Shown here in pieces: positions 1 through 64,000 of a DNA stretch of 64,000 nt. The stretch is from an uncultured Candidatus Saccharibacteria bacterium (lineage in GTDB: Bacteria; Patescibacteriota; Minisyncoccia; Phycocordibacterales; CAYGLL01). Both the position numbers and the translations under genes were made by a program. The stretch spans positions 38,090-102,089 of the forward strand of contig CAYGLL010000001.1 in the NCBI GenBank assembly GCA_964350935.1, in the 5' to 3' direction. The notes beneath the pieces are model-generated. The model saw nothing but the letters and a program-made list of their open reading frames with translations. It was not told the DNA's origin and did no database searches. Position 1 is the first letter of the stretch, and the number at the start of each line of letters is the position of its first letter.

Positions 1-28
1 TGCTGTCGTGTATAAATGAAGTAATCAT

Positions 29-1636
29 ATGCTCGAATTTTTGAAGAACAGGCGCGTTCAGTCGGGGTTTCTGGCCGCTGTTTCTATTATCGCTGTCCTC
101 GTTTTTTTTGCTGAGATCGCTGTTTTGGTGTTGTATCGCGAAACCTGGGCCGACGAGGTTTTCTCATCGTTCAAGTCGTACCTCTTACTTAAGGGCTCCT
201 TCACGCCTTTTGTGGAGAGTAATTTTGAATATTCTCCGCTCGTTATTTTCACCTTCGGTCTCGTTCAGTACTTTTTCGGTCCCAATCTCTATGCGGGACG
301 TATTCTTTCGGTTGTCTTTCTCATTCTTGCTACTGGAATTTTTTCGTATCTTTTGAAACGCCGCGCCGGGTCGTGGGGCATGGTAGCGGGGTGGGGACTA
401 CTCCTGAGCAATATACTCTTGATGGGGAACTATATCACGACCACGATGTATGCGCTTTCGTTCCTGCTTCTCATGGTACTCATCCTGATTCAGGAGAAGG
501 TTGTCCGAATAGTGCCGCAGGTTGTGCTCTCTTCAGTCGTCATTTCACTCCTCATACTCGCGCGTATCAACATGATCGCTGCGTTCATTGCGTACCTCGC
601 GTATTTGCTGATTTCAAAAGTGAAAATTCGCTATGCGTTCTTTTCGGTTGCTATCGTAGCTGTCGTTATTGTCCTCGCCTATATCCCGATCGTACGGGCT
701 AACCCTGATCTTGCGATTGCAACCATTTTGAGTCCGTTTGGGAACTTTGGCCCGCTCAAGGAGTTGCCTACTTCTCTTAAGGTCGGCGGCCAGACGATTT
801 TTCGCTTCATTGAAATTTTGAGTCTTTTTGTGCGCGAGTACTTCGGGTATTTGCTCATTGGCTTTCTCTCCGTTGTGGCGGTTTCCTACGCACACATGAA
901 AGAGAAAAAGTTTGGCCTGCTGCTCGCGGACCGCGCGTATTTTCTTGCCGTTACGCTCGCGGTCGTACTTTTAGGAACTCACTATTTTTATTGGCGCATC
1001 GTTTCAAACGTCTATTATGCAAACTACTTTATCCCGGTCATTATTTTGGTTGCAGTACTGAGTATTGCAAAAATGACTTCGCAGCGAGCACTTCTTTGGG
1101 GTGTGGTTGTCACCGTGATCGGGCTCAACGTACTTATGAATATATTTCGAACCGATGTGATTTCCGATCCGCGCGCCGAGTCTGACATTTCACGTGTCGA
1201 ACGGGGTGCGGAAGCGGTTAGGAAAAACACCAAACCGGAAGATACTATTCTTACGTTTGATAATTCGATCTACCACGTCTACCTTGCTGATCGTCGCACG
1301 TATTTTCCTCTTATGAATCGTGACTTTTTGTTCCTCAACAGCACCGACACGCCGATGGTTCGCTCGATCGGGTTTTACAATACTGAGATGGTAAAGGAGT
1401 GGCTCACCAATGATGCGGATTATCTTCTCCTCCACGCTGAACGTTGGCCGTCTTCGTTCATTCGTTCGCGCTTTTGGGGAACTGCCGAGGGGGGCCTTAT
1501 GAACGATATTAAGGTTCTTGATCAGACTATTAAGAATGATTACGAGCTGGTGGATACGGTGTACAATGTCTATCCAAGGAAGTACACTGAAGGAAATGAC
1601 GGTGGAACGCTGTTAATATATAGACGTATCAAATGA
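29..1636 (+). CDS. GT-C fold integral-membrane glycosyltransferase (ArnT/PMT-like): about 11 TM helices N-terminal, soluble C-terminal domain
   Basis: Hydrophobic multi-TM N-terminal two-thirds and a roughly 180-aa soluble C-terminus. Its stop overlaps the start of the GT2 polyprenyl-phosphate glycosyltransferase gene at 1633 (ATGA), the classic ArnC/ArnT-type pairing. Confidence 0.5.
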   Translation: MLEFLKNRRVQSGFLAAVSIIAVLVFFAEIAVLVLYRETWADEVFSSFKSYLLLKGSFTPFVESNFEYSPLVIFTFGLVQYFFGPNLYAGRILSVVFLILATGIFSYLLKRRAGSWGMVAGWGLLLSNILLMGNYITTTMYALSFLLLMVLILIQEKVVRIVPQVVLSSVVISLLILARINMIAAFIAYLAYLLISKVKIRYAFFSVAIVAVVIVLAYIPIVRANPDLAIATILSPFGNFGPLKELPTSLKVGGQTIFRFIEILSLFVREYFGYLLIGFLSVVAVSYAHMKEKKFGLLLADRAYFLAVTLAVVLLGTHYFYWRIVSNVYYANYFIPVIILVAVLSIAKMTSQRALLWGVVVTVIGLNVLMNIFRTDVISDPRAESDISRVERGAEAVRKNTKPEDTILTFDNSIYHVYLADRRTYFPLMNRDFLFLNSTDTPMVRSIGFYNTEMVKEWLTNDADYLLLHAERWPSSFIRSRFWGTAEGGLMNDIKVLDQTIKNDYELVDTVYNVYPRKYTEGNDGGTLLIYRRIK

Positions 1637-2583
1637 AACTCTCAGTAGTGGTCCCCATTTACAATGAAAAGGAGAACGTCCCCTTGTTGGTGGACGAGCT
1701 TCGGCCTGTTCTTGCGTCGGTTGCGCCCAACTCGTTTGAGATTATTGCTGTTGATGACGGATCAATCGATGGTACGCACGAGGAGTTATTGAAACAGGCG
1801 AAAAGTCATCGCGAATTAAAGGTAATTACGTTTGCGCGTAATTACGGACAAACGGCAGCTCTCGACGCTGGTCTTAAGAAGGCAGAGGGAGAAATAATCG
1901 TAACGATCGACAGTGACCTTGAGAATGATCCTCGCGATATTCCAAAATTATTGGAATTGCTGGATAAAGGATTTGATCTTGCGTCTGGTTGGAGAAAGGG
2001 TCGCTGGGAGAATCAGACTTTTTCGCGAAAAATTCCATCTATTGTTGCGAACGCTCTCATTTCAAAAGTAGGAGGAGTGAAACTTCACGACTACGGATGT
2101 ACCTTGAAGGCATACCGAAAAGAAGTAATTACGGATCTTCCACTCTATGGTGATATGCATCGCTTTATTCCGATCTACGTGAGTCGTAACGGAGGGAAGG
2201 TGACTGAAATGCAGGTTAACTATCGTCCGCGCCGTTTTGGTGCAAGTAAGTATGGTTTTTCACGCACTGGCCGCGTGTTCCTTGATCTATTTTTCATTAA
2301 GTTTGTCACGAAGTACATGAACCGTCCGATGCATTTTTTCGGAGGTCTCGGACTTTTGAGCTTGCTCGCCGGTTCCGGTTTTGGACTCTGGGCGATCATT
2401 TTAAAACTCACCGGTTTACGAACCTTTGTTTCGACGCCGTTGCCGATTCTTGCCGCGCTCTGCGTTATCGTCGCGGTTCAACTAGTGGTACTCGGCGTTG
2501 TTTCTGAAGTTTTAATGCGCATCTACTACGAATCACAGAAAAAAAATCCTTACCGCGTCAAAAGTACGGTAAATTTTTCTTAA
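1633..2583 (+). CDS. GT2 polyprenyl-phosphate sugar transferase (ArnC/GtrB/dolichyl-phosphate glycosyltransferase-like) with C-terminal TM helices
   Basis: VVVPIYNE...AVDDGSIDGT...TIDSDLENDP motifs (GT-A DxD) followed by two C-terminal TM segments. ORF from the six-frame track. Confidence 0.8.
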   Translation: MKLSVVVPIYNEKENVPLLVDELRPVLASVAPNSFEIIAVDDGSIDGTHEELLKQAKSHRELKVITFARNYGQTAALDAGLKKAEGEIIVTIDSDLENDPRDIPKLLELLDKGFDLASGWRKGRWENQTFSRKIPSIVANALISKVGGVKLHDYGCTLKAYRKEVITDLPLYGDMHRFIPIYVSRNGGKVTEMQVNYRPRRFGASKYGFSRTGRVFLDLFFIKFVTKYMNRPMHFFGGLGLLSLLAGSGFGLWAIILKLTGLRTFVSTPLPILAALCVIVAVQLVVLGVVSEVLMRIYYESQKKNPYRVKSTVNFS

Positions 2584-2587
2584 GGCT

Positions 2588-4471
2588 ATGTGTGGCATCG
2601 TCGGCTTTATCGGAAGTGGCGGCAACGAGGACTTAGACCGGATGGTCGAGTCACTTCGACATCGTGGCCCCGATGATCACGGAAGCTTTTTTAAAGATGG
2701 CGTGGCATTGGGTCAGACGCGACTTTCGATTATTGATCTTTCGCCCACGGGTCATCAGCCGATGTGGGACGAGCAAGGGAAGGTCGGCCTCGTGTTTAAC
2801 GGGGAGATCTATAATTTTCAGAAACTGCGGGCGGAACTTCTCAAAAAGGGCCATACGTTTAAAGGTGGTTCAGACACGGAAGTGGTTCTTCAGGCATATC
2901 GTGCGTACGGCAAAAAATGTTTTGAAAAGTTTGAAGGTATGTTTGCGATCGGCATTTACGACAGTCGTAGCGACGAACTCATACTTGCACGTGACCGAAT
3001 GGGTAAGAAGCCGCTGTTTTACTGCCCCTTAAAGAATGGCTTCGTGTTTGGTTCTGAAATGAAAGCACTCTTCGCTTACTCTGCGCTTCCTAAAAAGGTT
3101 AATCTTCAGGCGCTTAATAAATATCTGCAGTATGAATATGTGCCAACCCCTATGACAATCCTTGAGGGTGTGTACAAACTTGAACCGGGGTCGCTTCTCA
3201 TTTATTCGAAGCGTGGGTATGTTGTTGAAAAATACTGGAAACCCGATATGAGCGAGAAGGATATGACACTTCCCGAAGCACTCTCGCGGTTCGACGAGCT
3301 GCTTTCGGAGTGCGTGCGTGACCGACTGGTTGCCGATGTTCCCTTGGGAGTATTTTTAAGCGGTGGGATCGATAGCTCAACGGTTGCTTATTATGCGCAG
3401 AAAAATTCAACAGCTCGTATTAATACCTACTCGGTCGGGTTCCATGAAAGTGGCCGCGGCTATGATGAGTCAGCACAGGCAGAGCAGGTCGCGAAACATT
3501 TGGGGACTGATCACACGATGCGTATGGTTACGTCGCAGGACATGATCGACATGTTGCCCACCATCAGTAATTTGATTGATGAACCATTTTCCGATGCTTC
3601 GCTCATCCCAACTTTTTTCCTGTCACAGTTTGTCCGCAAGCATATCACCGTTGCGCTTTCGGGTGACGGCGCTGACGAGCTTTTCGCCGGCTATTCAACA
3701 TTCCAGGCTGACCGGTTTGCACATTGGTATGAAAAAATTCCGCAATCAATTCGTCGCGGCCTCTTTGAAATTCCTATCGAGCATCTGCCGGTAAAAGATC
3801 GTTACTTCAGTCTTGAGTTTAAACTGAAGAAATTTTTCGATGGTTTTACCGGAAGCGCCCACCATCGGCACCAACTTTGGCTCGGTAGTTTTAATCGTCT
3901 CGAACGCTCGCGATTACTTGCGCCTGCGGTGTGGGAGAAGGTGAAGAGTTTAAATGAGTTTGATGATACCGATCGCTATCTCTCGGAGTCAAAGGTGGAA
4001 GATGTGCGGAATCGAATGCTCTACGTTTATCAGCGTACCTATATGATGGATTTCGTGCTGGTTAAGGTTGACCGTGCGAGCATGGCGGCTTCACTTGAAG
4101 TGCGTTCACCATTTCTCGATACGCGTATTGTTGAGTTTGCGAACTCACTCCCGTACTCAATGAAGTTGAATGGCTTCACAACGAAATTTCTACTGAAAAA
4201 ATTGGTTCAGGACAAGTTGCCCTCAGAAATAGTCACACGGCCGAAAAAAGGTTTTGGAATCCCACTTGCGTACTGGTTGAAGCACGGGCTCAGGAGTACG
4301 ATGCACGAACTACTCGGAGAGTCGGAGCTCAAAAAGCACGGCCTCTTCAATGCAGCGGTTATACAAGAACTTGTGAGTGATCATGAAAGCGGTCGTAAAA
4401 ACAACGCTAAAAAAATCTGGACACTGATGGTTTTTCAGCTCTGGTACAACCGCTGGTTCAAACCAAACTAA
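2588..4471 (+). CDS. Asparagine synthase (glutamine-hydrolysing), AsnB-family amidotransferase
   Basis: N-terminal MCGIVGF (Ntn catalytic Cys2), SGGIDSS PP-loop, 627 aa. This family is often recruited as a sugar amidotransferase in glycan loci. Confidence 0.85.
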   Translation: MCGIVGFIGSGGNEDLDRMVESLRHRGPDDHGSFFKDGVALGQTRLSIIDLSPTGHQPMWDEQGKVGLVFNGEIYNFQKLRAELLKKGHTFKGGSDTEVVLQAYRAYGKKCFEKFEGMFAIGIYDSRSDELILARDRMGKKPLFYCPLKNGFVFGSEMKALFAYSALPKKVNLQALNKYLQYEYVPTPMTILEGVYKLEPGSLLIYSKRGYVVEKYWKPDMSEKDMTLPEALSRFDELLSECVRDRLVADVPLGVFLSGGIDSSTVAYYAQKNSTARINTYSVGFHESGRGYDESAQAEQVAKHLGTDHTMRMVTSQDMIDMLPTISNLIDEPFSDASLIPTFFLSQFVRKHITVALSGDGADELFAGYSTFQADRFAHWYEKIPQSIRRGLFEIPIEHLPVKDRYFSLEFKLKKFFDGFTGSAHHRHQLWLGSFNRLERSRLLAPAVWEKVKSLNEFDDTDRYLSESKVEDVRNRMLYVYQRTYMMDFVLVKVDRASMAASLEVRSPFLDTRIVEFANSLPYSMKLNGFTTKFLLKKLVQDKLPSEIVTRPKKGFGIPLAYWLKHGLRSTMHELLGESELKKHGLFNAAVIQELVSDHESGRKNNAKKIWTLMVFQLWYNRWFKPN

Positions 4472-4478
4472 GACTTTT

Positions 4479-6464
4479 CTAAGGAAGGCGGTAAATTTTT
4501 ACTCCGGCAACATTGTATTCGAGAATAAGGTCGGGATTGCTCAGAATCGGGTCGGCAGACCAGATTTTTTCGCGGTCGCCCCAATAAATATAATCGAGTC
4601 GGTACGGGGCATCTGGAATTTCTTTTTCAAGATAGGTACGGTAATCGTTTACCACTTTTGCGTGCTCTTCGGCGCTCCAGAGAGGGAAGAGGTATCCTTT
4701 GTTGGTGAAGATACTACCTTTCTCGCGCGCGCGGTACTGATCAGTAAAGAGAAATGAAATGCCCTCGTGGTCTTCATCTTTTGGTGGGTAGGTTTCTTTT
4801 CGCGCAAAATAACTTCCAAATGTTTCTGCTCTAACCCCCTGGATACGATTGGCGTAGGAGAATCGCTCCATAATTTCTGCGTTGGAGGCAATGGTGTCGA
4901 GACCGTCCGGCACGAAAAGTTTGTTGTGAGTAAAGTGTTTGATGAGGGTATTAGTGACGAATGAGAGGCTTGAAACAACAGAACCTTCGGGTGTATGTTC
5001 CTCGAGCCATTGAATACTTTTATCGTCTGCCTCTTCAAGCGTTGCCGTTTCCATATTGTTGAATATATATTCGCGTTTGATGGTGGCTCCTTTAGCAAAA
5101 AGTACGGCTATGGCAATGATTGAAAGAAGCGTAATAAAACGGCGTTTATCAACCCCCCATTTTTTTAGCACGAAGTACCCGGCAACTATGAGCACGAGCG
5201 CTGCCGCAATCGCAAACGCCTCGAAAGTCACCGCAGGATCTTTGGTAATCAGAGCTTTAACTGAGAGGAGAGCAGCCGCGATGAGGGAAAGAGGGATAAC
5301 TGTTTTTTTGGAGAAGAGTTGAAGACGATTTTTTAGGAATTCATATCCGAGAACAATAAAGGTGAGCGTTAACAGAAATTGTCGCGGCTTGATCCAGTGA
5401 TCTGGTTGGGGATTGAAACCGGTAATTATCTGAAAGTTATAAACAAAAAAGACGGGCAAGAGGAGTGCGGGAAAAAGGAGTGCAAAGGTGGGATTTTTTT
5501 TGCGATACAAAAGATACATGAGTACGGCGAGCCCTGTGTGTTGAGCGTAGGCAAAGAGAACCATCGGGTAGAGAAAGACATCGTATGTGTGTTCAGGGCC
5601 GATACGAGCTGAGATGTCGGTGTAGGCCGGGAGCGATGTTACTTCAAAGAAATTAATCCAGTAGGGAATTGATAGTACAAGACCGATACCAAGAATTGTT
5701 CCTATCGTTTTCGCGTCTTTGAAGCGTTTGGCGATAAGAAAAAGAATGAGTCCAATTCCGAGCGCGGCGGAGAGGTACGCCATGTAGTAGAAATAGGTGT
5801 AGAACAGAACTCCGTAAGCGACACCCGCAGCGATTGTCCAGAATCGCCGTTTCGTTTTCATCGCTTTGAAAATCAGAATAAGTGCGATGAGGAAAAGGGG
5901 AACAGTAAACAGGGGATCTTCAAAACGGTTGAAGTAGAGGCGGTACTGAGGATTGAAAAATTGGCCGAGATACCACGCTTGATAGTATTTGGTGAAGAGT
6001 GGAACGTATGCAAGGTAGCGTGGTATGAAGATCGAGAGGGAGGCGAAAATAAGTGATGCAATCCGCATACCGACAATCTCGAACGCAAGAATATAGAAGA
6101 GAATAAAAATTATCGGCGGGATAAGAAAATCAGCGAGCTCGAGTCCGCCGGTCATGCTTCCCGTTATTTTTGCGAACGACCCCAGACCATAATAGGGAAC
6201 CGGTGGTAAAAAGGCCGGTGTGTCCGCATACTCAGCTATGCTAATGTCCCCACTCGCCTTGCCGGTGAGGAACACTTCTTTTGCTTTAGGAATGCTGTGG
6301 TAGCGTTCGTCGACTCCGATCAAGGTCGGGTAATACGGACGACTTTGCTCAGAAAGAATATCCGGGAGGACGAGGTGGTGTGCGCCGTGAATAAGTGAGA
6401 CTAAAAAGGCCAGTACCACCACAACGTAGTGCTTTTTCAGGTTTTCTCGAACAGAGTTAAACAT
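4479..6464 (-). CDS. Large integral membrane protein, probable GT-C-like glycosyltransferase (multi-TM core plus about 220-aa soluble C-terminal domain)
   Basis: 661-aa ORF with more than 10 predicted TM helices followed by a hydrophilic C-terminal domain. The architecture and C-terminal region resemble the 29-1636 protein. Confidence 0.45.
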   Translation of the reverse strand: MFNSVRENLKKHYVVVVLAFLVSLIHGAHHLVLPDILSEQSRPYYPTLIGVDERYHSIPKAKEVFLTGKASGDISIAEYADTPAFLPPVPYYGLGSFAKITGSMTGGLELADFLIPPIIFILFYILAFEIVGMRIASLIFASLSIFIPRYLAYVPLFTKYYQAWYLGQFFNPQYRLYFNRFEDPLFTVPLFLIALILIFKAMKTKRRFWTIAAGVAYGVLFYTYFYYMAYLSAALGIGLILFLIAKRFKDAKTIGTILGIGLVLSIPYWINFFEVTSLPAYTDISARIGPEHTYDVFLYPMVLFAYAQHTGLAVLMYLLYRKKNPTFALLFPALLLPVFFVYNFQIITGFNPQPDHWIKPRQFLLTLTFIVLGYEFLKNRLQLFSKKTVIPLSLIAAALLSVKALITKDPAVTFEAFAIAAALVLIVAGYFVLKKWGVDKRRFITLLSIIAIAVLFAKGATIKREYIFNNMETATLEEADDKSIQWLEEHTPEGSVVSSLSFVTNTLIKHFTHNKLFVPDGLDTIASNAEIMERFSYANRIQGVRAETFGSYFARKETYPPKDEDHEGISFLFTDQYRAREKGSIFTNKGYLFPLWSAEEHAKVVNDYRTYLEKEIPDAPYRLDYIYWGDREKIWSADPILSNPDLILEYNVAGVKIYRLP

Positions 6465-6562
6465 GGCTCGAATTATACATGTATTGGTAATATTTCAAAT
6501 TGAATAAAGACCAAAAGAATGTTACATTTTCACGGTGAAATGCGGCGGGGTCGTCGTAGAAA

Positions 6563-7135
6563 TTGCTTATGAAAAAAGTAAATCTAGGTTCCGGACAGTT
6601 TAATAAAGAGGGATTTATCAACGTTGATTTTGATTCGCATACGTCACCCGACGTAGTGCACAATCTTGATGTCTTTCCATACCCATTCGAGTCAAACTCA
6701 GTTGACTATGTTGAGGCAGACCACGTGTTGGAGCACCTGAGTGATCCGTGGAAAACGATGGCCGAAATTCAGCGCATTTTAAAGCCCGGGTCAACCTGCA
6801 GTATCCGCGTCCCGCATTTTTCCCGGGGGTTTTCTCATCCGGATCACAAGCGCGGCTTTGATGTAACCTTTCCGTACTATTTCGATCCGGCATTTAAGGG
6901 CGGATATTCGGGGACTGAGCTTCAGTGCGAATCGGTTACACTTACCTGGTTTGCTCAGCCATATTTTAAGAAAACTGTTTTTTCTCCGGGGTTGTTCTAT
7001 TTTCTTACGTTTGTCGGAACACTCGTAGATTTTTTTGCATGGATCTCGCCCCCCGCATGTTCGCGTATCTGGTGTTTCTGGGTCGGCGGATTTGAAGAGG
7101 TGAGTTTTATTTTAAAAAAACCGATTAAAAAGTAA
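6563..7135 (+). CDS. Class I SAM-dependent methyltransferase (small Methyltransf_11-like)
   Basis: VNLGSG glycine-rich SAM motif, acidic motif-II region, and a conserved LKPGS... post-I region, as in the other methyltransferases in this locus. Confidence 0.55.
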   Translation: MLMKKVNLGSGQFNKEGFINVDFDSHTSPDVVHNLDVFPYPFESNSVDYVEADHVLEHLSDPWKTMAEIQRILKPGSTCSIRVPHFSRGFSHPDHKRGFDVTFPYYFDPAFKGGYSGTELQCESVTLTWFAQPYFKKTVFSPGLFYFLTFVGTLVDFFAWISPPACSRIWCFWVGGFEEVSFILKKPIKK

Positions 7136-7184
7136 TCGAATTGAGCCCTTGTTATTCAGTGCAAGAGCGACTATCATACCAAAC

Positions 7185-7640
7185 ATGATCGACGGACTTG
7201 TAGTAAAAAAAATTACCGCACACCAGGATGTTAGTGGTTTTTTCGCCGAACTTACCAAGGATGGCGAAGATTCCTACCGTGATATGAAACAGGTGAGCTA
7301 CAGCGAAACGTACCCGGGAGTTATCAAGGCTTTTCATTTACATAAGGCGTACTGGGAAAGCTGGGCTGTTGTCAAAGGAATGGCTGAGGTTGTTATTTAT
7401 GATTGTCGCGAAGATTCAAAAACGAAGGGCGAAACACAGGTTTTTGTCACCGGCGAAAAAAATATGATGTTTATCACGATTCCGCCGGGTGTTGCTCATG
7501 GTTACCGCGCGCTCGGAAATCAGGCTGTCGGTGTGATTTACTGTGCGGGTAAAGCGTACGATCCAAAAAATCCCGGTATCGAAAATATTCCCCACGATGA
7601 TTCGACGATCAACTATAACTGGAGTCGTGGAAACGGTTGA
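7185..7640 (+). CDS. Sugar-nucleotide cupin enzyme (RmlC 3,5-epimerase / FdtA-WxcM 3,4-ketoisomerase family)
   Basis: RGfHLHK...IPPGVAHGY cupin motifs. The likely start is MIDGLVV at 7185; the ORF track begins at 7149. Confidence 0.6.
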   Translation: MIDGLVVKKITAHQDVSGFFAELTKDGEDSYRDMKQVSYSETYPGVIKAFHLHKAYWESWAVVKGMAEVVIYDCREDSKTKGETQVFVTGEKNMMFITIPPGVAHGYRALGNQAVGVIYCAGKAYDPKNPGIENIPHDDSTINYNWSRGNG

Positions 7641-7682
7641 GCTTAGTATTTCACTATTTTAAAATTGTGATAAGGTTCGCGT

Positions 7683-8690
7683 ATGAAAAGCGTGCAGAAG
7701 CTTAAAGGAAAACGCGTCTTAGTTTTGGGCGGTGCCGGCTTTATCGGTACGCATCTCATTCAACGTCTCTTAACACGTGAAGATGTCGCGAGTATTGTGC
7801 TTGTTGATTCGCTCCACTCTGCACTTGGAAGCTCAACCGAAAACATCCGGCCATTTTTAAAACGTATTAACTTTATTCAAGGGGATATGGGTGATAAAAA
7901 ACTCATGGACAAACTTGTCCGTGAGGCTGATGTTATTTTCAACTGCGCCGGCCAGACATCGCATAGTTTCTCGCTCGAAGATCCGATTTTGGATACGCTC
8001 ATAAACTGTCTCGGCAACCTCACACTTTTAACCGCCATTAAGGATGCAAAGGTGAAGCCGACCGTAGTGTTTCTTTCGTCGAGTACCCTGGTGGGAAAAG
8101 CGCAGCGCGAGATTATTGATGAAACACATCCTGAAGAGCCGCTTGAAATTTATTCTGCCAACAAAGGTGTCGCTGAAAAGTACTATCGCATTTTTAACCG
8201 CGTGTATGGAATTCCAACGGTTGGCGTACGCCTCGCGAATGTGTACGGACCATTTGGAAGAGCAAAACCCTCCTTTGGCTTTATGAATTATTTTATTAAC
8301 CTCGCGAAAGAAGGGAAGCCGATAACTATTTATGGCGATGGTGGACAACTGCGTAATGTAACCTATGTTGAGGATGTGGTTGAAGCAATTATCCGTGCTG
8401 CAGGTGAGGCGAAGCTTCACGGCGGATCATTTTTTGTAACGCATCATGATCACTATACCATCAAGGAAATTGCTGAAGAGATGGTGCGCGTTTTTGAAGG
8501 AGGCTCAGTCGTGCACGTCCCGTGGCCTGACGAGCGCAAGCAGATTGAAATTGACGCGGTAAGGTTTTCCGCTGAACGTTTCCACGGTCACACCGGCTGG
8601 AAAGCAGAGCATTCGCTTAGGGAGGGCTTAGAAAAAACAAAAAAAATAATTATCGACCCGCGACTTTTCTACGGCGACGGAGACTATTGA
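7683..8690 (+). CDS. NAD-dependent sugar-nucleotide epimerase/dehydratase (extended SDR)
   Basis: VLVLGGAGFIGTHL Rossmann motif, YSANK (YxxxK) catalytic motif. Confidence 0.8.
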   Translation: MKSVQKLKGKRVLVLGGAGFIGTHLIQRLLTREDVASIVLVDSLHSALGSSTENIRPFLKRINFIQGDMGDKKLMDKLVREADVIFNCAGQTSHSFSLEDPILDTLINCLGNLTLLTAIKDAKVKPTVVFLSSSTLVGKAQREIIDETHPEEPLEIYSANKGVAEKYYRIFNRVYGIPTVGVRLANVYGPFGRAKPSFGFMNYFINLAKEGKPITIYGDGGQLRNVTYVEDVVEAIIRAAGEAKLHGGSFFVTHHDHYTIKEIAEEMVRVFEGGSVVHVPWPDERKQIEIDAVRFSAERFHGHTGWKAEHSLREGLEKTKKIIIDPRLFYGDGDY

Positions 8691-8715
8691 CAAAAATATA
8701 AATTTGGTCTATTGT
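8687..8715 (+). promoter_or_regulatory. Sigma70-like promoter, TTGACA-17-TATTGT, with extended motif gaCTATTGACAaaa
   Basis: TTGACA at 8687-8692, 17-nt spacer, TATTGT at 8710-8715. Lies upstream of the 8772 gene, which has the SD aaaggtga. Confidence 0.5.
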
Positions 8716-8771
8716 AGTTTTTGAACAAGTGCGCTCTTTGAGTGCGAAAACAACAACAGAAAGGTGACTGA

Positions 8772-9365
8772 ATGAATGCTGATCAGGTTGCGAGACTTAA
8801 TTTCGATGAACTTAAGGCGGAAGATCGGGAAGTCCTCCTTCTTAAGGCTTTCCGATGGATGCGGGCACAGAAGCGCCTGCCGTATCCCGTGTACATGGAA
8901 CGCGTGCAGACATTTCCGACTGTCTTTGTCGATGTGTTCACGTGTGTGAAGGGTCCCTTCGGTTGGGAGATTCTACTTGATGAAAGGCCAGCAAACGATG
9001 CTCATTTCGCAGGGAGACACCATGTTCCGGGTACGACAGTTATGCTTCGAGACTCATTCGAAGTTGCAAAGAATGTGACGATAGATGAATCTGTCTCGTC
9101 GGGCGCAGGGGATACCCTCAGATTCCTTGGTGTGATCAATTTTCCGAAAATGCACCGCGAGCACGCGGTAGTCATTGCATATCTGAGAATTCTTTCTCAG
9201 AAACCGGAGAAGCCTGCATCTGGTGCTTTCCACCGGCTTGCCGAGCTGCCTGAACCTTTGATCGAGCATCAGCGTCGTACCTACTTTCATCTGGTCCGTG
9301 CTGCTCTTGAATGCGGAGAACGCTGGCAGCCGATTGTGGTCGAGCTGCTCGAAGCGACTGAGTGA
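8772..9365 (+). CDS. Hypothetical protein (197 aa) embedded in the sugar locus
   Basis: ORF with a good SD. I recognise no family; it is followed by a strong terminator. Confidence 0.4.
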   Translation: MNADQVARLNFDELKAEDREVLLLKAFRWMRAQKRLPYPVYMERVQTFPTVFVDVFTCVKGPFGWEILLDERPANDAHFAGRHHVPGTTVMLRDSFEVAKNVTIDESVSSGAGDTLRFLGVINFPKMHREHAVVIAYLRILSQKPEKPASGAFHRLAELPEPLIEHQRRTYFHLVRAALECGERWQPIVVELLEATE

Positions 9366-9376
9366 TCTTTCATTTA

Positions 9377-9407
9377 AGCGCCACCGAACATTTCGGTGGC
9401 GCTTTTT
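9377..9407 (+). terminator. Rho-independent terminator
   Basis: GCGCCACCGAA-CAT-TTCGGTGGCGC perfect 11-bp stem followed by TTTTTT. Confidence 0.85.
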
Positions 9408-9423
9408 TAATTCCGTTGTTACT

Positions 9424-10359
9424 ATGAAGGTTATGAAAAAACAGACGGTCTTTATTACCGGAGCATTGGGCCATATCGGCTCGCGTTTGATACGGGAAAT
9501 TTCTGAAACAGTGGGAGAAGTTCGGATGCTCGACAATATGGAAGCAAAGCGTTTCTCGTCGCTCTATGATCTGCCGACGAACATTAAGTATATTTTTTAT
9601 GAGCAGGATATCCGCGCCGCCGACTTTGATGAGCTTTTGAAAGGTGTTGATGTGGTCATTCATCTTGCGGCACTTTCCGAGGCAGAAAAAAGTGTCGAGT
9701 ATAAAACCCTGGTTGAGGAGGTGAATATTAAAGGCCTCGACCGGGTTATTCAGGCTGCGATGAAAAACAAGGTAAAACTCATTTTTCCATCAACGACGAG
9801 CGTGTATGGTGACAAAATTCCGAAAGTTTTAGAGACAGGCGAGATCAGCCCGCAGAGTCCGTATGCCGATTCGAAGTTTCGAGGCGAAGAGATCATCAGA
9901 AGTTACGGCGGTAAAGGTTTGAAGTTTACGATCTTTCGCTTTGCAACGATTTACGGATTTTCCCCCGGCATGCGTTTTTCGACCGCAGTCAATCGTTTTG
10001 TCTGGCAGGCGGCAACTGGCCGGCCGCTTTCAGTCTGGAAAACAGCTTTGAAGCAGAAACGCCCCTATCTTTACCTAGGAGATTGTATTCAGGCGATTAA
10101 TCTCATTCTTGAAAAAAATATTTTTGAAGGTGAGGTGTACAACGTTTGTACTGAAAATACTGACGTTGAAACGGTAACCGAAGCGATTAAGGAATTTATC
10201 CCAAAGCTTGAGATCGGTTTAGTTGACTCAAAAGTTATGAATAGTTTTTCATACGATCTCATTACCGAAAAAATAACCAAGCTCGGTTTTGTGCCGAAGG
10301 GCAATCTACGCTCTGGTATTAAAGAAATGATTGATCATTTTCAAGGGCTTACAGGATAG
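9424..10359 (+). CDS. NAD-dependent epimerase/dehydratase family protein
   Basis: FITGALGHIGSRL Rossmann motif, YADSK catalytic motif. Start chosen at the ATG at 9424 (MKVMKKQ); the ORF-track start at 9298 would overlap the upstream gene and its terminator. Confidence 0.75.
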   Translation: MKVMKKQTVFITGALGHIGSRLIREISETVGEVRMLDNMEAKRFSSLYDLPTNIKYIFYEQDIRAADFDELLKGVDVVIHLAALSEAEKSVEYKTLVEEVNIKGLDRVIQAAMKNKVKLIFPSTTSVYGDKIPKVLETGEISPQSPYADSKFRGEEIIRSYGGKGLKFTIFRFATIYGFSPGMRFSTAVNRFVWQAATGRPLSVWKTALKQKRPYLYLGDCIQAINLILEKNIFEGEVYNVCTENTDVETVTEAIKEFIPKLEIGLVDSKVMNSFSYDLITEKITKLGFVPKGNLRSGIKEMIDHFQGLTG

Positions 10360-10397
10360 GTTGTTACGCTTCTCTGTTTCAGATAGTATATAGCGAT

Positions 10398-11567
10398 ATG
10401 TCTATTAAACTTTCTCCTGTTATTGATTTCGGCAAGATGCCGATTGCCAATGCCTTTTTGACTCCCGAGGAATTTTCTAAGGAATTTTTTTACGATATGG
10501 TGGTGGGTTTTGATTCCAAGACTTCTGCGATTGGACTCGTAAACACCGTGCCACCTGAAAAAATGTTCCACGACCATTACGCCTTTTTCTCGTCGACTTC
10601 GCAGTATATGAAGCGTCATTTTGCGGAGACTGCAAAAAAGTTGGAGCCATATGCTAGAAAGGGAATTGTGGTTGAGATGGGCTCGAATGACGGCGTGATG
10701 CTTGAGGCCTGGAAGGAAATGAACGTGCGTGCAATCGGTGTTGAACCTTCCAGCAACGTCGCAGCCGCCTCAAAAGCAAAAGGGCATGAAGTGATCGTTG
10801 ATTTTATGAGCGAAAAAGTTGCTGATGAAATTTTGAGCCGCGGAAAAGTGAGTGTGGTCTACGGCGCGAATGTTTCGTGTCACATTGAAAATTTTGAAGC
10901 ATATGTCAAAAATGTCGCGAAGCTCATTGGTCGGGAAGGAGTCTTCGTGTTCGAGGATCCTTACTTTATCGATATGGTTGAAAAAACCTCGTACGATCAG
11001 GTATACGACGAACATTTGTGGTACTTCACGCTCGCGTTTATTAACAACATGTTCAATCCACTTGGTTTCCATGTTTTTGATTGTGAACACATTCCAGTTC
11101 ACGGCGGAGAACTGCGCATGTACGTCGGACATAAAGATACGCATAAAATAACATCACGCGTCGGGGAGTGGGTGGTGAAAGAAAAAAATCTTGAGGGACA
11201 ACTTGAAACCTTGAAGAAGAACATCGCGCTTTCCAAAACGAAACTTGTCGATTTACTCAACGCGCTCAAAAAAGAACACAAAAAGATTTGTGGCTTCGGC
11301 GCAACCTCTAAAGGTGTCATTGTTACGAACTACTGCGGCATCGGTCCTGATCTTGTTCCATTTATCACTGACAACACGCCGATCAAGCAGGGAAAGTTTT
11401 ATCCCGGCGTTCACATTCCGATCGTGCCGCAGGAGGAGTTTAAAAATGTCGATATCGGGGTGTTATTTGCGTGGAATCATTTTGAAGAGATCGCCAAGTC
11501 ACAGAAATGGTTTACCGACGGGGGCGGCAAATGGGTGACGCATGTACCGATGCCACGAATTGTATAA
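10398..11567 (+). CDS. Sugar C-methyltransferase family protein (TylC3/EryBIII-like, C-terminal C-methyltransferase domain)
   Basis: The C-terminal ...GFGATSKGVIVTNYCGIGPDLVPFITDNTPIKQGKFYPGVHIPIVPQEE...GVLFAWNHFEEI matches the conserved C-methyltransferase C-terminal domain. The N-terminal Cys4 zinc-binding module typical of the family is absent. Confidence 0.65.
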   Translation: MSIKLSPVIDFGKMPIANAFLTPEEFSKEFFYDMVVGFDSKTSAIGLVNTVPPEKMFHDHYAFFSSTSQYMKRHFAETAKKLEPYARKGIVVEMGSNDGVMLEAWKEMNVRAIGVEPSSNVAAASKAKGHEVIVDFMSEKVADEILSRGKVSVVYGANVSCHIENFEAYVKNVAKLIGREGVFVFEDPYFIDMVEKTSYDQVYDEHLWYFTLAFINNMFNPLGFHVFDCEHIPVHGGELRMYVGHKDTHKITSRVGEWVVKEKNLEGQLETLKKNIALSKTKLVDLLNALKKEHKKICGFGATSKGVIVTNYCGIGPDLVPFITDNTPIKQGKFYPGVHIPIVPQEEFKNVDIGVLFAWNHFEEIAKSQKWFTDGGGKWVTHVPMPRIV

Positions 11568-11585
11568 GGTTTAAGACCAATTTTC

Positions 11586-12230
11586 ATGGATAACCAGAGT
11601 GAATGGCTGTTTCTCGCTAATGAGCTTTTATCGCCCGTATTGCCGCAGACATCGTTCGATGCGTTTTTTGTGCATGGCTGGGCAGATCTTCACGACGAAA
11701 TGATTGAGTTTGTTGGTGTCGCATATAAAAAATATAAACCGCGGCTGGTTCTCATAAACGGAGAAAAAGAATATGAACCAGGAAAACCAGGTGTCGAATA
11801 TTGGAAGACAGAGCTTGAAAAGCGAGGGATTCCTCGTGATGCAATTCGCGGGGCCATTCCCGGACTTCATACCCTTTACGAAGCGAAGAGTTTCTGTGCT
11901 ATTGGAGCCGCTGAAAAACTCTCTAAAATCCTTGTTATCTCAGTTCCTCAGCATGTAATTCGGGCATTTTTGACTAACGTAGGCTGGGCCTTACATGAGA
12001 AGTTGCCTTTTAGGTTTGCGGGTCGCAGTATGGCTGGGGTAGAGTGGAACGAGCCGATTAGTGTAGAGGGTCTCATGAATAATCACGAAGAGACTACACG
12101 CGTTGGCCGTTTGGTTTCCGAATGTGGCCGGATCGTTAAATATCGATCGTTGTACGAAGCGGGGGACGATAATTGCGCGATCGCATCTTTTAACGAAGGC
12201 GCAGACCATATACGAAATTTTTCAAAATAA
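11586..12230 (+). CDS. Hypothetical protein, possibly DUF218/YdcF-like
   Basis: 214-aa ORF with weak resemblance only. Confidence 0.3.
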   Translation: MDNQSEWLFLANELLSPVLPQTSFDAFFVHGWADLHDEMIEFVGVAYKKYKPRLVLINGEKEYEPGKPGVEYWKTELEKRGIPRDAIRGAIPGLHTLYEAKSFCAIGAAEKLSKILVISVPQHVIRAFLTNVGWALHEKLPFRFAGRSMAGVEWNEPISVEGLMNNHEETTRVGRLVSECGRIVKYRSLYEAGDDNCAIASFNEGADHIRNFSK

Positions 12231-12254
12231 ATTATCAGTAATTACGAAAAAGAT

Positions 12255-13004
12255 ATGCCGAAAAAAAATCCAACCATTCTCGTCACTGGCGGCAGCGGTC
12301 TCTTGGGGAGCGAGATTCGAAAGCTCGAGCCTTCGGTTATTGCTCCGACTCATGCAGAGATGGATGTTCTCGATATCGCATCTGTCGAAAAGGCGCTGAA
12401 AAAATATAAACCTCAGATTGTCATTCATGCTGCAGCTGCGATGAGGCCACCGGAGCATGAAACCGACCCCATTCCCGGACTTACCGTGAATATTCAAGGC
12501 ACGGTCAATATGGCTCGCGTGTGCCACGATCTTTCAATCCGGCTTGTCTACACATCGACCGATTATATCTACAAAGGTGATGGGCCACATCTTGAATCTG
12601 AGCCGGTATTAGGGGCGCATAAATTTGCGTGGTCAAAATTGGGTGGCGAGTGCGCGGTTCGATTGCTCACCAATTCGCTCATCCTCCGACTCTCCTTCGG
12701 CCCCGTTCCGTTTCCATGGGAGAAGGTGTATGAAAATCAGACGAACTCGAAGCTCTACGTTGATGAGATCGCTCCACTGGTGTTACAGGCTGCACTTTCG
12801 GAAGCTATCGGAGTTTTGAATATTGGCGGTCCGCGTACGACACTGGAAGAATATGCAAAACGGACACGACCGGATATAAAAACGATTCCACTGCCGGAAT
12901 GGGCGCCTCAGGATACTTCGCTTGAGCTTGGTAAAATGCGTGACACCTTGAGTATTAAGAATTTATGGTCAGTTTTGAAGCATGGGAATAAAAAAAACTC
13001 CTAG
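12255..13004 (+). CDS. RmlD-like NAD(P)-dependent sugar-nucleotide reductase (short form)
   Basis: ILVTGGSGLLGSEI Rossmann motif, YTSTDYIYKG, 249 aa. Confidence 0.55.
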   Translation: MPKKNPTILVTGGSGLLGSEIRKLEPSVIAPTHAEMDVLDIASVEKALKKYKPQIVIHAAAAMRPPEHETDPIPGLTVNIQGTVNMARVCHDLSIRLVYTSTDYIYKGDGPHLESEPVLGAHKFAWSKLGGECAVRLLTNSLILRLSFGPVPFPWEKVYENQTNSKLYVDEIAPLVLQAALSEAIGVLNIGGPRTTLEEYAKRTRPDIKTIPLPEWAPQDTSLELGKMRDTLSIKNLWSVLKHGNKKNS

Positions 13005-14112
13005 TGTGAAGGTGCGCGTGCCGTTTAATAATTTAAGCGATGCGACCGGGCGTGTTCTTAATTCCTACCTGAAAGAGGTAAAAAGTTTTTTAGGACGAAA
13101 TAACTTCATTTTGTCACCCGAGGTTTCTCAGTTTGAAAAGTCATGGGCGGCTCTCTCAGGAACGACGTTTGCAGTCGGTGTTTCATCAGGAGCTGATGCA
13201 CTTTTTCTTGCACTTTCTGTTCTTGATATTGGTCCAGGTGACGAGGTTATTGTTCCAGGAAATGCCTACAATGCGAGCGTCACAGCGATACTCCGTGTGG
13301 GGGCAGTAGCACGGTTTGCCGATATTTCACCAACGACGTTTCAGATGGATCCTGAGAAGATTTTGCCGCTCATCAACGCAAAAACAAAGGCAGTTATGCC
13401 GGTTCATCTCTATGGTAGTTCATGCGATATGAATCGCGTCGTAGCAATCGCGAAAAAACACAATCTTTTTGTTGTTGAGGATTGTGCGCAGGCTCACCTT
13501 GCGACCTGGAATGGAAAAAAGCTCGGATCGTTTGGTGATGTCTCTGCATTCAGTTTTTATCCTACGAAAAACCTCGGCGCGTTCGGAGATGCAGGCGCTC
13601 TGGTTACCTCTGATAAAAAACTCTATGAAAAACTTCTGGTGCTTCGAAATCTCGGCCAGTCGGGGCGCAATAACCACGTCGAGCTCGGCTTTAACATGCG
13701 ACTTGACCCACTGCAGGCGATTGCACTTTCACTCAAATTAAAATTTCTTAAAAAAGATACCGGTCTGCGTAGAAAGAAAGCAAAGCTCTATGGCCGCTTG
13801 ATTAAACATGCGAAGCTGAAGGTTCGTGTGCCCGTTCTTTCTCCCAAGCTTGGCTCTGTCTCGCATCTTTACGTCGTTACACTTCCACAGGGTGAGCGCG
13901 AGCGTATTAAGCAAAAAATGCTCTCCTTGGGTGTTGAGACGGCGATTCACTATCCGGTGCCGGTCTACCGTCAGCCGTTCTGGAAAGATATCGTTGATCC
14001 GTGTCCAGAGAGTGACCTTCTTGCAGATACCATTCTCTCGCTGCCGTTTTATCCCGCGCTCCGTGAATCTGATCAGCGATATGTAATAGAATCCTTACAA
14101 AAATCGTTATAA
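12982..14112 (+). CDS. DegT/DnrJ/EryC1/StrS-family PLP-dependent sugar aminotransferase
   Basis: Typical family architecture. The YPTKNLGAFGDAGALVT region carries the Schiff-base Lys, followed by ...AIHYPVPVYRQP. Confidence 0.85.
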   Translation: MGIKKTPSVKVRVPFNNLSDATGRVLNSYLKEVKSFLGRNNFILSPEVSQFEKSWAALSGTTFAVGVSSGADALFLALSVLDIGPGDEVIVPGNAYNASVTAILRVGAVARFADISPTTFQMDPEKILPLINAKTKAVMPVHLYGSSCDMNRVVAIAKKHNLFVVEDCAQAHLATWNGKKLGSFGDVSAFSFYPTKNLGAFGDAGALVTSDKKLYEKLLVLRNLGQSGRNNHVELGFNMRLDPLQAIALSLKLKFLKKDTGLRRKKAKLYGRLIKHAKLKVRVPVLSPKLGSVSHLYVVTLPQGERERIKQKMLSLGVETAIHYPVPVYRQPFWKDIVDPCPESDLLADTILSLPFYPALRESDQRYVIESLQKSL

Positions 14113-14119
14113 TTGTTCA

Positions 14120-15205
14120 ATGAAAGTACTTTTCCTGACACAGTTTGGATGGATGGGCGGTTCAAGTCGGATTCAGGTTTTGCAGTTTCTTCCGCTACTT
14201 CAGAAAGAGGGAATTGAAGCTGTCTCACGGCCGATCTACAATGACTGGTTTTATAAAATTCAGATGGGGCTTACCGATGTTCCCCATTTGTTTCGCAAAG
14301 TAACACTCGTTGTTTTTTTAGTTTGGGCACTTCTCAAAAAAATATATTACACACTCACGGCGTGGCGTTTTGCCGCTGTTGTTGTTCAGAAAGAAACCTT
14401 TCCCGCGAGTTTATTTTTTGTACTGCGCTCTACGAGCCGTAAACTTATTTACGAAATCGATGACACGATTTTTGAGATCAATCCCTTTTTAAAGCGCGGT
14501 GCTCTCGAACTAATACTCCTGAAGTATCAGGCACGGTTGTGCAAGGCTATGATGAAGCGGGCGGAGATTGTAGTTGCTGAGAACGAGTACCTCGCGAATG
14601 AAGCGCGAAAGCACAATAACAATGTCTACGTGCTTTCAGCGCCCATTGATACTGAAAAGTTTCACCCGCTGCCTAAAAAGGAAACTGCCACCGAATGTGT
14701 GGTTGGTTGGATCGGGAGTCCCTCAACGACCTATATGCTCGAGGAGATTAAAAGTGTTTTTAAACGGTTGGGTGAAAAAAATTCATCTATTATTTTAAAG
14801 ACGGTCGGCGCGCGTAAAGATTTTTCTATTGAAAAGATGAAACTAGTTGCAAAAAATTGGAGTTCAGCCGAGGAGCTTGAGGATTTAAATTCTTTCGATA
14901 TCGGTATTATGCCGTTAAACGATGACCCGTTTAACCGTGGCCGGTTGGGTTATAAAATGATTCAGTATATGGCTGTTGGGGTTCCGGTGATTGCGGCCGA
15001 TGTTGGTCTTAACCGTACGGTTGTTAACAGCGGTCAGAACGGATATCTTGTTAAGAACGAAGATGAGTGGGTTGAAAAAATTGAGCACCTCGCAACTCAT
15101 CCTGATGTGCGTAGGGTTATGGGTCTGCAGGCGCGCAAGGATGCTCTCGATCAGTATTCACTTACGTCAAAGGTTAAGGTTTATCTCGATGTATTAAAAA
15201 AATAG
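14120..15205 (+). CDS. GT4 (GT-B fold) glycosyltransferase
   Basis: C-terminal ...MPLNDDPFNRGRLGYKMIQYMAVGVPVIAADVG...NGYLV is the EX7E-type GT4 donor-binding region. Confidence 0.8.
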   Translation: MKVLFLTQFGWMGGSSRIQVLQFLPLLQKEGIEAVSRPIYNDWFYKIQMGLTDVPHLFRKVTLVVFLVWALLKKIYYTLTAWRFAAVVVQKETFPASLFFVLRSTSRKLIYEIDDTIFEINPFLKRGALELILLKYQARLCKAMMKRAEIVVAENEYLANEARKHNNNVYVLSAPIDTEKFHPLPKKETATECVVGWIGSPSTTYMLEEIKSVFKRLGEKNSSIILKTVGARKDFSIEKMKLVAKNWSSAEELEDLNSFDIGIMPLNDDPFNRGRLGYKMIQYMAVGVPVIAADVGLNRTVVNSGQNGYLVKNEDEWVEKIEHLATHPDVRRVMGLQARKDALDQYSLTSKVKVYLDVLKK

Positions 15206-15209
15206 AATT

Positions 15210-16139
15210 ATGTCGATTGCATACGAACAGGGCGCGGGGCCGGTGTGTGACCTCTGTGGCCTCGGCAATTTTACGCTGGTATATGAAGGTCTCGTGGACA
15301 CCGCGCTGCCGCTTCCGGGTGAGTTTGAAATTCGAACGTGCAATGATTGCGGTCTTGTCCGACGTACACCCGAGATGAGCGATGAAGCAATTGCGCCCTA
15401 TTACCCTCACGAGTATGTACCGTATGCAGCCGAGAAAAAATGGGTACAGGTATTGAAAAAAGTATTTTGGTCCGGAGATCGAAACCTCATCCGCCGTTTG
15501 GCGCCATCAGACGGAGTTGTTTTTGAGATCGGAAGTGCGGGAGGTGAGTTTCTTGATTTTCTGGGCAGTGATTATAGTCGGTATGGTATGGATATGGATA
15601 CCGAATGTGTCAAGCGCGGTAAAGAAAAATATGGTCTTAACCTGTTTAGTGGTAACTGCGAAACAATTTCTGTTGAGTCAATGGAACTCCCACCCGTCAA
15701 TCTTATTCTTATGTCGTATGTGCTCGAGCATTTGCACTCACCCAAACGCATGCTCGAGAAAATCCATAGGCTTCTTGCGCCCCAAGGAGTTGCGGTTATT
15801 AAAATTCCGAACTATACCTCATTCGAGCGGATGTTTTTTGGCCGCTACTGGCACAGTCTCGATATTCCGCGCCATGTGCATATTTTTACGCGTGAGTCGA
15901 TGCGGTCGTATGCTCGGAAAACAGGATTTGTTCTTGAAGAGACTCATTTTTCGCTGGTGCCCAATGACTGGATTGAAAGCATCGCCCGCTTTCTTCGCGT
16001 ACACCGCTTAGGATTGATTGCTTATTTTTTTAATTATAAAAATCCGCTGTTAGTCGCACTTTTTCTGCCGTTGTCGATTGCGGGAAAATTTTTCGGCAGA
16101 AGCCCCCGTATGACCTGCGTTTTGCGGAAAGTTGCTTAA
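15210..16139 (+). CDS. Class I SAM-dependent methyltransferase with N-terminal CxxC...CxxC zinc ribbon
   Basis: CDLCG...CNDCG zinc-ribbon Cys pairs; FEIGSAGGEF SAM motif; LLAPQGVAVIKIPN post-I motif. Confidence 0.65.
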   Translation: MSIAYEQGAGPVCDLCGLGNFTLVYEGLVDTALPLPGEFEIRTCNDCGLVRRTPEMSDEAIAPYYPHEYVPYAAEKKWVQVLKKVFWSGDRNLIRRLAPSDGVVFEIGSAGGEFLDFLGSDYSRYGMDMDTECVKRGKEKYGLNLFSGNCETISVESMELPPVNLILMSYVLEHLHSPKRMLEKIHRLLAPQGVAVIKIPNYTSFERMFFGRYWHSLDIPRHVHIFTRESMRSYARKTGFVLEETHFSLVPNDWIESIARFLRVHRLGLIAYFFNYKNPLLVALFLPLSIAGKFFGRSPRMTCVLRKVA

Positions 16140-16142
16140 TAT

Positions 16143-17051
16143 ATGGAACACGTATCCTGTGATCTCTGTGGGGGAACAAATCTAACCGAGATCGATCGTG
16201 TACCTGATCGCTATCCCGGGGCGCACGAAATGTTTTCCCTGGTGCGCTGTAGCCAGTGTTCTCTGGTGTTTGTAAATCCGCGCCCGGCTAAAGCAGAAAT
16301 AGGGAAGTATTACGGAAATGAGTATCCTTCGTTTAAACCTGCGCGAGGACTTTTTTTACGTATTAAAAAATATTTGATGAAACGTGAGGTACGGGAGATT
16401 GCGCAGCACTTCAATAAAAAAGAGATCAGTATTTTTGAAGTTGGCATGGGAAGTGGTGAGGATCTCGCACTTCTTCGTGACTATGGCGGTTTTACGGTTG
16501 CCGGAATGGATGTAAATCCAGCAGCGGTTCACGCTGCGCAACAACAGTTTAATCTCGAGTCGCACTCGGGGGAATTAGAAGAACTAAAAATGCCGAGCGA
16601 TTCTTATGATGTGGTTCGGGCAAAATATGTGGCGAGCCACGTTCATTCACCGAAACTTCTCTTCAGAGAAATTCATCGTATAGTAAAACCCCAGGGAATC
16701 GTGATGTTGTGGATTCCTAATTTCAATTCGTGGGCGCGAAAACTATTTGGTTCATACTGGGAAGGACAGGATCCGCCGCGACATCTTTTTGATTTTACCC
16801 CAGAGACGATAGGGCGATATCTCATCGAAACAGGTTTTGAACTTCAGGAGTTAACCTATAGCATGGCTCCCAATACCTGGCTTCACAGCACTCGAAATGT
16901 ACTCGCGAAGTTTTTTAAAGGAACGACTCACACAGGTAGATTACACACTCTCGGCGCGCTGTTCTTTTTACCTTTTTCTGTTGCGGCGGCACTCTTTAAG
17001 CAAAGCGATCGGATCATCATCATCGCAGAAAAAAATGATTTCATCTTTTAA
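16143..17051 (+). CDS. Class I SAM-dependent methyltransferase with N-terminal zinc ribbon (tandem paralog of 15210-16139)
   Basis: CDLCGG...CSQCS Cys pairs; FEVGMGSGED SAM motif; IVKPQGIVMLWIPN post-I motif. It is collinear with the upstream paralog. Confidence 0.65.
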   Translation: MEHVSCDLCGGTNLTEIDRVPDRYPGAHEMFSLVRCSQCSLVFVNPRPAKAEIGKYYGNEYPSFKPARGLFLRIKKYLMKREVREIAQHFNKKEISIFEVGMGSGEDLALLRDYGGFTVAGMDVNPAAVHAAQQQFNLESHSGELEELKMPSDSYDVVRAKYVASHVHSPKLLFREIHRIVKPQGIVMLWIPNFNSWARKLFGSYWEGQDPPRHLFDFTPETIGRYLIETGFELQELTYSMAPNTWLHSTRNVLAKFFKGTTHTGRLHTLGALFFLPFSVAAALFKQSDRIIIIAEKNDFIF

Positions 17052-18027
17052 AAAAAGCCGCTTGCTCGGTGCATGTGTCGGAACTGTGCTTGCGGTGGGC
17101 ATTTCGTATTTTTTATTACGAACGATCACGTTCGCCGATTTTCTCGAGAACGTACGAAGTGTAAACATTGTGTGGGTTATGGTCGGTTTTTTTCTGTACG
17201 TCGTTGCAAATAGTGCGCGCGTAAAGCGTTTCAGATTTTTAACCGAACCACAATCGCGCGCCATTTCGTTCCACAGATTTTTTTCAATTGTGTGTATCCA
17301 TAATTTTTTTAACGCGGTTATTCCGTTTCGCCTCGGTGAAGCGAGCTACCTCTATCTCATGAAACGGGAGAAGGTACTTTTCGGTGCAAATGCCGCTTCA
17401 CTTCTTGTGTCCCGCGTTCTCGATCTTGCAGTAATCTCACTGGTCTTTCTTCTTTCTCTCATTTTTATTGATCGAAGTATGTTTGCTCCGGACGTGTATC
17501 GCACTACTCTTGCATGGGTGATCGGCCTCATAGTCGGTGTCACTGCGGTTCTGATTGTCTTATACCACATTGTTTCAAAGATCACTTCGCGTGAGGGGAG
17601 AGAGAAAAAAACGCACGGCGGGTGGTTGTTTAACATTCTTGTCGATGTTCGCAGCGCGTTTATTCGTATCATTGAAGGTGGAAATCTCGGACGTCTTGCC
17701 TGTTATTCTTTGTTGGTGTGGGGGTTTGTTTTTCTCTCGGGTTTTGCCCTGATTCAGGCTCTTGGTCTTTCACTCACTCTTTCTTCCGCACTGTTTGTTT
17801 ACGCTTTTCCGGTTTTAACGAGCGTGCTGCCCATACAATTTCCGGGCGGTTTTGGAAGTTACGAAGGTCCCTTTGCGGGAGTTCTCATCCTCATGGGAGT
17901 TGCTATCGAAGTGGCAGTAAGCTCCGCTTTTATCCTTCATGTTATCGAGCTTTTATTTACCGCGTTTCTTGGTGCTCTTGGGTTGTTAGCGTATAGTATC
18001 TTTCGCCCCAAAGAAAACCATTTATAG
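17035..18027 (+). CDS. Flippase-like / lysylphosphatidylglycerol-synthase-TM-domain-like integral membrane protein
   Basis: About 330 aa with roughly 8 TM helices; start chosen at ATG 17035 (MISSFKKS), overlapping the upstream stop. The topology resembles the flippase-like domain that accompanies GT2 polyprenyl-phosphate glycosyltransferases. Confidence 0.45.
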   Translation: MISSFKKSRLLGACVGTVLAVGISYFLLRTITFADFLENVRSVNIVWVMVGFFLYVVANSARVKRFRFLTEPQSRAISFHRFFSIVCIHNFFNAVIPFRLGEASYLYLMKREKVLFGANAASLLVSRVLDLAVISLVFLLSLIFIDRSMFAPDVYRTTLAWVIGLIVGVTAVLIVLYHIVSKITSREGREKKTHGGWLFNILVDVRSAFIRIIEGGNLGRLACYSLLVWGFVFLSGFALIQALGLSLTLSSALFVYAFPVLTSVLPIQFPGGFGSYEGPFAGVLILMGVAIEVAVSSAFILHVIELLFTAFLGALGLLAYSIFRPKENHL

Positions 18028-18032
18028 GTACT

Positions 18033-19412
18033 ATGACCGACTCAGAAACACGTTTTTCCAAGCTATTTATGCGAGGGGAGTTCTCCCTCGGTTTTTGGAG
18101 TTTTGTAAAAAAGGGTGTTGGTTTTTTCGATTCTTTTTTTATTTTAAGTTCGCTCTCGGTCTACCAGTATGGTGTTTATCAGCTTCTTTTGGTCTTGTAT
18201 GCCATTTTTTCTGACATTTTTCATGATGTCTTTTCATCGGCCGTAGGAAATGATCTGACCCGTCTTATCGGAGAGAAGCGAGAGGCTGAGGCGAAAAAAT
18301 TATTTTATCAGTATGCATCATTGCGTATCGGACTTTCTATTATTCCGGCGATTCTATTCTTCTTTATTATTCCTTCTTTTTACCTTTCGACTTTGGGAAC
18401 TGAGGCAATCATCTGGCTCAAAACACTCGCGCTGTTGTTTCCGATTGAAGCTGTCTTTCGTCTGGGATTATTGCTTCTGAACCTGCGTCTAGAATTTAAA
18501 GTGGTTGCCATTCGGCCGACGCTCCAAAAAACCATTCAGCTCGGACTCATCATTATTTGTTTTTTTAGCGGAACACTCACTTTAACCACAATATTTTTCA
18601 TTCAGACCGCAACCCTGGTTATTCTCCTGCTGCTTTTGTATCGACCACTTTTTGCGGCGCTTCGACGATGGAAGGATGTCCAAGCCCACGAAATCGGCCT
18701 TCTCTCAAAAATAATTTTTGGGTATGGAAAGTGGGAAATTCCGCAACTGGCATTTAAGGACTTGATGGGGAAGGTAAACCCGTTTGTTATTAAGCTTTTA
18801 TTAAATACCGAAGCAGTTGGTATTTATGCCGTCGCAAATACGGCGATCTCAGTTCTCAAAGATCTCTTGCCCGTACGTACGCTTTCGATGCTTGTTCCGC
18901 GGAAAGTACACGACGAATTTTTCCGAAACAATCTCTTTTTCTTTGGAACGAAATACTATATTCTTGCGGCCCTGGGCGTTGCGCTTTTCGGTGCCGTGAC
19001 CTACCCCATATTTATTTCGGTATTCTTCCCTAAATTTGCCTCGTCGCTTCCCGTCTTCTATGTTTTAGTGCCCTCAATTGTCATTTTCGCTGGAGTAAAG
19101 CTTCTGAGCATTTTATTGTTGGCGCGCCGCCGACAGCGTTTTTTGTTTATACAGTCAATGATTGATAATATCATCCAGATCACCCTCATGTTCATTCTTG
19201 CGCCGAAGTTTGGGTTAATTGGCTTTGCCGCAGCGATTGTCGGCGGCGATTTATTGCTCCAGATACTACGCTACGCATATCTACGGCGCACCGGTTTCGT
19301 ACCCGCGTTTCCTGTCGATATCTTCTTTAACTTTCAAGCCGAAGAGGATCGGAAAGTGCTCACGCTCATTCGGTCTAATCTCTTCAAGTTTTTGCGCATT
19401 AAAGGCGCGTAG
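18033..19412 (+). CDS. Wzx-like polysaccharide/oligosaccharide flippase (MOP superfamily, polysaccharide biosynthesis protein)
   Basis: 459 aa with about 12-14 TM helices and a typical hydrophobic periodicity. Confidence 0.65.
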   Translation: MTDSETRFSKLFMRGEFSLGFWSFVKKGVGFFDSFFILSSLSVYQYGVYQLLLVLYAIFSDIFHDVFSSAVGNDLTRLIGEKREAEAKKLFYQYASLRIGLSIIPAILFFFIIPSFYLSTLGTEAIIWLKTLALLFPIEAVFRLGLLLLNLRLEFKVVAIRPTLQKTIQLGLIIICFFSGTLTLTTIFFIQTATLVILLLLLYRPLFAALRRWKDVQAHEIGLLSKIIFGYGKWEIPQLAFKDLMGKVNPFVIKLLLNTEAVGIYAVANTAISVLKDLLPVRTLSMLVPRKVHDEFFRNNLFFFGTKYYILAALGVALFGAVTYPIFISVFFPKFASSLPVFYVLVPSIVIFAGVKLLSILLLARRRQRFLFIQSMIDNIIQITLMFILAPKFGLIGFAAAIVGGDLLLQILRYAYLRRTGFVPAFPVDIFFNFQAEEDRKVLTLIRSNLFKFLRIKGA

Positions 19413-19417
19413 CTATT

Positions 19418-20824
19418 ATGAATGCATCTCCTAAAGTAATTCTTGTTCCTGTCACCAGCAATTTCTTTGCGCGTAACTTTTTGCGCACCGAGGCGCTTTC
19501 TATCTTGAAGGGCCAGAGGGAAGTGCGTCTTGTTTTTTTAGTACCGAAAACCCAGCTTGATCATTATCGATCGACGTATCCGTTCGACAATGTCGAGTTT
19601 GATGTACTGCCGGAAATTGTTCGTACCGCAGCGAGCGAAATTTTCTTCACCTTTCTAGAACGATCAAGTATACACAGCTATCGCGTGAAGGCTGATGCGA
19701 AGGTCACCTTCTTTCGCGGATCAAGACGTGTGTCTAAACTTCAGTATTTGAAACGCGCTCCAGTCTACGTCTATAAGCGTTTTTTATATGCTCTAGGTTC
19801 ATTAGGGAAGCCGTGGCGCGGGCTGGTAAGGCGTATCTACGGCGCGTATCCGCGGAATTTTTTCAATGATATTTTTCAAAAGCACTCCCCGAGCTTGGTG
19901 TTTTGCCCAACGATGGTTTGGAGCGAGGAATATTGCCTTTTGCGCGAAGCTAAGCGCCGTGGCGTGCCGTCAGTTGGAATGGTATTTAGTTGGGACACCT
20001 TTTTCAGCAAGACTTTTTTAAGATTGCACCCCGACACGCTTGTGGTACAGACTGACATGATCAAGAGCCAGGCAGAAAAGCTCGGCGATTTTACGGGCGA
20101 GATCAGGGTAACGGGTGTTTTGCAGTATGATCTCCACTTCACCAAAAAAGATTTTCTCCCGCGGGCAGATTTTTTGAAAAAACTTGGCGGTGATCCTTCG
20201 AAAAAAATTATTCTGTATGCGCTTTCAGGCAAAGCAGGGCTTGAGGCAGATATGGCCGCTCTGGTCGCGCTTGCTGAAGCCGTACAGAAGGGAGAAATTA
20301 CGACCCCGGTTCAAATTCTGGTCCGACCGTATCCCCGCTATGATTTTAAAGAAAAAACTATTCACAATATGAAAGAAAAGTATGGCGTACTGGTCGAGGC
20401 CTCAACCACTGCAATCGGCGATGGTAGTGGCTGGGAAATGGACGAGCGCTCGATTGAATTTTTGGAAAATAGTTTGTACCACAGTGATGTGGTCGTCTCG
20501 ATGTACTCGACTTTTTTTATCGAGGGGGCAATTTTCGGGAAACCCCTGGTTGCCGCGGCTTTCGATTATCCTACGGAGCGTCCGTACTTCGATTCAGCTA
20601 AACGTTTTTTTGAACTCTGGGATCATCTCCATATTCTTAAGAGTTACCGCGGAATTGCTCTAGGGACAACGCGCGAGCTGTTTCTCAAAGAAATTAACAC
20701 GGCACTTCGCGGGGAGGATTCCTATAAAACTGGCCGCGAGGAAATTGTTATGGCACAATGTCAGTTTAAGGATGGAAGGTCAGCTGAGCGCCTCGCCACC
20801 GTGATTGTTAACGCGGTAGAGTAG
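19418..20824 (+). CDS. TagB/TagF-like CDP-alcohol (glycero)phosphotransferase family protein, paralog 1
   Basis: GT-B-like protein ending in the family-typical ...QCQFKDGRSAERLATVI C-terminal motif (DG[KR][AS]xER). Confidence 0.55.
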   Translation: MNASPKVILVPVTSNFFARNFLRTEALSILKGQREVRLVFLVPKTQLDHYRSTYPFDNVEFDVLPEIVRTAASEIFFTFLERSSIHSYRVKADAKVTFFRGSRRVSKLQYLKRAPVYVYKRFLYALGSLGKPWRGLVRRIYGAYPRNFFNDIFQKHSPSLVFCPTMVWSEEYCLLREAKRRGVPSVGMVFSWDTFFSKTFLRLHPDTLVVQTDMIKSQAEKLGDFTGEIRVTGVLQYDLHFTKKDFLPRADFLKKLGGDPSKKIILYALSGKAGLEADMAALVALAEAVQKGEITTPVQILVRPYPRYDFKEKTIHNMKEKYGVLVEASTTAIGDGSGWEMDERSIEFLENSLYHSDVVVSMYSTFFIEGAIFGKPLVAAAFDYPTERPYFDSAKRFFELWDHLHILKSYRGIALGTTRELFLKEINTALRGEDSYKTGREEIVMAQCQFKDGRSAERLATVIVNAVE

Positions 20825-20847
20825 TTTCATAGAACGCAGATTACGGC

Positions 20848-22242
20848 ATGCAACACATTTTTCTAACGCTTTCGAATAGGGCGGTGTACCGCAATTTCTT
20901 CTTTTTTCCGAAGAGCTTTTTTTATACGCTCTGTAAAACAGCGAAAGATAAAAATTTTAAAGTTATTGTTCTGGTTGAGGCAAAAGATGTTCCTAAATAT
21001 CGCGAGCAGATCAAGAGTGAGATTGGCCTCCATTGCGATATCGAAGGTGTTGAGGTAACGATACCTGTGACTCGCCTCGGTAAACTATTCTATTTTTTCT
21101 ATTCTTACCTTATTTACACTGACACAACGAAACTACTTGCGACATTCGGTACGCGTCCTGATGAGCCGCCGGCGGGCGGAAAGCGTTATCTTCAGCCTCT
21201 CAAATGGCTTATTTCACGCACGTTCGGTTTAATTCCTCCCATAAAGACGAAACTTGTTCCCTGGCTTTTCATTCGTATATATTCGGATAAGCGGCCGTTT
21301 CAGACGCTGTTCAAAAAATATTCACCGAAACTTATTTTCACGTCTCACCTCTACGGGTGGTTCGATCAGACGCTTCTTGCGGAAGCGAAGCGCCAGAAAG
21401 TAAAAACCCTGGGCATGGCCGCAAACTGGGATCACCTGGATAAATATTTTCTGCCGCTTCATGTCGACACTTTTGTAGCTCAGAGTAATGAGAGAATTGA
21501 TCCGGCGATGCGGTATCAAAATTATTCACGCGATTCAGTTGTTATCTCAGGCTACCCGCATTTTGATTTCATTACGGAACGCTCGTATGTAATCTCGCGC
21601 GCCGATGTGTTAAAGAGCCTCTCGCTTCCACCCGATGCAAAATTTATTCTCTATGCATCTGGCAGCACCTATTGCCCTGATGAGCCTGAGGTTATCGGAG
21701 AAATAATTAAATGGATCGAGGCCGGGGTGTTCGGCAGTAATGTTTATCTTCTGGTACGGCCCTACTTGGGCGGCCGTGGCAAAGATCGTGAGTTTGACGA
21801 GGAAAAATTTAATACGTTTGAACAGCATCCGCGGGTGAGGTTTTACCGCAAAGATTTTTGGGCAGATCTTAACTTCGGCATTGAGTTTATGAATATTCTT
21901 CGTCAGGCTGATGTAGTAGTGGCAATCTTCACCACTATGGCTCTTGAAGCGGTGGTGCTCGACCGCCCTGTTGTTGCCGTGGGTTTTGATGGCTTTCGCA
22001 TACGGCCGTTCCGTCGTTCGGTCAGACGTTTTGAGCTCTTCGTTCATTTTCAACAGGTACGCAAAACAGGTGCGATGCAGACAGCGCGAACGTTCCCCGA
22101 GCTTCAGAATATGATCAAAGAGAATATCGACAATCCGACGCTTAAGGCTAAGGAGCGGGCGGTAATGAGGGAGTTTATCGCGGGGCCGCTCGACGGGAAG
22201 GCATCGGAGCGAATTACTAAGGTTATAACAGATAATTTGTAA
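20848..22242 (+). CDS. TagB/TagF-like glycerophosphotransferase family protein, paralog 2
   Basis: Collinear similarity to 19418-20824 (compare ...AEAKRQKVKTLGMAANWD with ...REAKRRGVPSVGMVFSWD); C-terminal DGKASERITKVI motif. Confidence 0.55.
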   Translation: MQHIFLTLSNRAVYRNFFFFPKSFFYTLCKTAKDKNFKVIVLVEAKDVPKYREQIKSEIGLHCDIEGVEVTIPVTRLGKLFYFFYSYLIYTDTTKLLATFGTRPDEPPAGGKRYLQPLKWLISRTFGLIPPIKTKLVPWLFIRIYSDKRPFQTLFKKYSPKLIFTSHLYGWFDQTLLAEAKRQKVKTLGMAANWDHLDKYFLPLHVDTFVAQSNERIDPAMRYQNYSRDSVVISGYPHFDFITERSYVISRADVLKSLSLPPDAKFILYASGSTYCPDEPEVIGEIIKWIEAGVFGSNVYLLVRPYLGGRGKDREFDEEKFNTFEQHPRVRFYRKDFWADLNFGIEFMNILRQADVVVAIFTTMALEAVVLDRPVVAVGFDGFRIRPFRRSVRRFELFVHFQQVRKTGAMQTARTFPELQNMIKENIDNPTLKAKERAVMREFIAGPLDGKASERITKVITDNL

Positions 22243-22245
22243 TAC

Positions 22246-22887
22246 ATGCAGTGGGAAGATTGGAAAGAAAAAGATGGCAGCAAGATTGTTGCAGGCGGAA
22301 AGGCTTCAACGCTTGCGGTGAAGTTTGCTCCAAGTACCACGGCGCAGCTTTTAGATATTGGAAGCGGTAATGGGCTTTTCATTCAGGCGATCAGCTCATC
22401 GTCACTTTCCATTACTGCCGCTGACCTCGATAATTTTCTTTCACCTGAGGCCGGAAAGCGCAGTAGCGCGTTTGTAAAACTTAATATTGATGAAGCGTGG
22501 CCGGTGGCGAATGCTTCGGTTGATATGATCACCATGTGGAATGTGCTTGAACATGCCGAGAATCCGGCGCATGTGTTGCGAGAAGCCGATCGAGTACTTC
22601 TCCCGGGCGGTGTCTTTATTTTCTCAATGCCGAATATTTTCAATCTGAAAAATCGCCTCTATTTTTTACGTACAGGAGAAATGAGACGCTTTCGCGGAAC
22701 GAATAGCCACATCGCGATTCTTACCGCGACCGTTTTAAAGAAATTGTATAAAAAGTACTTTGAGTGTCTTGAGGTTGGGTACGCCGCAGTGGACAGGGTG
22801 TGGGGAGGAGGTGTGGTACAGAAAATACTCCCTGAAAACCGTCTTTTCGGTCATACGATTTACTACGTTCTTAAAAAGAAGCCATAA
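22246..22887 (+). CDS. Class I SAM-dependent methyltransferase
   Basis: LLDIGSGNG SAM motif; LLPGGVFIFSMPN post-I motif; paralogous to the minus-strand gene at 24549-25313. Confidence 0.6.
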   Translation: MQWEDWKEKDGSKIVAGGKASTLAVKFAPSTTAQLLDIGSGNGLFIQAISSSSLSITAADLDNFLSPEAGKRSSAFVKLNIDEAWPVANASVDMITMWNVLEHAENPAHVLREADRVLLPGGVFIFSMPNIFNLKNRLYFLRTGEMRRFRGTNSHIAILTATVLKKLYKKYFECLEVGYAAVDRVWGGGVVQKILPENRLFGHTIYYVLKKKP

Positions 22888-22898
22888 TCGCGGGTCTA

Positions 22899-22927
22899 TT
22901 GTCAATTACTCGCCAAGCGTGTATTGT
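22899..22927 (+). promoter_or_regulatory. Promoter TTGTCA-17-TATTGT with extended motif ggTCTATTGTCAAtt
   Basis: Found upstream of the NeuB-like gene; it shares the CTATTG(A/T)CA extended -35 with four other sites. Confidence 0.4.
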
Positions 22928-22974
22928 AACGATTTGTCGGGTGTCGGAGTTTACTTTCTACACAGAGAAAAAGT

Positions 22975-24519
22975 ATGGCCCAAACAAATACGCGATTTGA
23001 TTTCAATAACCTCTTCACCTTTGAGATGGCTAATAACCACCAGGGAGATGTTTTGCATGGAAAAAAAATAGTTGAGGCGATGTCGAAGATTGCCAAGGAG
23101 TTTAACATTCGTGCTGCGGTAAAACTTCAGTTCCGTAATCTCGATACTTTCATTCACCCTGACTATCGAAAGCGCACCGATGTAAAACACATTCCACGTT
23201 TTCTCTCGACCGAACTTTCTAAAAAAGAATTTAAGACACTTGTTGACGCTGTTCGCGAAGAGGGGCTCTTTACCATGGCAACTCCTTTTGATGAAGTTTC
23301 AGTAGATTTTTTAACTGACCTTGGCGTTGAAATTATTAAGGTTGCAAGTTGCAGTGCCCACGACTGGCCGCTCTTGGAAAAAATTGCAGCAGTCGGAAAA
23401 CCGGTTATTGCATCCGTCGGAGGACTCACGCTTCCCGAAATTGATCGCGTGGTAAGTTTCTTCGAACATCGTGGAACTGATTTTGCACTTATGCACTGCG
23501 TTGCGGTTTATCCGACACCGTCTGAAAAACTTTCACTCGAACAGATTGCTCTCATGAAAGAGCGTTACCCGCAGCTTACCGTTGGCTTTTCAACTCACGA
23601 GCCGCCGGAAAATACAACCGCAATCGCGCTCGCATACGCTAAAGGCGCTCGCATCTTTGAAAAGCATGTCGGTGTTCCCACAAAAACAATTACGTTAAAT
23701 TCATATTCGGCAAACCCGGAACAAGCTCGCGCGTGGGTCGCTTCGTTTGTCGAAGCGGTTAAATCAATCGGTGAAGGAGAGCGGGTGATTGAAGAGGCTG
23801 AACGTGTCGACCTCAAATCTCTGATTCGCGGTGTCTACGCAAGGAAGCCTATTAAAAAAGGTCAGAAACTCAAAACGTCAGATGTATTTTTCGCCATGCC
23901 GTTTCAGGGAGATGAACAGATGAAGAGCGGTCGTTTTCGTGAAGGATTCGTGGCTGATAAAAATTATAAGAAAAACGAAGCATTGAATCGTTCGATTGAG
24001 CCCGTGCGGCCTACCAAAAAAGACATTGTGTACGGAACGGTCCGGGAGGTAAAAGCGATGTTAAACAAAGCACGCATTCCGCTCTCGCATGATTTTATGG
24101 TTGAGATCTCGCACCACTATGGATTGGAGAAGTTCAACGAAACCGGCTGCGTCATTATTGATTGTGTGAATCGTGAGTACGCCAAAAAACTCATTATTCA
24201 GTTACCCGGTCAGTTTCATCCCGTTCACTACCACAAACTTAAGGACGAAACGTTCCAGGTTCTCTCAGGGAGCATGGTTGCCAATATCGAAGGAAAGGAA
24301 CGTACGCTCTATCCTGGAGACACGCTGTGGGTTCCACGTGGAGTGTGGCACAGCTTCCACAGCGATACCGGGGTTATTTTTGAAGAGATTTCAACGACTG
24401 CATATGACATGATGGGCGATTCGTATTATGTCGACAAAAAAATTGCCGCAACACCGCGTGAGGTTCGCAAGACAAAACTTAATAACTGGGGACGCTACCA
24501 GTTTGAAAACGAGGAGTAA
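22975..24519 (+). CDS. NeuB-family nonulosonic (sialic/legionaminic/pseudaminic) acid synthase with SAF domain and extra C-terminal cupin domain
   Basis: FEMANNHQGD (AEIGxNHnG-like) TIM-barrel motif, SAF region (IKKGQKLKTSDVFFAMP), and a roughly 150-aa C-terminal cupin (GQFHPVHYHKLKDETFQVLSG...GDTLWVPRGVWHSF). Confidence 0.75.
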   Translation: MAQTNTRFDFNNLFTFEMANNHQGDVLHGKKIVEAMSKIAKEFNIRAAVKLQFRNLDTFIHPDYRKRTDVKHIPRFLSTELSKKEFKTLVDAVREEGLFTMATPFDEVSVDFLTDLGVEIIKVASCSAHDWPLLEKIAAVGKPVIASVGGLTLPEIDRVVSFFEHRGTDFALMHCVAVYPTPSEKLSLEQIALMKERYPQLTVGFSTHEPPENTTAIALAYAKGARIFEKHVGVPTKTITLNSYSANPEQARAWVASFVEAVKSIGEGERVIEEAERVDLKSLIRGVYARKPIKKGQKLKTSDVFFAMPFQGDEQMKSGRFREGFVADKNYKKNEALNRSIEPVRPTKKDIVYGTVREVKAMLNKARIPLSHDFMVEISHHYGLEKFNETGCVIIDCVNREYAKKLIIQLPGQFHPVHYHKLKDETFQVLSGSMVANIEGKERTLYPGDTLWVPRGVWHSFHSDTGVIFEEISTTAYDMMGDSYYVDKKIAATPREVRKTKLNNWGRYQFENEE

Positions 24520-24534
24520 AGGTGTAAAACAAAA

Positions 24535-24565
24535 AAGAGTGCCACCAATCAGGCACTCTTTTTTA
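24535..24565. terminator. Bidirectional intrinsic terminator between convergent genes
   Basis: AAGAGTGCC-ACCAATCA-GGCACTCTT 9-bp stem flanked by an A-run and TTTTTT. It overlaps the stop codon of the minus-strand methyltransferase gene. Confidence 0.75.
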
Positions 24566-25313
24566 ATACATAGCACACACGACGGCCAAACCACTCGCTG
24601 CGGGGAAGTACCTTCAGATGTTTCTTAAATTTCTTTCCGGTAATGTGCCTCAGGAGCGACGCGATTCTGCCCCAGAAAGGAAGCGAGCCGGTCTGATAAA
24701 TTGTTTCAACAAGTTCAAATTCAGTCGCGTATGTTTTTTCAAGTGTTGATCTCGTAAGGAAGAGAAGGTGGTTATTATCGCGCGTCCAGGGCGGCATATT
24801 CCCGGTTAAAAAATATTTTGCCCGGAAAGTGATGTTGTAGGGTGACGGTACTGAAAAGGTAAAGATACCTCCAGGTTTTAAGATACGCTTTGCTTCGCGC
24901 ATGATAAAAAAAGGATTCTCCAAGTGCTCGATTGTTTGGAATGCACAAACGAAATCAACGGAAGAATCGGGAAGGGGAATGCGTTCGAAATTGATGTCGA
25001 TCTTTAAAAACTCAATACGCTTCTTAGCCTCGTCCGAAAGATAGGAAACAATATCGGCCCCGTACATTTTTTTAAAGTAGTCGGGCTCTGAAAGCAGAGC
25101 TGCTCCTGATCCGCAACCTATATCAAGTGTGGCAGTATAGGGAGGATTCTGAAGATAGGTGGTAAGGATGTGTTCGTAGGTGCCGTCGGCAATTGTCCAG
25201 GGAACCATGCCTTCGATCTTGTGGTACGCAATGTCTTTCTCTTTTGCCTCAACTGAGGAGATGTATTTCACAGGGGCTAGAATATCAAGATTTAGGCAAT
25301 TTTCAAAGAACAA
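24549..25313 (-). CDS. Class I SAM-dependent methyltransferase (paralog of 22246-22887)
   Basis: LDIGCGSG SAM motif; ILKPGGIFTFSVP post-I motif; C-terminus ...RRVCYVLKKSA parallels ...HTIYYVLKKKP of the paralog. Confidence 0.65.
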   Translation of the reverse strand: MFFENCLNLDILAPVKYISSVEAKEKDIAYHKIEGMVPWTIADGTYEHILTTYLQNPPYTATLDIGCGSGAALLSEPDYFKKMYGADIVSYLSDEAKKRIEFLKIDINFERIPLPDSSVDFVCAFQTIEHLENPFFIMREAKRILKPGGIFTFSVPSPYNITFRAKYFLTGNMPPWTRDNNHLLFLTRSTLEKTYATEFELVETIYQTGSLPFWGRIASLLRHITGKKFKKHLKVLPRSEWFGRRVCYVLKKSA

Positions 25314-25363
25314 GAAAGTTGTGTTATTAAACAGTCTCGATTAGAGTTGTAACCATACTAGTC

Positions 25364-26722
25364 ATGAAAACAGTCTTTGTCTCAATCCTTTCCGGTATTG
25401 AAGCTAAGAGTATTTTGCGTACCAATGTGGTGGCGCGGATACTTGAACGGGAGGGCACCCGCGTCGTCCTATTAGTTAAAACGGCTGAGCGCGCCGAGTT
25501 TTATAAAAAGGAATTTCACCACGGGCATCTTGTCTATGAGGTCATCGGGCCGGAAGGTTTTTCACGCTTCGATCCGTTTATGGAATGGTTGAAGCACTAT
25601 CTTGTTAACACGAAAAGCCAGAAACTGTATCGACGGCTTGCTTTTCTTGAAAACAAAAATATTTTTGCGTATGTCTCAAGCTCGGTTTTCTCCGGTATTG
25701 TTTCAAATCGATTTTTTCGTAGTCTTTCAAGGTGGTTTGACCGTTTTGTAGTCCGCGATCACAACTTCGACGGTCTTCTTGAAAAGTATAATCCTGACGC
25801 TATTTTTCTTGCCAACCTTTTTGATCCACGGGAAATCAGCCTTTTGCGCGGGGCCCGAATAAGAAAAATTAAAACCATAGGATTTATCAACTCGTGGGAC
25901 AAAATTACGGCAAAGGGGTTTGTACGACTACTGCCTGATACACTGATTGTTCCCAATGATATTGTTAAAGACGAGGCGCTTCGCTACGTTAACATTTCCG
26001 CTTTGCGAATAGTTGTTTCCGGACCGCCGCAGTACGACACTTATTTTAATAGGGAAGGAATTGAGAGCCGCGAATCATTTTTAAAAAAAATTCACGCTGA
26101 TTCTTCGAAAAAACTCATTGTCTTTGCCCCGATGGGGTTGGCATTCAGCAACTCTGACTGGCAGGCGATTGATTACCTGCATGAAGTGATTGAGGGCCAT
26201 TTTAAAAATGATGCCGAGCTCCTCGTGCGTTTTCAGCCGAACGATTTTTTCGGTGATGAGGGTTTCAAAACACGCCCGTGGCTCAGGTTCGATCTTCCGG
26301 GCACCCGTTTTACCACAACGCGCGGCGTTGACTGGGATATGACGACTGACGATTTGATACATTTGAAAAACACACTTCACCATATGCATATGCTGATTTC
26401 GTACGCGTCCTCAATTGCGATTGACGCGGCCATTTTTGATAAGCCGGTGATTAACATTGGTTTTGAATTGCGTGATGATCAGTCGCCTCTCAAAACACCC
26501 ACCCTGCGTTACACCACCGCACATTATTCTAAGGCGCTTGATACGGGCGGTATTTTTTTGGCAACGACAAAAGAACATTTGATTGAGAAGATTCGAACCT
26601 ACCTCTCTGATCCCGCGACTGATGCCGGCGGGAGATCCCGATTGGTACAGGAACAGTGCTCGTTTACCGACGGAAAAGCCGGAGCGCGAATTGCAGAATC
26701 TATCCTTTCATGCCTACAATGA
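25364..26722 (+). CDS. TagB/TagF-like glycerophosphotransferase family protein, paralog 3
   Basis: Collinear with paralogs 1 and 2; C-terminal QCSFTDGKAGARIAESI motif. Confidence 0.55.
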   Translation: MKTVFVSILSGIEAKSILRTNVVARILEREGTRVVLLVKTAERAEFYKKEFHHGHLVYEVIGPEGFSRFDPFMEWLKHYLVNTKSQKLYRRLAFLENKNIFAYVSSSVFSGIVSNRFFRSLSRWFDRFVVRDHNFDGLLEKYNPDAIFLANLFDPREISLLRGARIRKIKTIGFINSWDKITAKGFVRLLPDTLIVPNDIVKDEALRYVNISALRIVVSGPPQYDTYFNREGIESRESFLKKIHADSSKKLIVFAPMGLAFSNSDWQAIDYLHEVIEGHFKNDAELLVRFQPNDFFGDEGFKTRPWLRFDLPGTRFTTTRGVDWDMTTDDLIHLKNTLHHMHMLISYASSIAIDAAIFDKPVINIGFELRDDQSPLKTPTLRYTTAHYSKALDTGGIFLATTKEHLIEKIRTYLSDPATDAGGRSRLVQEQCSFTDGKAGARIAESILSCLQ

Positions 26723-26735
26723 TCGTTATCTCACT

Positions 26736-27980
26736 ATGAACCAGCCACTACCACCTAAACGAAAAATTTGTGTCGTGAACGGAAAGCGTGGCGGTTTTAA
26801 CGCGCTTCTTCCCACCATGCGTGCGATCGATCAGTCGCCCGATCTTCTACTCCAGGTGGTGCTCACCGATATGCATCTTTCAAAGCAGTTTGGTCATACA
26901 CTCGACTATGCCAAGCGTTTTATCGATATCTCAAAAACCGTTCCTCTGAATCAGGCCGGTGATACACAGATTGATCGCATTCACGCGCTCTCGCGGGGTT
27001 TGGCGGGTATTGCAGATGCGTTTAATGAACTTAAGCCGGATATCGTTCTTTTGCTCGGAGACCGCTCAGAGACGCTTATAGCCGCTTTTGCAGCGGTTCA
27101 GCTGAAGATACCGGTTGCCCATATACAAGGGGGGGAGGTGTCGGGGAATCTTGATGAGATTCATCGCCACGCCATTACCAAACTTTCGCATATTCATTTT
27201 ACTGAAACAGAACTTGCACGTCGTCGAGTTCTTGAGCTCGGTGAAGAAATCTGGCGCGTGCATCGCGTAGGTGCTCCTTACATTGATTTTATTAATCTCA
27301 GACTATACACACCAAAAGAAGAGGTTCGGAAGAAATTCAACATGGGTTCCGATGAGAACTTTATTCTGGTGCTCCAGCATCCGGTCACCACTGAGCCTGA
27401 GAAGTCGAATGCTCATATGAAAGAAATTCTTGCGGCTGTTAAAGAAACTGGTTTAAAAGCGATTGTGGTCTACCCGTGTTCAGATCCCGGTTATCAGGGA
27501 ATCATTGATGCGATCGAAGAAGAAAAAAATAATCCCGAGATTTCGATTTACAAAAATATTCCGGCGGAAGACTTTATCGGATTGCAGGCCGCAGCGTCAG
27601 TTTTTGTCGGAAACTCAAGTGCGGGTGTGTATGAAGCGCCGTACCTCAAGTGTCCTTTTGTAAATGTCGGCCGTCGACAGATCAAACGCGAGCGCGAGAA
27701 CAACTCGATCGACGTTTCTCCCACCAAAGAATCAATCGCGGCGGGAATTCATAAAGCTCTTCACGACGAATCATTCAGAAAATCTCTCGAAACTGTTTCG
27801 TTTGTGTACGGCGACGGCACTGCATACCGCAGTATCGTCAACGTGCTTCGAAAAATTCCACTGGGACGACGTTTGTTTGAAAAGCGTCTCACCTACATGA
27901 GTACCCGCCGCCGTCTCTATAATCGCTATATAAAAAGGTACGTCGATCTTCTTCGTCGTTTAAAACCGTCGAGAAAATAG
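26736..27980 (+). CDS. UDP-N-acetylglucosamine 2-epimerase, hydrolysing type (NeuC-like)
   Basis: ICVVNGKRGGFNALLP...LLLGDRSETL...HIQGGEVSG...HRHAITKLSHIHF motifs of the UDP-GlcNAc 2-epimerase family. Start set at ATG 26736 (MNQPLPP); the ORF-track start at 26583 overlaps the upstream gene. Confidence 0.7.
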   Translation: MNQPLPPKRKICVVNGKRGGFNALLPTMRAIDQSPDLLLQVVLTDMHLSKQFGHTLDYAKRFIDISKTVPLNQAGDTQIDRIHALSRGLAGIADAFNELKPDIVLLLGDRSETLIAAFAAVQLKIPVAHIQGGEVSGNLDEIHRHAITKLSHIHFTETELARRRVLELGEEIWRVHRVGAPYIDFINLRLYTPKEEVRKKFNMGSDENFILVLQHPVTTEPEKSNAHMKEILAAVKETGLKAIVVYPCSDPGYQGIIDAIEEEKNNPEISIYKNIPAEDFIGLQAAASVFVGNSSAGVYEAPYLKCPFVNVGRRQIKRERENNSIDVSPTKESIAAGIHKALHDESFRKSLETVSFVYGDGTAYRSIVNVLRKIPLGRRLFEKRLTYMSTRRRLYNRYIKRYVDLLRRLKPSRK

Positions 27981-27996
27981 TTTTCCTTACATACAA

Positions 27997-28027
27997 AAAA
28001 TACCCACTATTGACAGGGTATTTTTTG
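27997..28027 (+). terminator. Rho-independent terminator with a -35-like TTGACA in its loop
   Basis: AAAATACCC-ACTATTGACA-GGGTATTTT followed by TTTTTTG. The loop carries cACTATTGACAggg, which doubles as a candidate -35 for the SQD1-like gene. Confidence 0.7.
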
Positions 28028-28127
28028 TATGTAATCTAACGTCTATGTCTGAAACACTATCACTACGGTAGGGGTTTCAGTTGGTACAGCTCTTTACAAT
28101 AACAACCAACAACAAAGGAACAATAGA

Positions 28128-29345
28128 ATGAAGATTATGATCCTGGGCGGCCTCGGTTATTTGGGCCATCCCACCGCACTGCATTTCTCTAATCGCGGCC
28201 ATGAAGTCACGATTGTCGATAACGACATCAAACGTCATTGGGAGTCTCAGGTAGGAGCCCAGCCCCTGTTTCCGATTCCGTTTCCGCTTCAGCGGCTTGA
28301 GCGTTGGAGGCAGGTGCGGCCGAACGCTGCTCCAATCAAGTTTTTCGCCTCGGACATCGCGAAGCATTACTCGAACATGGACGACATCATGCGGCAGGTT
28401 ATGCCGGATGTGATCATTCACTACGCTGAGCAGCCCTCAGCGCCGTTCTCGATGATCTCGCCGTCCCGCGCCGCGGAGACATTCACCAACAACTGCGTGG
28501 GGACTCTTTTTCTTCTCCATGCAATGAAAAATCATTGTCCCAATGCTCACCTGGTGAAGCTGGGGACGATGGGTGAGTACGGTACCCCGAACATTCCGAT
28601 CGAAGAAGGCTGGATCGAGATCGAGCACAAAGGCAAGAAGGATCGGCTACCGTTCCCGAAAATGCCCGGCTCGTTCTATCACGCCAGCAAGGTTGCTGAC
28701 TCGACCTTTATCGAGTTCACCTGCCGTGCGTGGGGAATCCGTGCAACTGACCTCAATCAGGGTGTCGTCTACGGAGTCTCAACTGAGGAAACTGACCTCC
28801 ATCAGGAACTCACTACCTCGTTCCACTACGATTCCTGTTTCGGGACGGTTCTGAACCGGTTTATCGTTCAGGCAGTCATCGGTCATCCGCTTACCGTTTA
28901 CGGTGACGGCGGACAGACTCGCGGCTTCCTGAACATCAGGGACACCATTCAGTGCGTTGAGATTGCAGTCAATAATCCTGCTGGTATCGGTGAGTTCCGA
29001 GTCCTGAACCAGTTCACTGAGATTTTTTCGGTGAAACAGTTGGCTGAAATGGTTGCCCGTGTCGGCGAGAAAGAACTTGGATCGTCAGTTAAAATCAAGT
29101 CGATCCCGAATCCTCGTGTTGAGAAGGAGGCGCATCTTTACGATGCGGCGAACAGCGCTTTCTTTGCTCTCGGGCTCAATCCAGTCTTACTCACCGATGA
29201 GGTGATCGCGTCCATGATCTCTCGCGTTGAGAAGGCTCGCACGAACATTCAGGCTTCGGTCATTCTGCCGCAGACGAAGTGGCGGCAGAAGCGCGAGCTT
29301 CGGCCTGCGACCGCTATGGTCACCGGCGGCGGTGATACAATCTGA
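28128..29345 (+). CDS. UDP-sulfoquinovose synthase (SQD1/SqdB/Agl3 family)
   Basis: MKIMILGGLGYLGHPTALHFS...VKLGTMGEYGTPNIPIEEG...FYHASKVADS...GIRATDLNQGVVYGV...GHPLTVYGDGGQTRGFLNIRDTIQCVE matches the conserved SQD1/SqdB signature blocks I recognise. The gene is monocistronic, bracketed by terminators at 27997 and 29369, and GC-richer than its neighbours. Confidence 0.7.
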   Translation: MKIMILGGLGYLGHPTALHFSNRGHEVTIVDNDIKRHWESQVGAQPLFPIPFPLQRLERWRQVRPNAAPIKFFASDIAKHYSNMDDIMRQVMPDVIIHYAEQPSAPFSMISPSRAAETFTNNCVGTLFLLHAMKNHCPNAHLVKLGTMGEYGTPNIPIEEGWIEIEHKGKKDRLPFPKMPGSFYHASKVADSTFIEFTCRAWGIRATDLNQGVVYGVSTEETDLHQELTTSFHYDSCFGTVLNRFIVQAVIGHPLTVYGDGGQTRGFLNIRDTIQCVEIAVNNPAGIGEFRVLNQFTEIFSVKQLAEMVARVGEKELGSSVKIKSIPNPRVEKEAHLYDAANSAFFALGLNPVLLTDEVIASMISRVEKARTNIQASVILPQTKWRQKRELRPATAMVTGGGDTI

Positions 29346-29368
29346 GACCTTTGTTGGTGGTTGGTGCA

Positions 29369-29399
29369 ACCGCCCTTGCGAAAGCAGGGGCGGTTTTTT
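29369..29399 (+). terminator. Rho-independent terminator
   Basis: CCGCCCTTGC-GAAA-GCAGGGGCGG (one G-U pair) followed by TTTTTT. Confidence 0.8.
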
Positions 29400-29415
29400 C
29401 TTGCGAACGTGTCTA

Positions 29416-29444
29416 TTGACAAAATCTAATATTTGGTCTATTAT
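29416..29444 (+). promoter_or_regulatory. Sigma70-like promoter TTGACA-17-TATTAT with extended motif gtCTATTGACAaaa
   Basis: Perfect -35, 17-nt spacer, TATTAT -10, about 50 nt upstream of ATG 29494. Confidence 0.55.
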
Positions 29445-29493
29445 ATTCCTCAGTTGTTTTTCGAAAAACCTTCAACCAAAGAAAGTTCTCACT

Positions 29494-30153
29494 ATGAAAG
29501 AACGTCAATTAACCGCTGAAGATCAGGTGTTTCTTGCAGTTCTGCCGATTTCGACAAATGAAAAGAAAGTCATTGAAGCCTGGTGGAAATTGGAGGAACA
29601 CAAGGTTAGTCCCACCCGGACACAGTTAAAAAAGTATTACCTGTGGGTCGGGTACGAGATTCTTTTGTCACTCGTGTTTTTCATCTCCGTTCTTTTTCCT
29701 GAATCCCCGGCAATGGTGCTGGTGTCGAAGATTGCTCTCGTATGCGTATGGGTGAATGCCGCGTGTTATTTCCTTTTGAGTACGGGGGGCATGCTCTACG
29801 TTAACTATTTAACAAAAAATGGGGACGAGTGGATTCTCTTCAATGTGTACCTGCGCAAAGATAATCTGCAGGAGTTGGTGAGGTATTTCACACCGGTCCG
29901 GATAGCTATTTGCGCCACCCATCTTTTGTTGGTGATTTCTCTTCTGGTTGCGGGGCATGTTCTCATTGCCACGGTCACTGCTTTCGTGCTCTTCCTGATA
30001 TACGTTGTGTACGGGTGGGTGCACCGGCAATTCATACGGAATGTTCTCAAGGAGTTTGCCAGCCACCTTGATGCTACGCTCGAAGCCATGAAAAGGTCGT
30101 GGATATGGCATAGAGAGTCGAGGATTGCTGATGAGTCTGAGGTGTGTAAGTAG
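29494..30153 (+). CDS. Hypothetical integral membrane protein (219 aa, about 4 TM helices)
   Basis: Start chosen at ATG 29494 downstream of the promoter. The ORF-track start at 29227 lies inside the SQD1-like gene and its terminator. Confidence 0.45.
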   Translation: MKERQLTAEDQVFLAVLPISTNEKKVIEAWWKLEEHKVSPTRTQLKKYYLWVGYEILLSLVFFISVLFPESPAMVLVSKIALVCVWVNAACYFLLSTGGMLYVNYLTKNGDEWILFNVYLRKDNLQELVRYFTPVRIAICATHLLLVISLLVAGHVLIATVTAFVLFLIYVVYGWVHRQFIRNVLKEFASHLDATLEAMKRSWIWHRESRIADESEVCK

Positions 30154-30160
30154 TTTTAGA

Positions 30161-30192
30161 CCCCGTTTCGCATTGCGGAACGGGGTTTTTAT
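30161..30192 (+). terminator. Rho-independent terminator (loop motif TTCGCATTGCGG)
   Basis: CCCCGTTTCG-CATTG-CGGAACGGGG followed by TTTTT. Confidence 0.75.
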
Positions 30193-30346
30193 TATTCAAA
30201 AAAAGAATTTGCAAAATAGTGTACTTGCAGAAAGTTTTTAATTGAGAGCCTGATTGAACGTCAACCAAATTAGTTTGTCATGTCTTGTGGTTTGAGGTCA
30301 GTGTGTTAGGCTACAAGTAGTAGGTTACTAACATAAACAATTTTTC

Positions 30347-31162
30347 ATGAAAAAAAATATAGGCATAGGATTGGTGTGTGTGATTGCCTTGAGTTGTGTT
30401 GTTGGCGTTGCTCGTGCACATCATGCATGGGGTCCGTATCACTGGGCGCGCACAACGCCAGAGTTTACTCTTAAATTAGGTGACAGCGTATCTTCAAACT
30501 GGGATTTGTATCTTCAGACTGCGTCGGGTGATTGGAACCAGTCATCGGTTTTGAACACGGTTATTGTGCCAGGTCTTAATATCAATCGACAAAAAACATG
30601 CCGAGCCGTTGCAGGTCGGGCAGAGATTTGTAATGCAAAGTATGGAAATAATGGTTGGCTCGGGATCGCTTCGATCTGGGCGTTGGGAGATCACATAACT
30701 CAGGGGACAGTAAAAATGAATGACACGTATTTTGTCACTCAGACCTATAACAAGCCGGCGTGGAAAAATTTAGTTTTATGTCAGGAGGTCGGACACTTAT
30801 TTGGTCTCGATCACCAGGATGAAAATTTCAGCAATACTCCTTTGGGAACTTGTATGGATTACTCCAATGATCCTACACTCAATCAACATCCTAATGCGCA
30901 TGACTATGAGATGCTCGAAACGATCTATGCCCATCTTGATGGATCAACGACTGTTGCACAAACACCTCTCCAGAATCCGCAGGTCGGAGCATCAGTTTCA
31001 GACGACCCGCAAGGGTGGGGAAAAGAAATTCGCCGATCACGTGATGGTCGCGCATCACTCTATGTGCGCGAGTTCGCCGGAGGAGAACGCATGTTCACCC
31101 ACGTCTTTTGGGCAGATGAAAATCAGGGACGAGGAAAGGGTTCCACCCCTCACAATCGTTAG
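30347..31162 (+). CDS. Secreted metzincin-type zinc metalloprotease
   Basis: N-terminal signal peptide (MKKNIGIGLVCVIALSCVVGVARA), HEVGHLFGLDH (HExxHxxGxxH), and a downstream CMDY Met-turn-like motif. Confidence 0.6.
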   Translation: MKKNIGIGLVCVIALSCVVGVARAHHAWGPYHWARTTPEFTLKLGDSVSSNWDLYLQTASGDWNQSSVLNTVIVPGLNINRQKTCRAVAGRAEICNAKYGNNGWLGIASIWALGDHITQGTVKMNDTYFVTQTYNKPAWKNLVLCQEVGHLFGLDHQDENFSNTPLGTCMDYSNDPTLNQHPNAHDYEMLETIYAHLDGSTTVAQTPLQNPQVGASVSDDPQGWGKEIRRSRDGRASLYVREFAGGERMFTHVFWADENQGRGKGSTPHNR

Positions 31163-31212
31163 CACCCGGTATCTTCTGAAACAAAGTACGGTGTGATAAG
31201 GTTGTATACGTC

Positions 31213-32130
31213 ATGAGAATTATTGTCACGGGCGGATCGGGATTTATCGGTTCGCATCTCATTGAAGAGTTGGTTGCACACGGTCATCAGGTTTTTTCTG
31301 TTGATGTGCGCGACCCGCTTTCAAAGGTGAAAGGCGTTACGCATACAACTGGAGATATTTGCGACCATGAAACGCTCACTAAAACATTTGCCAGTTTTAA
31401 ACCTGATGCTGTTGTCCATCTTGCCGCACTCCCGTCTATTCAGCAGTCAATCAAAGAGCCTCACGTTTCGCTCCGTACGAATGTAGCCGGAACCTATTCA
31501 GTAATTGAGGCAGCGCGATCATCAGGTGCTTCGCGCGTTGTTTTTGCTTCATCAGCCGCAGTTTACGGCAAGACGACGGAAGAGATGAAAGGAAAACCCA
31601 TTTCAGAAAGTGTGGCGCTTCAACCGTTGAATCCATACGCTTTGGCAAAAAAAATGGGTGAAGAGTTTATGCGAATGGCAGCTGACGAAAAATTGTGGAA
31701 ATCAATCGATGCTGTGTCGTTACGCTTTTTCAATGTGTACGGTCCGCGCAAACGCCGCGACTCGCCGTATCGAACGGCAATCGAAACGTTCACAGAAGTG
31801 TGGAAAGAAGGAAAGCCGTTTCCCATTTTTGGCGACGGAACCCAGCGTCGTGATTTTATATTTGTTAAAGATGTTGTCCGGGCCTTGCGTTTAGCGGCTG
31901 AGCGAACAGAAAAGTTTAAAGGCGAGATTATAAACATTGCGTATGGTAAAAACTTTTCCGTTATTGATGCGGCAAACTTTATCGGCGGTGAAACACATCC
32001 CAAAGATTTTTTACCGGCACGACCCGGCGAGATTAAAGAGTCTTTAGCCGATACCTCCAAGGCAAAAAAACTTTTAGGCTGGTCGGCGGAAGTTTCGTTT
32101 AAAGACGGGTTACAGGAATTAAAAAAATAA
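31213..32130 (+). CDS. NAD-dependent epimerase/dehydratase (UDP-sugar 4-epimerase-like)
   Basis: IIVTGGSGFIGSHL Rossmann motif, YALAK (YxxxK) catalytic motif. Confidence 0.8.
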   Translation: MRIIVTGGSGFIGSHLIEELVAHGHQVFSVDVRDPLSKVKGVTHTTGDICDHETLTKTFASFKPDAVVHLAALPSIQQSIKEPHVSLRTNVAGTYSVIEAARSSGASRVVFASSAAVYGKTTEEMKGKPISESVALQPLNPYALAKKMGEEFMRMAADEKLWKSIDAVSLRFFNVYGPRKRRDSPYRTAIETFTEVWKEGKPFPIFGDGTQRRDFIFVKDVVRALRLAAERTEKFKGEIINIAYGKNFSVIDAANFIGGETHPKDFLPARPGEIKESLADTSKAKKLLGWSAEVSFKDGLQELKK

Positions 32131-32132
32131 TT

Positions 32133-32822
32133 ATGCAGGTTGTCATTTTAGCCGGAGGAAAAGGCGAGCGGTTGCGGCCACTCACCAACAATATCCCCAA
32201 ACCTATGATAGAGGTTGGAGGAAAGCCGATACTTTTTCATATCATTGAGGCATTGCCACAGGAGATCACTGAGGTGTATGTGGTTGTCGGATACCACGGC
32301 GATGTTATCGAGAAAGCTTTTGCAAGCTACAACAAAGGGGGTAAAAAAATAATGTGCGTGAAGCAGGGAATCGAGAACGGTACGTTTGCAGCGCTTCAAA
32401 CTGTCGAGAAATTTTTGAAGGGAAGTTTTCTGGTTTTAAATGGAGATTCTTTATACTCAAAACCAGATCTTAAAGAATTATGTAAAAATTCGCTTTCAAT
32501 TTTGGTTCGTCACGAAGACTGGCCATCAGAGAGAACCGCTGCCTGTTTTTTTGACGAGAAAATGAATCTGAGTTCGATTCACGAGAAGGTTCCAAATTTA
32601 AAATATGAGTACGCCAATTGTGGTGCCTATGTTTTAACGCAGGCGATTTTTAGCGAGCCGATTACGCGTGGTCCTTCAGGTGAATCGTGGCTTTCGGCAA
32701 TGGTAGGAACACTTGCAACTAAGTCTTCGGTTCAGGGCGTGGTGGCAAAACAGTACTGTACCATTACTTCGATTGAAGATATTAAATTTTGCGAAACGGT
32801 GATTGCAAAATTTGACAAATAA
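32133..32822 (+). CDS. Sugar-phosphate nucleotidyltransferase (NTP_transferase family, short form)
   Basis: VVILAGGKGERLRPLTNNIPKPMIEV signature. Confidence 0.75.
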   Translation: MQVVILAGGKGERLRPLTNNIPKPMIEVGGKPILFHIIEALPQEITEVYVVVGYHGDVIEKAFASYNKGGKKIMCVKQGIENGTFAALQTVEKFLKGSFLVLNGDSLYSKPDLKELCKNSLSILVRHEDWPSERTAACFFDEKMNLSSIHEKVPNLKYEYANCGAYVLTQAIFSEPITRGPSGESWLSAMVGTLATKSSVQGVVAKQYCTITSIEDIKFCETVIAKFDK

Positions 32823-32896
32823 AATTTTTGTATTAGATTCAGAACAGAATATAAGGAGGTTGTAGTTTACAGCTGTAGCAAACGAAAGGGTTCTGA

Positions 32897-33505
32897 ATGA
32901 AAGAAAAATTACTGAATGCTCCTCAGTCAAAACTTGTGCTGGGTAAAGCAACGCCGGTTTATCAGGGGCCATTTATCACAGTCTCGAAAGTTCCTTTTAA
33001 AAAGAGAAAAAAGGGGAAGGAGGGTGTGTGGGAGGTGGTAACTCGCACGAACTCTCACGGGCCCACGGTGGCAATTGTTGGCGTCACACCGGACCTCAAT
33101 GTTGTTCTGGTGCGGGAGTACCGCATTCCGCTTAAACGCTGGGTGATCTCATTCTGTTGTGGGGCGATCAACGAAGATGAACAGGATTTTGACGCTGCGC
33201 GCCGCGAACTTCGAGAAGAGACCGGGTACGTTGTTCCGGAAAGAAAGATCACGAGGCTTTTCGAAGGTCCCTTCAGTCCGGCGCTTGGCCCGGACTCCAT
33301 GGCGGTTTTCGCAGGATTCAATGCTGTTTACGAAGGCATAAACTTTCGTGATCACGCTGAAGACATCGAGACCATTACGCTTCCCTTGGCAAGCGCTATG
33401 GACGAGCTCCTTGAGGTTTCGCACAAGGTCGCCGTTGATGTGAAAGTTTACGGAGCCCTTGCACGTATTTCACGCATCCTCGCTCGCAAGAGTTTGCTCG
33501 AGTAG
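32897..33505 (+). CDS. NUDIX hydrolase
   Basis: Nudix box GAINEDEQDFDAARRELREETGY (Gx5Ex7REUxEExGU). Confidence 0.8.
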   Translation: MKEKLLNAPQSKLVLGKATPVYQGPFITVSKVPFKKRKKGKEGVWEVVTRTNSHGPTVAIVGVTPDLNVVLVREYRIPLKRWVISFCCGAINEDEQDFDAARRELREETGYVVPERKITRLFEGPFSPALGPDSMAVFAGFNAVYEGINFRDHAEDIETITLPLASAMDELLEVSHKVAVDVKVYGALARISRILARKSLLE

Positions 33506-33514
33506 TTGGTTTGT

Positions 33515-33546
33515 AGGAGCGCCACTCTGTAGCGCTCCTTTTTCTT
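33515..33546 (+). terminator. Rho-independent terminator
   Basis: AGGAGCGC-CACTCTGTA-GCGCTCCT followed by TTTTTCTTTT. Confidence 0.8.
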
Positions 33547-33583
33547 TTGAAATTTTGTTTGCGGTGCTAGAGTTATACTTACT

Positions 33584-34297
33584 ATGGCAAACAAACCAGA
33601 AGTGCTGGCGACGGTGACTGCGCGCGGCGGATCAAAGCGCATTCCAAAAAAGAGCATCGTGCCGCTTTTAGGAAAACCCTCAATGGTGTGGGTTTTGGAG
33701 GTGCTTAAGAAATCAAAAACAATAACGCGCATAATTGTTGATACCGATGATGAAGAAATGGCTAAGGTGGGGAGAGCGGCCGGGGCTGAGATCCCGTTCA
33801 TGCGACCTAGGGAACTCGCCAGTGATTCCGCAGGACACCTCGCAGTTTTAAAACACGAACTCGAATTTTTTAAAGAAAAAGAAGGATACGTACCAGACGC
33901 AGTTGTGTTGATTCAGCCGACATCGCCACTCGTTGAAGCCGCTGACATTGATGCGGCAGTTGAACTCCTACTCAAAGAAAATCTCGACTCTGTGGAAACG
34001 GTTTTTGAGGTTGCAACCATTTTCCATCCCTATCGTGTTCGTGCAATTGATGAAAAAGGGGAGACCGGTTTTTTTATGCCGAAAGAGCGCGCGGAGGCGA
34101 TGAAAACCGGCGTCTGGCCAAAAATGTATGCAGTTGATGCAGTATTTTGTTTTAAGCCAAACAATCTCTACGAGTATGGAACAATTCAGGGCAAAAAAAG
34201 TAAGTCGGTCATCATACCGCGCGAGAAAGCTTGTGACATCGACGATCCCGCAGATATTGCGATTGCCGAAGCTCTGCTCAGAAAATTTAAATCATAA
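33584..34297 (+). CDS. Acylneuraminate (nonulosonate) cytidylyltransferase, NeuA/CTP_transf_3 family, copy 1
   Basis: ATVTARGGSKRIPKK...QPTSPL motifs. Confidence 0.75.
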   Translation: MANKPEVLATVTARGGSKRIPKKSIVPLLGKPSMVWVLEVLKKSKTITRIIVDTDDEEMAKVGRAAGAEIPFMRPRELASDSAGHLAVLKHELEFFKEKEGYVPDAVVLIQPTSPLVEAADIDAAVELLLKENLDSVETVFEVATIFHPYRVRAIDEKGETGFFMPKERAEAMKTGVWPKMYAVDAVFCFKPNNLYEYGTIQGKKSKSVIIPREKACDIDDPADIAIAEALLRKFKS

Positions 34298-34333
34298 AAG
34301 CAGTAAGAACTCTTATATTAACTCCTCGGTTCG

Positions 34334-34361
34334 GAAATAAAAGCGAAGACGCTTTTATTTC
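34334..34361 (+). other. Perfect 12-bp stem-loop (GAAATAAAAGCG-AAGA-CGCTTTTATTTC) in the intergenic region
   Basis: Read directly from the sequence. It may terminate the NeuA-like gene or belong to a small structured RNA. Confidence 0.5.
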
Positions 34362-34525
34362 ATACCACAGGGGTACCCCTAAAGGGACTTCCCGTTTTGT
34401 GAACAAAACGTAGGTCGCTTCTTGTTTGATAAATCAAACTAATGTCGCACCACAAGAGTGCTTCCAATTTCTACACTCGCCTTGCTCGTAAGAAATTTAG
34501 TCGCTCACTCTACATCGCTAATAAA

Positions 34526-34557
34526 GAAAAAACCGCCCCGAATTAATTGGGGCGGTT
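34526..34557 (-). terminator. Rho-independent terminator for the minus-strand DMT gene
   Basis: On the minus strand: AACCGCCCC-AATTAATTC-GGGGCGGTT followed by TTTTTT. Confidence 0.8.
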
Positions 34558-34562
34558 TGCTG

Positions 34563-35498
34563 TTAAAGAGCAATTAAGATTGTGCCTATGACAATCACGA
34601 TGCTTCCGATAAGGCGCAGCAGCGTGTTTTTCTCTCCCAGAAACCAGGTAGCGAAAAGGATAACCCAGAAGACTTGTGTCCTCCTCAGTGCTCCACCGTA
34701 CGGGGCGATGCCGTACAGAAACACAGCGTTTTGAAACGCAACGCCGATACCCATGAGAATTCCAACGAGAAACACAACGCCAAAGTGTTTCTTATCGTGT
34801 CCGTGCCAGCGCCCCCGAAGCGATGAGTGAATCCAGATTGCAAGAGCGACGAGTGCAAAAACTGCTCCGCTAAAGAATGACGGATTCGATGCCAGTGTCG
34901 CGAGCTTGTCGAAGTTGATCGCGATTGCACCAAGCCATGCGACGGCAAGCGCCAATCGCGCACCCGTACTTTGAGTCATACGCCACAACGGTGCCCCAAT
35001 CCATGCGAGGGTGTGGTGCCATGACAAGGGCGTTGATCGAGCAACCAGCCCGGGAAGTTTCACTTCCTTACCTTTGAGGTAGAGGATATAGGCGCCGAGT
35101 GCAATGAGGCCGATACCGATTCGCCCGTAGAATGTGGGCCATTCGCGAAGAATCAAGAAGGACATGACAATCGCGATTGCCGGCTGGGCGGTTGAGAGGG
35201 GTAAGACAATTGAGGCATCTTCCAGTTTGAGAGCTTTGACGTTCCAGAACTGAATCAGGATGTTTAAGGCAACGGAGACGAAGAAGGGTAGCCAGAAGGT
35301 AACAGTTAAATGAGGGACTCCACTTACGATAAGGCTTCCGATAATTCCGCTTGTCGCAGCACCCATCATTGAAGCAACGGTGACAACGTCCTCGTGAACA
35401 CCGAGGTGCTTTACAAACTTAGCCCTGAGAGTATTTTGAATTCCCGCAATGAAACCTCCAATGATACCAACGACAAGCATTGATTGAGTCGAGGTCAT
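34563..35498 (-). CDS. DMT-superfamily (EamA-like) transporter
   Basis: 311 aa with about 10 TM helices and two EamA-like repeats (for example ...ASIVLPLSTAQPAIAIVMSFLIL). Confidence 0.6.
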   Translation of the reverse strand: MTSTQSMLVVGIIGGFIAGIQNTLRAKFVKHLGVHEDVVTVASMMGAATSGIIGSLIVSGVPHLTVTFWLPFFVSVALNILIQFWNVKALKLEDASIVLPLSTAQPAIAIVMSFLILREWPTFYGRIGIGLIALGAYILYLKGKEVKLPGLVARSTPLSWHHTLAWIGAPLWRMTQSTGARLALAVAWLGAIAINFDKLATLASNPSFFSGAVFALVALAIWIHSSLRGRWHGHDKKHFGVVFLVGILMGIGVAFQNAVFLYGIAPYGGALRRTQVFWVILFATWFLGEKNTLLRLIGSIVIVIGTILIAL

Positions 35499-35545
35499 AG
35501 TTTTTAAGGAACATACTGTGGATCAAATTATCACGAAAAATTGTA

Positions 35546-35574
35546 TTGTCAATGTTAAGCTATCGTGGTACGAT
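35546..35574 (+). promoter_or_regulatory. Promoter TTGTCA-17-TACGAT with extended motif gtATTGTCAAtg
   Basis: Found upstream of NeuB copy 2; a second -10-like TATACT lies 10 nt before the ATG. Confidence 0.35.
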
Positions 35575-35636
35575 GTCGCTTGTATTAAAAACGCAGGAAC
35601 AGTGGTTGTAATCAACATCCTGCATATACTAAAGAA

Positions 35637-36668
35637 ATGAAATCGAGCAAGGTTAAATTAGGTTCAAAATGGGTTGGCGACGGAGAGCCGGTCTATATTA
35701 TTGCCGAAGGCGGCCTCACTAACTGGGGTGAATTAAAGTTGGCCAAAAAACAGGTTGACGCGTCGATGGCTGCAGGGGCCGACTGCGTAAAGTTTCAGGC
35801 ACAGACGACCGAAGAATTGGTTTCAAGAAAAGTTGATCCCTACTGGTTTAAGAGGCTCAAATATAAGGAGCTTTCGCATGGCGAACTCAAAAAACTCTGG
35901 GACTATGCCTCAGTTCGAAATATTGACTGCTTTATCACCGCTCACACTGATGTTGATCTTGATTTTCTCGACAAAGAATTGAATGTGCCCTTTTTGAAGG
36001 TTGGTTCGGGTGAATCAATGAATGAGCGATTTTTAAAAAATGTTGGTTCACGCAAAAAGCCCGTGGTGGTTTCGTTGGGTCTTCATTTAAACAATGCTGA
36101 GGTTAAAAAGACTATCTCAACTCTTGAAAAGGCGGGGGCACAGGGAATCGTTATTTTACATTGCAATACGGTCTATCCAACGCCTCCCGCAGCGAATCAC
36201 CTGCGCCGCATTTCAGAACTCAAAAAACTTTTTCCAGAGTATCCGATCGGCTATTCAGATCACACCGTCGGGAATCACATGGTTCATGCAGCGATCGCCT
36301 TAGGTGCGACAGTTATTGAAAAGCATCTTTCATTTGATGTGACTGATAAGCGCTCGTTTGATTGTCCCGGATCGTGCACCCCGGATACCCTGCAAGATCT
36401 GGTTAAAGAGGTTCGTGAGATCGAAGCGGCGCTTAAAGATCCAGGTAAAAAGCGTATTGAAGTGGTTATAAATGCACGAAAGTGGGCACAACAATCAGTT
36501 GTTGCAAAGGCCGATATTCCAAAGGGAACCAGGCTTACCGCTTCAATGTTTTCATTCAAGCGACCCGGAGTTGGGCTGGGACCTGAAGAAACAACAAAGC
36601 TTCTTGGCAAAACGACTAAACGAAAAATTACAGCCGACGAATTAATTCTGAAAAAAGATGTTCGCTAA
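35637..36668 (+). CDS. NeuB-family nonulosonic acid synthase, copy 2 (with SAF domain)
   Basis: VYIIAEGGLTNWG...CVKFQ TIM-barrel signature and SAF domain (IPKGTRLTASMFSFKRP). Confidence 0.75.
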   Translation: MKSSKVKLGSKWVGDGEPVYIIAEGGLTNWGELKLAKKQVDASMAAGADCVKFQAQTTEELVSRKVDPYWFKRLKYKELSHGELKKLWDYASVRNIDCFITAHTDVDLDFLDKELNVPFLKVGSGESMNERFLKNVGSRKKPVVVSLGLHLNNAEVKKTISTLEKAGAQGIVILHCNTVYPTPPAANHLRRISELKKLFPEYPIGYSDHTVGNHMVHAAIALGATVIEKHLSFDVTDKRSFDCPGSCTPDTLQDLVKEVREIEAALKDPGKKRIEVVINARKWAQQSVVAKADIPKGTRLTASMFSFKRPGVGLGPEETTKLLGKTTKRKITADELILKKDVR

Positions 36669-36697
36669 AAACACCCCCATAAAGTACGGGGGTGTTT
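36669..36697. terminator. Bidirectional terminator between convergent genes
   Basis: AAACACCCCC-ATAAAGTAC-GGGGGTGTTT. Confidence 0.75.
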
Positions 36698-36699
36698 GC

Positions 36700-37158
36700 T
36701 CAGGGTGATTTCATCGAGGAACGAATTTTATCCCGCTCTTTGCTAACGAATCCAAGAATTTTTGAGACGTCGCCCTCGGAGGGTTGAGATTTGAACTTTT
36801 GAAGCCGCCTGATTGCATATTCGTACACAGCGAGGGCAACCGTACGTGTACCCTCAGCCGACTTTTCAGTCTCCGCGAAACATGCTGCTACCTGCTGATG
36901 GGCACGGTAGATGGCCCACGCTTCTTTCCGCTCGGCGAACTCATCTCCGGCTATGTTTCGGGTGCTCTCTGCTGAGCACGTGAGGAGTGTATGGAGAGAA
37001 TGGCGCAGGTTCGTGTTTGAAATCTGATCAATGTTTGTGTGGAGCAGGTTGATCGCAGCGTTTGTTGAAACAAACGCTTTCACTTTCTTTTCTGCAGCAG
37101 TGGTGGTGGAAAGTGTGACAATAACTAAGAAAAAAACGCGAAAAACGAGCGTATTCAT
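36700..37158 (-). CDS. Small secreted hypothetical protein (signal peptide)
   Basis: 152-aa ORF with the hydrophobic N-terminus MNTLVFRVFFLVIVTLSTTTAA. Confidence 0.4.
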   Translation of the reverse strand: MNTLVFRVFFLVIVTLSTTTAAEKKVKAFVSTNAAINLLHTNIDQISNTNLRHSLHTLLTCSAESTRNIAGDEFAERKEAWAIYRAHQQVAACFAETEKSAEGTRTVALAVYEYAIRRLQKFKSQPSEGDVSKILGFVSKERDKIRSSMKSP

Positions 37159-37239
37159 AACGTGAGTCGGGTAACTATTTTCTTATCCCAACGTATCACG
37201 TTCTATTTCTGAAGTATAGCCGACCGTTTTTTGATAACT

Positions 37240-37266
37240 AAAACACCCTGTCGCGGAGGGTGTTTT
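37240..37266. terminator. Hairpin terminator (AAAACACCCT-GTCGCGG-AGGGTGTTTT) at the 3' end of rfbB
   Basis: Perfect 10-bp stem; it overlaps the rfbB stop codon. Confidence 0.6.
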
Positions 37267-38242
37267 ACGCATGTGCGTGTCGTTTTTTGTAAAAGTTTAT
37301 TTTTCGCCGAATTCCGTCTTCAAATTTCACCTTAGGTTTCCAGCCTAGTTCGTCGCGAATTTTAGAAATATTCATGGCGTAGCGGAAATCATGGCCGGGT
37401 CGGTCGGTGACCCACTCGATGTGGGATTTGTCCTTTCCCAGTATCTCGAGAAGTGTGTGAGTAATTTCAAGGTTATTTTTTTCACATTCTCCGCCGACAT
37501 TATAGATCGATCCAGGTTTTGCTTTATGGAAAACGAGATCAATCGCTTCGACATGATCATCAACGTATATCCAGTCGCGGATATTTTCACCGGTTCCGTA
37601 CAGTGGGACTTTTTCATGCCGCAAAAGTCTGGTGATAAAGAGGGGAATCAGTTTGGAAAGATCCTGCCGCGGCCCATAATTATTTGAACAGCGTGTAATG
37701 ACGACCGGCACACCATATGTTTCAAAGTACGAAAGAACTAAGAGGTCGGCGGCAGCCTTTGATGCACTGTAGGGACTTCGCGGGGCAATCATGTTTTCTT
37801 CAGTAAAGGCGGGGTCGTCTTTTTTGAGCGAGCCGTATACCTCATCAGTTGAGATCTGGTAGTAGCGATTAATATCGAATTCACGTGCAAGGATAAGCAG
37901 GTTGTGTGTGCCCGCTACGTTAGTTTCAACAAAAATAGACGGAGATTCGATACTTTTATCCACGTGGCTTTCAGCGGCGAAATGAATGATGTCGGTTGGT
38001 CGAAGTTCGTTAAATATTTTTCTGAGTTGTTCGAGGTCGCGTATGTCAGCGTTAACAAAAAGATAGTTCGGTCTCTCGTGTATCTCAACATTGCTTAGGT
38101 CTCCCGCGTATGTTAAAAGATCGAGGTTGATGAAGTGGTATTCAGGATAACGCGGTACGCAGGTATTAAGATAGTTGCTTCCTATGAAGCCTGCGCCGCC
38201 GGTCACGAGTATTGTTCGCGCGTAGTTATTTTTTCTTGCCAT
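37265..38242 (-). CDS. rfbB: dTDP-glucose 4,6-dehydratase
   Basis: ILVTGGAGFIGSN, YSASKAA, a CSNNYGP-like motif and the overall RmlB pattern. Start chosen at MARKNNYA (38242); the ORF track extends to 38308. Confidence 0.8.
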   Translation of the reverse strand: MARKNNYARTILVTGGAGFIGSNYLNTCVPRYPEYHFINLDLLTYAGDLSNVEIHERPNYLFVNADIRDLEQLRKIFNELRPTDIIHFAAESHVDKSIESPSIFVETNVAGTHNLLILAREFDINRYYQISTDEVYGSLKKDDPAFTEENMIAPRSPYSASKAAADLLVLSYFETYGVPVVITRCSNNYGPRQDLSKLIPLFITRLLRHEKVPLYGTGENIRDWIYVDDHVEAIDLVFHKAKPGSIYNVGGECEKNNLEITHTLLEILGKDKSHIEWVTDRPGHDFRYAMNISKIRDELGWKPKVKFEDGIRRKINFYKKRHAHA

Positions 38243-38966
38243 ACTTTTTGTGCATATGAATGGCCGCAGCAAGAAGGCTGTCAGGCGTGCCGATGTCAAA
38301 CCACGCATCCTTTAAAATAAGCGCCCGGAGAGTTCCTTCTTTAACGTAGCGGTTGTTCACATCGGTGATTTCCAATTCGCCGCGGTCAGAGAGTGTTTGC
38401 CCCTCAAGTTTGGCAAAGACGCTGTTGTCGTAGATATAGAGTCCGGTGACTGCGAGATCGGAATCGGGTCTTTTTGGTTTTTCCGTGATTTTTTTAACAC
38501 GGCCGCGTTTGTCGACTGAGGCAACGCCAAAACGCTCTGGATCTTTAACTTTTTTCAGAAAAACCGTCGCGCCACTTTTAAAGTTTTTTACGATGTCACT
38601 AAAATCATCTTCAAAAATGTTGTCGCCCAGGTGAAGTGCGCATGAATCATCTCCAATGTAGTCGCGCGCAATGTGGAGGCCGTAGGCGATTCCTGAGGGC
38701 ACATTTTGAATTCCATACACGACCTGAATCTGTGTTCCCGTGCGTTTTGAGATGAAGTCTTTTCCTGAGCCGATGAGGCGCACAAAGTGGTCAATCGACT
38801 GAGGCGACGTAACGATCATGATGCGGTCAATGCCCGCGTTAACGAGTGTTTGTACCGCGTGATAAATGACCGGTTTGTTATAAACCGGAAGGAGGTGTTT
38901 GTTGACTGCAAGCGTTAAGGGGTGGAGGCGCGTGCCGCTTCCCCCGGCTAAAATGATGCCTTTCAT
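38226..38966 (-). CDS. rfbA: Glucose-1-phosphate thymidylyltransferase-like nucleotidyltransferase
   Basis: MKGIILAGGSGTRLHPLT signature. Start chosen at 38966, preceded by AGGATAGGAAAG; its 3' end overlaps the rfbB start. Confidence 0.75.
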   Translation of the reverse strand: MKGIILAGGSGTRLHPLTLAVNKHLLPVYNKPVIYHAVQTLVNAGIDRIMIVTSPQSIDHFVRLIGSGKDFISKRTGTQIQVVYGIQNVPSGIAYGLHIARDYIGDDSCALHLGDNIFEDDFSDIVKNFKSGATVFLKKVKDPERFGVASVDKRGRVKKITEKPKRPDSDLAVTGLYIYDNSVFAKLEGQTLSDRGELEITDVNNRYVKEGTLRALILKDAWFDIGTPDSLLAAAIHMHKKYGKKK

Positions 38967-38988
38967 AAGCTTTCCTATCCTAGTATTT

Positions 38989-39005
38989 TTGACCTCAGGG
39001 GTCAA
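38989..39005. promoter_or_regulatory. Perfect inverted repeat TTGACC-tcagg-GGTCAA in the divergent promoter region
   Basis: Reads as a -35 hexamer on both strands; on the minus strand it is followed 17 nt later by TAGGAT. It may be an operator. Confidence 0.3.
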
Positions 39006-39087
39006 TGTAACGTGAGGCTTAAAATAGGCTGGTAATGCGGATCGGTGAGGACCTCAGCCGTGATATAATCGGGCTCATTCAACAAAT

Positions 39088-39831
39088 ATGCAGAAGGAAA
39101 TTTACGACAATACGGTTAAGATTCAGGAGAAAAACTGGTGGTACAAAACACGGCGAGATATTATCACCGATCTTTTGCGTGATGAGTTTCCGGCAGGACA
39201 GAACCGTCGCGTGCTTTCTGTTGGCTGTGGTGTCGGCTGGGAAATGAAATTTATTTCACGATACGGTGAGGCGTACGGTATTGATCCGAGTCCTACGGCG
39301 ATTGAGTATTGTAAGGAAGCCGGGATAAGTAAAAATCTTTTTGTGTCAGGAGCAGAAAAGCTGCAGTTCGAAGATACTTTTTTCGATGCAGTTTTTATTC
39401 TCGATGTTCTTGAACACGTTGAACGTGATGAGGCGGCTCTCACTGAAATTTATCGTGTGTTAAAACCCGGCGGCATTTTGGTACTCACCGTTCCCGCGTT
39501 TCCACTGCTGTGGACCAAGTCTGATGTGCGCGCTCACCATTTCAGGCGCTATACCCGTTCGAGTTTAAAACAGGAAATTGAAAAAAGCGGATTCAGGATA
39601 AAACGACTTTCGTATTTCAATATGATTCTCCTACCCTTAATTGGCGGTATCAAACTGCTCACGCGTTTTTACGAACCGGCGTTTGTAGAAGGGAAGGAAG
39701 TCAGCCAGCCGAATCCGGTGGTGAACTGGATGCTTTACCATATTTTTAAACTCGAAGTTTCGTGGCTTGCCCGTTTTAATCTGCCCCTCGGAATCTCTCT
39801 TCTCGCAATTGCCCGAAAGGAAACCAAATAA
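39088..39831 (+). CDS. Class I SAM-dependent methyltransferase
   Basis: VLSVGCGVGWE SAM motif; VLKPGGILVLTVP post-I motif. Confidence 0.7.
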   Translation: MQKEIYDNTVKIQEKNWWYKTRRDIITDLLRDEFPAGQNRRVLSVGCGVGWEMKFISRYGEAYGIDPSPTAIEYCKEAGISKNLFVSGAEKLQFEDTFFDAVFILDVLEHVERDEAALTEIYRVLKPGGILVLTVPAFPLLWTKSDVRAHHFRRYTRSSLKQEIEKSGFRIKRLSYFNMILLPLIGGIKLLTRFYEPAFVEGKEVSQPNPVVNWMLYHIFKLEVSWLARFNLPLGISLLAIARKETK

Positions 39832-39914
39832 TTTTTTATTCGACTGGTTGACAAACTTCAACTTTAGTGTATTTTTCGTTTTAGATACAAATCCGGAAAA
39901 CGAAAGGAACGTAC

Positions 39915-40604
39915 ATGATACCGAAAGTGATTGGTTTTGACTTTGACGGAGTGATTACAGTTGCGGGCGAGAGGGCAAAACAAGTGGGGTGGAGCGTCCT
40001 TCTCATGGAGCTAGTGGCCGAGGGACACCCAAAAAATCTGCCGGAGGTTTTTGCAGCCGAGCAGGAACGGTTTGTCGGTAAAAATGCCGTCGTTAAAGGT
40101 GATCGATATGACATTCTCTGGGGAATGTGGCGTGGGCTTAATTACCCGGGAGAAAAATGTTGTACGTTGGTTAATGAGTGTGCTTGGCGCTACGACAGTA
40201 TTACCCGAAAACTCATCGTTGAGTCTGGCGTCCACCCCTCAACTCATCTCGCACTTCAAAACTGGAAGAGGAAAGGGATTCCGCTCTACATCATTTCAGC
40301 AACGCCGGAAGAAGCGCTTGTGCAAAGTGTCCGGGAACTTTCGCTCGAAGGGTTCGGCTTCACTAAGATTCTGGGTTTTCCCAAAAAGAAACCCGATCAT
40401 CTGCGCGAGATCATTGCGGAGAAGAGGATTCAGTCCGGCGAACTTCTTTTTATCGGTGACTCTTCCGGCGATTACAAAGCGGCACAGACTGTGCAGTGCG
40501 GATTCATCGGGGTTGGAAATGAGTTCAATCAGTGGACCACTCAAAGCCAGCCATTTCCGGTTGTACGGTTGCTAACAGAGATTGATACTGTGGTAGGTCT
40601 CTAG
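39915..40604 (+). CDS. HAD-superfamily hydrolase (probable sugar-phosphate phosphatase)
   Basis: Motif I VIGFDFDGVIT and a C-terminal GDSSGD motif IV. Confidence 0.65.
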   Translation: MIPKVIGFDFDGVITVAGERAKQVGWSVLLMELVAEGHPKNLPEVFAAEQERFVGKNAVVKGDRYDILWGMWRGLNYPGEKCCTLVNECAWRYDSITRKLIVESGVHPSTHLALQNWKRKGIPLYIISATPEEALVQSVRELSLEGFGFTKILGFPKKKPDHLREIIAEKRIQSGELLFIGDSSGDYKAAQTVQCGFIGVGNEFNQWTTQSQPFPVVRLLTEIDTVVGL

Positions 40605-40615
40605 TTCTTTTTTTT

Positions 40616-40646
40616 AGCCGCTTCGCATTGCGAGGCGGCTTTTTGT
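40616..40646 (+). terminator. Rho-independent terminator (loop motif TTCGCATTGCGA)
   Basis: AGCCGCTTCG-CATTG-CGAGGCGGCT followed by TTTTTG. Confidence 0.8.
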
Positions 40647-40687
40647 TTGTTACGCTTTGCGTTACTTAGGAGTTGTAATATCTATCT

Positions 40688-41776
40688 ATGGCAATCAAGG
40701 TAAAAATTGTCGGGGCGGGATCAATCGGTAATCATCATGCACAAGCCTCGCGCGCACGCGGTTGGGACGTAACTGTTATCGATATGGATCCAAAAGCACT
40801 GGAGCGCATGAAGACCGATATCTATCCAAAGCGTTATGGAGCATGGGATGAAGCTATTAAACTTTTTGAAGCGGGGAAGGAGCCACAGGGCGGATATGAT
40901 GTAATCTACCTTGGTACGCCGCCACACGTGCGCATGAAGGTTGCTGTCGATGCGTTAAAAGAAGATCCGAAAGTTTTGCAAATGGAAAAACCAGCCGCAC
41001 CGCCGACACTGGAAGGTCTTAAAGAGTTTGTTGCTGAACTGAAGAAACACCCGAATACCGCAGTCATCGTCGGCTTCAATCACATTGTTGCTCACAATAC
41101 GGCGACGGTGCACCGGCTTATCAAAGAGAATCAGTTGGGTAAGTTACTCTCGATCGAAGCCGGCGTACGAAGCCATTGGGAGAATATTTTCAAAGCGCAT
41201 CCATGGCTCAAAGGGCCGCAGGACACCTATCTTGGTTATTGGAAAAAGGGAGGTGGTGCGGGCGGTGAGCATTCCCACGCGTTGAATCTGTGGCAGCATT
41301 TTGCGCATGAACTCGGCGCTGGGCGTGTTTCTGAGGTTCAGGGAATGTTTGATTACATTACTGAAAATGGTGCGGAATATGATCGGCAGTGTTTATTGAA
41401 TTTGAAAACTGAGAATGGTTTGTACGGTCGCGTTATCCAGGATGTTTTGACACAGCCGAAGAAAAAATGGGTTGAGCTTCAGTTCGAAAAAGGTTCAATT
41501 GAGTGGTGGAACGATGTCACTAAAACGACTGACGAAGTGATCGTAAATGTGCGCGGGAAGGATCCGCAGAAAGTTATTATTGAGAAAACACGTATCGAAG
41601 AGTTTGGGAAAGAGGCCGAACATATTGAAGATCTGGTTTCTGGAAAAATAAAAATTAGTGATTCGCCGATCCGCTTTGAACGCGGTATGGAAACCTCAAT
41701 TGTTTTGGGAGCTGGTCATGAATCTCATGCCAGTGGGAAAACAGTGAGGGTTGATTATTCTGTACTACTAAAGTAG
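40688..41776 (+). CDS. Gfo/Idh/MocA-family NAD(P)-dependent oxidoreductase
   Basis: KVKIVGAGSIGNHH N-terminal Rossmann motif; 362 aa. Confidence 0.65.
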   Translation: MAIKVKIVGAGSIGNHHAQASRARGWDVTVIDMDPKALERMKTDIYPKRYGAWDEAIKLFEAGKEPQGGYDVIYLGTPPHVRMKVAVDALKEDPKVLQMEKPAAPPTLEGLKEFVAELKKHPNTAVIVGFNHIVAHNTATVHRLIKENQLGKLLSIEAGVRSHWENIFKAHPWLKGPQDTYLGYWKKGGGAGGEHSHALNLWQHFAHELGAGRVSEVQGMFDYITENGAEYDRQCLLNLKTENGLYGRVIQDVLTQPKKKWVELQFEKGSIEWWNDVTKTTDEVIVNVRGKDPQKVIIEKTRIEEFGKEAEHIEDLVSGKIKISDSPIRFERGMETSIVLGAGHESHASGKTVRVDYSVLLK

Positions 41777-41778
41777 GT

Positions 41779-42495
41779 ATGAACGTTTTAGCCATTATTC
41801 AGGCACGCGGAGGTTCAAAGGGAATTCCGGGAAAAAATATTAAGCTCTTGTGCGGCAAACCTTTAATTGCGTGGACAATTGAAGCGGCGAAAAATGCGAA
41901 AACGGTAACACGGGTTATTGTTTCAACTGACGACGAGGCGATTGCCGAGGTATCAAAAAAGTATGGAGCTGAGGTTCCATTTTTACGTCCAGCAGAGTTT
42001 GCAACCGATGGTGCCAAGAGCATCGGTCTTCTTGAGCACGCGCTTAATTTTTTGAAGGAGAAAGAAAATTACGAAACCGATGTTGTGGTTCAGTTGAAGC
42101 CGACTAATCCATTACGCACGAGTACTCAGATCGACCAGTGCGTCGAGTTGTATCAAGAGAGTGTCGATCTTGATGCGGTTATTACGGTCGTGAAAGCACC
42201 TGTTCATCCTCTTAAAACCTGGAAGTTTGAAGGTGAATCGCTCCAACCATTTGTACCAGAGAATGTATTCGGCATCAAAGAAGCAGCCAAAACCCCTCGC
42301 CAAAAACTTCCTGAAGCCTACGGAAACAACTCCTGTGTCCATGTGATTAATCCCAAAACCATTCTTGAAAAACATTCGTCGATTGGAACACGTGTGAAGG
42401 GTGTCGTACTTTCGCGCGAGGACTCAATCAACATCGACGAACCGATTGATTTTGAGATTGCCGAGTTATTACTTAAAAAACGCCTCGGAAAATAA
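41779..42495 (+). CDS. Acylneuraminate (nonulosonate) cytidylyltransferase, NeuA/CTP_transf_3 family, copy 2
   Basis: AIIQARGGSKGIPGKN...KPTNPL; collinear with copy 1 at 33584. Confidence 0.75.
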   Translation: MNVLAIIQARGGSKGIPGKNIKLLCGKPLIAWTIEAAKNAKTVTRVIVSTDDEAIAEVSKKYGAEVPFLRPAEFATDGAKSIGLLEHALNFLKEKENYETDVVVQLKPTNPLRTSTQIDQCVELYQESVDLDAVITVVKAPVHPLKTWKFEGESLQPFVPENVFGIKEAAKTPRQKLPEAYGNNSCVHVINPKTILEKHSSIGTRVKGVVLSREDSINIDEPIDFEIAELLLKKRLGK

Positions 42496-43110
42496 ATGAA
42501 AACTCGATTTATATTTATCCGTCACGCTCAAAGTGTCGCCAAAGAATTGGGCATTGTGCAGGGTGATGGTGCGTCAACTCCTCTTTCAGCTTTGGGTAAA
42601 GAACAGGCTGAAAAACTGGGCAATAGTTTTAAGTCAGAAAAATGTGATCGATTGTTTGCCTCGACCTCGGTGCGCGCCGTTGAGACTGCGGCCCAGATTA
42701 AAAAATTTCATGCACCGGTTCTCTATGAAGAGATCAGGGAACTTCACGAGCGCTCAAAAGGTGAGGCGGAGGGAATGAAACAGGAGGAGTTTGAAAAAAA
42801 ATATCCGGAAGTACTTGAAGCATGGGGGAGGGAAGAAGATCCGCGACCTGCGGGGGGCGAGAGTTTTGAGGATGTTGAAAAGCGCGTGATGCCGATTATT
42901 GAACGCCACCTCAAAGAATATGCGGGACAAACCCTCGCCTATGTCATCCACGGCAACGTTATCCGTGTTATTTTGGGAGCGATGCTTGGAATCCCTCCGG
43001 CTAAGCGTAACAGATTGGTTCAGGATTATTGTGCTGTAAATATCGCGGAATTCGATACCGCAAAGGGCCGCTGGAAGATTATCGCAAGTAATCGGGATGT
43101 CATCTCCTAA
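42496..43110 (+). CDS. Histidine phosphatase family protein (phosphoglycerate-mutase-like)
   Basis: FIRHAQS (RHG-type motif) near the N-terminus; 204 aa. Confidence 0.65.
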   Translation: MKTRFIFIRHAQSVAKELGIVQGDGASTPLSALGKEQAEKLGNSFKSEKCDRLFASTSVRAVETAAQIKKFHAPVLYEEIRELHERSKGEAEGMKQEEFEKKYPEVLEAWGREEDPRPAGGESFEDVEKRVMPIIERHLKEYAGQTLAYVIHGNVIRVILGAMLGIPPAKRNRLVQDYCAVNIAEFDTAKGRWKIIASNRDVIS

Positions 43111-44212
43111 TAAAAAAACAACACCGGTGGCTCTTTTCGATCCAGTCGCCTTTTTAAAAGAACAGTATGGTTTTTCCGTTCGCGATGTCCGGCCTCCGGA
43201 TGGAAAGGCAGACTCAAGTCAGGTTTTTATTGTGACAACCGAAGAGGCTGGCGAGGTTGTTCTCAAGGCGTCGTTCTGGTATCAGGGTTTTGCGAAAAAT
43301 CCGATCGAGGCACTAGAAACGGTTTACCAAACTATTCATGCTCTTGCTGAGCGAGGGCTTCCGATTCAGCGAGCATATAAAAATGGGGCTGGAAGATTTG
43401 TTTCTGACGTCGAAGGGATTCCGTGGGTTACGCTAACCTACTTTTCAGGAAAGCCGTTTAGTGGAACCGAAGAAGAGTTTGCTGCTACCGGCAAAGCGCT
43501 GGGACTTTTTCATAAGACGGGCGCTGCTTATTTAAATGAGGTTCCCCCAATGCGGAAGGCGATAACTGAAAAAGTTCCCGTCGAGAAACCGTACGAAGAA
43601 TCCCGAGATTTGTATCTAACGAAAGGCTTCCGTGAACTTTTGGAGAAACCCCACATTGGTTGTGGAAATGGGAGTGTGTGTGACGTTGTGCGGCAAGCAA
43701 TTCCGTTGATCGATGAAACAATTACATTTATAGATTCTTCATTCAAAGAGGTCGGATCCTTAACCGCAAGCATCTTGCATAATGATTTTAGTCACGCGAA
43801 CGGCCTTTACCACGAGGACGGCAGTTTCGGGGGGTTTCTTGATGCCGATCAATTGGGTGTAGGGCCGGCGGTTTTTGATATCGGGAACACTCTCGCATCG
43901 TTTGCAACTGAATTTTTAAAAAAAGGAACAGTAAAAGAGTTAGAAATCCGAGTGGGACTCTTTCTTTTACAGTATCACTCGGTGTGGCCGCTCCGGGAAA
44001 AAGAATACGCGCTCATCTTAGCTGCGACACAGAGGTGGGATATACAGCGTGTACTGCGCACGATGCGCCGGCATCATTTCGAGGACAATCGTCTCCCGGA
44101 TCTTGTTCCAAAGGTTTCTAGTCGTTTTTTACCGCGCATTAAAGGTATAAAAACCTGGTTTGCTTTTCTGACCCCCCACTGGATTGAGAAGACGCTTTCG
44201 ATCAAAAATTAA
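43097..44212 (+). CDS. APH/choline-kinase-like small-molecule (sugar) kinase
   Basis: ILHNDFSHANGLY (HxDxxxxN catalytic loop) and FLDADQLGVG (metal-binding Asp). Confidence 0.55.
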   Translation: MSSPNKKTTPVALFDPVAFLKEQYGFSVRDVRPPDGKADSSQVFIVTTEEAGEVVLKASFWYQGFAKNPIEALETVYQTIHALAERGLPIQRAYKNGAGRFVSDVEGIPWVTLTYFSGKPFSGTEEEFAATGKALGLFHKTGAAYLNEVPPMRKAITEKVPVEKPYEESRDLYLTKGFRELLEKPHIGCGNGSVCDVVRQAIPLIDETITFIDSSFKEVGSLTASILHNDFSHANGLYHEDGSFGGFLDADQLGVGPAVFDIGNTLASFATEFLKKGTVKELEIRVGLFLLQYHSVWPLREKEYALILAATQRWDIQRVLRTMRRHHFEDNRLPDLVPKVSSRFLPRIKGIKTWFAFLTPHWIEKTLSIKN

Positions 44213-44243
44213 AAAAGCCCGGCTCAACTTTGTTGAGCCGGGC
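44211..44243 (-). terminator. Rho-independent terminator for the minus-strand membrane-protein gene (hairpin shared with the convergent plus-strand gene)
   Basis: GCCCGGCTCAAC-TTT-GTTGAGCCGGGC perfect 12-bp stem; the U-run follows only on the minus strand. Confidence 0.8.
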
Positions 44244-44251
44244 GAAATGAA

Positions 44252-45388
44252 TCAGCCTTTGAGTGTAATCAAGAAGAGTCCTAGAATCACGGTCATGGCC
44301 GTGAGGATGCGGACAAACTTTTCTTGCGGTGTGCCGCCCTCGCGGAGAACATAGATGCCATAGAACGCTCCAAACACCACTGAAACGCGCTTAATGGCGA
44401 GGTAGTAATTCACGTTATGGCCGTAGAGTGTGGTGTTCATGATGAGAATGATCGCCGCGTAGACGATCCCCATCAGGAGAAATGTCCGGCGGTAATTTCT
44501 GAAGACAAACGAAACGCGCTCCCAACCTCCTTCAGCAAGTGTCCAGCCCATACAGATCAAAAACACTACGAAAGGGACAATGATACCGTGAAGGAAAGGA
44601 TTTCCCGCATCAACTGCCACTTTGTCGAAGTTGACCGCAACGCCGGCGATAACCGTGGATATTGCTCCGGTTAACACCGGGTGATGAGCAAACCAGTCTC
44701 CCTCGGGTGCGCCTTCGGGCGTTTTCTTTTTGGCCAGAAATCCATTTGCAGCAATTGCAATTACGGTGATGACGATTCCGATGAATCCGAGCGTACTTAC
44801 CGTCGGGCTCGTTATTCCCGAGCCGCTTCCGACGAGCGCGAACGCAAGATAGGAAAGCGGAAGAGAAATGATCGGAACCAGACTCTGTGTCGTTGAGACG
44901 AGCGAAACATCGCCGTAGCGCAGCGCTTTGGTAAAGAGGTAAAAAATGAAAACATTCAAAACCCCCGATCCCACGGTTGCCCACCAGAAGTGAACACTCT
45001 TAATCTCAAAAGTAACCTGGCGACCAAAGAGAAGAGGCGAGATAAGAATTCCTCCGAGGCCGACGATGAGCGCCACTAAGGGGTAATAACCCATCAGCGT
45101 TTCGTGATCCTTCAGCTTGAGTCCGGGATTCTCGAGAAGTCGAGGGTCGTTTCCCTTAGGGAAAAGATCTTTTGCCATCGGTTGAAAGAGAAATCCGGTT
45201 ATCATTGCCCCCAAGAGAAGGAGGCCTGTCCACCAGAGGTTTTCGCGTGATTCCGTGGTAATCACCCCTGCATATTTGATTACACCGAGAAAAAGAGCCC
45301 AGATGAAAAGTGCAGTGATGACAGTCGTTTTTCGTGATTGTTGGTTCATGTAGTACGTAGTCGCAGTATTCTTATCAGTATAATGCAT
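44252..45388 (-). CDS. DMT/EamA-like integral membrane transporter (paralog-like to 34563-35498)
   Basis: About 10 TM helices. ...VSLVSTTQSLVPIISLPLSYLAF and ...NFDKVAVDAGNPF parallel motifs in the other DMT protein. The true start may be the internal Met MNQQS. Confidence 0.45.
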   Translation of the reverse strand: MHYTDKNTATTYYMNQQSRKTTVITALFIWALFLGVIKYAGVITTESRENLWWTGLLLLGAMITGFLFQPMAKDLFPKGNDPRLLENPGLKLKDHETLMGYYPLVALIVGLGGILISPLLFGRQVTFEIKSVHFWWATVGSGVLNVFIFYLFTKALRYGDVSLVSTTQSLVPIISLPLSYLAFALVGSGSGITSPTVSTLGFIGIVITVIAIAANGFLAKKKTPEGAPEGDWFAHHPVLTGAISTVIAGVAVNFDKVAVDAGNPFLHGIIVPFVVFLICMGWTLAEGGWERVSFVFRNYRRTFLLMGIVYAAIILIMNTTLYGHNVNYYLAIKRVSVVFGAFYGIYVLREGGTPQEKFVRILTAMTVILGLFLITLKG

Positions 45389-45447
45389 TAAAAATTTATT
45401 GTGTCAAAACGTGGCCTTTTTAGACGATCTGTCATAAAATACCCGTT

Positions 45448-47835
45448 ATGAATAAATTTTTACGCTACTTTATCGTGGGTGGTGCGTTAGCGACACTGTT
45501 CCTTCCACTTCTTATTAGCGACTCTATATTTTTTCCGTTCATTTCAGGTAAGAATTTTCTTTTTAGAATCATTGTAGAGCTCATGCTCGCCGCCTGGGTT
45601 CTTCTCATGCTGCGTATGCCTGAGTATCGCCCGCGCTCATCGCTTATTTCGCGTGCGCTCATTCTCTTTATCACCATTCTCACGCTTGCTGATATTTTCG
45701 CCATGAATCCCTACAAGGCATTTTGGTCAAATTTTGAGCGTATGGAAGGTCTCATTGGTTTTTTGCACCTTCTCGGATATTTCTTTGTAGTGAGTTCGGT
45801 CATTCGAACTGAAAAATTGTGGGGAATACTCTTTCATACTTCTATCGGCGTGAGCCTCTTTACCTGTCTCTATGCGTCGCTTCAGATCGGCGGAGAGCTC
45901 GCTATTAACCAGGGAGGTGTACGTGTTGATGCAACGTTTGGAAATGCTATTTATCTTGCCGTATATCTTTTGTTTCATATATTTCTTGTCAAAAAACGTG
46001 TCTACGGACCTAAAGAAATTTTCAAGAGTGTCATGTTGGGTAGCGCTATGTTTTTGATCTATTACCTTGTCCGCGTCAGTTCAAGTTCGATCGAGGCGCA
46101 TCGTATTGGCGTCATCCTCTCTCTTTCGTCACTTGCCGCACTTCTTCTTTCAGGATATGCGCTTCAAACAAGTAAGGAGCGCGTGCTTAAACTCTTGCGT
46201 ATCGTGTTCGAGTGGCTCCTCATTATCTTTTACGTTGTGGTCATTTTCTACACAGCAACCCGAGGTGTGATTGTCGGCTTGGGTGCTTCCCTTATAGTTC
46301 TTGCCGTACTTCTTCTACTGGCTCCCGAAAACGAATCACGTCGCGTGTATCGGAAAATTGGCGGTGGAATTCTTCTCCTTATTATACTTGCGGGCGCCTC
46401 TTTCTTTATGTTCCGTGATGTCCCCGCGATCCGGAATCACCATGTGTTTGGGCGCCTGGCCTCCGTTTCTATTACCGGGGACGATGCAACGGCACGCTAT
46501 CGTGTGTGGGGAATGGCGTTTGAAGGTTTTAAGGAACGCCCGATCCTTGGCTGGGGTCAGGAAGGTTTCAACTACGTATTTAATAAGTATTACGATCCGA
46601 AAATGTACGCGCGTGAACAGTGGTTTGATCGCACGCACGATGTGTTTCTCGACTGGTTGATCGCCGGTGGCATCTTTGGTCTCTTGAGTTATCTCTTTAT
46701 CTACTTTGCACTGCTGCGTCGTGTCTGGAAGGCGCCTCGCGGGACACCTGAAGACAGAGAAGCCTACACACTTTCATACGTGGAGAAGGTGGTGCTTACA
46801 GCTGTTGTTACCGGTTACTTTATTCAAAACTTCTTTGTTTTCGATAACCTGACGAGCTACATCGTATTCTTCATCCTTCTTTCCTACGTTCACTTTGTTA
46901 CCACCTCAAGGTTAAGGGTGGCAGAGCGCGTAAGTGAATTCAATACCGTCACGCATCAGCTTGTTCCAGCACTCACCGTTGTGCTTCTTGTTTTCGCACT
47001 CTATTTCTTTAACGTGAAGCCAATTATGGCGGGACAAACGCTTATCGCGGCGTTGCAGCAGTATCCGATGACTCAAAATGGTGAAGGTGGGCCAGCGAAA
47101 AATTTGGAACTGTTTAAGAAAGCACTTTCGTATAATACGTTTGCTGCAAGCGAGATTCGCGAACAGTTGGCGCAGGTTGCAACTACCATTTTCCAGGCAA
47201 AGGATGCGCCAGAGAGTCTGAAGACAGCTTACTTCGAGGTCGGGTACAACGAGCTCAAGGCTCAATTGGAGCAAACTCCTGAAGATGCGCGCTATCATTT
47301 ATTTATGGGTGTTTTCTTAAATGCAGCGGGACAGTATCAGGAAGGTGTGAGTTATCTCGAGAAGGCGCTTAGTTTTTCACCCACCAAGCAAACAATAATG
47401 TTTGAGCTGGGTACGAGTTACCTCAACGGCGGCGACTATGAAAAGGCTCTCGCGGTATTCAAGAAAGCATTTGAACTTGAACCGGCATTCAATGATGCCC
47501 GCATTATCTATGCGTTGGGTGCGGTCTATGCGAACAAGCAAGATCTTGCGGACAGTATTTTGATAGACGGTTTCGGAACAACTCTCGTGAATGATTCACG
47601 TTTGATGCAGGCCTACGCTAACAAGAAACAGTTTCCACGCTTGATTGAAATATATAAAAATCTGTTAGAGAAACAGCCGAATAACACTGATCTGCACCTG
47701 AGGCTCGCCGGCGCGTATTACCAAAACGGGCAGCGCGCGCTTGCTATAGCGCAGATACGCAAAGTAATTGAGATTGATCCAAATCTCAAGGAACAGGGCG
47801 AACAATCAATCAAAGAAATTCAGGAAGGGAAGTAA
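45448..47835 (+). CDS. O-antigen ligase/polymerase-like (Wzy_C) membrane protein fused to C-terminal TPR repeats
   Basis: Multi-TM N-terminal 500 aa with a large periplasmic loop, then C-terminal TPR-like repeats (...YEKALAVFKKAFELEP...). Confidence 0.7.
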   Translation: MNKFLRYFIVGGALATLFLPLLISDSIFFPFISGKNFLFRIIVELMLAAWVLLMLRMPEYRPRSSLISRALILFITILTLADIFAMNPYKAFWSNFERMEGLIGFLHLLGYFFVVSSVIRTEKLWGILFHTSIGVSLFTCLYASLQIGGELAINQGGVRVDATFGNAIYLAVYLLFHIFLVKKRVYGPKEIFKSVMLGSAMFLIYYLVRVSSSSIEAHRIGVILSLSSLAALLLSGYALQTSKERVLKLLRIVFEWLLIIFYVVVIFYTATRGVIVGLGASLIVLAVLLLLAPENESRRVYRKIGGGILLLIILAGASFFMFRDVPAIRNHHVFGRLASVSITGDDATARYRVWGMAFEGFKERPILGWGQEGFNYVFNKYYDPKMYAREQWFDRTHDVFLDWLIAGGIFGLLSYLFIYFALLRRVWKAPRGTPEDREAYTLSYVEKVVLTAVVTGYFIQNFFVFDNLTSYIVFFILLSYVHFVTTSRLRVAERVSEFNTVTHQLVPALTVVLLVFALYFFNVKPIMAGQTLIAALQQYPMTQNGEGGPAKNLELFKKALSYNTFAASEIREQLAQVATTIFQAKDAPESLKTAYFEVGYNELKAQLEQTPEDARYHLFMGVFLNAAGQYQEGVSYLEKALSFSPTKQTIMFELGTSYLNGGDYEKALAVFKKAFELEPAFNDARIIYALGAVYANKQDLADSILIDGFGTTLVNDSRLMQAYANKKQFPRLIEIYKNLLEKQPNNTDLHLRLAGAYYQNGQRALAIAQIRKVIEIDPNLKEQGEQSIKEIQEGK

Positions 47836-47977
47836 AAACAGTTGTTTAAGGCGGAACAAGCCCGTCTATTGACTAAAATCCATTTTGTGATAGTTTTTGC
47901 CTGCCTATGAGTGTGGGCATTTTGGTACTTCGACATAAACAAGCCGGCTAAAGCTGGCACAACAGAAAGGTAGTTGA

Positions 47978-49009
47978 GTGAAATATACATTCGTAGCGTG
48001 TGACGTAAGTCCCACGAATGCATTTGTCGCCCTTGCAAGTCAGCTTGATGCTGAAGGGCACGAGGTGAAGGGTGTTTCTGGAAAAGATGGTTCGACAAAG
48101 CTTCAGGTCATGGATTACATTTCGGGCGCGGACTTCCTTATTGTCGGAATGTCTTCGACCGAGGAATTGGCTGCATCAGAACTTTTGGCCTTGAATCAGG
48201 CTCGTGCGAAAGGTGTTCGTTACGGTTTCTTCTCCGACATGCGCGGATGCTGGCGGGGACGCGAGTATTTCCATACGTTCTACGCTGATGCCTCACTTCT
48301 CTTCGTCACGAGGCCGGACGAAGCCGAGGAAGCGCAAAAGTCGTTTCCAAACGCGAAGGTTATTGCCGTCGGCCACCCGTCCCGAGAGTCTGACATGATG
48401 CCTACGACCACGCGGGACGAGGTTCGCTCCAAGCTGGGAATTGCCCACGACACGATTGTGCTTCTCTGTGCCGGTGTGAAGAAGCCCGAGTTCAACTTGA
48501 CGCTTCTTAAAGCCGCGCAGAATGTCGCAATCGCTTTGCGCTCTCAGCGAACCGTTCGGGTAGTGTTCTCACCGCACCCCAAAGACGAAACTTCTCAGGA
48601 ACAATACCGGGATGTGTTTGATCACGGCGTTTCGATCTTCGCCGATCCCAAAGAGTGGAAGTCGGTGAATTTGCTCCCTGGAGCGGACATGCTTCTCAAC
48701 ACCATGACGTCGCTCTTTTACGAAGCGTCGTCCCTGCGTATTCCGAACGTCTGCTACATGCCGGACAACGTCGCAGCACGCCGCAAGGAACTTCTGGGTA
48801 TTGCTGACCCGCCGGAAGAAAAGGAAGGCACGATGCTCGTAGCGCGCTCACCAGAAGAGCTCTCGGGACTCGTTTCACTTCTCTGTTATCCGGGGAGTGA
48901 AGTCCTGGCCGCACTTCGTCGTGAGCAGGAACTCCAGTACGGAACTCCCCAGCCGGCAGGTACCGCGGTCCGTCTCATGGTCGAGGCGATTGCGTCGATC
49001 ACGAAGTAA
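47978..49009 (+). CDS. Hypothetical protein, possibly GT-B-fold; GC-richer than flanking genes
   Basis: 343-aa ORF with clear codon bias but no confidently recognised motifs. Confidence 0.3.
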   Translation: MKYTFVACDVSPTNAFVALASQLDAEGHEVKGVSGKDGSTKLQVMDYISGADFLIVGMSSTEELAASELLALNQARAKGVRYGFFSDMRGCWRGREYFHTFYADASLLFVTRPDEAEEAQKSFPNAKVIAVGHPSRESDMMPTTTRDEVRSKLGIAHDTIVLLCAGVKKPEFNLTLLKAAQNVAIALRSQRTVRVVFSPHPKDETSQEQYRDVFDHGVSIFADPKEWKSVNLLPGADMLLNTMTSLFYEASSLRIPNVCYMPDNVAARRKELLGIADPPEEKEGTMLVARSPEELSGLVSLLCYPGSEVLAALRREQELQYGTPQPAGTAVRLMVEAIASITK

Positions 49010-49023
49010 TCAGTTCATTATCT

Positions 49024-49057
49024 GCGCCCAAACACTCCGGTGTTTGGGCGCTTTTTG
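49024..49057 (+). terminator. Rho-independent terminator
   Basis: GCGCCCAAACAC-TCCG-GTGTTTGGGCGC perfect 12-bp stem followed by TTTTTG. Confidence 0.85.
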
Positions 49058-49118
49058 CATGGTATTTAGGATATTGACGTTTTTGCCAATTATGGTAGTT
49101 TCAGGATGAATATGAACA

Positions 49119-50207
49119 TTGAAAAAAATCAACAAAAGGCTCAGTATGACGCTCGTTCCTGATCGCTACGCTATCTTTAAGAAGGTGATCGAATCTATTA
49201 AAGGAAGTTGCTCGATTATCCTTTCTCAGGTTGACCCGGATGCCCTAGCGGCGGCGTTCGCCCTCGCTGATCTCATCATGGGTTTGTCTCCCTCGACCAA
49301 AATCAAATTTTTCTACGGTGGTGCAATCGGTCATCCGCAAAATCAGACGCTCTTCAACAAGTTTGACCTGCAGGGACGTCTGCGCCCGATGAAGCAATTC
49401 AGTGAGGCAGATAACAAAAATGTCATGCTAGTCGACTCGTCGTCTTTGAAAGATGGCCGTCTGGGACTTCAGAGCTTGAAGATTGATCCGATTATCGTCA
49501 TTGATCACCATCGTGACGGTGACGTCACCGAACGAGATGGAACATTCGTTTGGATTGACACCGAGGCTGGAGCTGCTTCGACCATGCTTGTCGAACTTAT
49601 TCAGGCGTCTCTGCTTCCACTCACGTTCGATACCCCGATGGTGCCGTCCCTTCTTGCCGTTGGTATTTACACAGACACTCACGGATTAATTCACTGTTCG
49701 GCACGTGACCGAAGTGCGTACGGCGTTGTCGCCGACATAGTCGGTGCTAATGAACTGAGCCAGTTGTTTCAGTTCCCATTGCCGGCATCGTACTTCGAAA
49801 ACGAAGCGAATGCGTGGTCGAATCGAAAGATTGAGGGCGGGAGATTAGTCACGTATCTCGGAGTCATCCGGCCGGATCAGGGTGATGATCTGTCGACAAT
49901 CGCTGACAAGTACATTCGGATGCCGAATGCGAGCTTAGTTATTGTCTGGGCTCTGGTTCAGTTAGATGGCGAAAAGGCCGTTGTCCGGATCAGCGCGCGC
50001 AGCACTGATCTATCGCTTCCGCTCGGGGCATTTCTTCGGGAGTGTTTTCCTGAGGCATCTTCCGGAGCCAAACTTACCTCGGATGGTGTTGGAATTGGTG
50101 GGGGAACGATTCAGGTTGACTTCGGACCTTTCCTCATTCCGGAAACCAGATCTGAGGCAGTACAGCTCGCGGCAAAGTACGTTTTGACAAGGGTTTTTGC
50201 GGCCTGA
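49119..50207 (+). CDS. nrnA: DHH/DHHA1 phosphoesterase (NrnA-like nanoRNase/pAp phosphatase)
   Basis: VIDHHRDGD (DHH motif) and a C-terminal GIGGG (DHHA1 GGGH-like) motif. Confidence 0.7.
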   Translation: MKKINKRLSMTLVPDRYAIFKKVIESIKGSCSIILSQVDPDALAAAFALADLIMGLSPSTKIKFFYGGAIGHPQNQTLFNKFDLQGRLRPMKQFSEADNKNVMLVDSSSLKDGRLGLQSLKIDPIIVIDHHRDGDVTERDGTFVWIDTEAGAASTMLVELIQASLLPLTFDTPMVPSLLAVGIYTDTHGLIHCSARDRSAYGVVADIVGANELSQLFQFPLPASYFENEANAWSNRKIEGGRLVTYLGVIRPDQGDDLSTIADKYIRMPNASLVIVWALVQLDGEKAVVRISARSTDLSLPLGAFLRECFPEASSGAKLTSDGVGIGGGTIQVDFGPFLIPETRSEAVQLAAKYVLTRVFAA

Positions 50208-50223
50208 AACTGCAAAAACCTTA

Positions 50224-50253
50224 CGGCGCCTGGGTAAAACTAGGCGCCTTTTT
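50224..50253 (+). terminator. Rho-independent terminator
   Basis: GGCGCCT-GGGTAAAACT-AGGCGCC followed by TTTTT. Confidence 0.7.
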
Positions 50254-50257
50254 AATA

Positions 50258-50286
50258 CTTGACTTTTGGGATAAAGGCTGATAAGG
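50258..50286 (+). promoter_or_regulatory. Orphan promoter TTGACT-17-TAAGGT
   Basis: Sits between two plus-strand terminators with no downstream ORF. Confidence 0.45.
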
Positions 50287-50292
50287 TACACA

Positions 50293-50364
50293 GTGTGAGT
50301 GCCTAACACAAGTTGTTAGACACAAACGAATGTCTGCGAAACGCCCCTCTTCGGAGGGGTTTTT
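50293..50364 (+). ncRNA. Candidate small RNA (about 72 nt) running from the orphan promoter to a UUCG-tetraloop terminator
   Basis: A predicted TSS about 7 nt after TAAGGT; internal hairpins CTAACA-CAAGT-TGTTAG and GACA-CAAACGAA-TGTC; a terminal CCCCTC-TTCG-GAGGGG hairpin followed by TTTTT; no ORF. Confidence 0.4.
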
Positions 50365-50372
50365 CGTTTCTC

Positions 50373-50416
50373 CGCGAGTAAAAAAATCACCCTATCAAGG
50401 GTGATTTTTTTACTCG
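50373..50416. terminator. 44-nt perfect palindrome (20-bp stem GCGAGTAAAAAAATCACCCT / AGGGTGATTTTTTTACTCGC, loop ATCA): bidirectional terminator abutting the rpsA stop
   Basis: Read directly; the A-run and U-run lie inside the stem arms. Confidence 0.75.
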
Positions 50417-51565
50417 CTACTTCTTTTCAGTTTTTACCGCGTTTTGGAATGAAAGTGCCATCTTCTGTTCCTTAGGGTCAAACAAACTGATCTTAAAGGG
50501 ATAAGTTTTACCGAGTTCCAGGGAATTACGAAGTTTTTCTTCGGTTCCAAACTCAGAGATGTGAACCAATCCCGCGACTCCTTCCTCGATTGAGGCGAGG
50601 GCGCCGTGTTTGTTGAATTTAATGATGATACCTTGCACCAAATCGTCTTTCTTGTATTTCTTTTCTGCTTCGCGCCACGGATTCGGCTTGAGTGCCTTGA
50701 TTGAGAGGGAAATCTTGCCGTCCTTGATCTCGATCACTTTAACGCGAACTTTGTCGCCGACTTTGAAATGCGCGCGTGGGTTTTCAACGAGTGCCCAGTC
50801 AATTTCAGAGATGTGAACGAGTCCTTCAAGATCGTCTTCGAGTTTGACGAAGATGCCGAAGTCGACTGCGCCCGTAACCTCTCCCTGAACCTCATCGCCG
50901 ACAGAATATTTCTCAACGATCTTAACACGATCTTTTTGGTCAGGGTTTTTCTCAGAGAAGATGAGTTTTCCTTCTTTAGGGCTGATGGAAAGAATCATAA
51001 CCGAGATTTTGGTGCCGACAAGCTTTTTCAATTCCTCAAGAATTTTATCTTTGTCACCATCGGGAACGCGAGGGTAGTGTTCGGCTTTGAGCTGTGAAGC
51101 GGGGAGAAAGCCCTGAATTCCCTGCCACTCGAGGATAAGTCCTCCTTTGTTTGCTTCGCGAACCGGAATATCGAGGAGCCGCTTGTCTTTAATAGCTTCC
51201 TCGGCTTCGCCCCAGATAAGAGCCTGGCGAGCCTCTTTGAGAGAAAGTTCAATGTAACCCTCTTCGCCCTCGGTATCGACAACTTTAGCGGAGATGATGT
51301 CGCCGATGTTAATTTTCTTAATAATGTCGCGTGCGTTTCCGAATTCGCGACCGAAAATCATACCGGTGCCGTAGGGAGAAAGATCGACAAAAACAGCCGA
51401 CGGTTCAATCCCGATGACTGATCCTTCAACCAGACTTGCCAACGTCGGAGGGTTGCCGGATGCCGCAATGATGCGTGACATCGGGTGCTCCTTTTTTGCT
51501 TTAAGCGCTTCGTCGCTCTTTTCGTCTAGGATGACGACGGGCTCTTTTACTGCAGTAGTACTCAT
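50417..51565 (-). CDS. rpsA: 30S ribosomal protein S1 (short four-S1-domain form)
   Basis: Repeated S1 motifs (GDIISAKVV, GDEVQGEVTGAVDFGIFVKL, GDKVRVKVIEIK, GLVHISE). On the minus strand, the -10-like TATTAT sits 4 nt upstream of the ATG. Confidence 0.8.
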   Translation of the reverse strand: MSTTAVKEPVVILDEKSDEALKAKKEHPMSRIIAASGNPPTLASLVEGSVIGIEPSAVFVDLSPYGTGMIFGREFGNARDIIKKINIGDIISAKVVDTEGEEGYIELSLKEARQALIWGEAEEAIKDKRLLDIPVREANKGGLILEWQGIQGFLPASQLKAEHYPRVPDGDKDKILEELKKLVGTKISVMILSISPKEGKLIFSEKNPDQKDRVKIVEKYSVGDEVQGEVTGAVDFGIFVKLEDDLEGLVHISEIDWALVENPRAHFKVGDKVRVKVIEIKDGKISLSIKALKPNPWREAEKKYKKDDLVQGIIIKFNKHGALASIEEGVAGLVHISEFGTEEKLRNSLELGKTYPFKISLFDPKEQKMALSFQNAVKTEKK

Positions 51566-51789
51566 GCGTATAATAAAAAATACAGAAGTTCCGGAAATGA
51601 CAGTCGTGGCGGGAGATTTCCAGGGTTACTTTCTGCGTGGGTCTAATAATTGCCTTAAATCGTAAGGGCGTTAACAACGATCCTACAACAGGCAGTGGTA
51701 ATGAGTATACTCAGATTCTCTATTTTGACAACTAGAGAAGCGCTTCGAAAAGAGGCCGTGAAATAAGAAGGTATGCTATACTTTTTTGC

Positions 51790-52422
51790 ATGATTATTAC
51801 GAATCACGGCCTAGAGTTTTTCCGCGTTCAGTTTGGCGATATCATTATTGCAACCAATCCGCCGGGCAAAAAGTCGGCTTTTAAAGGTCCGCGTTTCGGT
51901 GCTGATATCGTTCTCACCTCCATGAATCAAAAAGATTTTGACGGGGCAGAGGATCTCTCATTTGGCAACCGAAGCCCGTTTGTTATCAATGGGCCCGGAG
52001 AGTATGAAATAAAAGATGTGGTGGTTCGAGGGTTCGCTTCAACCTCGGCGTATGGCGGCGAAGAGCGCGTTAATACCATTTACACGCTCGGACTCGAAGG
52101 TATGCAAATTGCTTTTTTGGGTGCGATTGGAAAACCGGAAATTCCCACTGATGCTAAAGAGGCATTTGATTCAATCGATATTCTCTTTGTGCCGATTGGG
52201 GGTGACGGTGTTCTTTCGGCAAAAGATGCCTACAAGCTCGCACTCACCATTGAACCAAAAATTATTATTCCGATGCACTACGGAGCCGCGGGAGATAAAG
52301 GAGCGCTTCAGAGTTTTCTCAAAGAGGCGGGTGCTAAAGATGAGGGGCTCGATAAGTTGACCTTAAAGAAAAAAGATCTTGAAGGAAAGGATGCAGATGT
52401 GGTCGTGCTTAAGGTGGTGTAA
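51790..52422 (+). CDS. MBL-fold metallo-hydrolase-like protein (UPF0173-like, degenerate metal motif)
   Basis: 210 aa, ...ADIVLTSMNQKDFDG in place of HxHxDH, and a conserved C-terminal ...IIPMHYG. Confidence 0.5.
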   Translation: MIITNHGLEFFRVQFGDIIIATNPPGKKSAFKGPRFGADIVLTSMNQKDFDGAEDLSFGNRSPFVINGPGEYEIKDVVVRGFASTSAYGGEERVNTIYTLGLEGMQIAFLGAIGKPEIPTDAKEAFDSIDILFVPIGGDGVLSAKDAYKLALTIEPKIIIPMHYGAAGDKGALQSFLKEAGAKDEGLDKLTLKKKDLEGKDADVVVLKVV

Positions 52423-52434
52423 GGTTTTCCTTTC

Positions 52435-52812
52435 ATGGCTGATTTTTTAGACAAGTTGCGCGAGAAGCCAACACACACGCGGAAAATTATTGCATTTAGC
52501 ATTGCCGCGGGCATTGTACTTGTCGTTTTTGGTTTCTGGATTGCAAACATAGGTTCAGTTTTCACCGCAGAAGATTCAACGGTTGATACGGTGAGCGGGG
52601 CTTCTCCTTTAAACGCATTGGGGAACGATTTGGCTAAAATCATGGGGAGCATTAGAGACGGTGTGGACGGTATAAGGCAGGAATTTTCAGATTCCGTCAA
52701 CAATGCGTCTTCGACACCGGATGTCGCCACATCAACGCCTGAGGATCAAAATCCCTTGGAAAATGAGGCTCAAAATGATACACTAGACTCATATGGCGGA
52801 GAAGGAAACTGA
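52435..52812 (+). CDS. Small membrane-anchored hypothetical protein with an acidic, S/T-rich C-terminus
   Basis: 125-aa ORF with one TM helix ([22 protein letters not shown]). Confidence 0.4.
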
Positions 52813-55255
52813 TCAAAAAAGCGCCCCACCAGGCGGTAATTTTATTTCTCGCGACATCACTGTCGAGATGAAGGAGTCGTATCTCGACTATGCAATGTCG
52901 GTTATTACCGCGCGCGCGCTTCCCGATGTTCGTGACGGATTGAAACCGGTTCATCGCCGCATTCTTTTTACGATGCATGAAATGGGACTCACCGCATCAT
53001 CTCGTTTCAGAAAATCCTCTGCGGTTGTTGGAGATGTGATGGGAAAGTATCACCCGCACGGTGATGTGGCGATTTACGATACATTGGTAAAACTCGCACA
53101 GAGTTTTGGCATGCGCTACCCCCTGGTGTGGGGCCAGGGAAACTTTGGATCAGTTGACGGAGATCCTGCAGCCGCCCCCCGCTACACCGAGGCGAAGATG
53201 ACCAAGCTTTCAGGTGAGATGCTCAAAGATCTTGAAAAGGAGACCGTGAACTGGAGCACCAACTACGATTCAACAAGAAAAGAACCGACAGTACTTCCTG
53301 CTGCTGCGCCAAATCTTCTCTTAAATGGGACGTTGGGTATCGCCGTTGGTATGGCGACAAACATTCCGCCGCACAATTTGCGCGAAGTCGCCGACGCAAC
53401 CGCCCACCTCATTGATAACCCTGACGCAACGATCGCTGATCTTCTTCAGTTCATCAAAGGGCCAGATTTTCCAACGGGGGCTATTGTCTATAATGAAAAG
53501 GAGATTCAGCACGCATATTCAACGGGTCGCGGCCCGATGGTGGTGCGTGGCGAGGCGGAAATTGTTGAGGAGAAGCGGGGCGCGTTTCAGATTGTTATTA
53601 AGTCACTGCCATTTCGTGTTAACAAAGCCGAGCTTATTATGGCGATTGCGGACTTGGTTCGTGAGAAGAAGGTGGAAGGAATTAAAGGGCTGCGCGATGA
53701 GTCGGCTAAAGATATCCGAATCGTTATCGATTTGAAACAGGGCGCTTATCCTGAGAAAGTCCTCAATTTTATATACAAGCATACTCAGCTCGAAGATACG
53801 TTCCATTTAAACCTCGTTGCTCTTGTCCAGGGCGTCCCCCAAACACTTTCCCTGAAGAGCGTGCTCGAAGAATTTATTGCACATCGTAAAGAAGTGGTAC
53901 GCCGCCGCACCGTCTTTGACCTCAATAAAGCTAAAGACCGCGAGCACATTTTACTTGGTTTGAAAAAAGCGCTTGACCACATCGATGCGATCATCAAGCT
54001 TATCAAGAAATCCGCTGACGCACCGACGGCGCACAAGAATTTGATGAAGGAATTTAAGTTTTCTGATCGGCAGGCAACCGCAATTTTGGACATGCGTCTC
54101 CAGAAACTTGCCGGCCTCGAGCGTAAAAAGATTGAAGATGAACTTAAGGCTGTTCAGGCACTGATCGAGGAGCTCGATAGTATTTTGAAGAGCACTAAAA
54201 AGATTACCGGCATAGTCAAAACTGAACTTGGCGAGGTACGAGAAAAATATGGTGATGATCGGGCCACGAAGGTTATTAAGCACGGCGTTAAGGCATTTTC
54301 CGAGGAAGATTTGATTCCTGACGAAGAAAGCGTATTGGTGTTGACCAAAGGTGGTTATGTCAAACGTACCAATCCCGAAGAGTATCGCAAACAGAAGCGC
54401 GGCGGTGTGGGCGTTGTTGATCTGGATACTAAAGAAGAGGATTTTGTCTCGATTTTCCTTACCACGACGAATCATAGCGATCTCTTGTTCTTTACCGACA
54501 AGGGTAAGGTATATCAGATTAAAATGTATGAAATTCCGGAAGGGAAACGTGCGACGCGCGGAAAATCGATTATGAATTTCCTCTCGCTTTCAGCTGACGA
54601 GCGCGTTACCTCAGTGTTGCCAATGCCTAAAGATATTAAGAAAGGTTCAGATCTTTCGGTGTTTATGCTCACCCGCGAAGGAACCGGAAAGAGGGTCGCC
54701 GCCGAAAGTTTTCATGATGTTCGTCGCAGTGGTTTGATCGCGATTAAACTTTCTTCAGGCGACGAACTCATATCAGCCTGCTTTACAGAAAAAGGCGACA
54801 CGATCTCAATTGTTTCAGCAAAAGGTCAGTCAATTAGATTCAAAGAATCGGATATTCGCGAGATGGGCCGCAACGCCGGCGGTGTGCGCGGTATTCGTCT
54901 GGGAAAGGGTGATCGCGTGATCAGTTCTGATGTTATTAAGAAAGATGGCAAAGACGCGGCGCTTCTCGTGGTCTCGACAAACGGCTACGGTAAGAAGACC
55001 TCCATTGATGAATATAAAATTCAGAAGCGCGGCGGCTCGGGTATTAAAACTGCCAAAGTAACGCCCAAAACCGGCGAACTCATGATTGCGCAGGTGGTCA
55101 CTCCTGAATTTACTGAGGTTGTCGCCATTTCAAAAAAGAGCCAGGTTATTAGAACCGATCTTTCGGGAATCTCTGAGCTTGGCCGCCAGACTCAGGGCGT
55201 ACGCATTATGAAACTGCGCGATGGTGATTCAATCGCTTCGTTTGTGTGCCTCTAG
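52793..55255 (+). CDS. gyrA: DNA gyrase subunit A
   Basis: [44 protein letters not shown] (catalytic Tyr), and C-terminal beta-pinwheel repeats. Confidence 0.95.
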
Positions 55256-55346
55256 GTCACTTCTCGGGCCTGATTTCCACACAAGTCTTTGATTTCTAGT
55301 GATATACTGAGAATGCCGAGTAGTGGTGGCATTTCTTTTGTAATTA

Positions 55347-55877
55347 ATGTTTTCTGATCCCCAACAAAATCTCTCCCAGGCGGGAATTGGCGAGGGTATG
55401 TTCGTAGCCGATATTGGCTCCGGATCAGGTTTTTATTCCTTGGCGGCAGCGCGCATGGTGGGGGATAAAGGCCGTGTTTTTTCAGTTGATATACAAAAGG
55501 AGTTACTGCAAAAATTAAAAAACACTGCTCAGGCGCAACGTTTGTTTAATATTGAGATTGTTTGGGGAAATGTTGAAAAGCTTGGCGGGACAAAGATTCG
55601 TGACGCCTCGATCGACTTTGTTCTTGTTTCAAACATACTTTTTCAGATCGAACAAAAAAAGGATTTTGTGAGAGAGGTGCGAAGGATTTTAAAACGAACC
55701 GGAAAGGCGTTAATAGTTGACTGGTCAGATTCGTTCGGTGGCATGGGTCCGCAGCCCGAGTTTGTATTTTCCGAGGCCGATGCTAAAAAATTGTTTGAAG
55801 ACGGTGGTATGCATGTCGAACGATCCATTTTGGCTGGCGATCATCACTACGGTTTTGTGGCTCAACAAGGAGTATGA
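55347..55877 (+). CDS. Class I SAM-dependent methyltransferase
   Basis: VADIGSGSGFYS SAM motif; GKALIVDW post-I motif. Confidence 0.65.
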   Translation: MFSDPQQNLSQAGIGEGMFVADIGSGSGFYSLAAARMVGDKGRVFSVDIQKELLQKLKNTAQAQRLFNIEIVWGNVEKLGGTKIRDASIDFVLVSNILFQIEQKKDFVREVRRILKRTGKALIVDWSDSFGGMGPQPEFVFSEADAKKLFEDGGMHVERSILAGDHHYGFVAQQGV

Positions 55878-57160
55878 AAGATTTAAATAAATTTCAGTTT
55901 GTGGTGATGGGAATTTTCATTTTTGCAGCGCTTGCTGCGGTGGTTATCTTTGCGACGACCAAAGCTCGTCCTTCGGGACAGGTGACTCTCGGTCCCGTTT
56001 CAGTATGGGGCGAGCTCAATGAGCGCACGTTTTCCGACTTTATCAATCGGGTCAATGATCAAATTCAAGATAAAACGCAGTTCGTTAACATCCGTTATTT
56101 TCAAAAAGATCCTGCCACTATTCACGATGAGCTTCTGGAAGCAGTTGCTGACGGGAGTGCGCCGGATATCATCATCCTTCCCCACGATTACATCGGAAAA
56201 TACTCACGAAGGATATTTTTGATACCCTATGAAACTATTTCCGAGCGTGCATTTTCAGATTTATTTACTGAGGGTTCTGAGATTTTCAAACTGCAGGGCG
56301 GTATTGCCGGCGTACCTTTTGCCGTCGACCCTTTGGTTATGTACTGGAATCGCGACATTTTTACCAACGCAAATATTTCCCAGCCTCCAGCTACGTGGGA
56401 CGATTTGAGCGATTTGGTCAAAGTGCTCACCATTAAGGATAGGGATTTTAGGATAGAACAAAGTCTTATCGGTTTGGGAGAGTATAGAAATATTGATCAC
56501 GCCAAGGCAATCTTAAGTGTACTCGCTCTTCAGCGCGGGTCACTTATTACACAGCTACAAGCTGGAAATGCAATTGTAGCGTCATTCGGCTCAGGCCTTG
56601 AAGATGCGCTTTCGTTTTACACCGCATACGCTGATCCGAGCTCGAATTACTATTCCTGGAACCGGTCGCTTCAGTCGTCAAAGGAACAGTTTTTACTCGG
56701 CAAATCAGCTCTCTACATTGGCTTCGGAAGTGAGGCGTTGGAGCTTCGTCAAAAAAATCCGAACCTCAACTTTGATGTAGCGGCGTTGCCGCAGGTAAAA
56801 AATGCTCCGCGCCGCCTTACCTACGGTACGATCTATGGTTTTTCAGTGCTCAGGACTTCGCCCCATATTGCAGATGCGCTTGGCACCATTTGGAAATTGG
56901 CGAGTTCGAATGCGGCACAGGCATGGACACAAATTTCAAATCTTCCGCCCGTTCAGCGCTCGCTCTTAGGCCAACAATTACCCGACCGGTTCGGTACGCT
57001 TCTCAACCAGTCGGCACTTATTGCAAAGGCGTGGCTTGATCCGGATCCTGTTGAAACAGACGGAGTGTTCAACAATCTCATTGAATCTGTTACGTCCGGA
57101 AAGCTTAGTGTCGATCAGGCTCTTATGACCGCAACGAATGAAATTAACGCAATACGGTAA
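55874..57160 (+). CDS. Extracellular solute-binding protein (ABC transporter family 1, sugar-binding type) with N-terminal membrane anchor
   Basis: N-terminal TM/signal segment followed by a ...DIIILPHDYIGKY...GVPFAVDPLVMYWNRDIF... SBP_bac_1-like pattern. Confidence 0.65.
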   Translation: MKDLNKFQFVVMGIFIFAALAAVVIFATTKARPSGQVTLGPVSVWGELNERTFSDFINRVNDQIQDKTQFVNIRYFQKDPATIHDELLEAVADGSAPDIIILPHDYIGKYSRRIFLIPYETISERAFSDLFTEGSEIFKLQGGIAGVPFAVDPLVMYWNRDIFTNANISQPPATWDDLSDLVKVLTIKDRDFRIEQSLIGLGEYRNIDHAKAILSVLALQRGSLITQLQAGNAIVASFGSGLEDALSFYTAYADPSSNYYSWNRSLQSSKEQFLLGKSALYIGFGSEALELRQKNPNLNFDVAALPQVKNAPRRLTYGTIYGFSVLRTSPHIADALGTIWKLASSNAAQAWTQISNLPPVQRSLLGQQLPDRFGTLLNQSALIAKAWLDPDPVETDGVFNNLIESVTSGKLSVDQALMTATNEINAIR

Positions 57161-57578
57161 AATTATGGAAAAACTAGTTGTATTTTGTTCGTCAAAAAAA
57201 TCTCAGTACCTTATACTTTTAGTTGTGGGACTTATTGTTTTTCTCGCACCGCTTCAGACAAGTTTTGCCCAGATTTCACAAGGAATTATACCCTGTGGTA
57301 CAACCTCGACTCATCCAGAGTGTACCTTCGATGATCTAGTTACGCTGGTGACGAATGTTATTAACTATCTTATTCTTGTTTCAGCTCCGATTGCCGCTAT
57401 TATGTTTACGTATGCCGGAATGCTCTATCTGACTGCCGCGGGTGACACCGGTAAAATAAGTAAGGCACACGGCATTTTTTGGACAGTGTTTATCGGGTTT
57501 CTGATTGTTCTTGCTGCATGGTTGATTGTGAAAAGCATCAGTGTATTGGTAACGCCGGATTATCGAGCTACTACATAA
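57138..57578 (+). CDS. VirB2/TrbC-like T4SS pilin-family small protein, paralog 1 (signal peptide plus two hydrophobic helices)
   Basis: Likely start at MEKLVVF (57165). Signal peptide ends ...SFAQ-I; the mature core ...PIAAIMFTYAGMLYLTAAGDTGKISKAHGIFWTVFIGFLIVLAAW matches the other paralogs. Confidence 0.55.
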   Translation: MKLTQYGKIMEKLVVFCSSKKSQYLILLVVGLIVFLAPLQTSFAQISQGIIPCGTTSTHPECTFDDLVTLVTNVINYLILVSAPIAAIMFTYAGMLYLTAAGDTGKISKAHGIFWTVFIGFLIVLAAWLIVKSISVLVTPDYRATT

Positions 57579-57591
57579 TATCTATAAATTT

Positions 57592-57984
57592 ATGAATCTT
57601 AGAAAAAAAATAGTCGGCGCAGCCATCGCAGCATCACTCCTGCTTCCGATTCTCAGTTTCGCGCAGATCGTTGTTCCCAATCCACCAGCTCCTCCGGGAG
57701 GTAGAATCCAGATTAATAATCCCCTCGGCGGCGGAAATAACAACAGCACGCTTGATGGGTTTGTCACGCGTATCTTAAACGAGGTTGTCGTACCAGTCGG
57801 TGCGATTATACTTGTCATCGCAATTATCTACACTGGTTTTCTCTTTGTAACGGCTCAGGGGAACCCCGAAGATCTCAAAAAAGCAAAGAATGCCTTCTTT
57901 TACACGCTCATCGGTGGCGCAGTGCTTTTAGGAGCTTCTGTACTTGCTCAGCTTATTTCGAATACCATTCAGTCACTTCGATGA
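57592..57984 (+). CDS. VirB2/TrbC-like T4SS pilin-family small protein, paralog 2
   Basis: Signal peptide ...SFAQ-I; core IIYTGFLFVTAQGNPEDLKKAKNAFFYTLIGGAVLLGA. Confidence 0.55.
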   Translation: MNLRKKIVGAAIAASLLLPILSFAQIVVPNPPAPPGGRIQINNPLGGGNNNSTLDGFVTRILNEVVVPVGAIILVIAIIYTGFLFVTAQGNPEDLKKAKNAFFYTLIGGAVLLGASVLAQLISNTIQSLR

Positions 57985-58343
57985 CACACCGTCTTTTTCG
58001 AATTTTCATTGGAATTGGGGTACTTGTACCACTTTTTGCTGCTGCTCAGATTACACCCTCAACAACCCCGACAACGTTTGCTGGTCTTGTGGGAATTTTC
58101 TTGAACATCATCAGTCTCCTTATTCCGCTTGTTGCGGGTCTTTCGTTCATTGTTTTTCTCTGGGGTCTTTCGCGCTTTATTATTTCAGCGGGGGATGAGA
58201 AAGCTCGCACGTCTGGAAAACAACTGATGATCTGGGGCGTTATTGCTTTTTTTGTCATGTCATCGGTGTGGGGGATCGTGATTGTGGTTGCAAATACCTT
58301 CGGTTTTCGGGTTCTTTTGCCACTCCTTCCAATTCCAGTTTAG
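57981..58343 (+). CDS. VirB2/TrbC-like T4SS pilin-family small protein, paralog 3
   Basis: Signal peptide ...AAAQ-I; core FLWGLSRFIISAGDEKARTSGKQLMIWGVIAFFVMSSVWGIV. Overlaps paralog 2 by 4 nt. Confidence 0.55.
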   Translation: MTHRLFRIFIGIGVLVPLFAAAQITPSTTPTTFAGLVGIFLNIISLLIPLVAGLSFIVFLWGLSRFIISAGDEKARTSGKQLMIWGVIAFFVMSSVWGIVIVVANTFGFRVLLPLLPIPV

Positions 58344-58361
58344 ACGCGGGTTTTAGAAAAT

Positions 58362-58724
58362 ATGAAAAATTCTTTTTTAAAGATAGCCGGACTCGGATCG
58401 CTGTTAGTGCCAGTGCAGGTTTTTGCCCAAATAACCCCATTTAACCCTGCGTGTATTAATGCCCGCGGGATAATCGTTTATCTCTGCGCATTGCTTAACG
58501 TAGTAAATTTAGCTATTCCTGTTGCCTTCGGCATCGGTGTCATCTGTTTTCTCTATTCAGCCATGAAATTTGTTATGAATGCTGAAAATGACAAGGAGCG
58601 CGATTCTGCGAAACAAAGCCTGCTCTGGGGAATTGTGGCACTTTTTGTTGGTTCTGCTCTCTGGGGATTGGTCCAAATTGTCGCGTATACGTTCAATGTG
58701 TATCAAGGCGGGACGATCTACTAA
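58362..58724 (+). CDS. VirB2/TrbC-like T4SS pilin-family small protein, paralog 4
   Basis: Signal peptide ...VFAQ-I; core FLYSAMKFVMNAENDKERDSAKQSLLWGIVALFVGSALWGLV. Confidence 0.55.
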   Translation: MKNSFLKIAGLGSLLVPVQVFAQITPFNPACINARGIIVYLCALLNVVNLAIPVAFGIGVICFLYSAMKFVMNAENDKERDSAKQSLLWGIVALFVGSALWGLVQIVAYTFNVYQGGTIY

Positions 58725-58850
58725 GGAGGAATTTGAGCCAATTTTTTATCCACAATAGGATTTTTGAGTTGTATAGAGAAGTGCTATCATTTTAAGCATA
58801 GTGAATATAAAAAAAGGTCGTTGATTTCATTAATTATTTAATTTATTTAG

Positions 58851-59252
58851 TTGATTATGAAAAAAATTTCAGCAAAACTTGCCATTCTCGGTGCAGCTTT
58901 GTTGCCGGTAATTGCATCTGCTCAGCTTACTACTGGTGGTGCAACTCCTAACTTTAGCTACGTAAACGGTGTTTTGAACGGAATTCGTGATGTTCTTGGT
59001 CTTTTGACCCCGATCATCTTTGCAATTGCGATCCTCTACTTCTTCTGGGGATTGGCAAAGTTCATCATGGCCGCTGGCGATGATGAGGCTCGCGCAACAG
59101 GAAAGAAGATCATGTTGTGGGGAATCGTCGGTATCTTCGTTATGACAGCAGTCTACGGTTTGGTACAAATTCTTGCTAACATTGTTGGTACCAACTCACA
59201 GGCTACGATTACGTTGCCCGCTATCCCTAATAGCACGGCTACATCACGTTAA
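58851..59252 (+). CDS. VirB2/TrbC-like T4SS pilin-family small protein, paralog 5
   Basis: Signal peptide ...ASAQ-L; core FFWGLAKFIMAAGDDEARATGKKIMLWGIVGIFVMTAVYGLV. Confidence 0.55.
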   Translation: MIMKKISAKLAILGAALLPVIASAQLTTGGATPNFSYVNGVLNGIRDVLGLLTPIIFAIAILYFFWGLAKFIMAAGDDEARATGKKIMLWGIVGIFVMTAVYGLVQILANIVGTNSQATITLPAIPNSTATSR

Positions 59253-59303
59253 ATTTAGCCTTGCCAGTACAACTTTCACTATTAACGACCTTTTAAGAGT
59301 AAA

Positions 59304-59570
59304 ATGAGCGTGTTGTTGAGAAAAATTGATCAATTTATTCTCAACCCGCTCATTTTGCTTGGTTTTGCAGTCGCACTTCTTTATTTTTTGTGGGGAATAT
59401 ACAAATTTCTTGCAAACAATGAGAGCGATGAGGAACGCGAGATTGGGAAACGCAATATGTTCTGGGGTATTATCGGAATGGCAATAATGGTGTCCGTTTT
59501 CGGAATCATCAATGTCATTCTCGGAACATTTGGGCTGACACCACCAACAATTCTTCAAGGTCTCATTTAA
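59304..59570 (+). CDS. VirB2/TrbC-like pilin-family protein, paralog 6 (core only, no signal peptide)
   Basis: 88 aa: FLWGIYKFLANNESDEEREIGKRNMFWGIIGMAIMVSVFGII. An in-frame stop upstream rules out a longer N-terminus. Confidence 0.45.
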   Translation: MSVLLRKIDQFILNPLILLGFAVALLYFLWGIYKFLANNESDEEREIGKRNMFWGIIGMAIMVSVFGIINVILGTFGLTPPTILQGLI

Positions 59571-59580
59571 GAGAAAGTTC

Positions 59581-59609
59581 AAAAAACGCCCACCGGGGCG
59601 TTTTTTGTT
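59581..59609 (+). terminator. Rho-independent terminator ending the pilin array
   Basis: AAAAAACGCCC-ACCG-GGGCGTTTTTT. Confidence 0.85.
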
Positions 59610-59623
59610 TGTTAAGTCGTTTT

Positions 59624-59662
59624 ATTAAAAGAAAAAGCGCCTCGCGAGTGACCGCGAGGCGC
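59624..59662 (-). terminator. Rho-independent terminator for the minus-strand NfeD-like/SPFH operon
   Basis: On the minus strand: GCGCCTCGCG-GTCACT-CGCGAGGCGC followed by TTTTTCTTTT. Confidence 0.8.
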
Positions 59663-59672
59663 TGTGTGCCGA

Positions 59673-60482
59673 TTAGATCGGCTTGAAACGAATCTTCATG
59701 GTGAGTCTCCGGCCGGGTTCCCCCGACATAAAACTCATGATTTCGTTTTTGCTTTCAAACCTTGTTACGGGCTTCAAAGCTTCTCCTTCGTCTGATTTCA
59801 CAACCTTCTCCACAACATCGCCGCCCGCTTTTCGGGTCACTTTGTAGACGACGCCTGGCCGTCCGCCAATTTCGTTGATCTTCACAAAGTAGATGGTGCC
59901 GTCAGGCTCATCCAGTGTGCCAATCAAGGACTCTCCCTCAGGAATGCTGACTGGATCGCTCCAGACACCGTACTCAAGGGAGAGTTTCAGAGGCTCTCTC
60001 GGATCCACTGTGCTGTAGGTTTTCGCCGTAGCAGCACGAGCAGTTGAGGGGAAATCGGGGATATTGAACGTACCCCGATTTCCCCAGTACGAGAGTACCA
60101 GCATCGTGAGTATAGCGGCCGAGAAGACCTTTCCCCACGACTTTCCATGCTGAACGAGAAGTATGCAGACGAGGAGCACGACCGGAGTCCACCAGAAGAG
60201 GTTCCCGATGGATTTCCAGGTTGTGAACCACGCCGGCTGAATCTCGTTCATAAGGAAGAGAAGTAGGCTGTACCCGACGATGAAGGCGAGGGTGGAGCCT
60301 AGTTTTGAGAACAGGCGTTTGATGCCCGCTCCGCTCACGGTGATCCAACCAAGCGATTGACGTATTCGTGCGCCGGCATAAATGCTGACGACGACGATGA
60401 GTCCGATGAGGAAGAGGCCGCCGAGTCCGAGAATGACTGCTCGGAAGAAGCTCGGGAGTGAATTAAACCATTCCATACTCAC
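59673..60482 (-). CDS. NfeD-like membrane protein (TM N-terminus plus C-terminal soluble beta-rich domain), partner of the upstream SPFH protein
   Basis: 269 aa with 4-5 N-terminal TM helices and a hydrophilic C-terminus; it overlaps the SPFH gene stop by 4 nt (operon). Confidence 0.4.
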   Translation of the reverse strand: MSMEWFNSLPSFFRAVILGLGGLFLIGLIVVVSIYAGARIRQSLGWITVSGAGIKRLFSKLGSTLAFIVGYSLLLFLMNEIQPAWFTTWKSIGNLFWWTPVVLLVCILLVQHGKSWGKVFSAAILTMLVLSYWGNRGTFNIPDFPSTARAATAKTYSTVDPREPLKLSLEYGVWSDPVSIPEGESLIGTLDEPDGTIYFVKINEIGGRPGVVYKVTRKAGGDVVEKVVKSDEGEALKPVTRFESKNEIMSFMSGEPGRRLTMKIRFKPI

Positions 60483-62131
60483 TTTCCTCCTTTCTTAGGA
60501 TCACCACCAGGCGGTTTTTCATCGGGCCGACTCACATCTTCACCAATTGTTGTGAGCTGACCACCAATTGCTCGGAGACCAGACAATTTTTCGAGTGCTT
60601 CGGCTTGGCGAATCAGAACCCCCAAGCGTCCGTGAGCGGCGATCGGTTCGTACTCAGCAGCAACCGCTTCTCTGCGGGCAAGTGCGATCCTCTTAATCTT
60701 CTTTCCTTCCTGCTCACCCTCGTACTCTTTAGTCAGAAGGTTCCCGTAGGTCCCTGTGGGATTCAAGGCGTGGATTTGAAGGAGGTTGATCTTCACACCA
60801 AACCGATTCTCGATTTCCTCGAGCCGTGTACGAATCCGTCGATCCTCCATGAGGATTTCCGGAGCAGTCACCGATTTGTCTTCCGCACCGGTCTGGAACA
60901 GTTGTTCAATGTCGTGCGCTCCAACAAATACTCGAAGGGTTGCCTCGAGCTGGCTGGTCATGGTTTCGAGCCATTTCTGGACCCTGAAGAGGGCATCTGG
61001 TGGCGTGATGACCTGCGTAGTGAGCGCGAGGTCAACATGCACCGGAATACCTTGTTTGGTCTCGACGTCTTCGAGGGTTGCCACATAGACGTCGGGTTGG
61101 ACCAGAATGTAGTCGAGATCTTTGAAGTTGGTTACCTTGGTCCGTTTGACGGGGCCCAGGGCTTCCTTACCCACTTCACGCACTGGTTCTGTTCCACGAT
61201 AGGCAACTTGTTCAAGTGAGGTCCACTCAAACTTATAGGTATGAACCGTGTAGAACGGAGGAATCCCAACCCAACGCAGACCCTTGATGAAGCCTAACAT
61301 TTTGATGGCCCAACTGTACCAGGGTTTCTGGAGGTTTTCAGGTCTCTCTTCTTCCCGGGCTTTCCAGAATCGAACGGCCGGTTTGAGCGTACCAAACTTT
61401 TTGGCATCGGTCGGGTGTGGATCGAAGTTCTGTTCCTCGCGATGACCTGTAGTTCCGGATCTGCAACTGTCCATCCGTACCCACTTGTCAGGTACAACCT
61501 GCCAGTCACGGATACGAACTTCGCGAAACTCCATCGTTGTTTTGGTGTCAGCGATGAATTTTCGAGTGAATCTGAAACGGACTGCAGGCCCACCCACAGT
61601 CACCGGATAAATGTCATCCGATTCGGGGATTTTCACCTCGAGTGTTTCTCCCATGCGAGCGAATTTGTGTCCGCCATAGGACATGATCATTCGGTGAAAC
61701 TGTCCGTTCCGCATGACTGCCTTTGCCTGACCTTCCTTCACAATGGTGAAGAAGAGGTTGCGAGGCGGACGAGAATCGTCTTTTGCCCGAGGACCTGCAA
61801 GCGAGTAGGCGATGAGCGCCACAAGAAGCATGTTTCCCAGAACGAGGGCGGCGATGACGAGTGTTGCCACTACGATTGTGGAAAGTGGCTGCAGGAGAAG
61901 TGTGTTCAGAAGACCACGAAGATAGCCGTTGAAGGCGAATCGGTCCAGAAGAACGATTGCCACGACGAGTAGTACTCCGATGATCCACGAACGATACTTT
62001 CTGAGCCAGCTCCAGTTCCGTCCACCACCGTTTTGATTGGTTGGTGTCAGGGGTGTGGGTGTCGGGGGCGGTCTTTGCGGACCCCCTCCCGAACTTCCTC
62101 CCGTAGGAGGTCGAGGTACGTCGATTTTCAT
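60479..62131 (-). CDS. SPFH/band-7 (stomatin/HflK-C-like) domain membrane protein with Pro/Gly-rich N-terminus
   Basis: N-terminal low-complexity region (PRPPTGGSSGGGPQRPPPTPTPLTP), a TM region, and a C-terminal SPFH-like block (...IPVHVDLALTTQVITPPDALFRV...LRVFVGAHDIEQLF...RIRTRLEEIENRFGVKINLLQIHALNP...) followed by a coiled coil. Confidence 0.6.
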   Translation of the reverse strand: MKIDVPRPPTGGSSGGGPQRPPPTPTPLTPTNQNGGGRNWSWLRKYRSWIIGVLLVVAIVLLDRFAFNGYLRGLLNTLLLQPLSTIVVATLVIAALVLGNMLLVALIAYSLAGPRAKDDSRPPRNLFFTIVKEGQAKAVMRNGQFHRMIMSYGGHKFARMGETLEVKIPESDDIYPVTVGGPAVRFRFTRKFIADTKTTMEFREVRIRDWQVVPDKWVRMDSCRSGTTGHREEQNFDPHPTDAKKFGTLKPAVRFWKAREEERPENLQKPWYSWAIKMLGFIKGLRWVGIPPFYTVHTYKFEWTSLEQVAYRGTEPVREVGKEALGPVKRTKVTNFKDLDYILVQPDVYVATLEDVETKQGIPVHVDLALTTQVITPPDALFRVQKWLETMTSQLEATLRVFVGAHDIEQLFQTGAEDKSVTAPEILMEDRRIRTRLEEIENRFGVKINLLQIHALNPTGTYGNLLTKEYEGEQEGKKIKRIALARREAVAAEYEPIAAHGRLGVLIRQAEALEKLSGLRAIGGQLTTIGEDVSRPDEKPPGGDPKKGGK

Positions 62132-62299
62132 AGGTTTGTTCTTTCGTCGGTATATGTTGTGTTCCGTGCCCTAAAAAGGGTTTGGGAACGTGGTTGTGTG
62201 TCAAAAATCTACGGCCTTCAACAAGACCGTTTTCTGTCGAGAATTCTATCACGAATTAACTATAAAGTCAATGACTTGAAATGGCCCTAAATAAGGCTT

Positions 62300-62980
62300 T
62301 TAGAGGGTCTTTCTCGAGAGAAACTCGAGGCGAAGTTTTATAAGAAAAAAGAGGTTCTTAAAGCCGTGTTTGATGGGCGAGAGTTTTGAAACACCGCCAC
62401 GGGGATGGTAGGGGATGTGGTATTCGGCAAAGGTTAAGTGGGGATGCTTTGCTACACGGATTTTAATCTCTTCAGAGACCGGCATGTCGTTACTTACGAG
62501 TTTGATCTGTGAGAGTACATCGCGTTTGAAAATCCACATTCCTGATTGTGAGTCCTTCAGTTTAAGACCGAAAATAATATTGGTCCAAAAAGTTAAAAAC
62601 CAATTTCCGAAAATGCGGGTGAATGACATCGACTTTTGTTCAAGAGGAAAACGGTTCGCGGAAATGAAGTCAAGTTTATTACGTTGAAGTTCGCTGAGGA
62701 TGGGGATTATTTTGTCGGCTGGGTACTGCCCGTCGCCGTCGAGCGTCACAATGTAGTCGCCTCGCGCGTTCATGATGCCGGTTTTCATAGCATATCCGTA
62801 CCCTTGTCTTTGCTCGAGAATCACAACAGCGCCGAGACTTGCGGCAATCTCCGCGGTTCTGTCGGTCGAATTATTGTCGACGACCACAATTTCATCTACC
62901 CCCTTAGGTAGCGAAGCGATGACTCCTTTGATCGAGACCTCTTCGTTGTAACAGGGAATGACGACAGAAAGTTTGTTCAT
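62300..62980 (-). CDS. GT2 glycosyltransferase (dolichyl-phosphate-sugar synthase-like, soluble form)
   Basis: LSVVIPCYNEE...VVVDNNSTD...VTLDGDGQYP (DxD) motifs. Confidence 0.8.
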   Translation of the reverse strand: MNKLSVVIPCYNEEVSIKGVIASLPKGVDEIVVVDNNSTDRTAEIAASLGAVVILEQRQGYGYAMKTGIMNARGDYIVTLDGDGQYPADKIIPILSELQRNKLDFISANRFPLEQKSMSFTRIFGNWFLTFWTNIIFGLKLKDSQSGMWIFKRDVLSQIKLVSNDMPVSEEIKIRVAKHPHLTFAEYHIPYHPRGGVSKLSPIKHGFKNLFFLIKLRLEFLSRKTL

Positions 62981-63093
62981 AGATGGATAGTTGAAGAGGG
63001 TTTCCGGAATCTTTCACCGGCAATGAGTATGTGTTAACGTAGGGTAGTATATCATCATTTCTGATCCGAAATGAGACCCAACGTTACCTCATT

Positions 63094-64000
63094 ATGAGCA
63101 GCGAAAAAAAAGTTTTAGAGTTGTCGAGGCCTTCTCACGTTGTCTCAGTTTTGGTTTTTCTCTTTTTTTTCTGTGTGTACCTTTCAATTCAGTTTTCGGG
63201 AATGCAGTTTTCTTCTACTGATGATCCTGCATATCACGTCGCTCATTCGTATGAATACGTTTCAGGTCAGAAGATTGATTTTCCGATTTTCTCGACATTG
63301 AATGATCGCCCGGTCGACATGTACGTAGGGTATCACTGGTTCGAGTCTCTTTTTATGAGGTTGTTTCCTGAAGGCGGTCCGCGATCAAAACTCGCGGGAG
63401 CAAAAGTGTATCACTCATTTTTAGCTGCACTTTTTTTTCTAGCCTTTTTTCTGGTGTTGCATGCGCTGATTCGTTACGGAAAACCCAGTCTTACCGAATC
63501 GTATGTAACCCGTTTTGCGATTGGGGCAAGCGCGTTTCTTTTTCTTGCTTCGACCATTTTTGCATATCGCATGTACCTCTATCGTCCGCACGTTGTTTCA
63601 GTTACGCTAGTTTTTTTGGTTTTCTACTACGCGCTTCGTGGTAAGAAGATGCCAATATTTTTGTTGTCTGCCGCCGCACCTTTTTTCTACTCGTTCTCGT
63701 TTATGGTTCTCATCCCGACGTTTTTATATGCCTTTGGTCGCGCCCTCTATTTCAAAGTAAAGTTGATAAGCCGTGAAAGTTTTACGCCGTTTCTTGTGTC
63801 GCTTGGTGGTTTGATTGTAGGGATTTTAGTGCGGCCTGATTCGTTCAACTACCTCTACAACGCCTACTATGTAAATTTGCGCTTGATGTTCAATCTCCTG
63901 GCTCGTATTGTTCCTGAAGCCGGAGAGCTCCATTATGCGACGTGGAACCCAAAGGATTTTATTCTGATTTTGCTCTTTATCATTATTTTCTTTTCCTATT
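63094..64000 (+). CDS. Partial integral membrane protein (multi-TM, GT-C/ArnT-like), truncated by the window end
   Basis: I translated by hand from ATG 63094: the frame stays open for more than 300 codons to position 64000, with repeated hydrophobic segments. It is absent from the ORF track because no stop falls inside the window. Confidence 0.5.
   Translation, partial: MSSEKKVLELSRPSHVVSVLVFLFFFCVYLSIQFSGMQFSSTDDPAYHVAHSYEYVSGQKIDFPIFSTLNDRPVDMYVGYHWFESLFMRLFPEGGPRSKLAGAKVYHSFLAALFFLAFFLVLHALIRYGKPSLTESYVTRFAIGASAFLFLASTIFAYRMYLYRPHVVSVTLVFLVFYYALRGKKMPIFLLSAAAPFFYSFSFMVLIPTFLYAFGRALYFKVKLISRESFTPFLVSLGGLIVGILVRPDSFNYLYNAYYVNLRLMFNLLARIVPEAGELHYATWNPKDFILILLFIIIFFSY

Follow-up and report, generated by a model that had tools for sequence, protein, structure and literature searches.

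A predicted small RNA gene beside the S1 gene, conserved in a narrow lineage of Parcubacteria

The short interval that separates a DHH-family phosphoesterase gene from the convergent S1 (rpsA) gene in the window (i.e. the whole 64-kb stretch of DNA analysed here) probably contains a functional small RNA gene, the predicted transcript of which spans ~70 nt, roughly from 50295 to 50365 of the + strand. A preliminary description of this DNA had proposed an independently transcribed small non-coding RNA between the convergent genes, and sequence comparison of six genomes strongly supports that proposal. The fuller statement, namely that this is a lineage-restricted, independently transcribed small RNA, which acts in trans through a base-pairing linker, is favoured with moderate confidence. 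Gene architecture, purifying selection, fold, strand and absence of coding potential are established here by computation only.

The proteins encoded on either side place the window in Parcubacteria/Paceibacteria, according to the names attached to the protein matches by their sources. Parcubacteria are ultra-small and uncultured and, like other bacteria of the Candidate Phyla Radiation, have genomes of ~1 Mb. A literature search found no paper on regulatory small RNAs in Parcubacteria or the Candidate Phyla Radiation. The small RNA, which is constrained more strongly than the S1 coding sequence, represents a concrete candidate for RNA-based regulation in Parcubacteria.

The unit, its boundaries and its promoter

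The locus comprises the following features:

49119-50207, + strand: DHH-family phosphoesterase gene (Pfam DHH)
50225-50253, + strand: intrinsic terminator of the DHH-family gene (terminator scan; 9-bp stem with 7 GC pairs, then TTTTT)
50259-50367, + strand: small RNA unit, from promoter to terminator
50259-50264, + strand: -35 box TTGACT (TTGAC[T/A] lies 35-36 nt before the RNA start in all six homologues)
50279-50287, + strand: extended -10 box TGaTAAGGT (TGnTAnnnT is kept in all six copies)
50295-50298, + strand: predicted RNA 5' end, GUGA of block GUGAGUGC (7 nt past the -10 box; conservation starts exactly here)
50299-50323, + strand: stem-loop 1, GUG.CCUAACA - CAAGU - UGUUAG.CAC (minimum free energy (MFE) fold of all six homologues)
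50324-50335, + strand: single-stranded linker AAACGAAUGUCU (unpaired in each of the six folds and in their consensus)
50336-50367, + strand: terminator hairpin and U-run (terminator scan; compensatory changes)
50374-50417, no single strand: separate bidirectional terminator, 20 bp (terminator scan; abuts the S1 stop codon)
50417-51565, minus strand: S1 (rpsA) gene (three S1 domains; stop codon 50417-50419)

The unit is thus delimited by two terminators, both of which had been anticipated: that at 50225-50253, by which the upstream DHH-family (NrnA-like) gene ends ahead of the promoter and which forms the 5' boundary, and that at 50374-50417, which serves the convergent, opposite-strand S1 gene, begins six bases past the extended small RNA hairpin and forms the 3' boundary.

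The promoter, TTGACT-17-TAAGGT, had been described as near-consensus. Both elements are present, with the TAAGGT hexamer at 50282-50287, but this agrees with TATAAT at three of six positions only, and what characterizes the promoter instead is the TG that precedes the hexamer, i.e. an extended -10 box. The poor agreement with TATAAT is also the reason why the small RNA promoter was not listed by a generic sigma-70 scan of the window. Across the six copies, TTGAC[T/A]-N13/14-TGnTAnnnT sits 6-7 nt ahead of the conserved 5' end, as the predicted promoter. The pattern TTGACW-N13/14-TGnTAnnnT was observed four times in the window versus 0.17 expected by chance, and the other three copies are directly upstream of protein genes; therefore, it is regarded as the genome's own promoter type. 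Matches to the extended -10 pattern in the window lie at 35552-35525 (-), 47869-47896 (+), 49074-49101 (+) and 62271-62243 (-), and promoters of this genome, in general, appear to be of the TTGACW-N13/14-TGnTAnnnT type. At 35498, a start codon is found only 27 nt past the -10 box with no visible Shine-Dalgarno sequence, which suggests short leaders devoid of Shine-Dalgarno sequences in the window genome.

In three of the six loci (L024, ~3575-3583; L026, ~1511-1519; L007, ~5066-5074), a DnaA-box-like 9-mer was noticed immediately ahead of the -35 box, 47-55 nt away from the predicted RNA start on its upstream side. The sequences are TTATCCACA (perfect) and TTATCCACC, plus TGTGGACAA on the other strand. 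Near the small RNA promoter of the window, L001 and L025 no such 9-mer is found; across the window they occur at a background rate of 0.11 per kb. Elsewhere in the window, five small genes (120-146 aa) follow one another at 57138-59252 (+ strand); their translations, as read, combine an N-terminal signal or transmembrane segment with a conserved C-terminal membrane core and resemble pilin- or TrbC/VirB2-like proteins, as are often seen in Parcubacteria.

Homologues, selection and fold

Six distinct copies of the unit are available, that of the window and those of five other Parcubacteria metagenome contigs, which were reached by fetching contigs encoding close relatives of the two flanking proteins (DHH and S1). 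L001 (its contig is also that of L002 and L017) and L007 were found via the DHH protein; L024, L025 and L026 via S1 proteins 81-82% identical to that of the window. With the covariance model built on them (R1), the six copies score 73-95 bits and everything else in 161 kb scores 23 bits or less. Scans of genome contigs with the DHH protein and with the DNA pattern gave no match; the pattern scan of metagenome contigs only re-found the L002 contig (as L017), the other 12 loci (L011-L023) being chance matches, as were, by the covariance model, all seven loci from the viral contig scan. Neither pattern nor covariance model detected a copy in the DHH-anchored, non-syntenic loci L003-L006 and L008-L010, or in the S1-anchored L027 and L028 (S1 78% and 76% identical). 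The distribution points to a small RNA restricted to a narrow lineage of Parcubacteria (Paceibacteria). The unit occurs once in the 64-kb window and once in each related locus, and a repeated intergenic element (REP/MITE-like) was discarded, there being one copy only per sequence examined.

What is kept in all six genomes is the -35 box, the TGnTAnnnT -10 box and the RNA from its predicted first base, whereas the promoter spacer, the discriminator (6-7 nt) and both flanks are not conserved, the sequence upstream being unrelated. Conservation sets in abruptly at [G/A]UGAGUGC (UGAGUG being invariant and the first base being G in five copies and A in L026) and ends after UUUUUCGU, so that the limits of selection coincide with the predicted transcription start and with the terminator. 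Columns 1-50 of the RNA alignment are 70-92% identical (mean 81%); S1 coding DNA is 72% identical on average, and its four-fold degenerate sites are saturated among the six genomes (24-45% identical, mean 37%). The identity of 81% against saturated four-fold sites places the RNA body under strong purifying selection. Promoter, first hairpin and terminator, the conservation of which at homologous loci was at stake, behave as one unit in six genomes.

A common fold is found in all six homologues, with a short 5' tail, stem-loop 1, an unpaired linker and a long terminator hairpin, and fold z-scores ranging from -3.7 to -6.5. Standard pairs make up 95.3% of cells in the model-based alignment versus 44-54% when the 3' partners are slid, and the observed covariation score was reached by none of 500 shuffles. 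Both partners are changed in three pairs, of which the terminator holds two and stem-loop 1 one. In the terminator hairpin, the GC stem (CCCCUC-UUCG-GAGGGG) is variable, and the A/U-rich base that surrounds it (GCGAAA...UUUUUCGU) is invariant; the core stem, GCCCCTC-TTCG-GAGGGGT, lies at 50343-50360, ~55 nt past the -10 box, and is followed by TTTTT. The canonical intrinsic terminator with five U residues of the preliminary description was confirmed by the terminator scan and is kept with compensatory changes in the homologues: 96% of cells are paired over the 14 pairs of the helix, two of which carry double-sided changes, with up to four pair types (GC, AU, CG and UA in columns 58/80; CG, UA and UG in columns 55/83). 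Stem-loop 1, the loop of which contains AAG in every copy, shows only one change that is clearly compensatory (A-U to C-G, in L026) besides several U-A to U-G changes. Covariation in six sequences is solid for the terminator, and supportive but not conclusive for stem-loop 1; as most of it resides in the terminator, it supports termination rather than a specific function. The strand is fixed as well, since ~19 G-U cells, which would be A-C mismatches if read on the other strand, and the U-run identify the + strand, where the promoter is also found.

The folding and covariation checks, while returning a shared fold with compensatory changes across the six homologues, modify the internal structure originally proposed, which consisted of two hairpins. 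CTAACA/TGTTAG is conserved, inside the longer stem-loop at 50299-50323. The second one (GACA-N8-TGTC) did not survive, being absent from the MFE fold and unable to form in L001, L007, L024, L025 and L026; the stretch assigned to it is the conserved single-stranded linker. This segment of ~12 nt is the only long unpaired conserved segment of the small RNA and holds most of an invariant 12-mer, AAUGUCUGCGAA (50329-50340), the last five bases of which belong to the base of the terminator stem. The linker with AAUGUCUGCGAA is a candidate seed or protein-binding site.

The absence of an open reading frame, already remarked upon, is borne out by six-frame translation of the six homologues, which share no conserved reading frame on either strand; the indels between them are not multiples of three and shift the frame. 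A search of Rfam 15 (4227 covariance models) gave no match at gathering thresholds in the whole window or in seven related loci, so that no described family corresponds to the unit there. At permissive E-values only hairpin- or terminator-shaped matches appeared, with less than half the gathering score, and at E<=1 nothing was found over the small RNA in L024 or L026. ARAGORN predicted no tRNA or tmRNA gene in the window. Among other candidates, a type I toxin-antitoxin system was rejected because the antisense frames contain no conserved or hydrophobic ORF; dif, parS, boxA, SRP RNA and a tRNA anticodon-loop mimic were dismissed by inspection, on sequence mismatch or on positions that covary in stems, and so was a preQ1-like pseudoknot, for lack of complementarity between loop and linker.

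The genomic context varies around the unit, and all six loci have just one neighbour in common, the 3' end of the S1 gene; the DHH gene is upstream of the small RNA in the window, L001, L007 and L024, and is lost in L025 and L026. In L025, the place upstream is taken by a homologue of window ORF 47978-49009. In L026, where the unit is inverted, it lies downstream of S1 in the same orientation, converges with a Peptidase_M29 gene and has retained both its promoter and its terminator. Because the whole unit is inverted yet intact, it is autonomous rather than part of the untranslated region of a neighbour. The next gene is convergent at every locus (S1 in five, Peptidase_M29 in L026), and a riboswitch or cis-regulatory leader with attenuator was excluded, as a same-strand downstream gene is missing in all six. 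In L024 and L025, no terminator other than the A-tract/U-tract hairpin of the small RNA is present between the small RNA and S1 genes, and this one probably serves both. In L025, the ~200 nt at 3850-4060, which separate the small RNA promoter from the homologue of ORF 47978-49009, hold internally repeated, complementary GC-rich segments (e.g. ...cgcccgaataccctgcggtcttggcgcaggg... and ...gaaggtattcggctaggg...) that are absent elsewhere among the loci.

Possible mode of action and rival explanations

Transcription of the unit, its action in trans and the base-pairing mode are what we infer from this arrangement. An extended -10 promoter of the sigma-70 type would drive the synthesis of a ~70-nt RNA, to be ended by the intrinsic terminator, and the RNA would act in trans via the unpaired linker carrying AAUGUCUGCGAA, which continues into the base of the terminator stem. 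The linker would most likely pair with another RNA, at a conserved site, in the manner of the classical trans-encoded small RNAs of bacteria, base-pairing being the most common use of one invariant unpaired segment in a small RNA; protein binding would be less likely, with the invariant 12-mer fitting a protein-binding site as well as a seed.

Searches for a partner were carried out within the available sequence. Against 59 translation-initiation regions in the window, the best energy for the linker seed was -15.6 kcal/mol, a value matched by 68% of shuffled seeds, and whole-locus scans, which took in the neighbouring genes at the other loci and covered less than ~10% of the genome, did not find a conserved complementary site on an mRNA strand. 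In none of the genomes did the small RNA pair with the S1 5' leader better than shuffles did; a 6-nt UCUGCG/CGCAGA match to the S1 leader stem was dropped because only three of the six genomes have it. A recurrent match inside S1 was also set aside, as it is on the antisense strand and reflects sense-sense similarity (AAUGCCCGCGA versus AAUGUCUGCGA).

The S1 mRNA 5' leader itself has a conserved block, UAAGGCAAUUAUUAG...ACGCAGAAAGUAACCC(C/U)GG, found at ~51575-51665 (minus) in the window, 6482-6580 (-) in L001, 2085-2215 (+) in L024 and 6400-6520 (-) in L007. The leader also has a long hairpin (CAGAAAGU..CCGG / CCGG..ACUUCUG), with a U-run then following just ahead of the start codon; it has no Rfam match at the gathering threshold and could be an S1 autoregulatory leader or attenuator. 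Stem-loop 1 and the linker align weakly with this block in the window and L007, where the leader positions involved are homologous.

This similarity bears on the possibility that the RNA binds or sequesters a protein, possibly S1, the linker (and perhaps a similar 5' block) acting as a decoy for a site to which the protein normally binds, e.g. in the S1 mRNA leader. Such a role, which is judged rather unlikely, would account for the persistence of the S1 3' end beside the unit in all six loci despite the loss of the DHH gene in L025 and L026 and the inversion in L026; it would also be in line with the full invariance of the 12-mer with no RNA target found in the sequence searched, and with the presence of two similar motifs, GUGAGUGC and AUGUCUGC, on either side of the hairpin. 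As for the resemblance to the leader, ~3% of shuffles are as good in the window and likewise in L007, but significance is not reached in the remaining four genomes, and the two cases are not independent because window and L007 are each other's closest relatives. Moreover, the S1 proteins of these genomes are at least 77% identical, and the adjacency may be mere inheritance; the linker, in turn, corresponds only in part to the A/U-rich single strands that S1 generally favours. The narrower version, a stand-alone decoy dedicated to S1, which imitates the region bound by S1 in the S1 leader or in S1-dependent mRNAs and is possibly coupled to DnaA in some genomes, is considered very unlikely. If true, it would tune free S1, hence translation initiation, where genes are largely devoid of Shine-Dalgarno sequences, and the coupling may take place, in some genomes, via the DnaA box at the promoter. 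Convergence with a gene at all six loci (S1 in five, Peptidase_M29 in L026) raises, instead, the question of a cis antisense or convergent-transcription device, operating by interference, by overlap of 3' ends at a shared bidirectional terminator or by read-through antisense RNA. The hairpin that stands alone between the genes in L024 and L025, where S1 has no separate terminator, and the invariance of its A/U-rich base, the source of bidirectionality, speak for it. The window, L001 and L007, however, have a strong separate S1 terminator, so that the two transcripts need not overlap; the partner gene is a different one in L026, and the invariant linker and the conserved stem-loop 1 upstream of the terminator are left unexplained, which makes this explanation improbable.

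Two further readings dispense with a functional non-coding RNA. Stem-loop 1 is, in DNA, an inverted repeat (CTAACA-N5-TGTTAG) that could be a palindromic operator or, more generally, part of a protein site accompanied by promoter and terminator punctuation, and the DnaA-box-like 9-mers upstream of the -35 box in three of the six loci might be taken in the same sense. The half-sites, however, vary in sequence but keep pairing (G-U pairs, i.e. T/G in DNA, and one A-U to C-G change), conservation begins at the predicted +1 and spans the non-palindromic 12-mer, and a terminator with compensatory changes is found at a fixed distance downstream; a DNA-level element is, on this evidence, highly improbable. 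Hardly credible is a gene for a tiny protein, be it a leaderless mRNA read from the 5' GUG/AUG or an internal ORF beginning with AUG-UCU-GCG-AAA. A start codon is kept as the predicted first codon (GUG in five copies, AUG in the remaining one), the conserved AUGUCUGCGAAA would encode M-S-A-K, and genes of the window genome often have no Shine-Dalgarno sequence. Nevertheless, the products of the 5' start would be of 3, 3, 27, 33, more than 40 and 7 residues, with nothing shared past VSA/MSA; the MSAK frame diverges at once and stays open across the terminator hairpin up to the U-run, and the indels among homologues do not respect triplets.

Relation to known systems

The reading preferred here, a small RNA that would pair through its linker, is of an ordinary kind: the small RNA is absent from Rfam and nothing points to a new principle. 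If it is indeed an ordinary base-pairing small RNA, its description amounts to a useful annotation and to a candidate new Rfam family. Covariance model R1 can be used to map its distribution, and the fixed place beside the S1 gene provides a starting hypothesis for function.

With leaders of ribosomal-protein mRNAs and their mimics the small RNA shares the vicinity of the S1 gene and, in two genomes, the weak resemblance to the S1 leader. Unlike them, it adjoins the 3' end of that gene, in most loci on the other strand, and has its own promoter and terminator and, for these reasons, cannot be a cis leader. It is short, highly conserved and stand-alone, as are protein-sequestering or mimic RNAs (CsrB/RsmY type, 6S RNA), but it has neither GGA loop motifs nor repeated binding motifs, and is far too short for 6S RNA. 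A sub-threshold Rfam match of the small RNA to RsmY (18.3 bits versus a gathering score of 57) derives from the hairpin-plus-terminator shape alone.

A further term of comparison is given by the trans-encoded bacterial small RNAs with an intrinsic terminator, such as those of the Hfq-independent RoxS/RsaE type of Firmicutes. The small RNA described here resembles no such family, be it in sequence or by covariance model, its conserved segment is neither C-rich nor anti-Shine-Dalgarno, and its host is a Parcubacteria genome. Like RoxS/RsaE-type small RNAs, however, it is an intergenic, ORF-less and lineage-restricted unit of ~70 nt, with its own (here predicted) promoter of the sigma-70 type, in which a stem-loop at the 5' end is followed by a conserved segment left unpaired between hairpins and then by a Rho-independent terminator.
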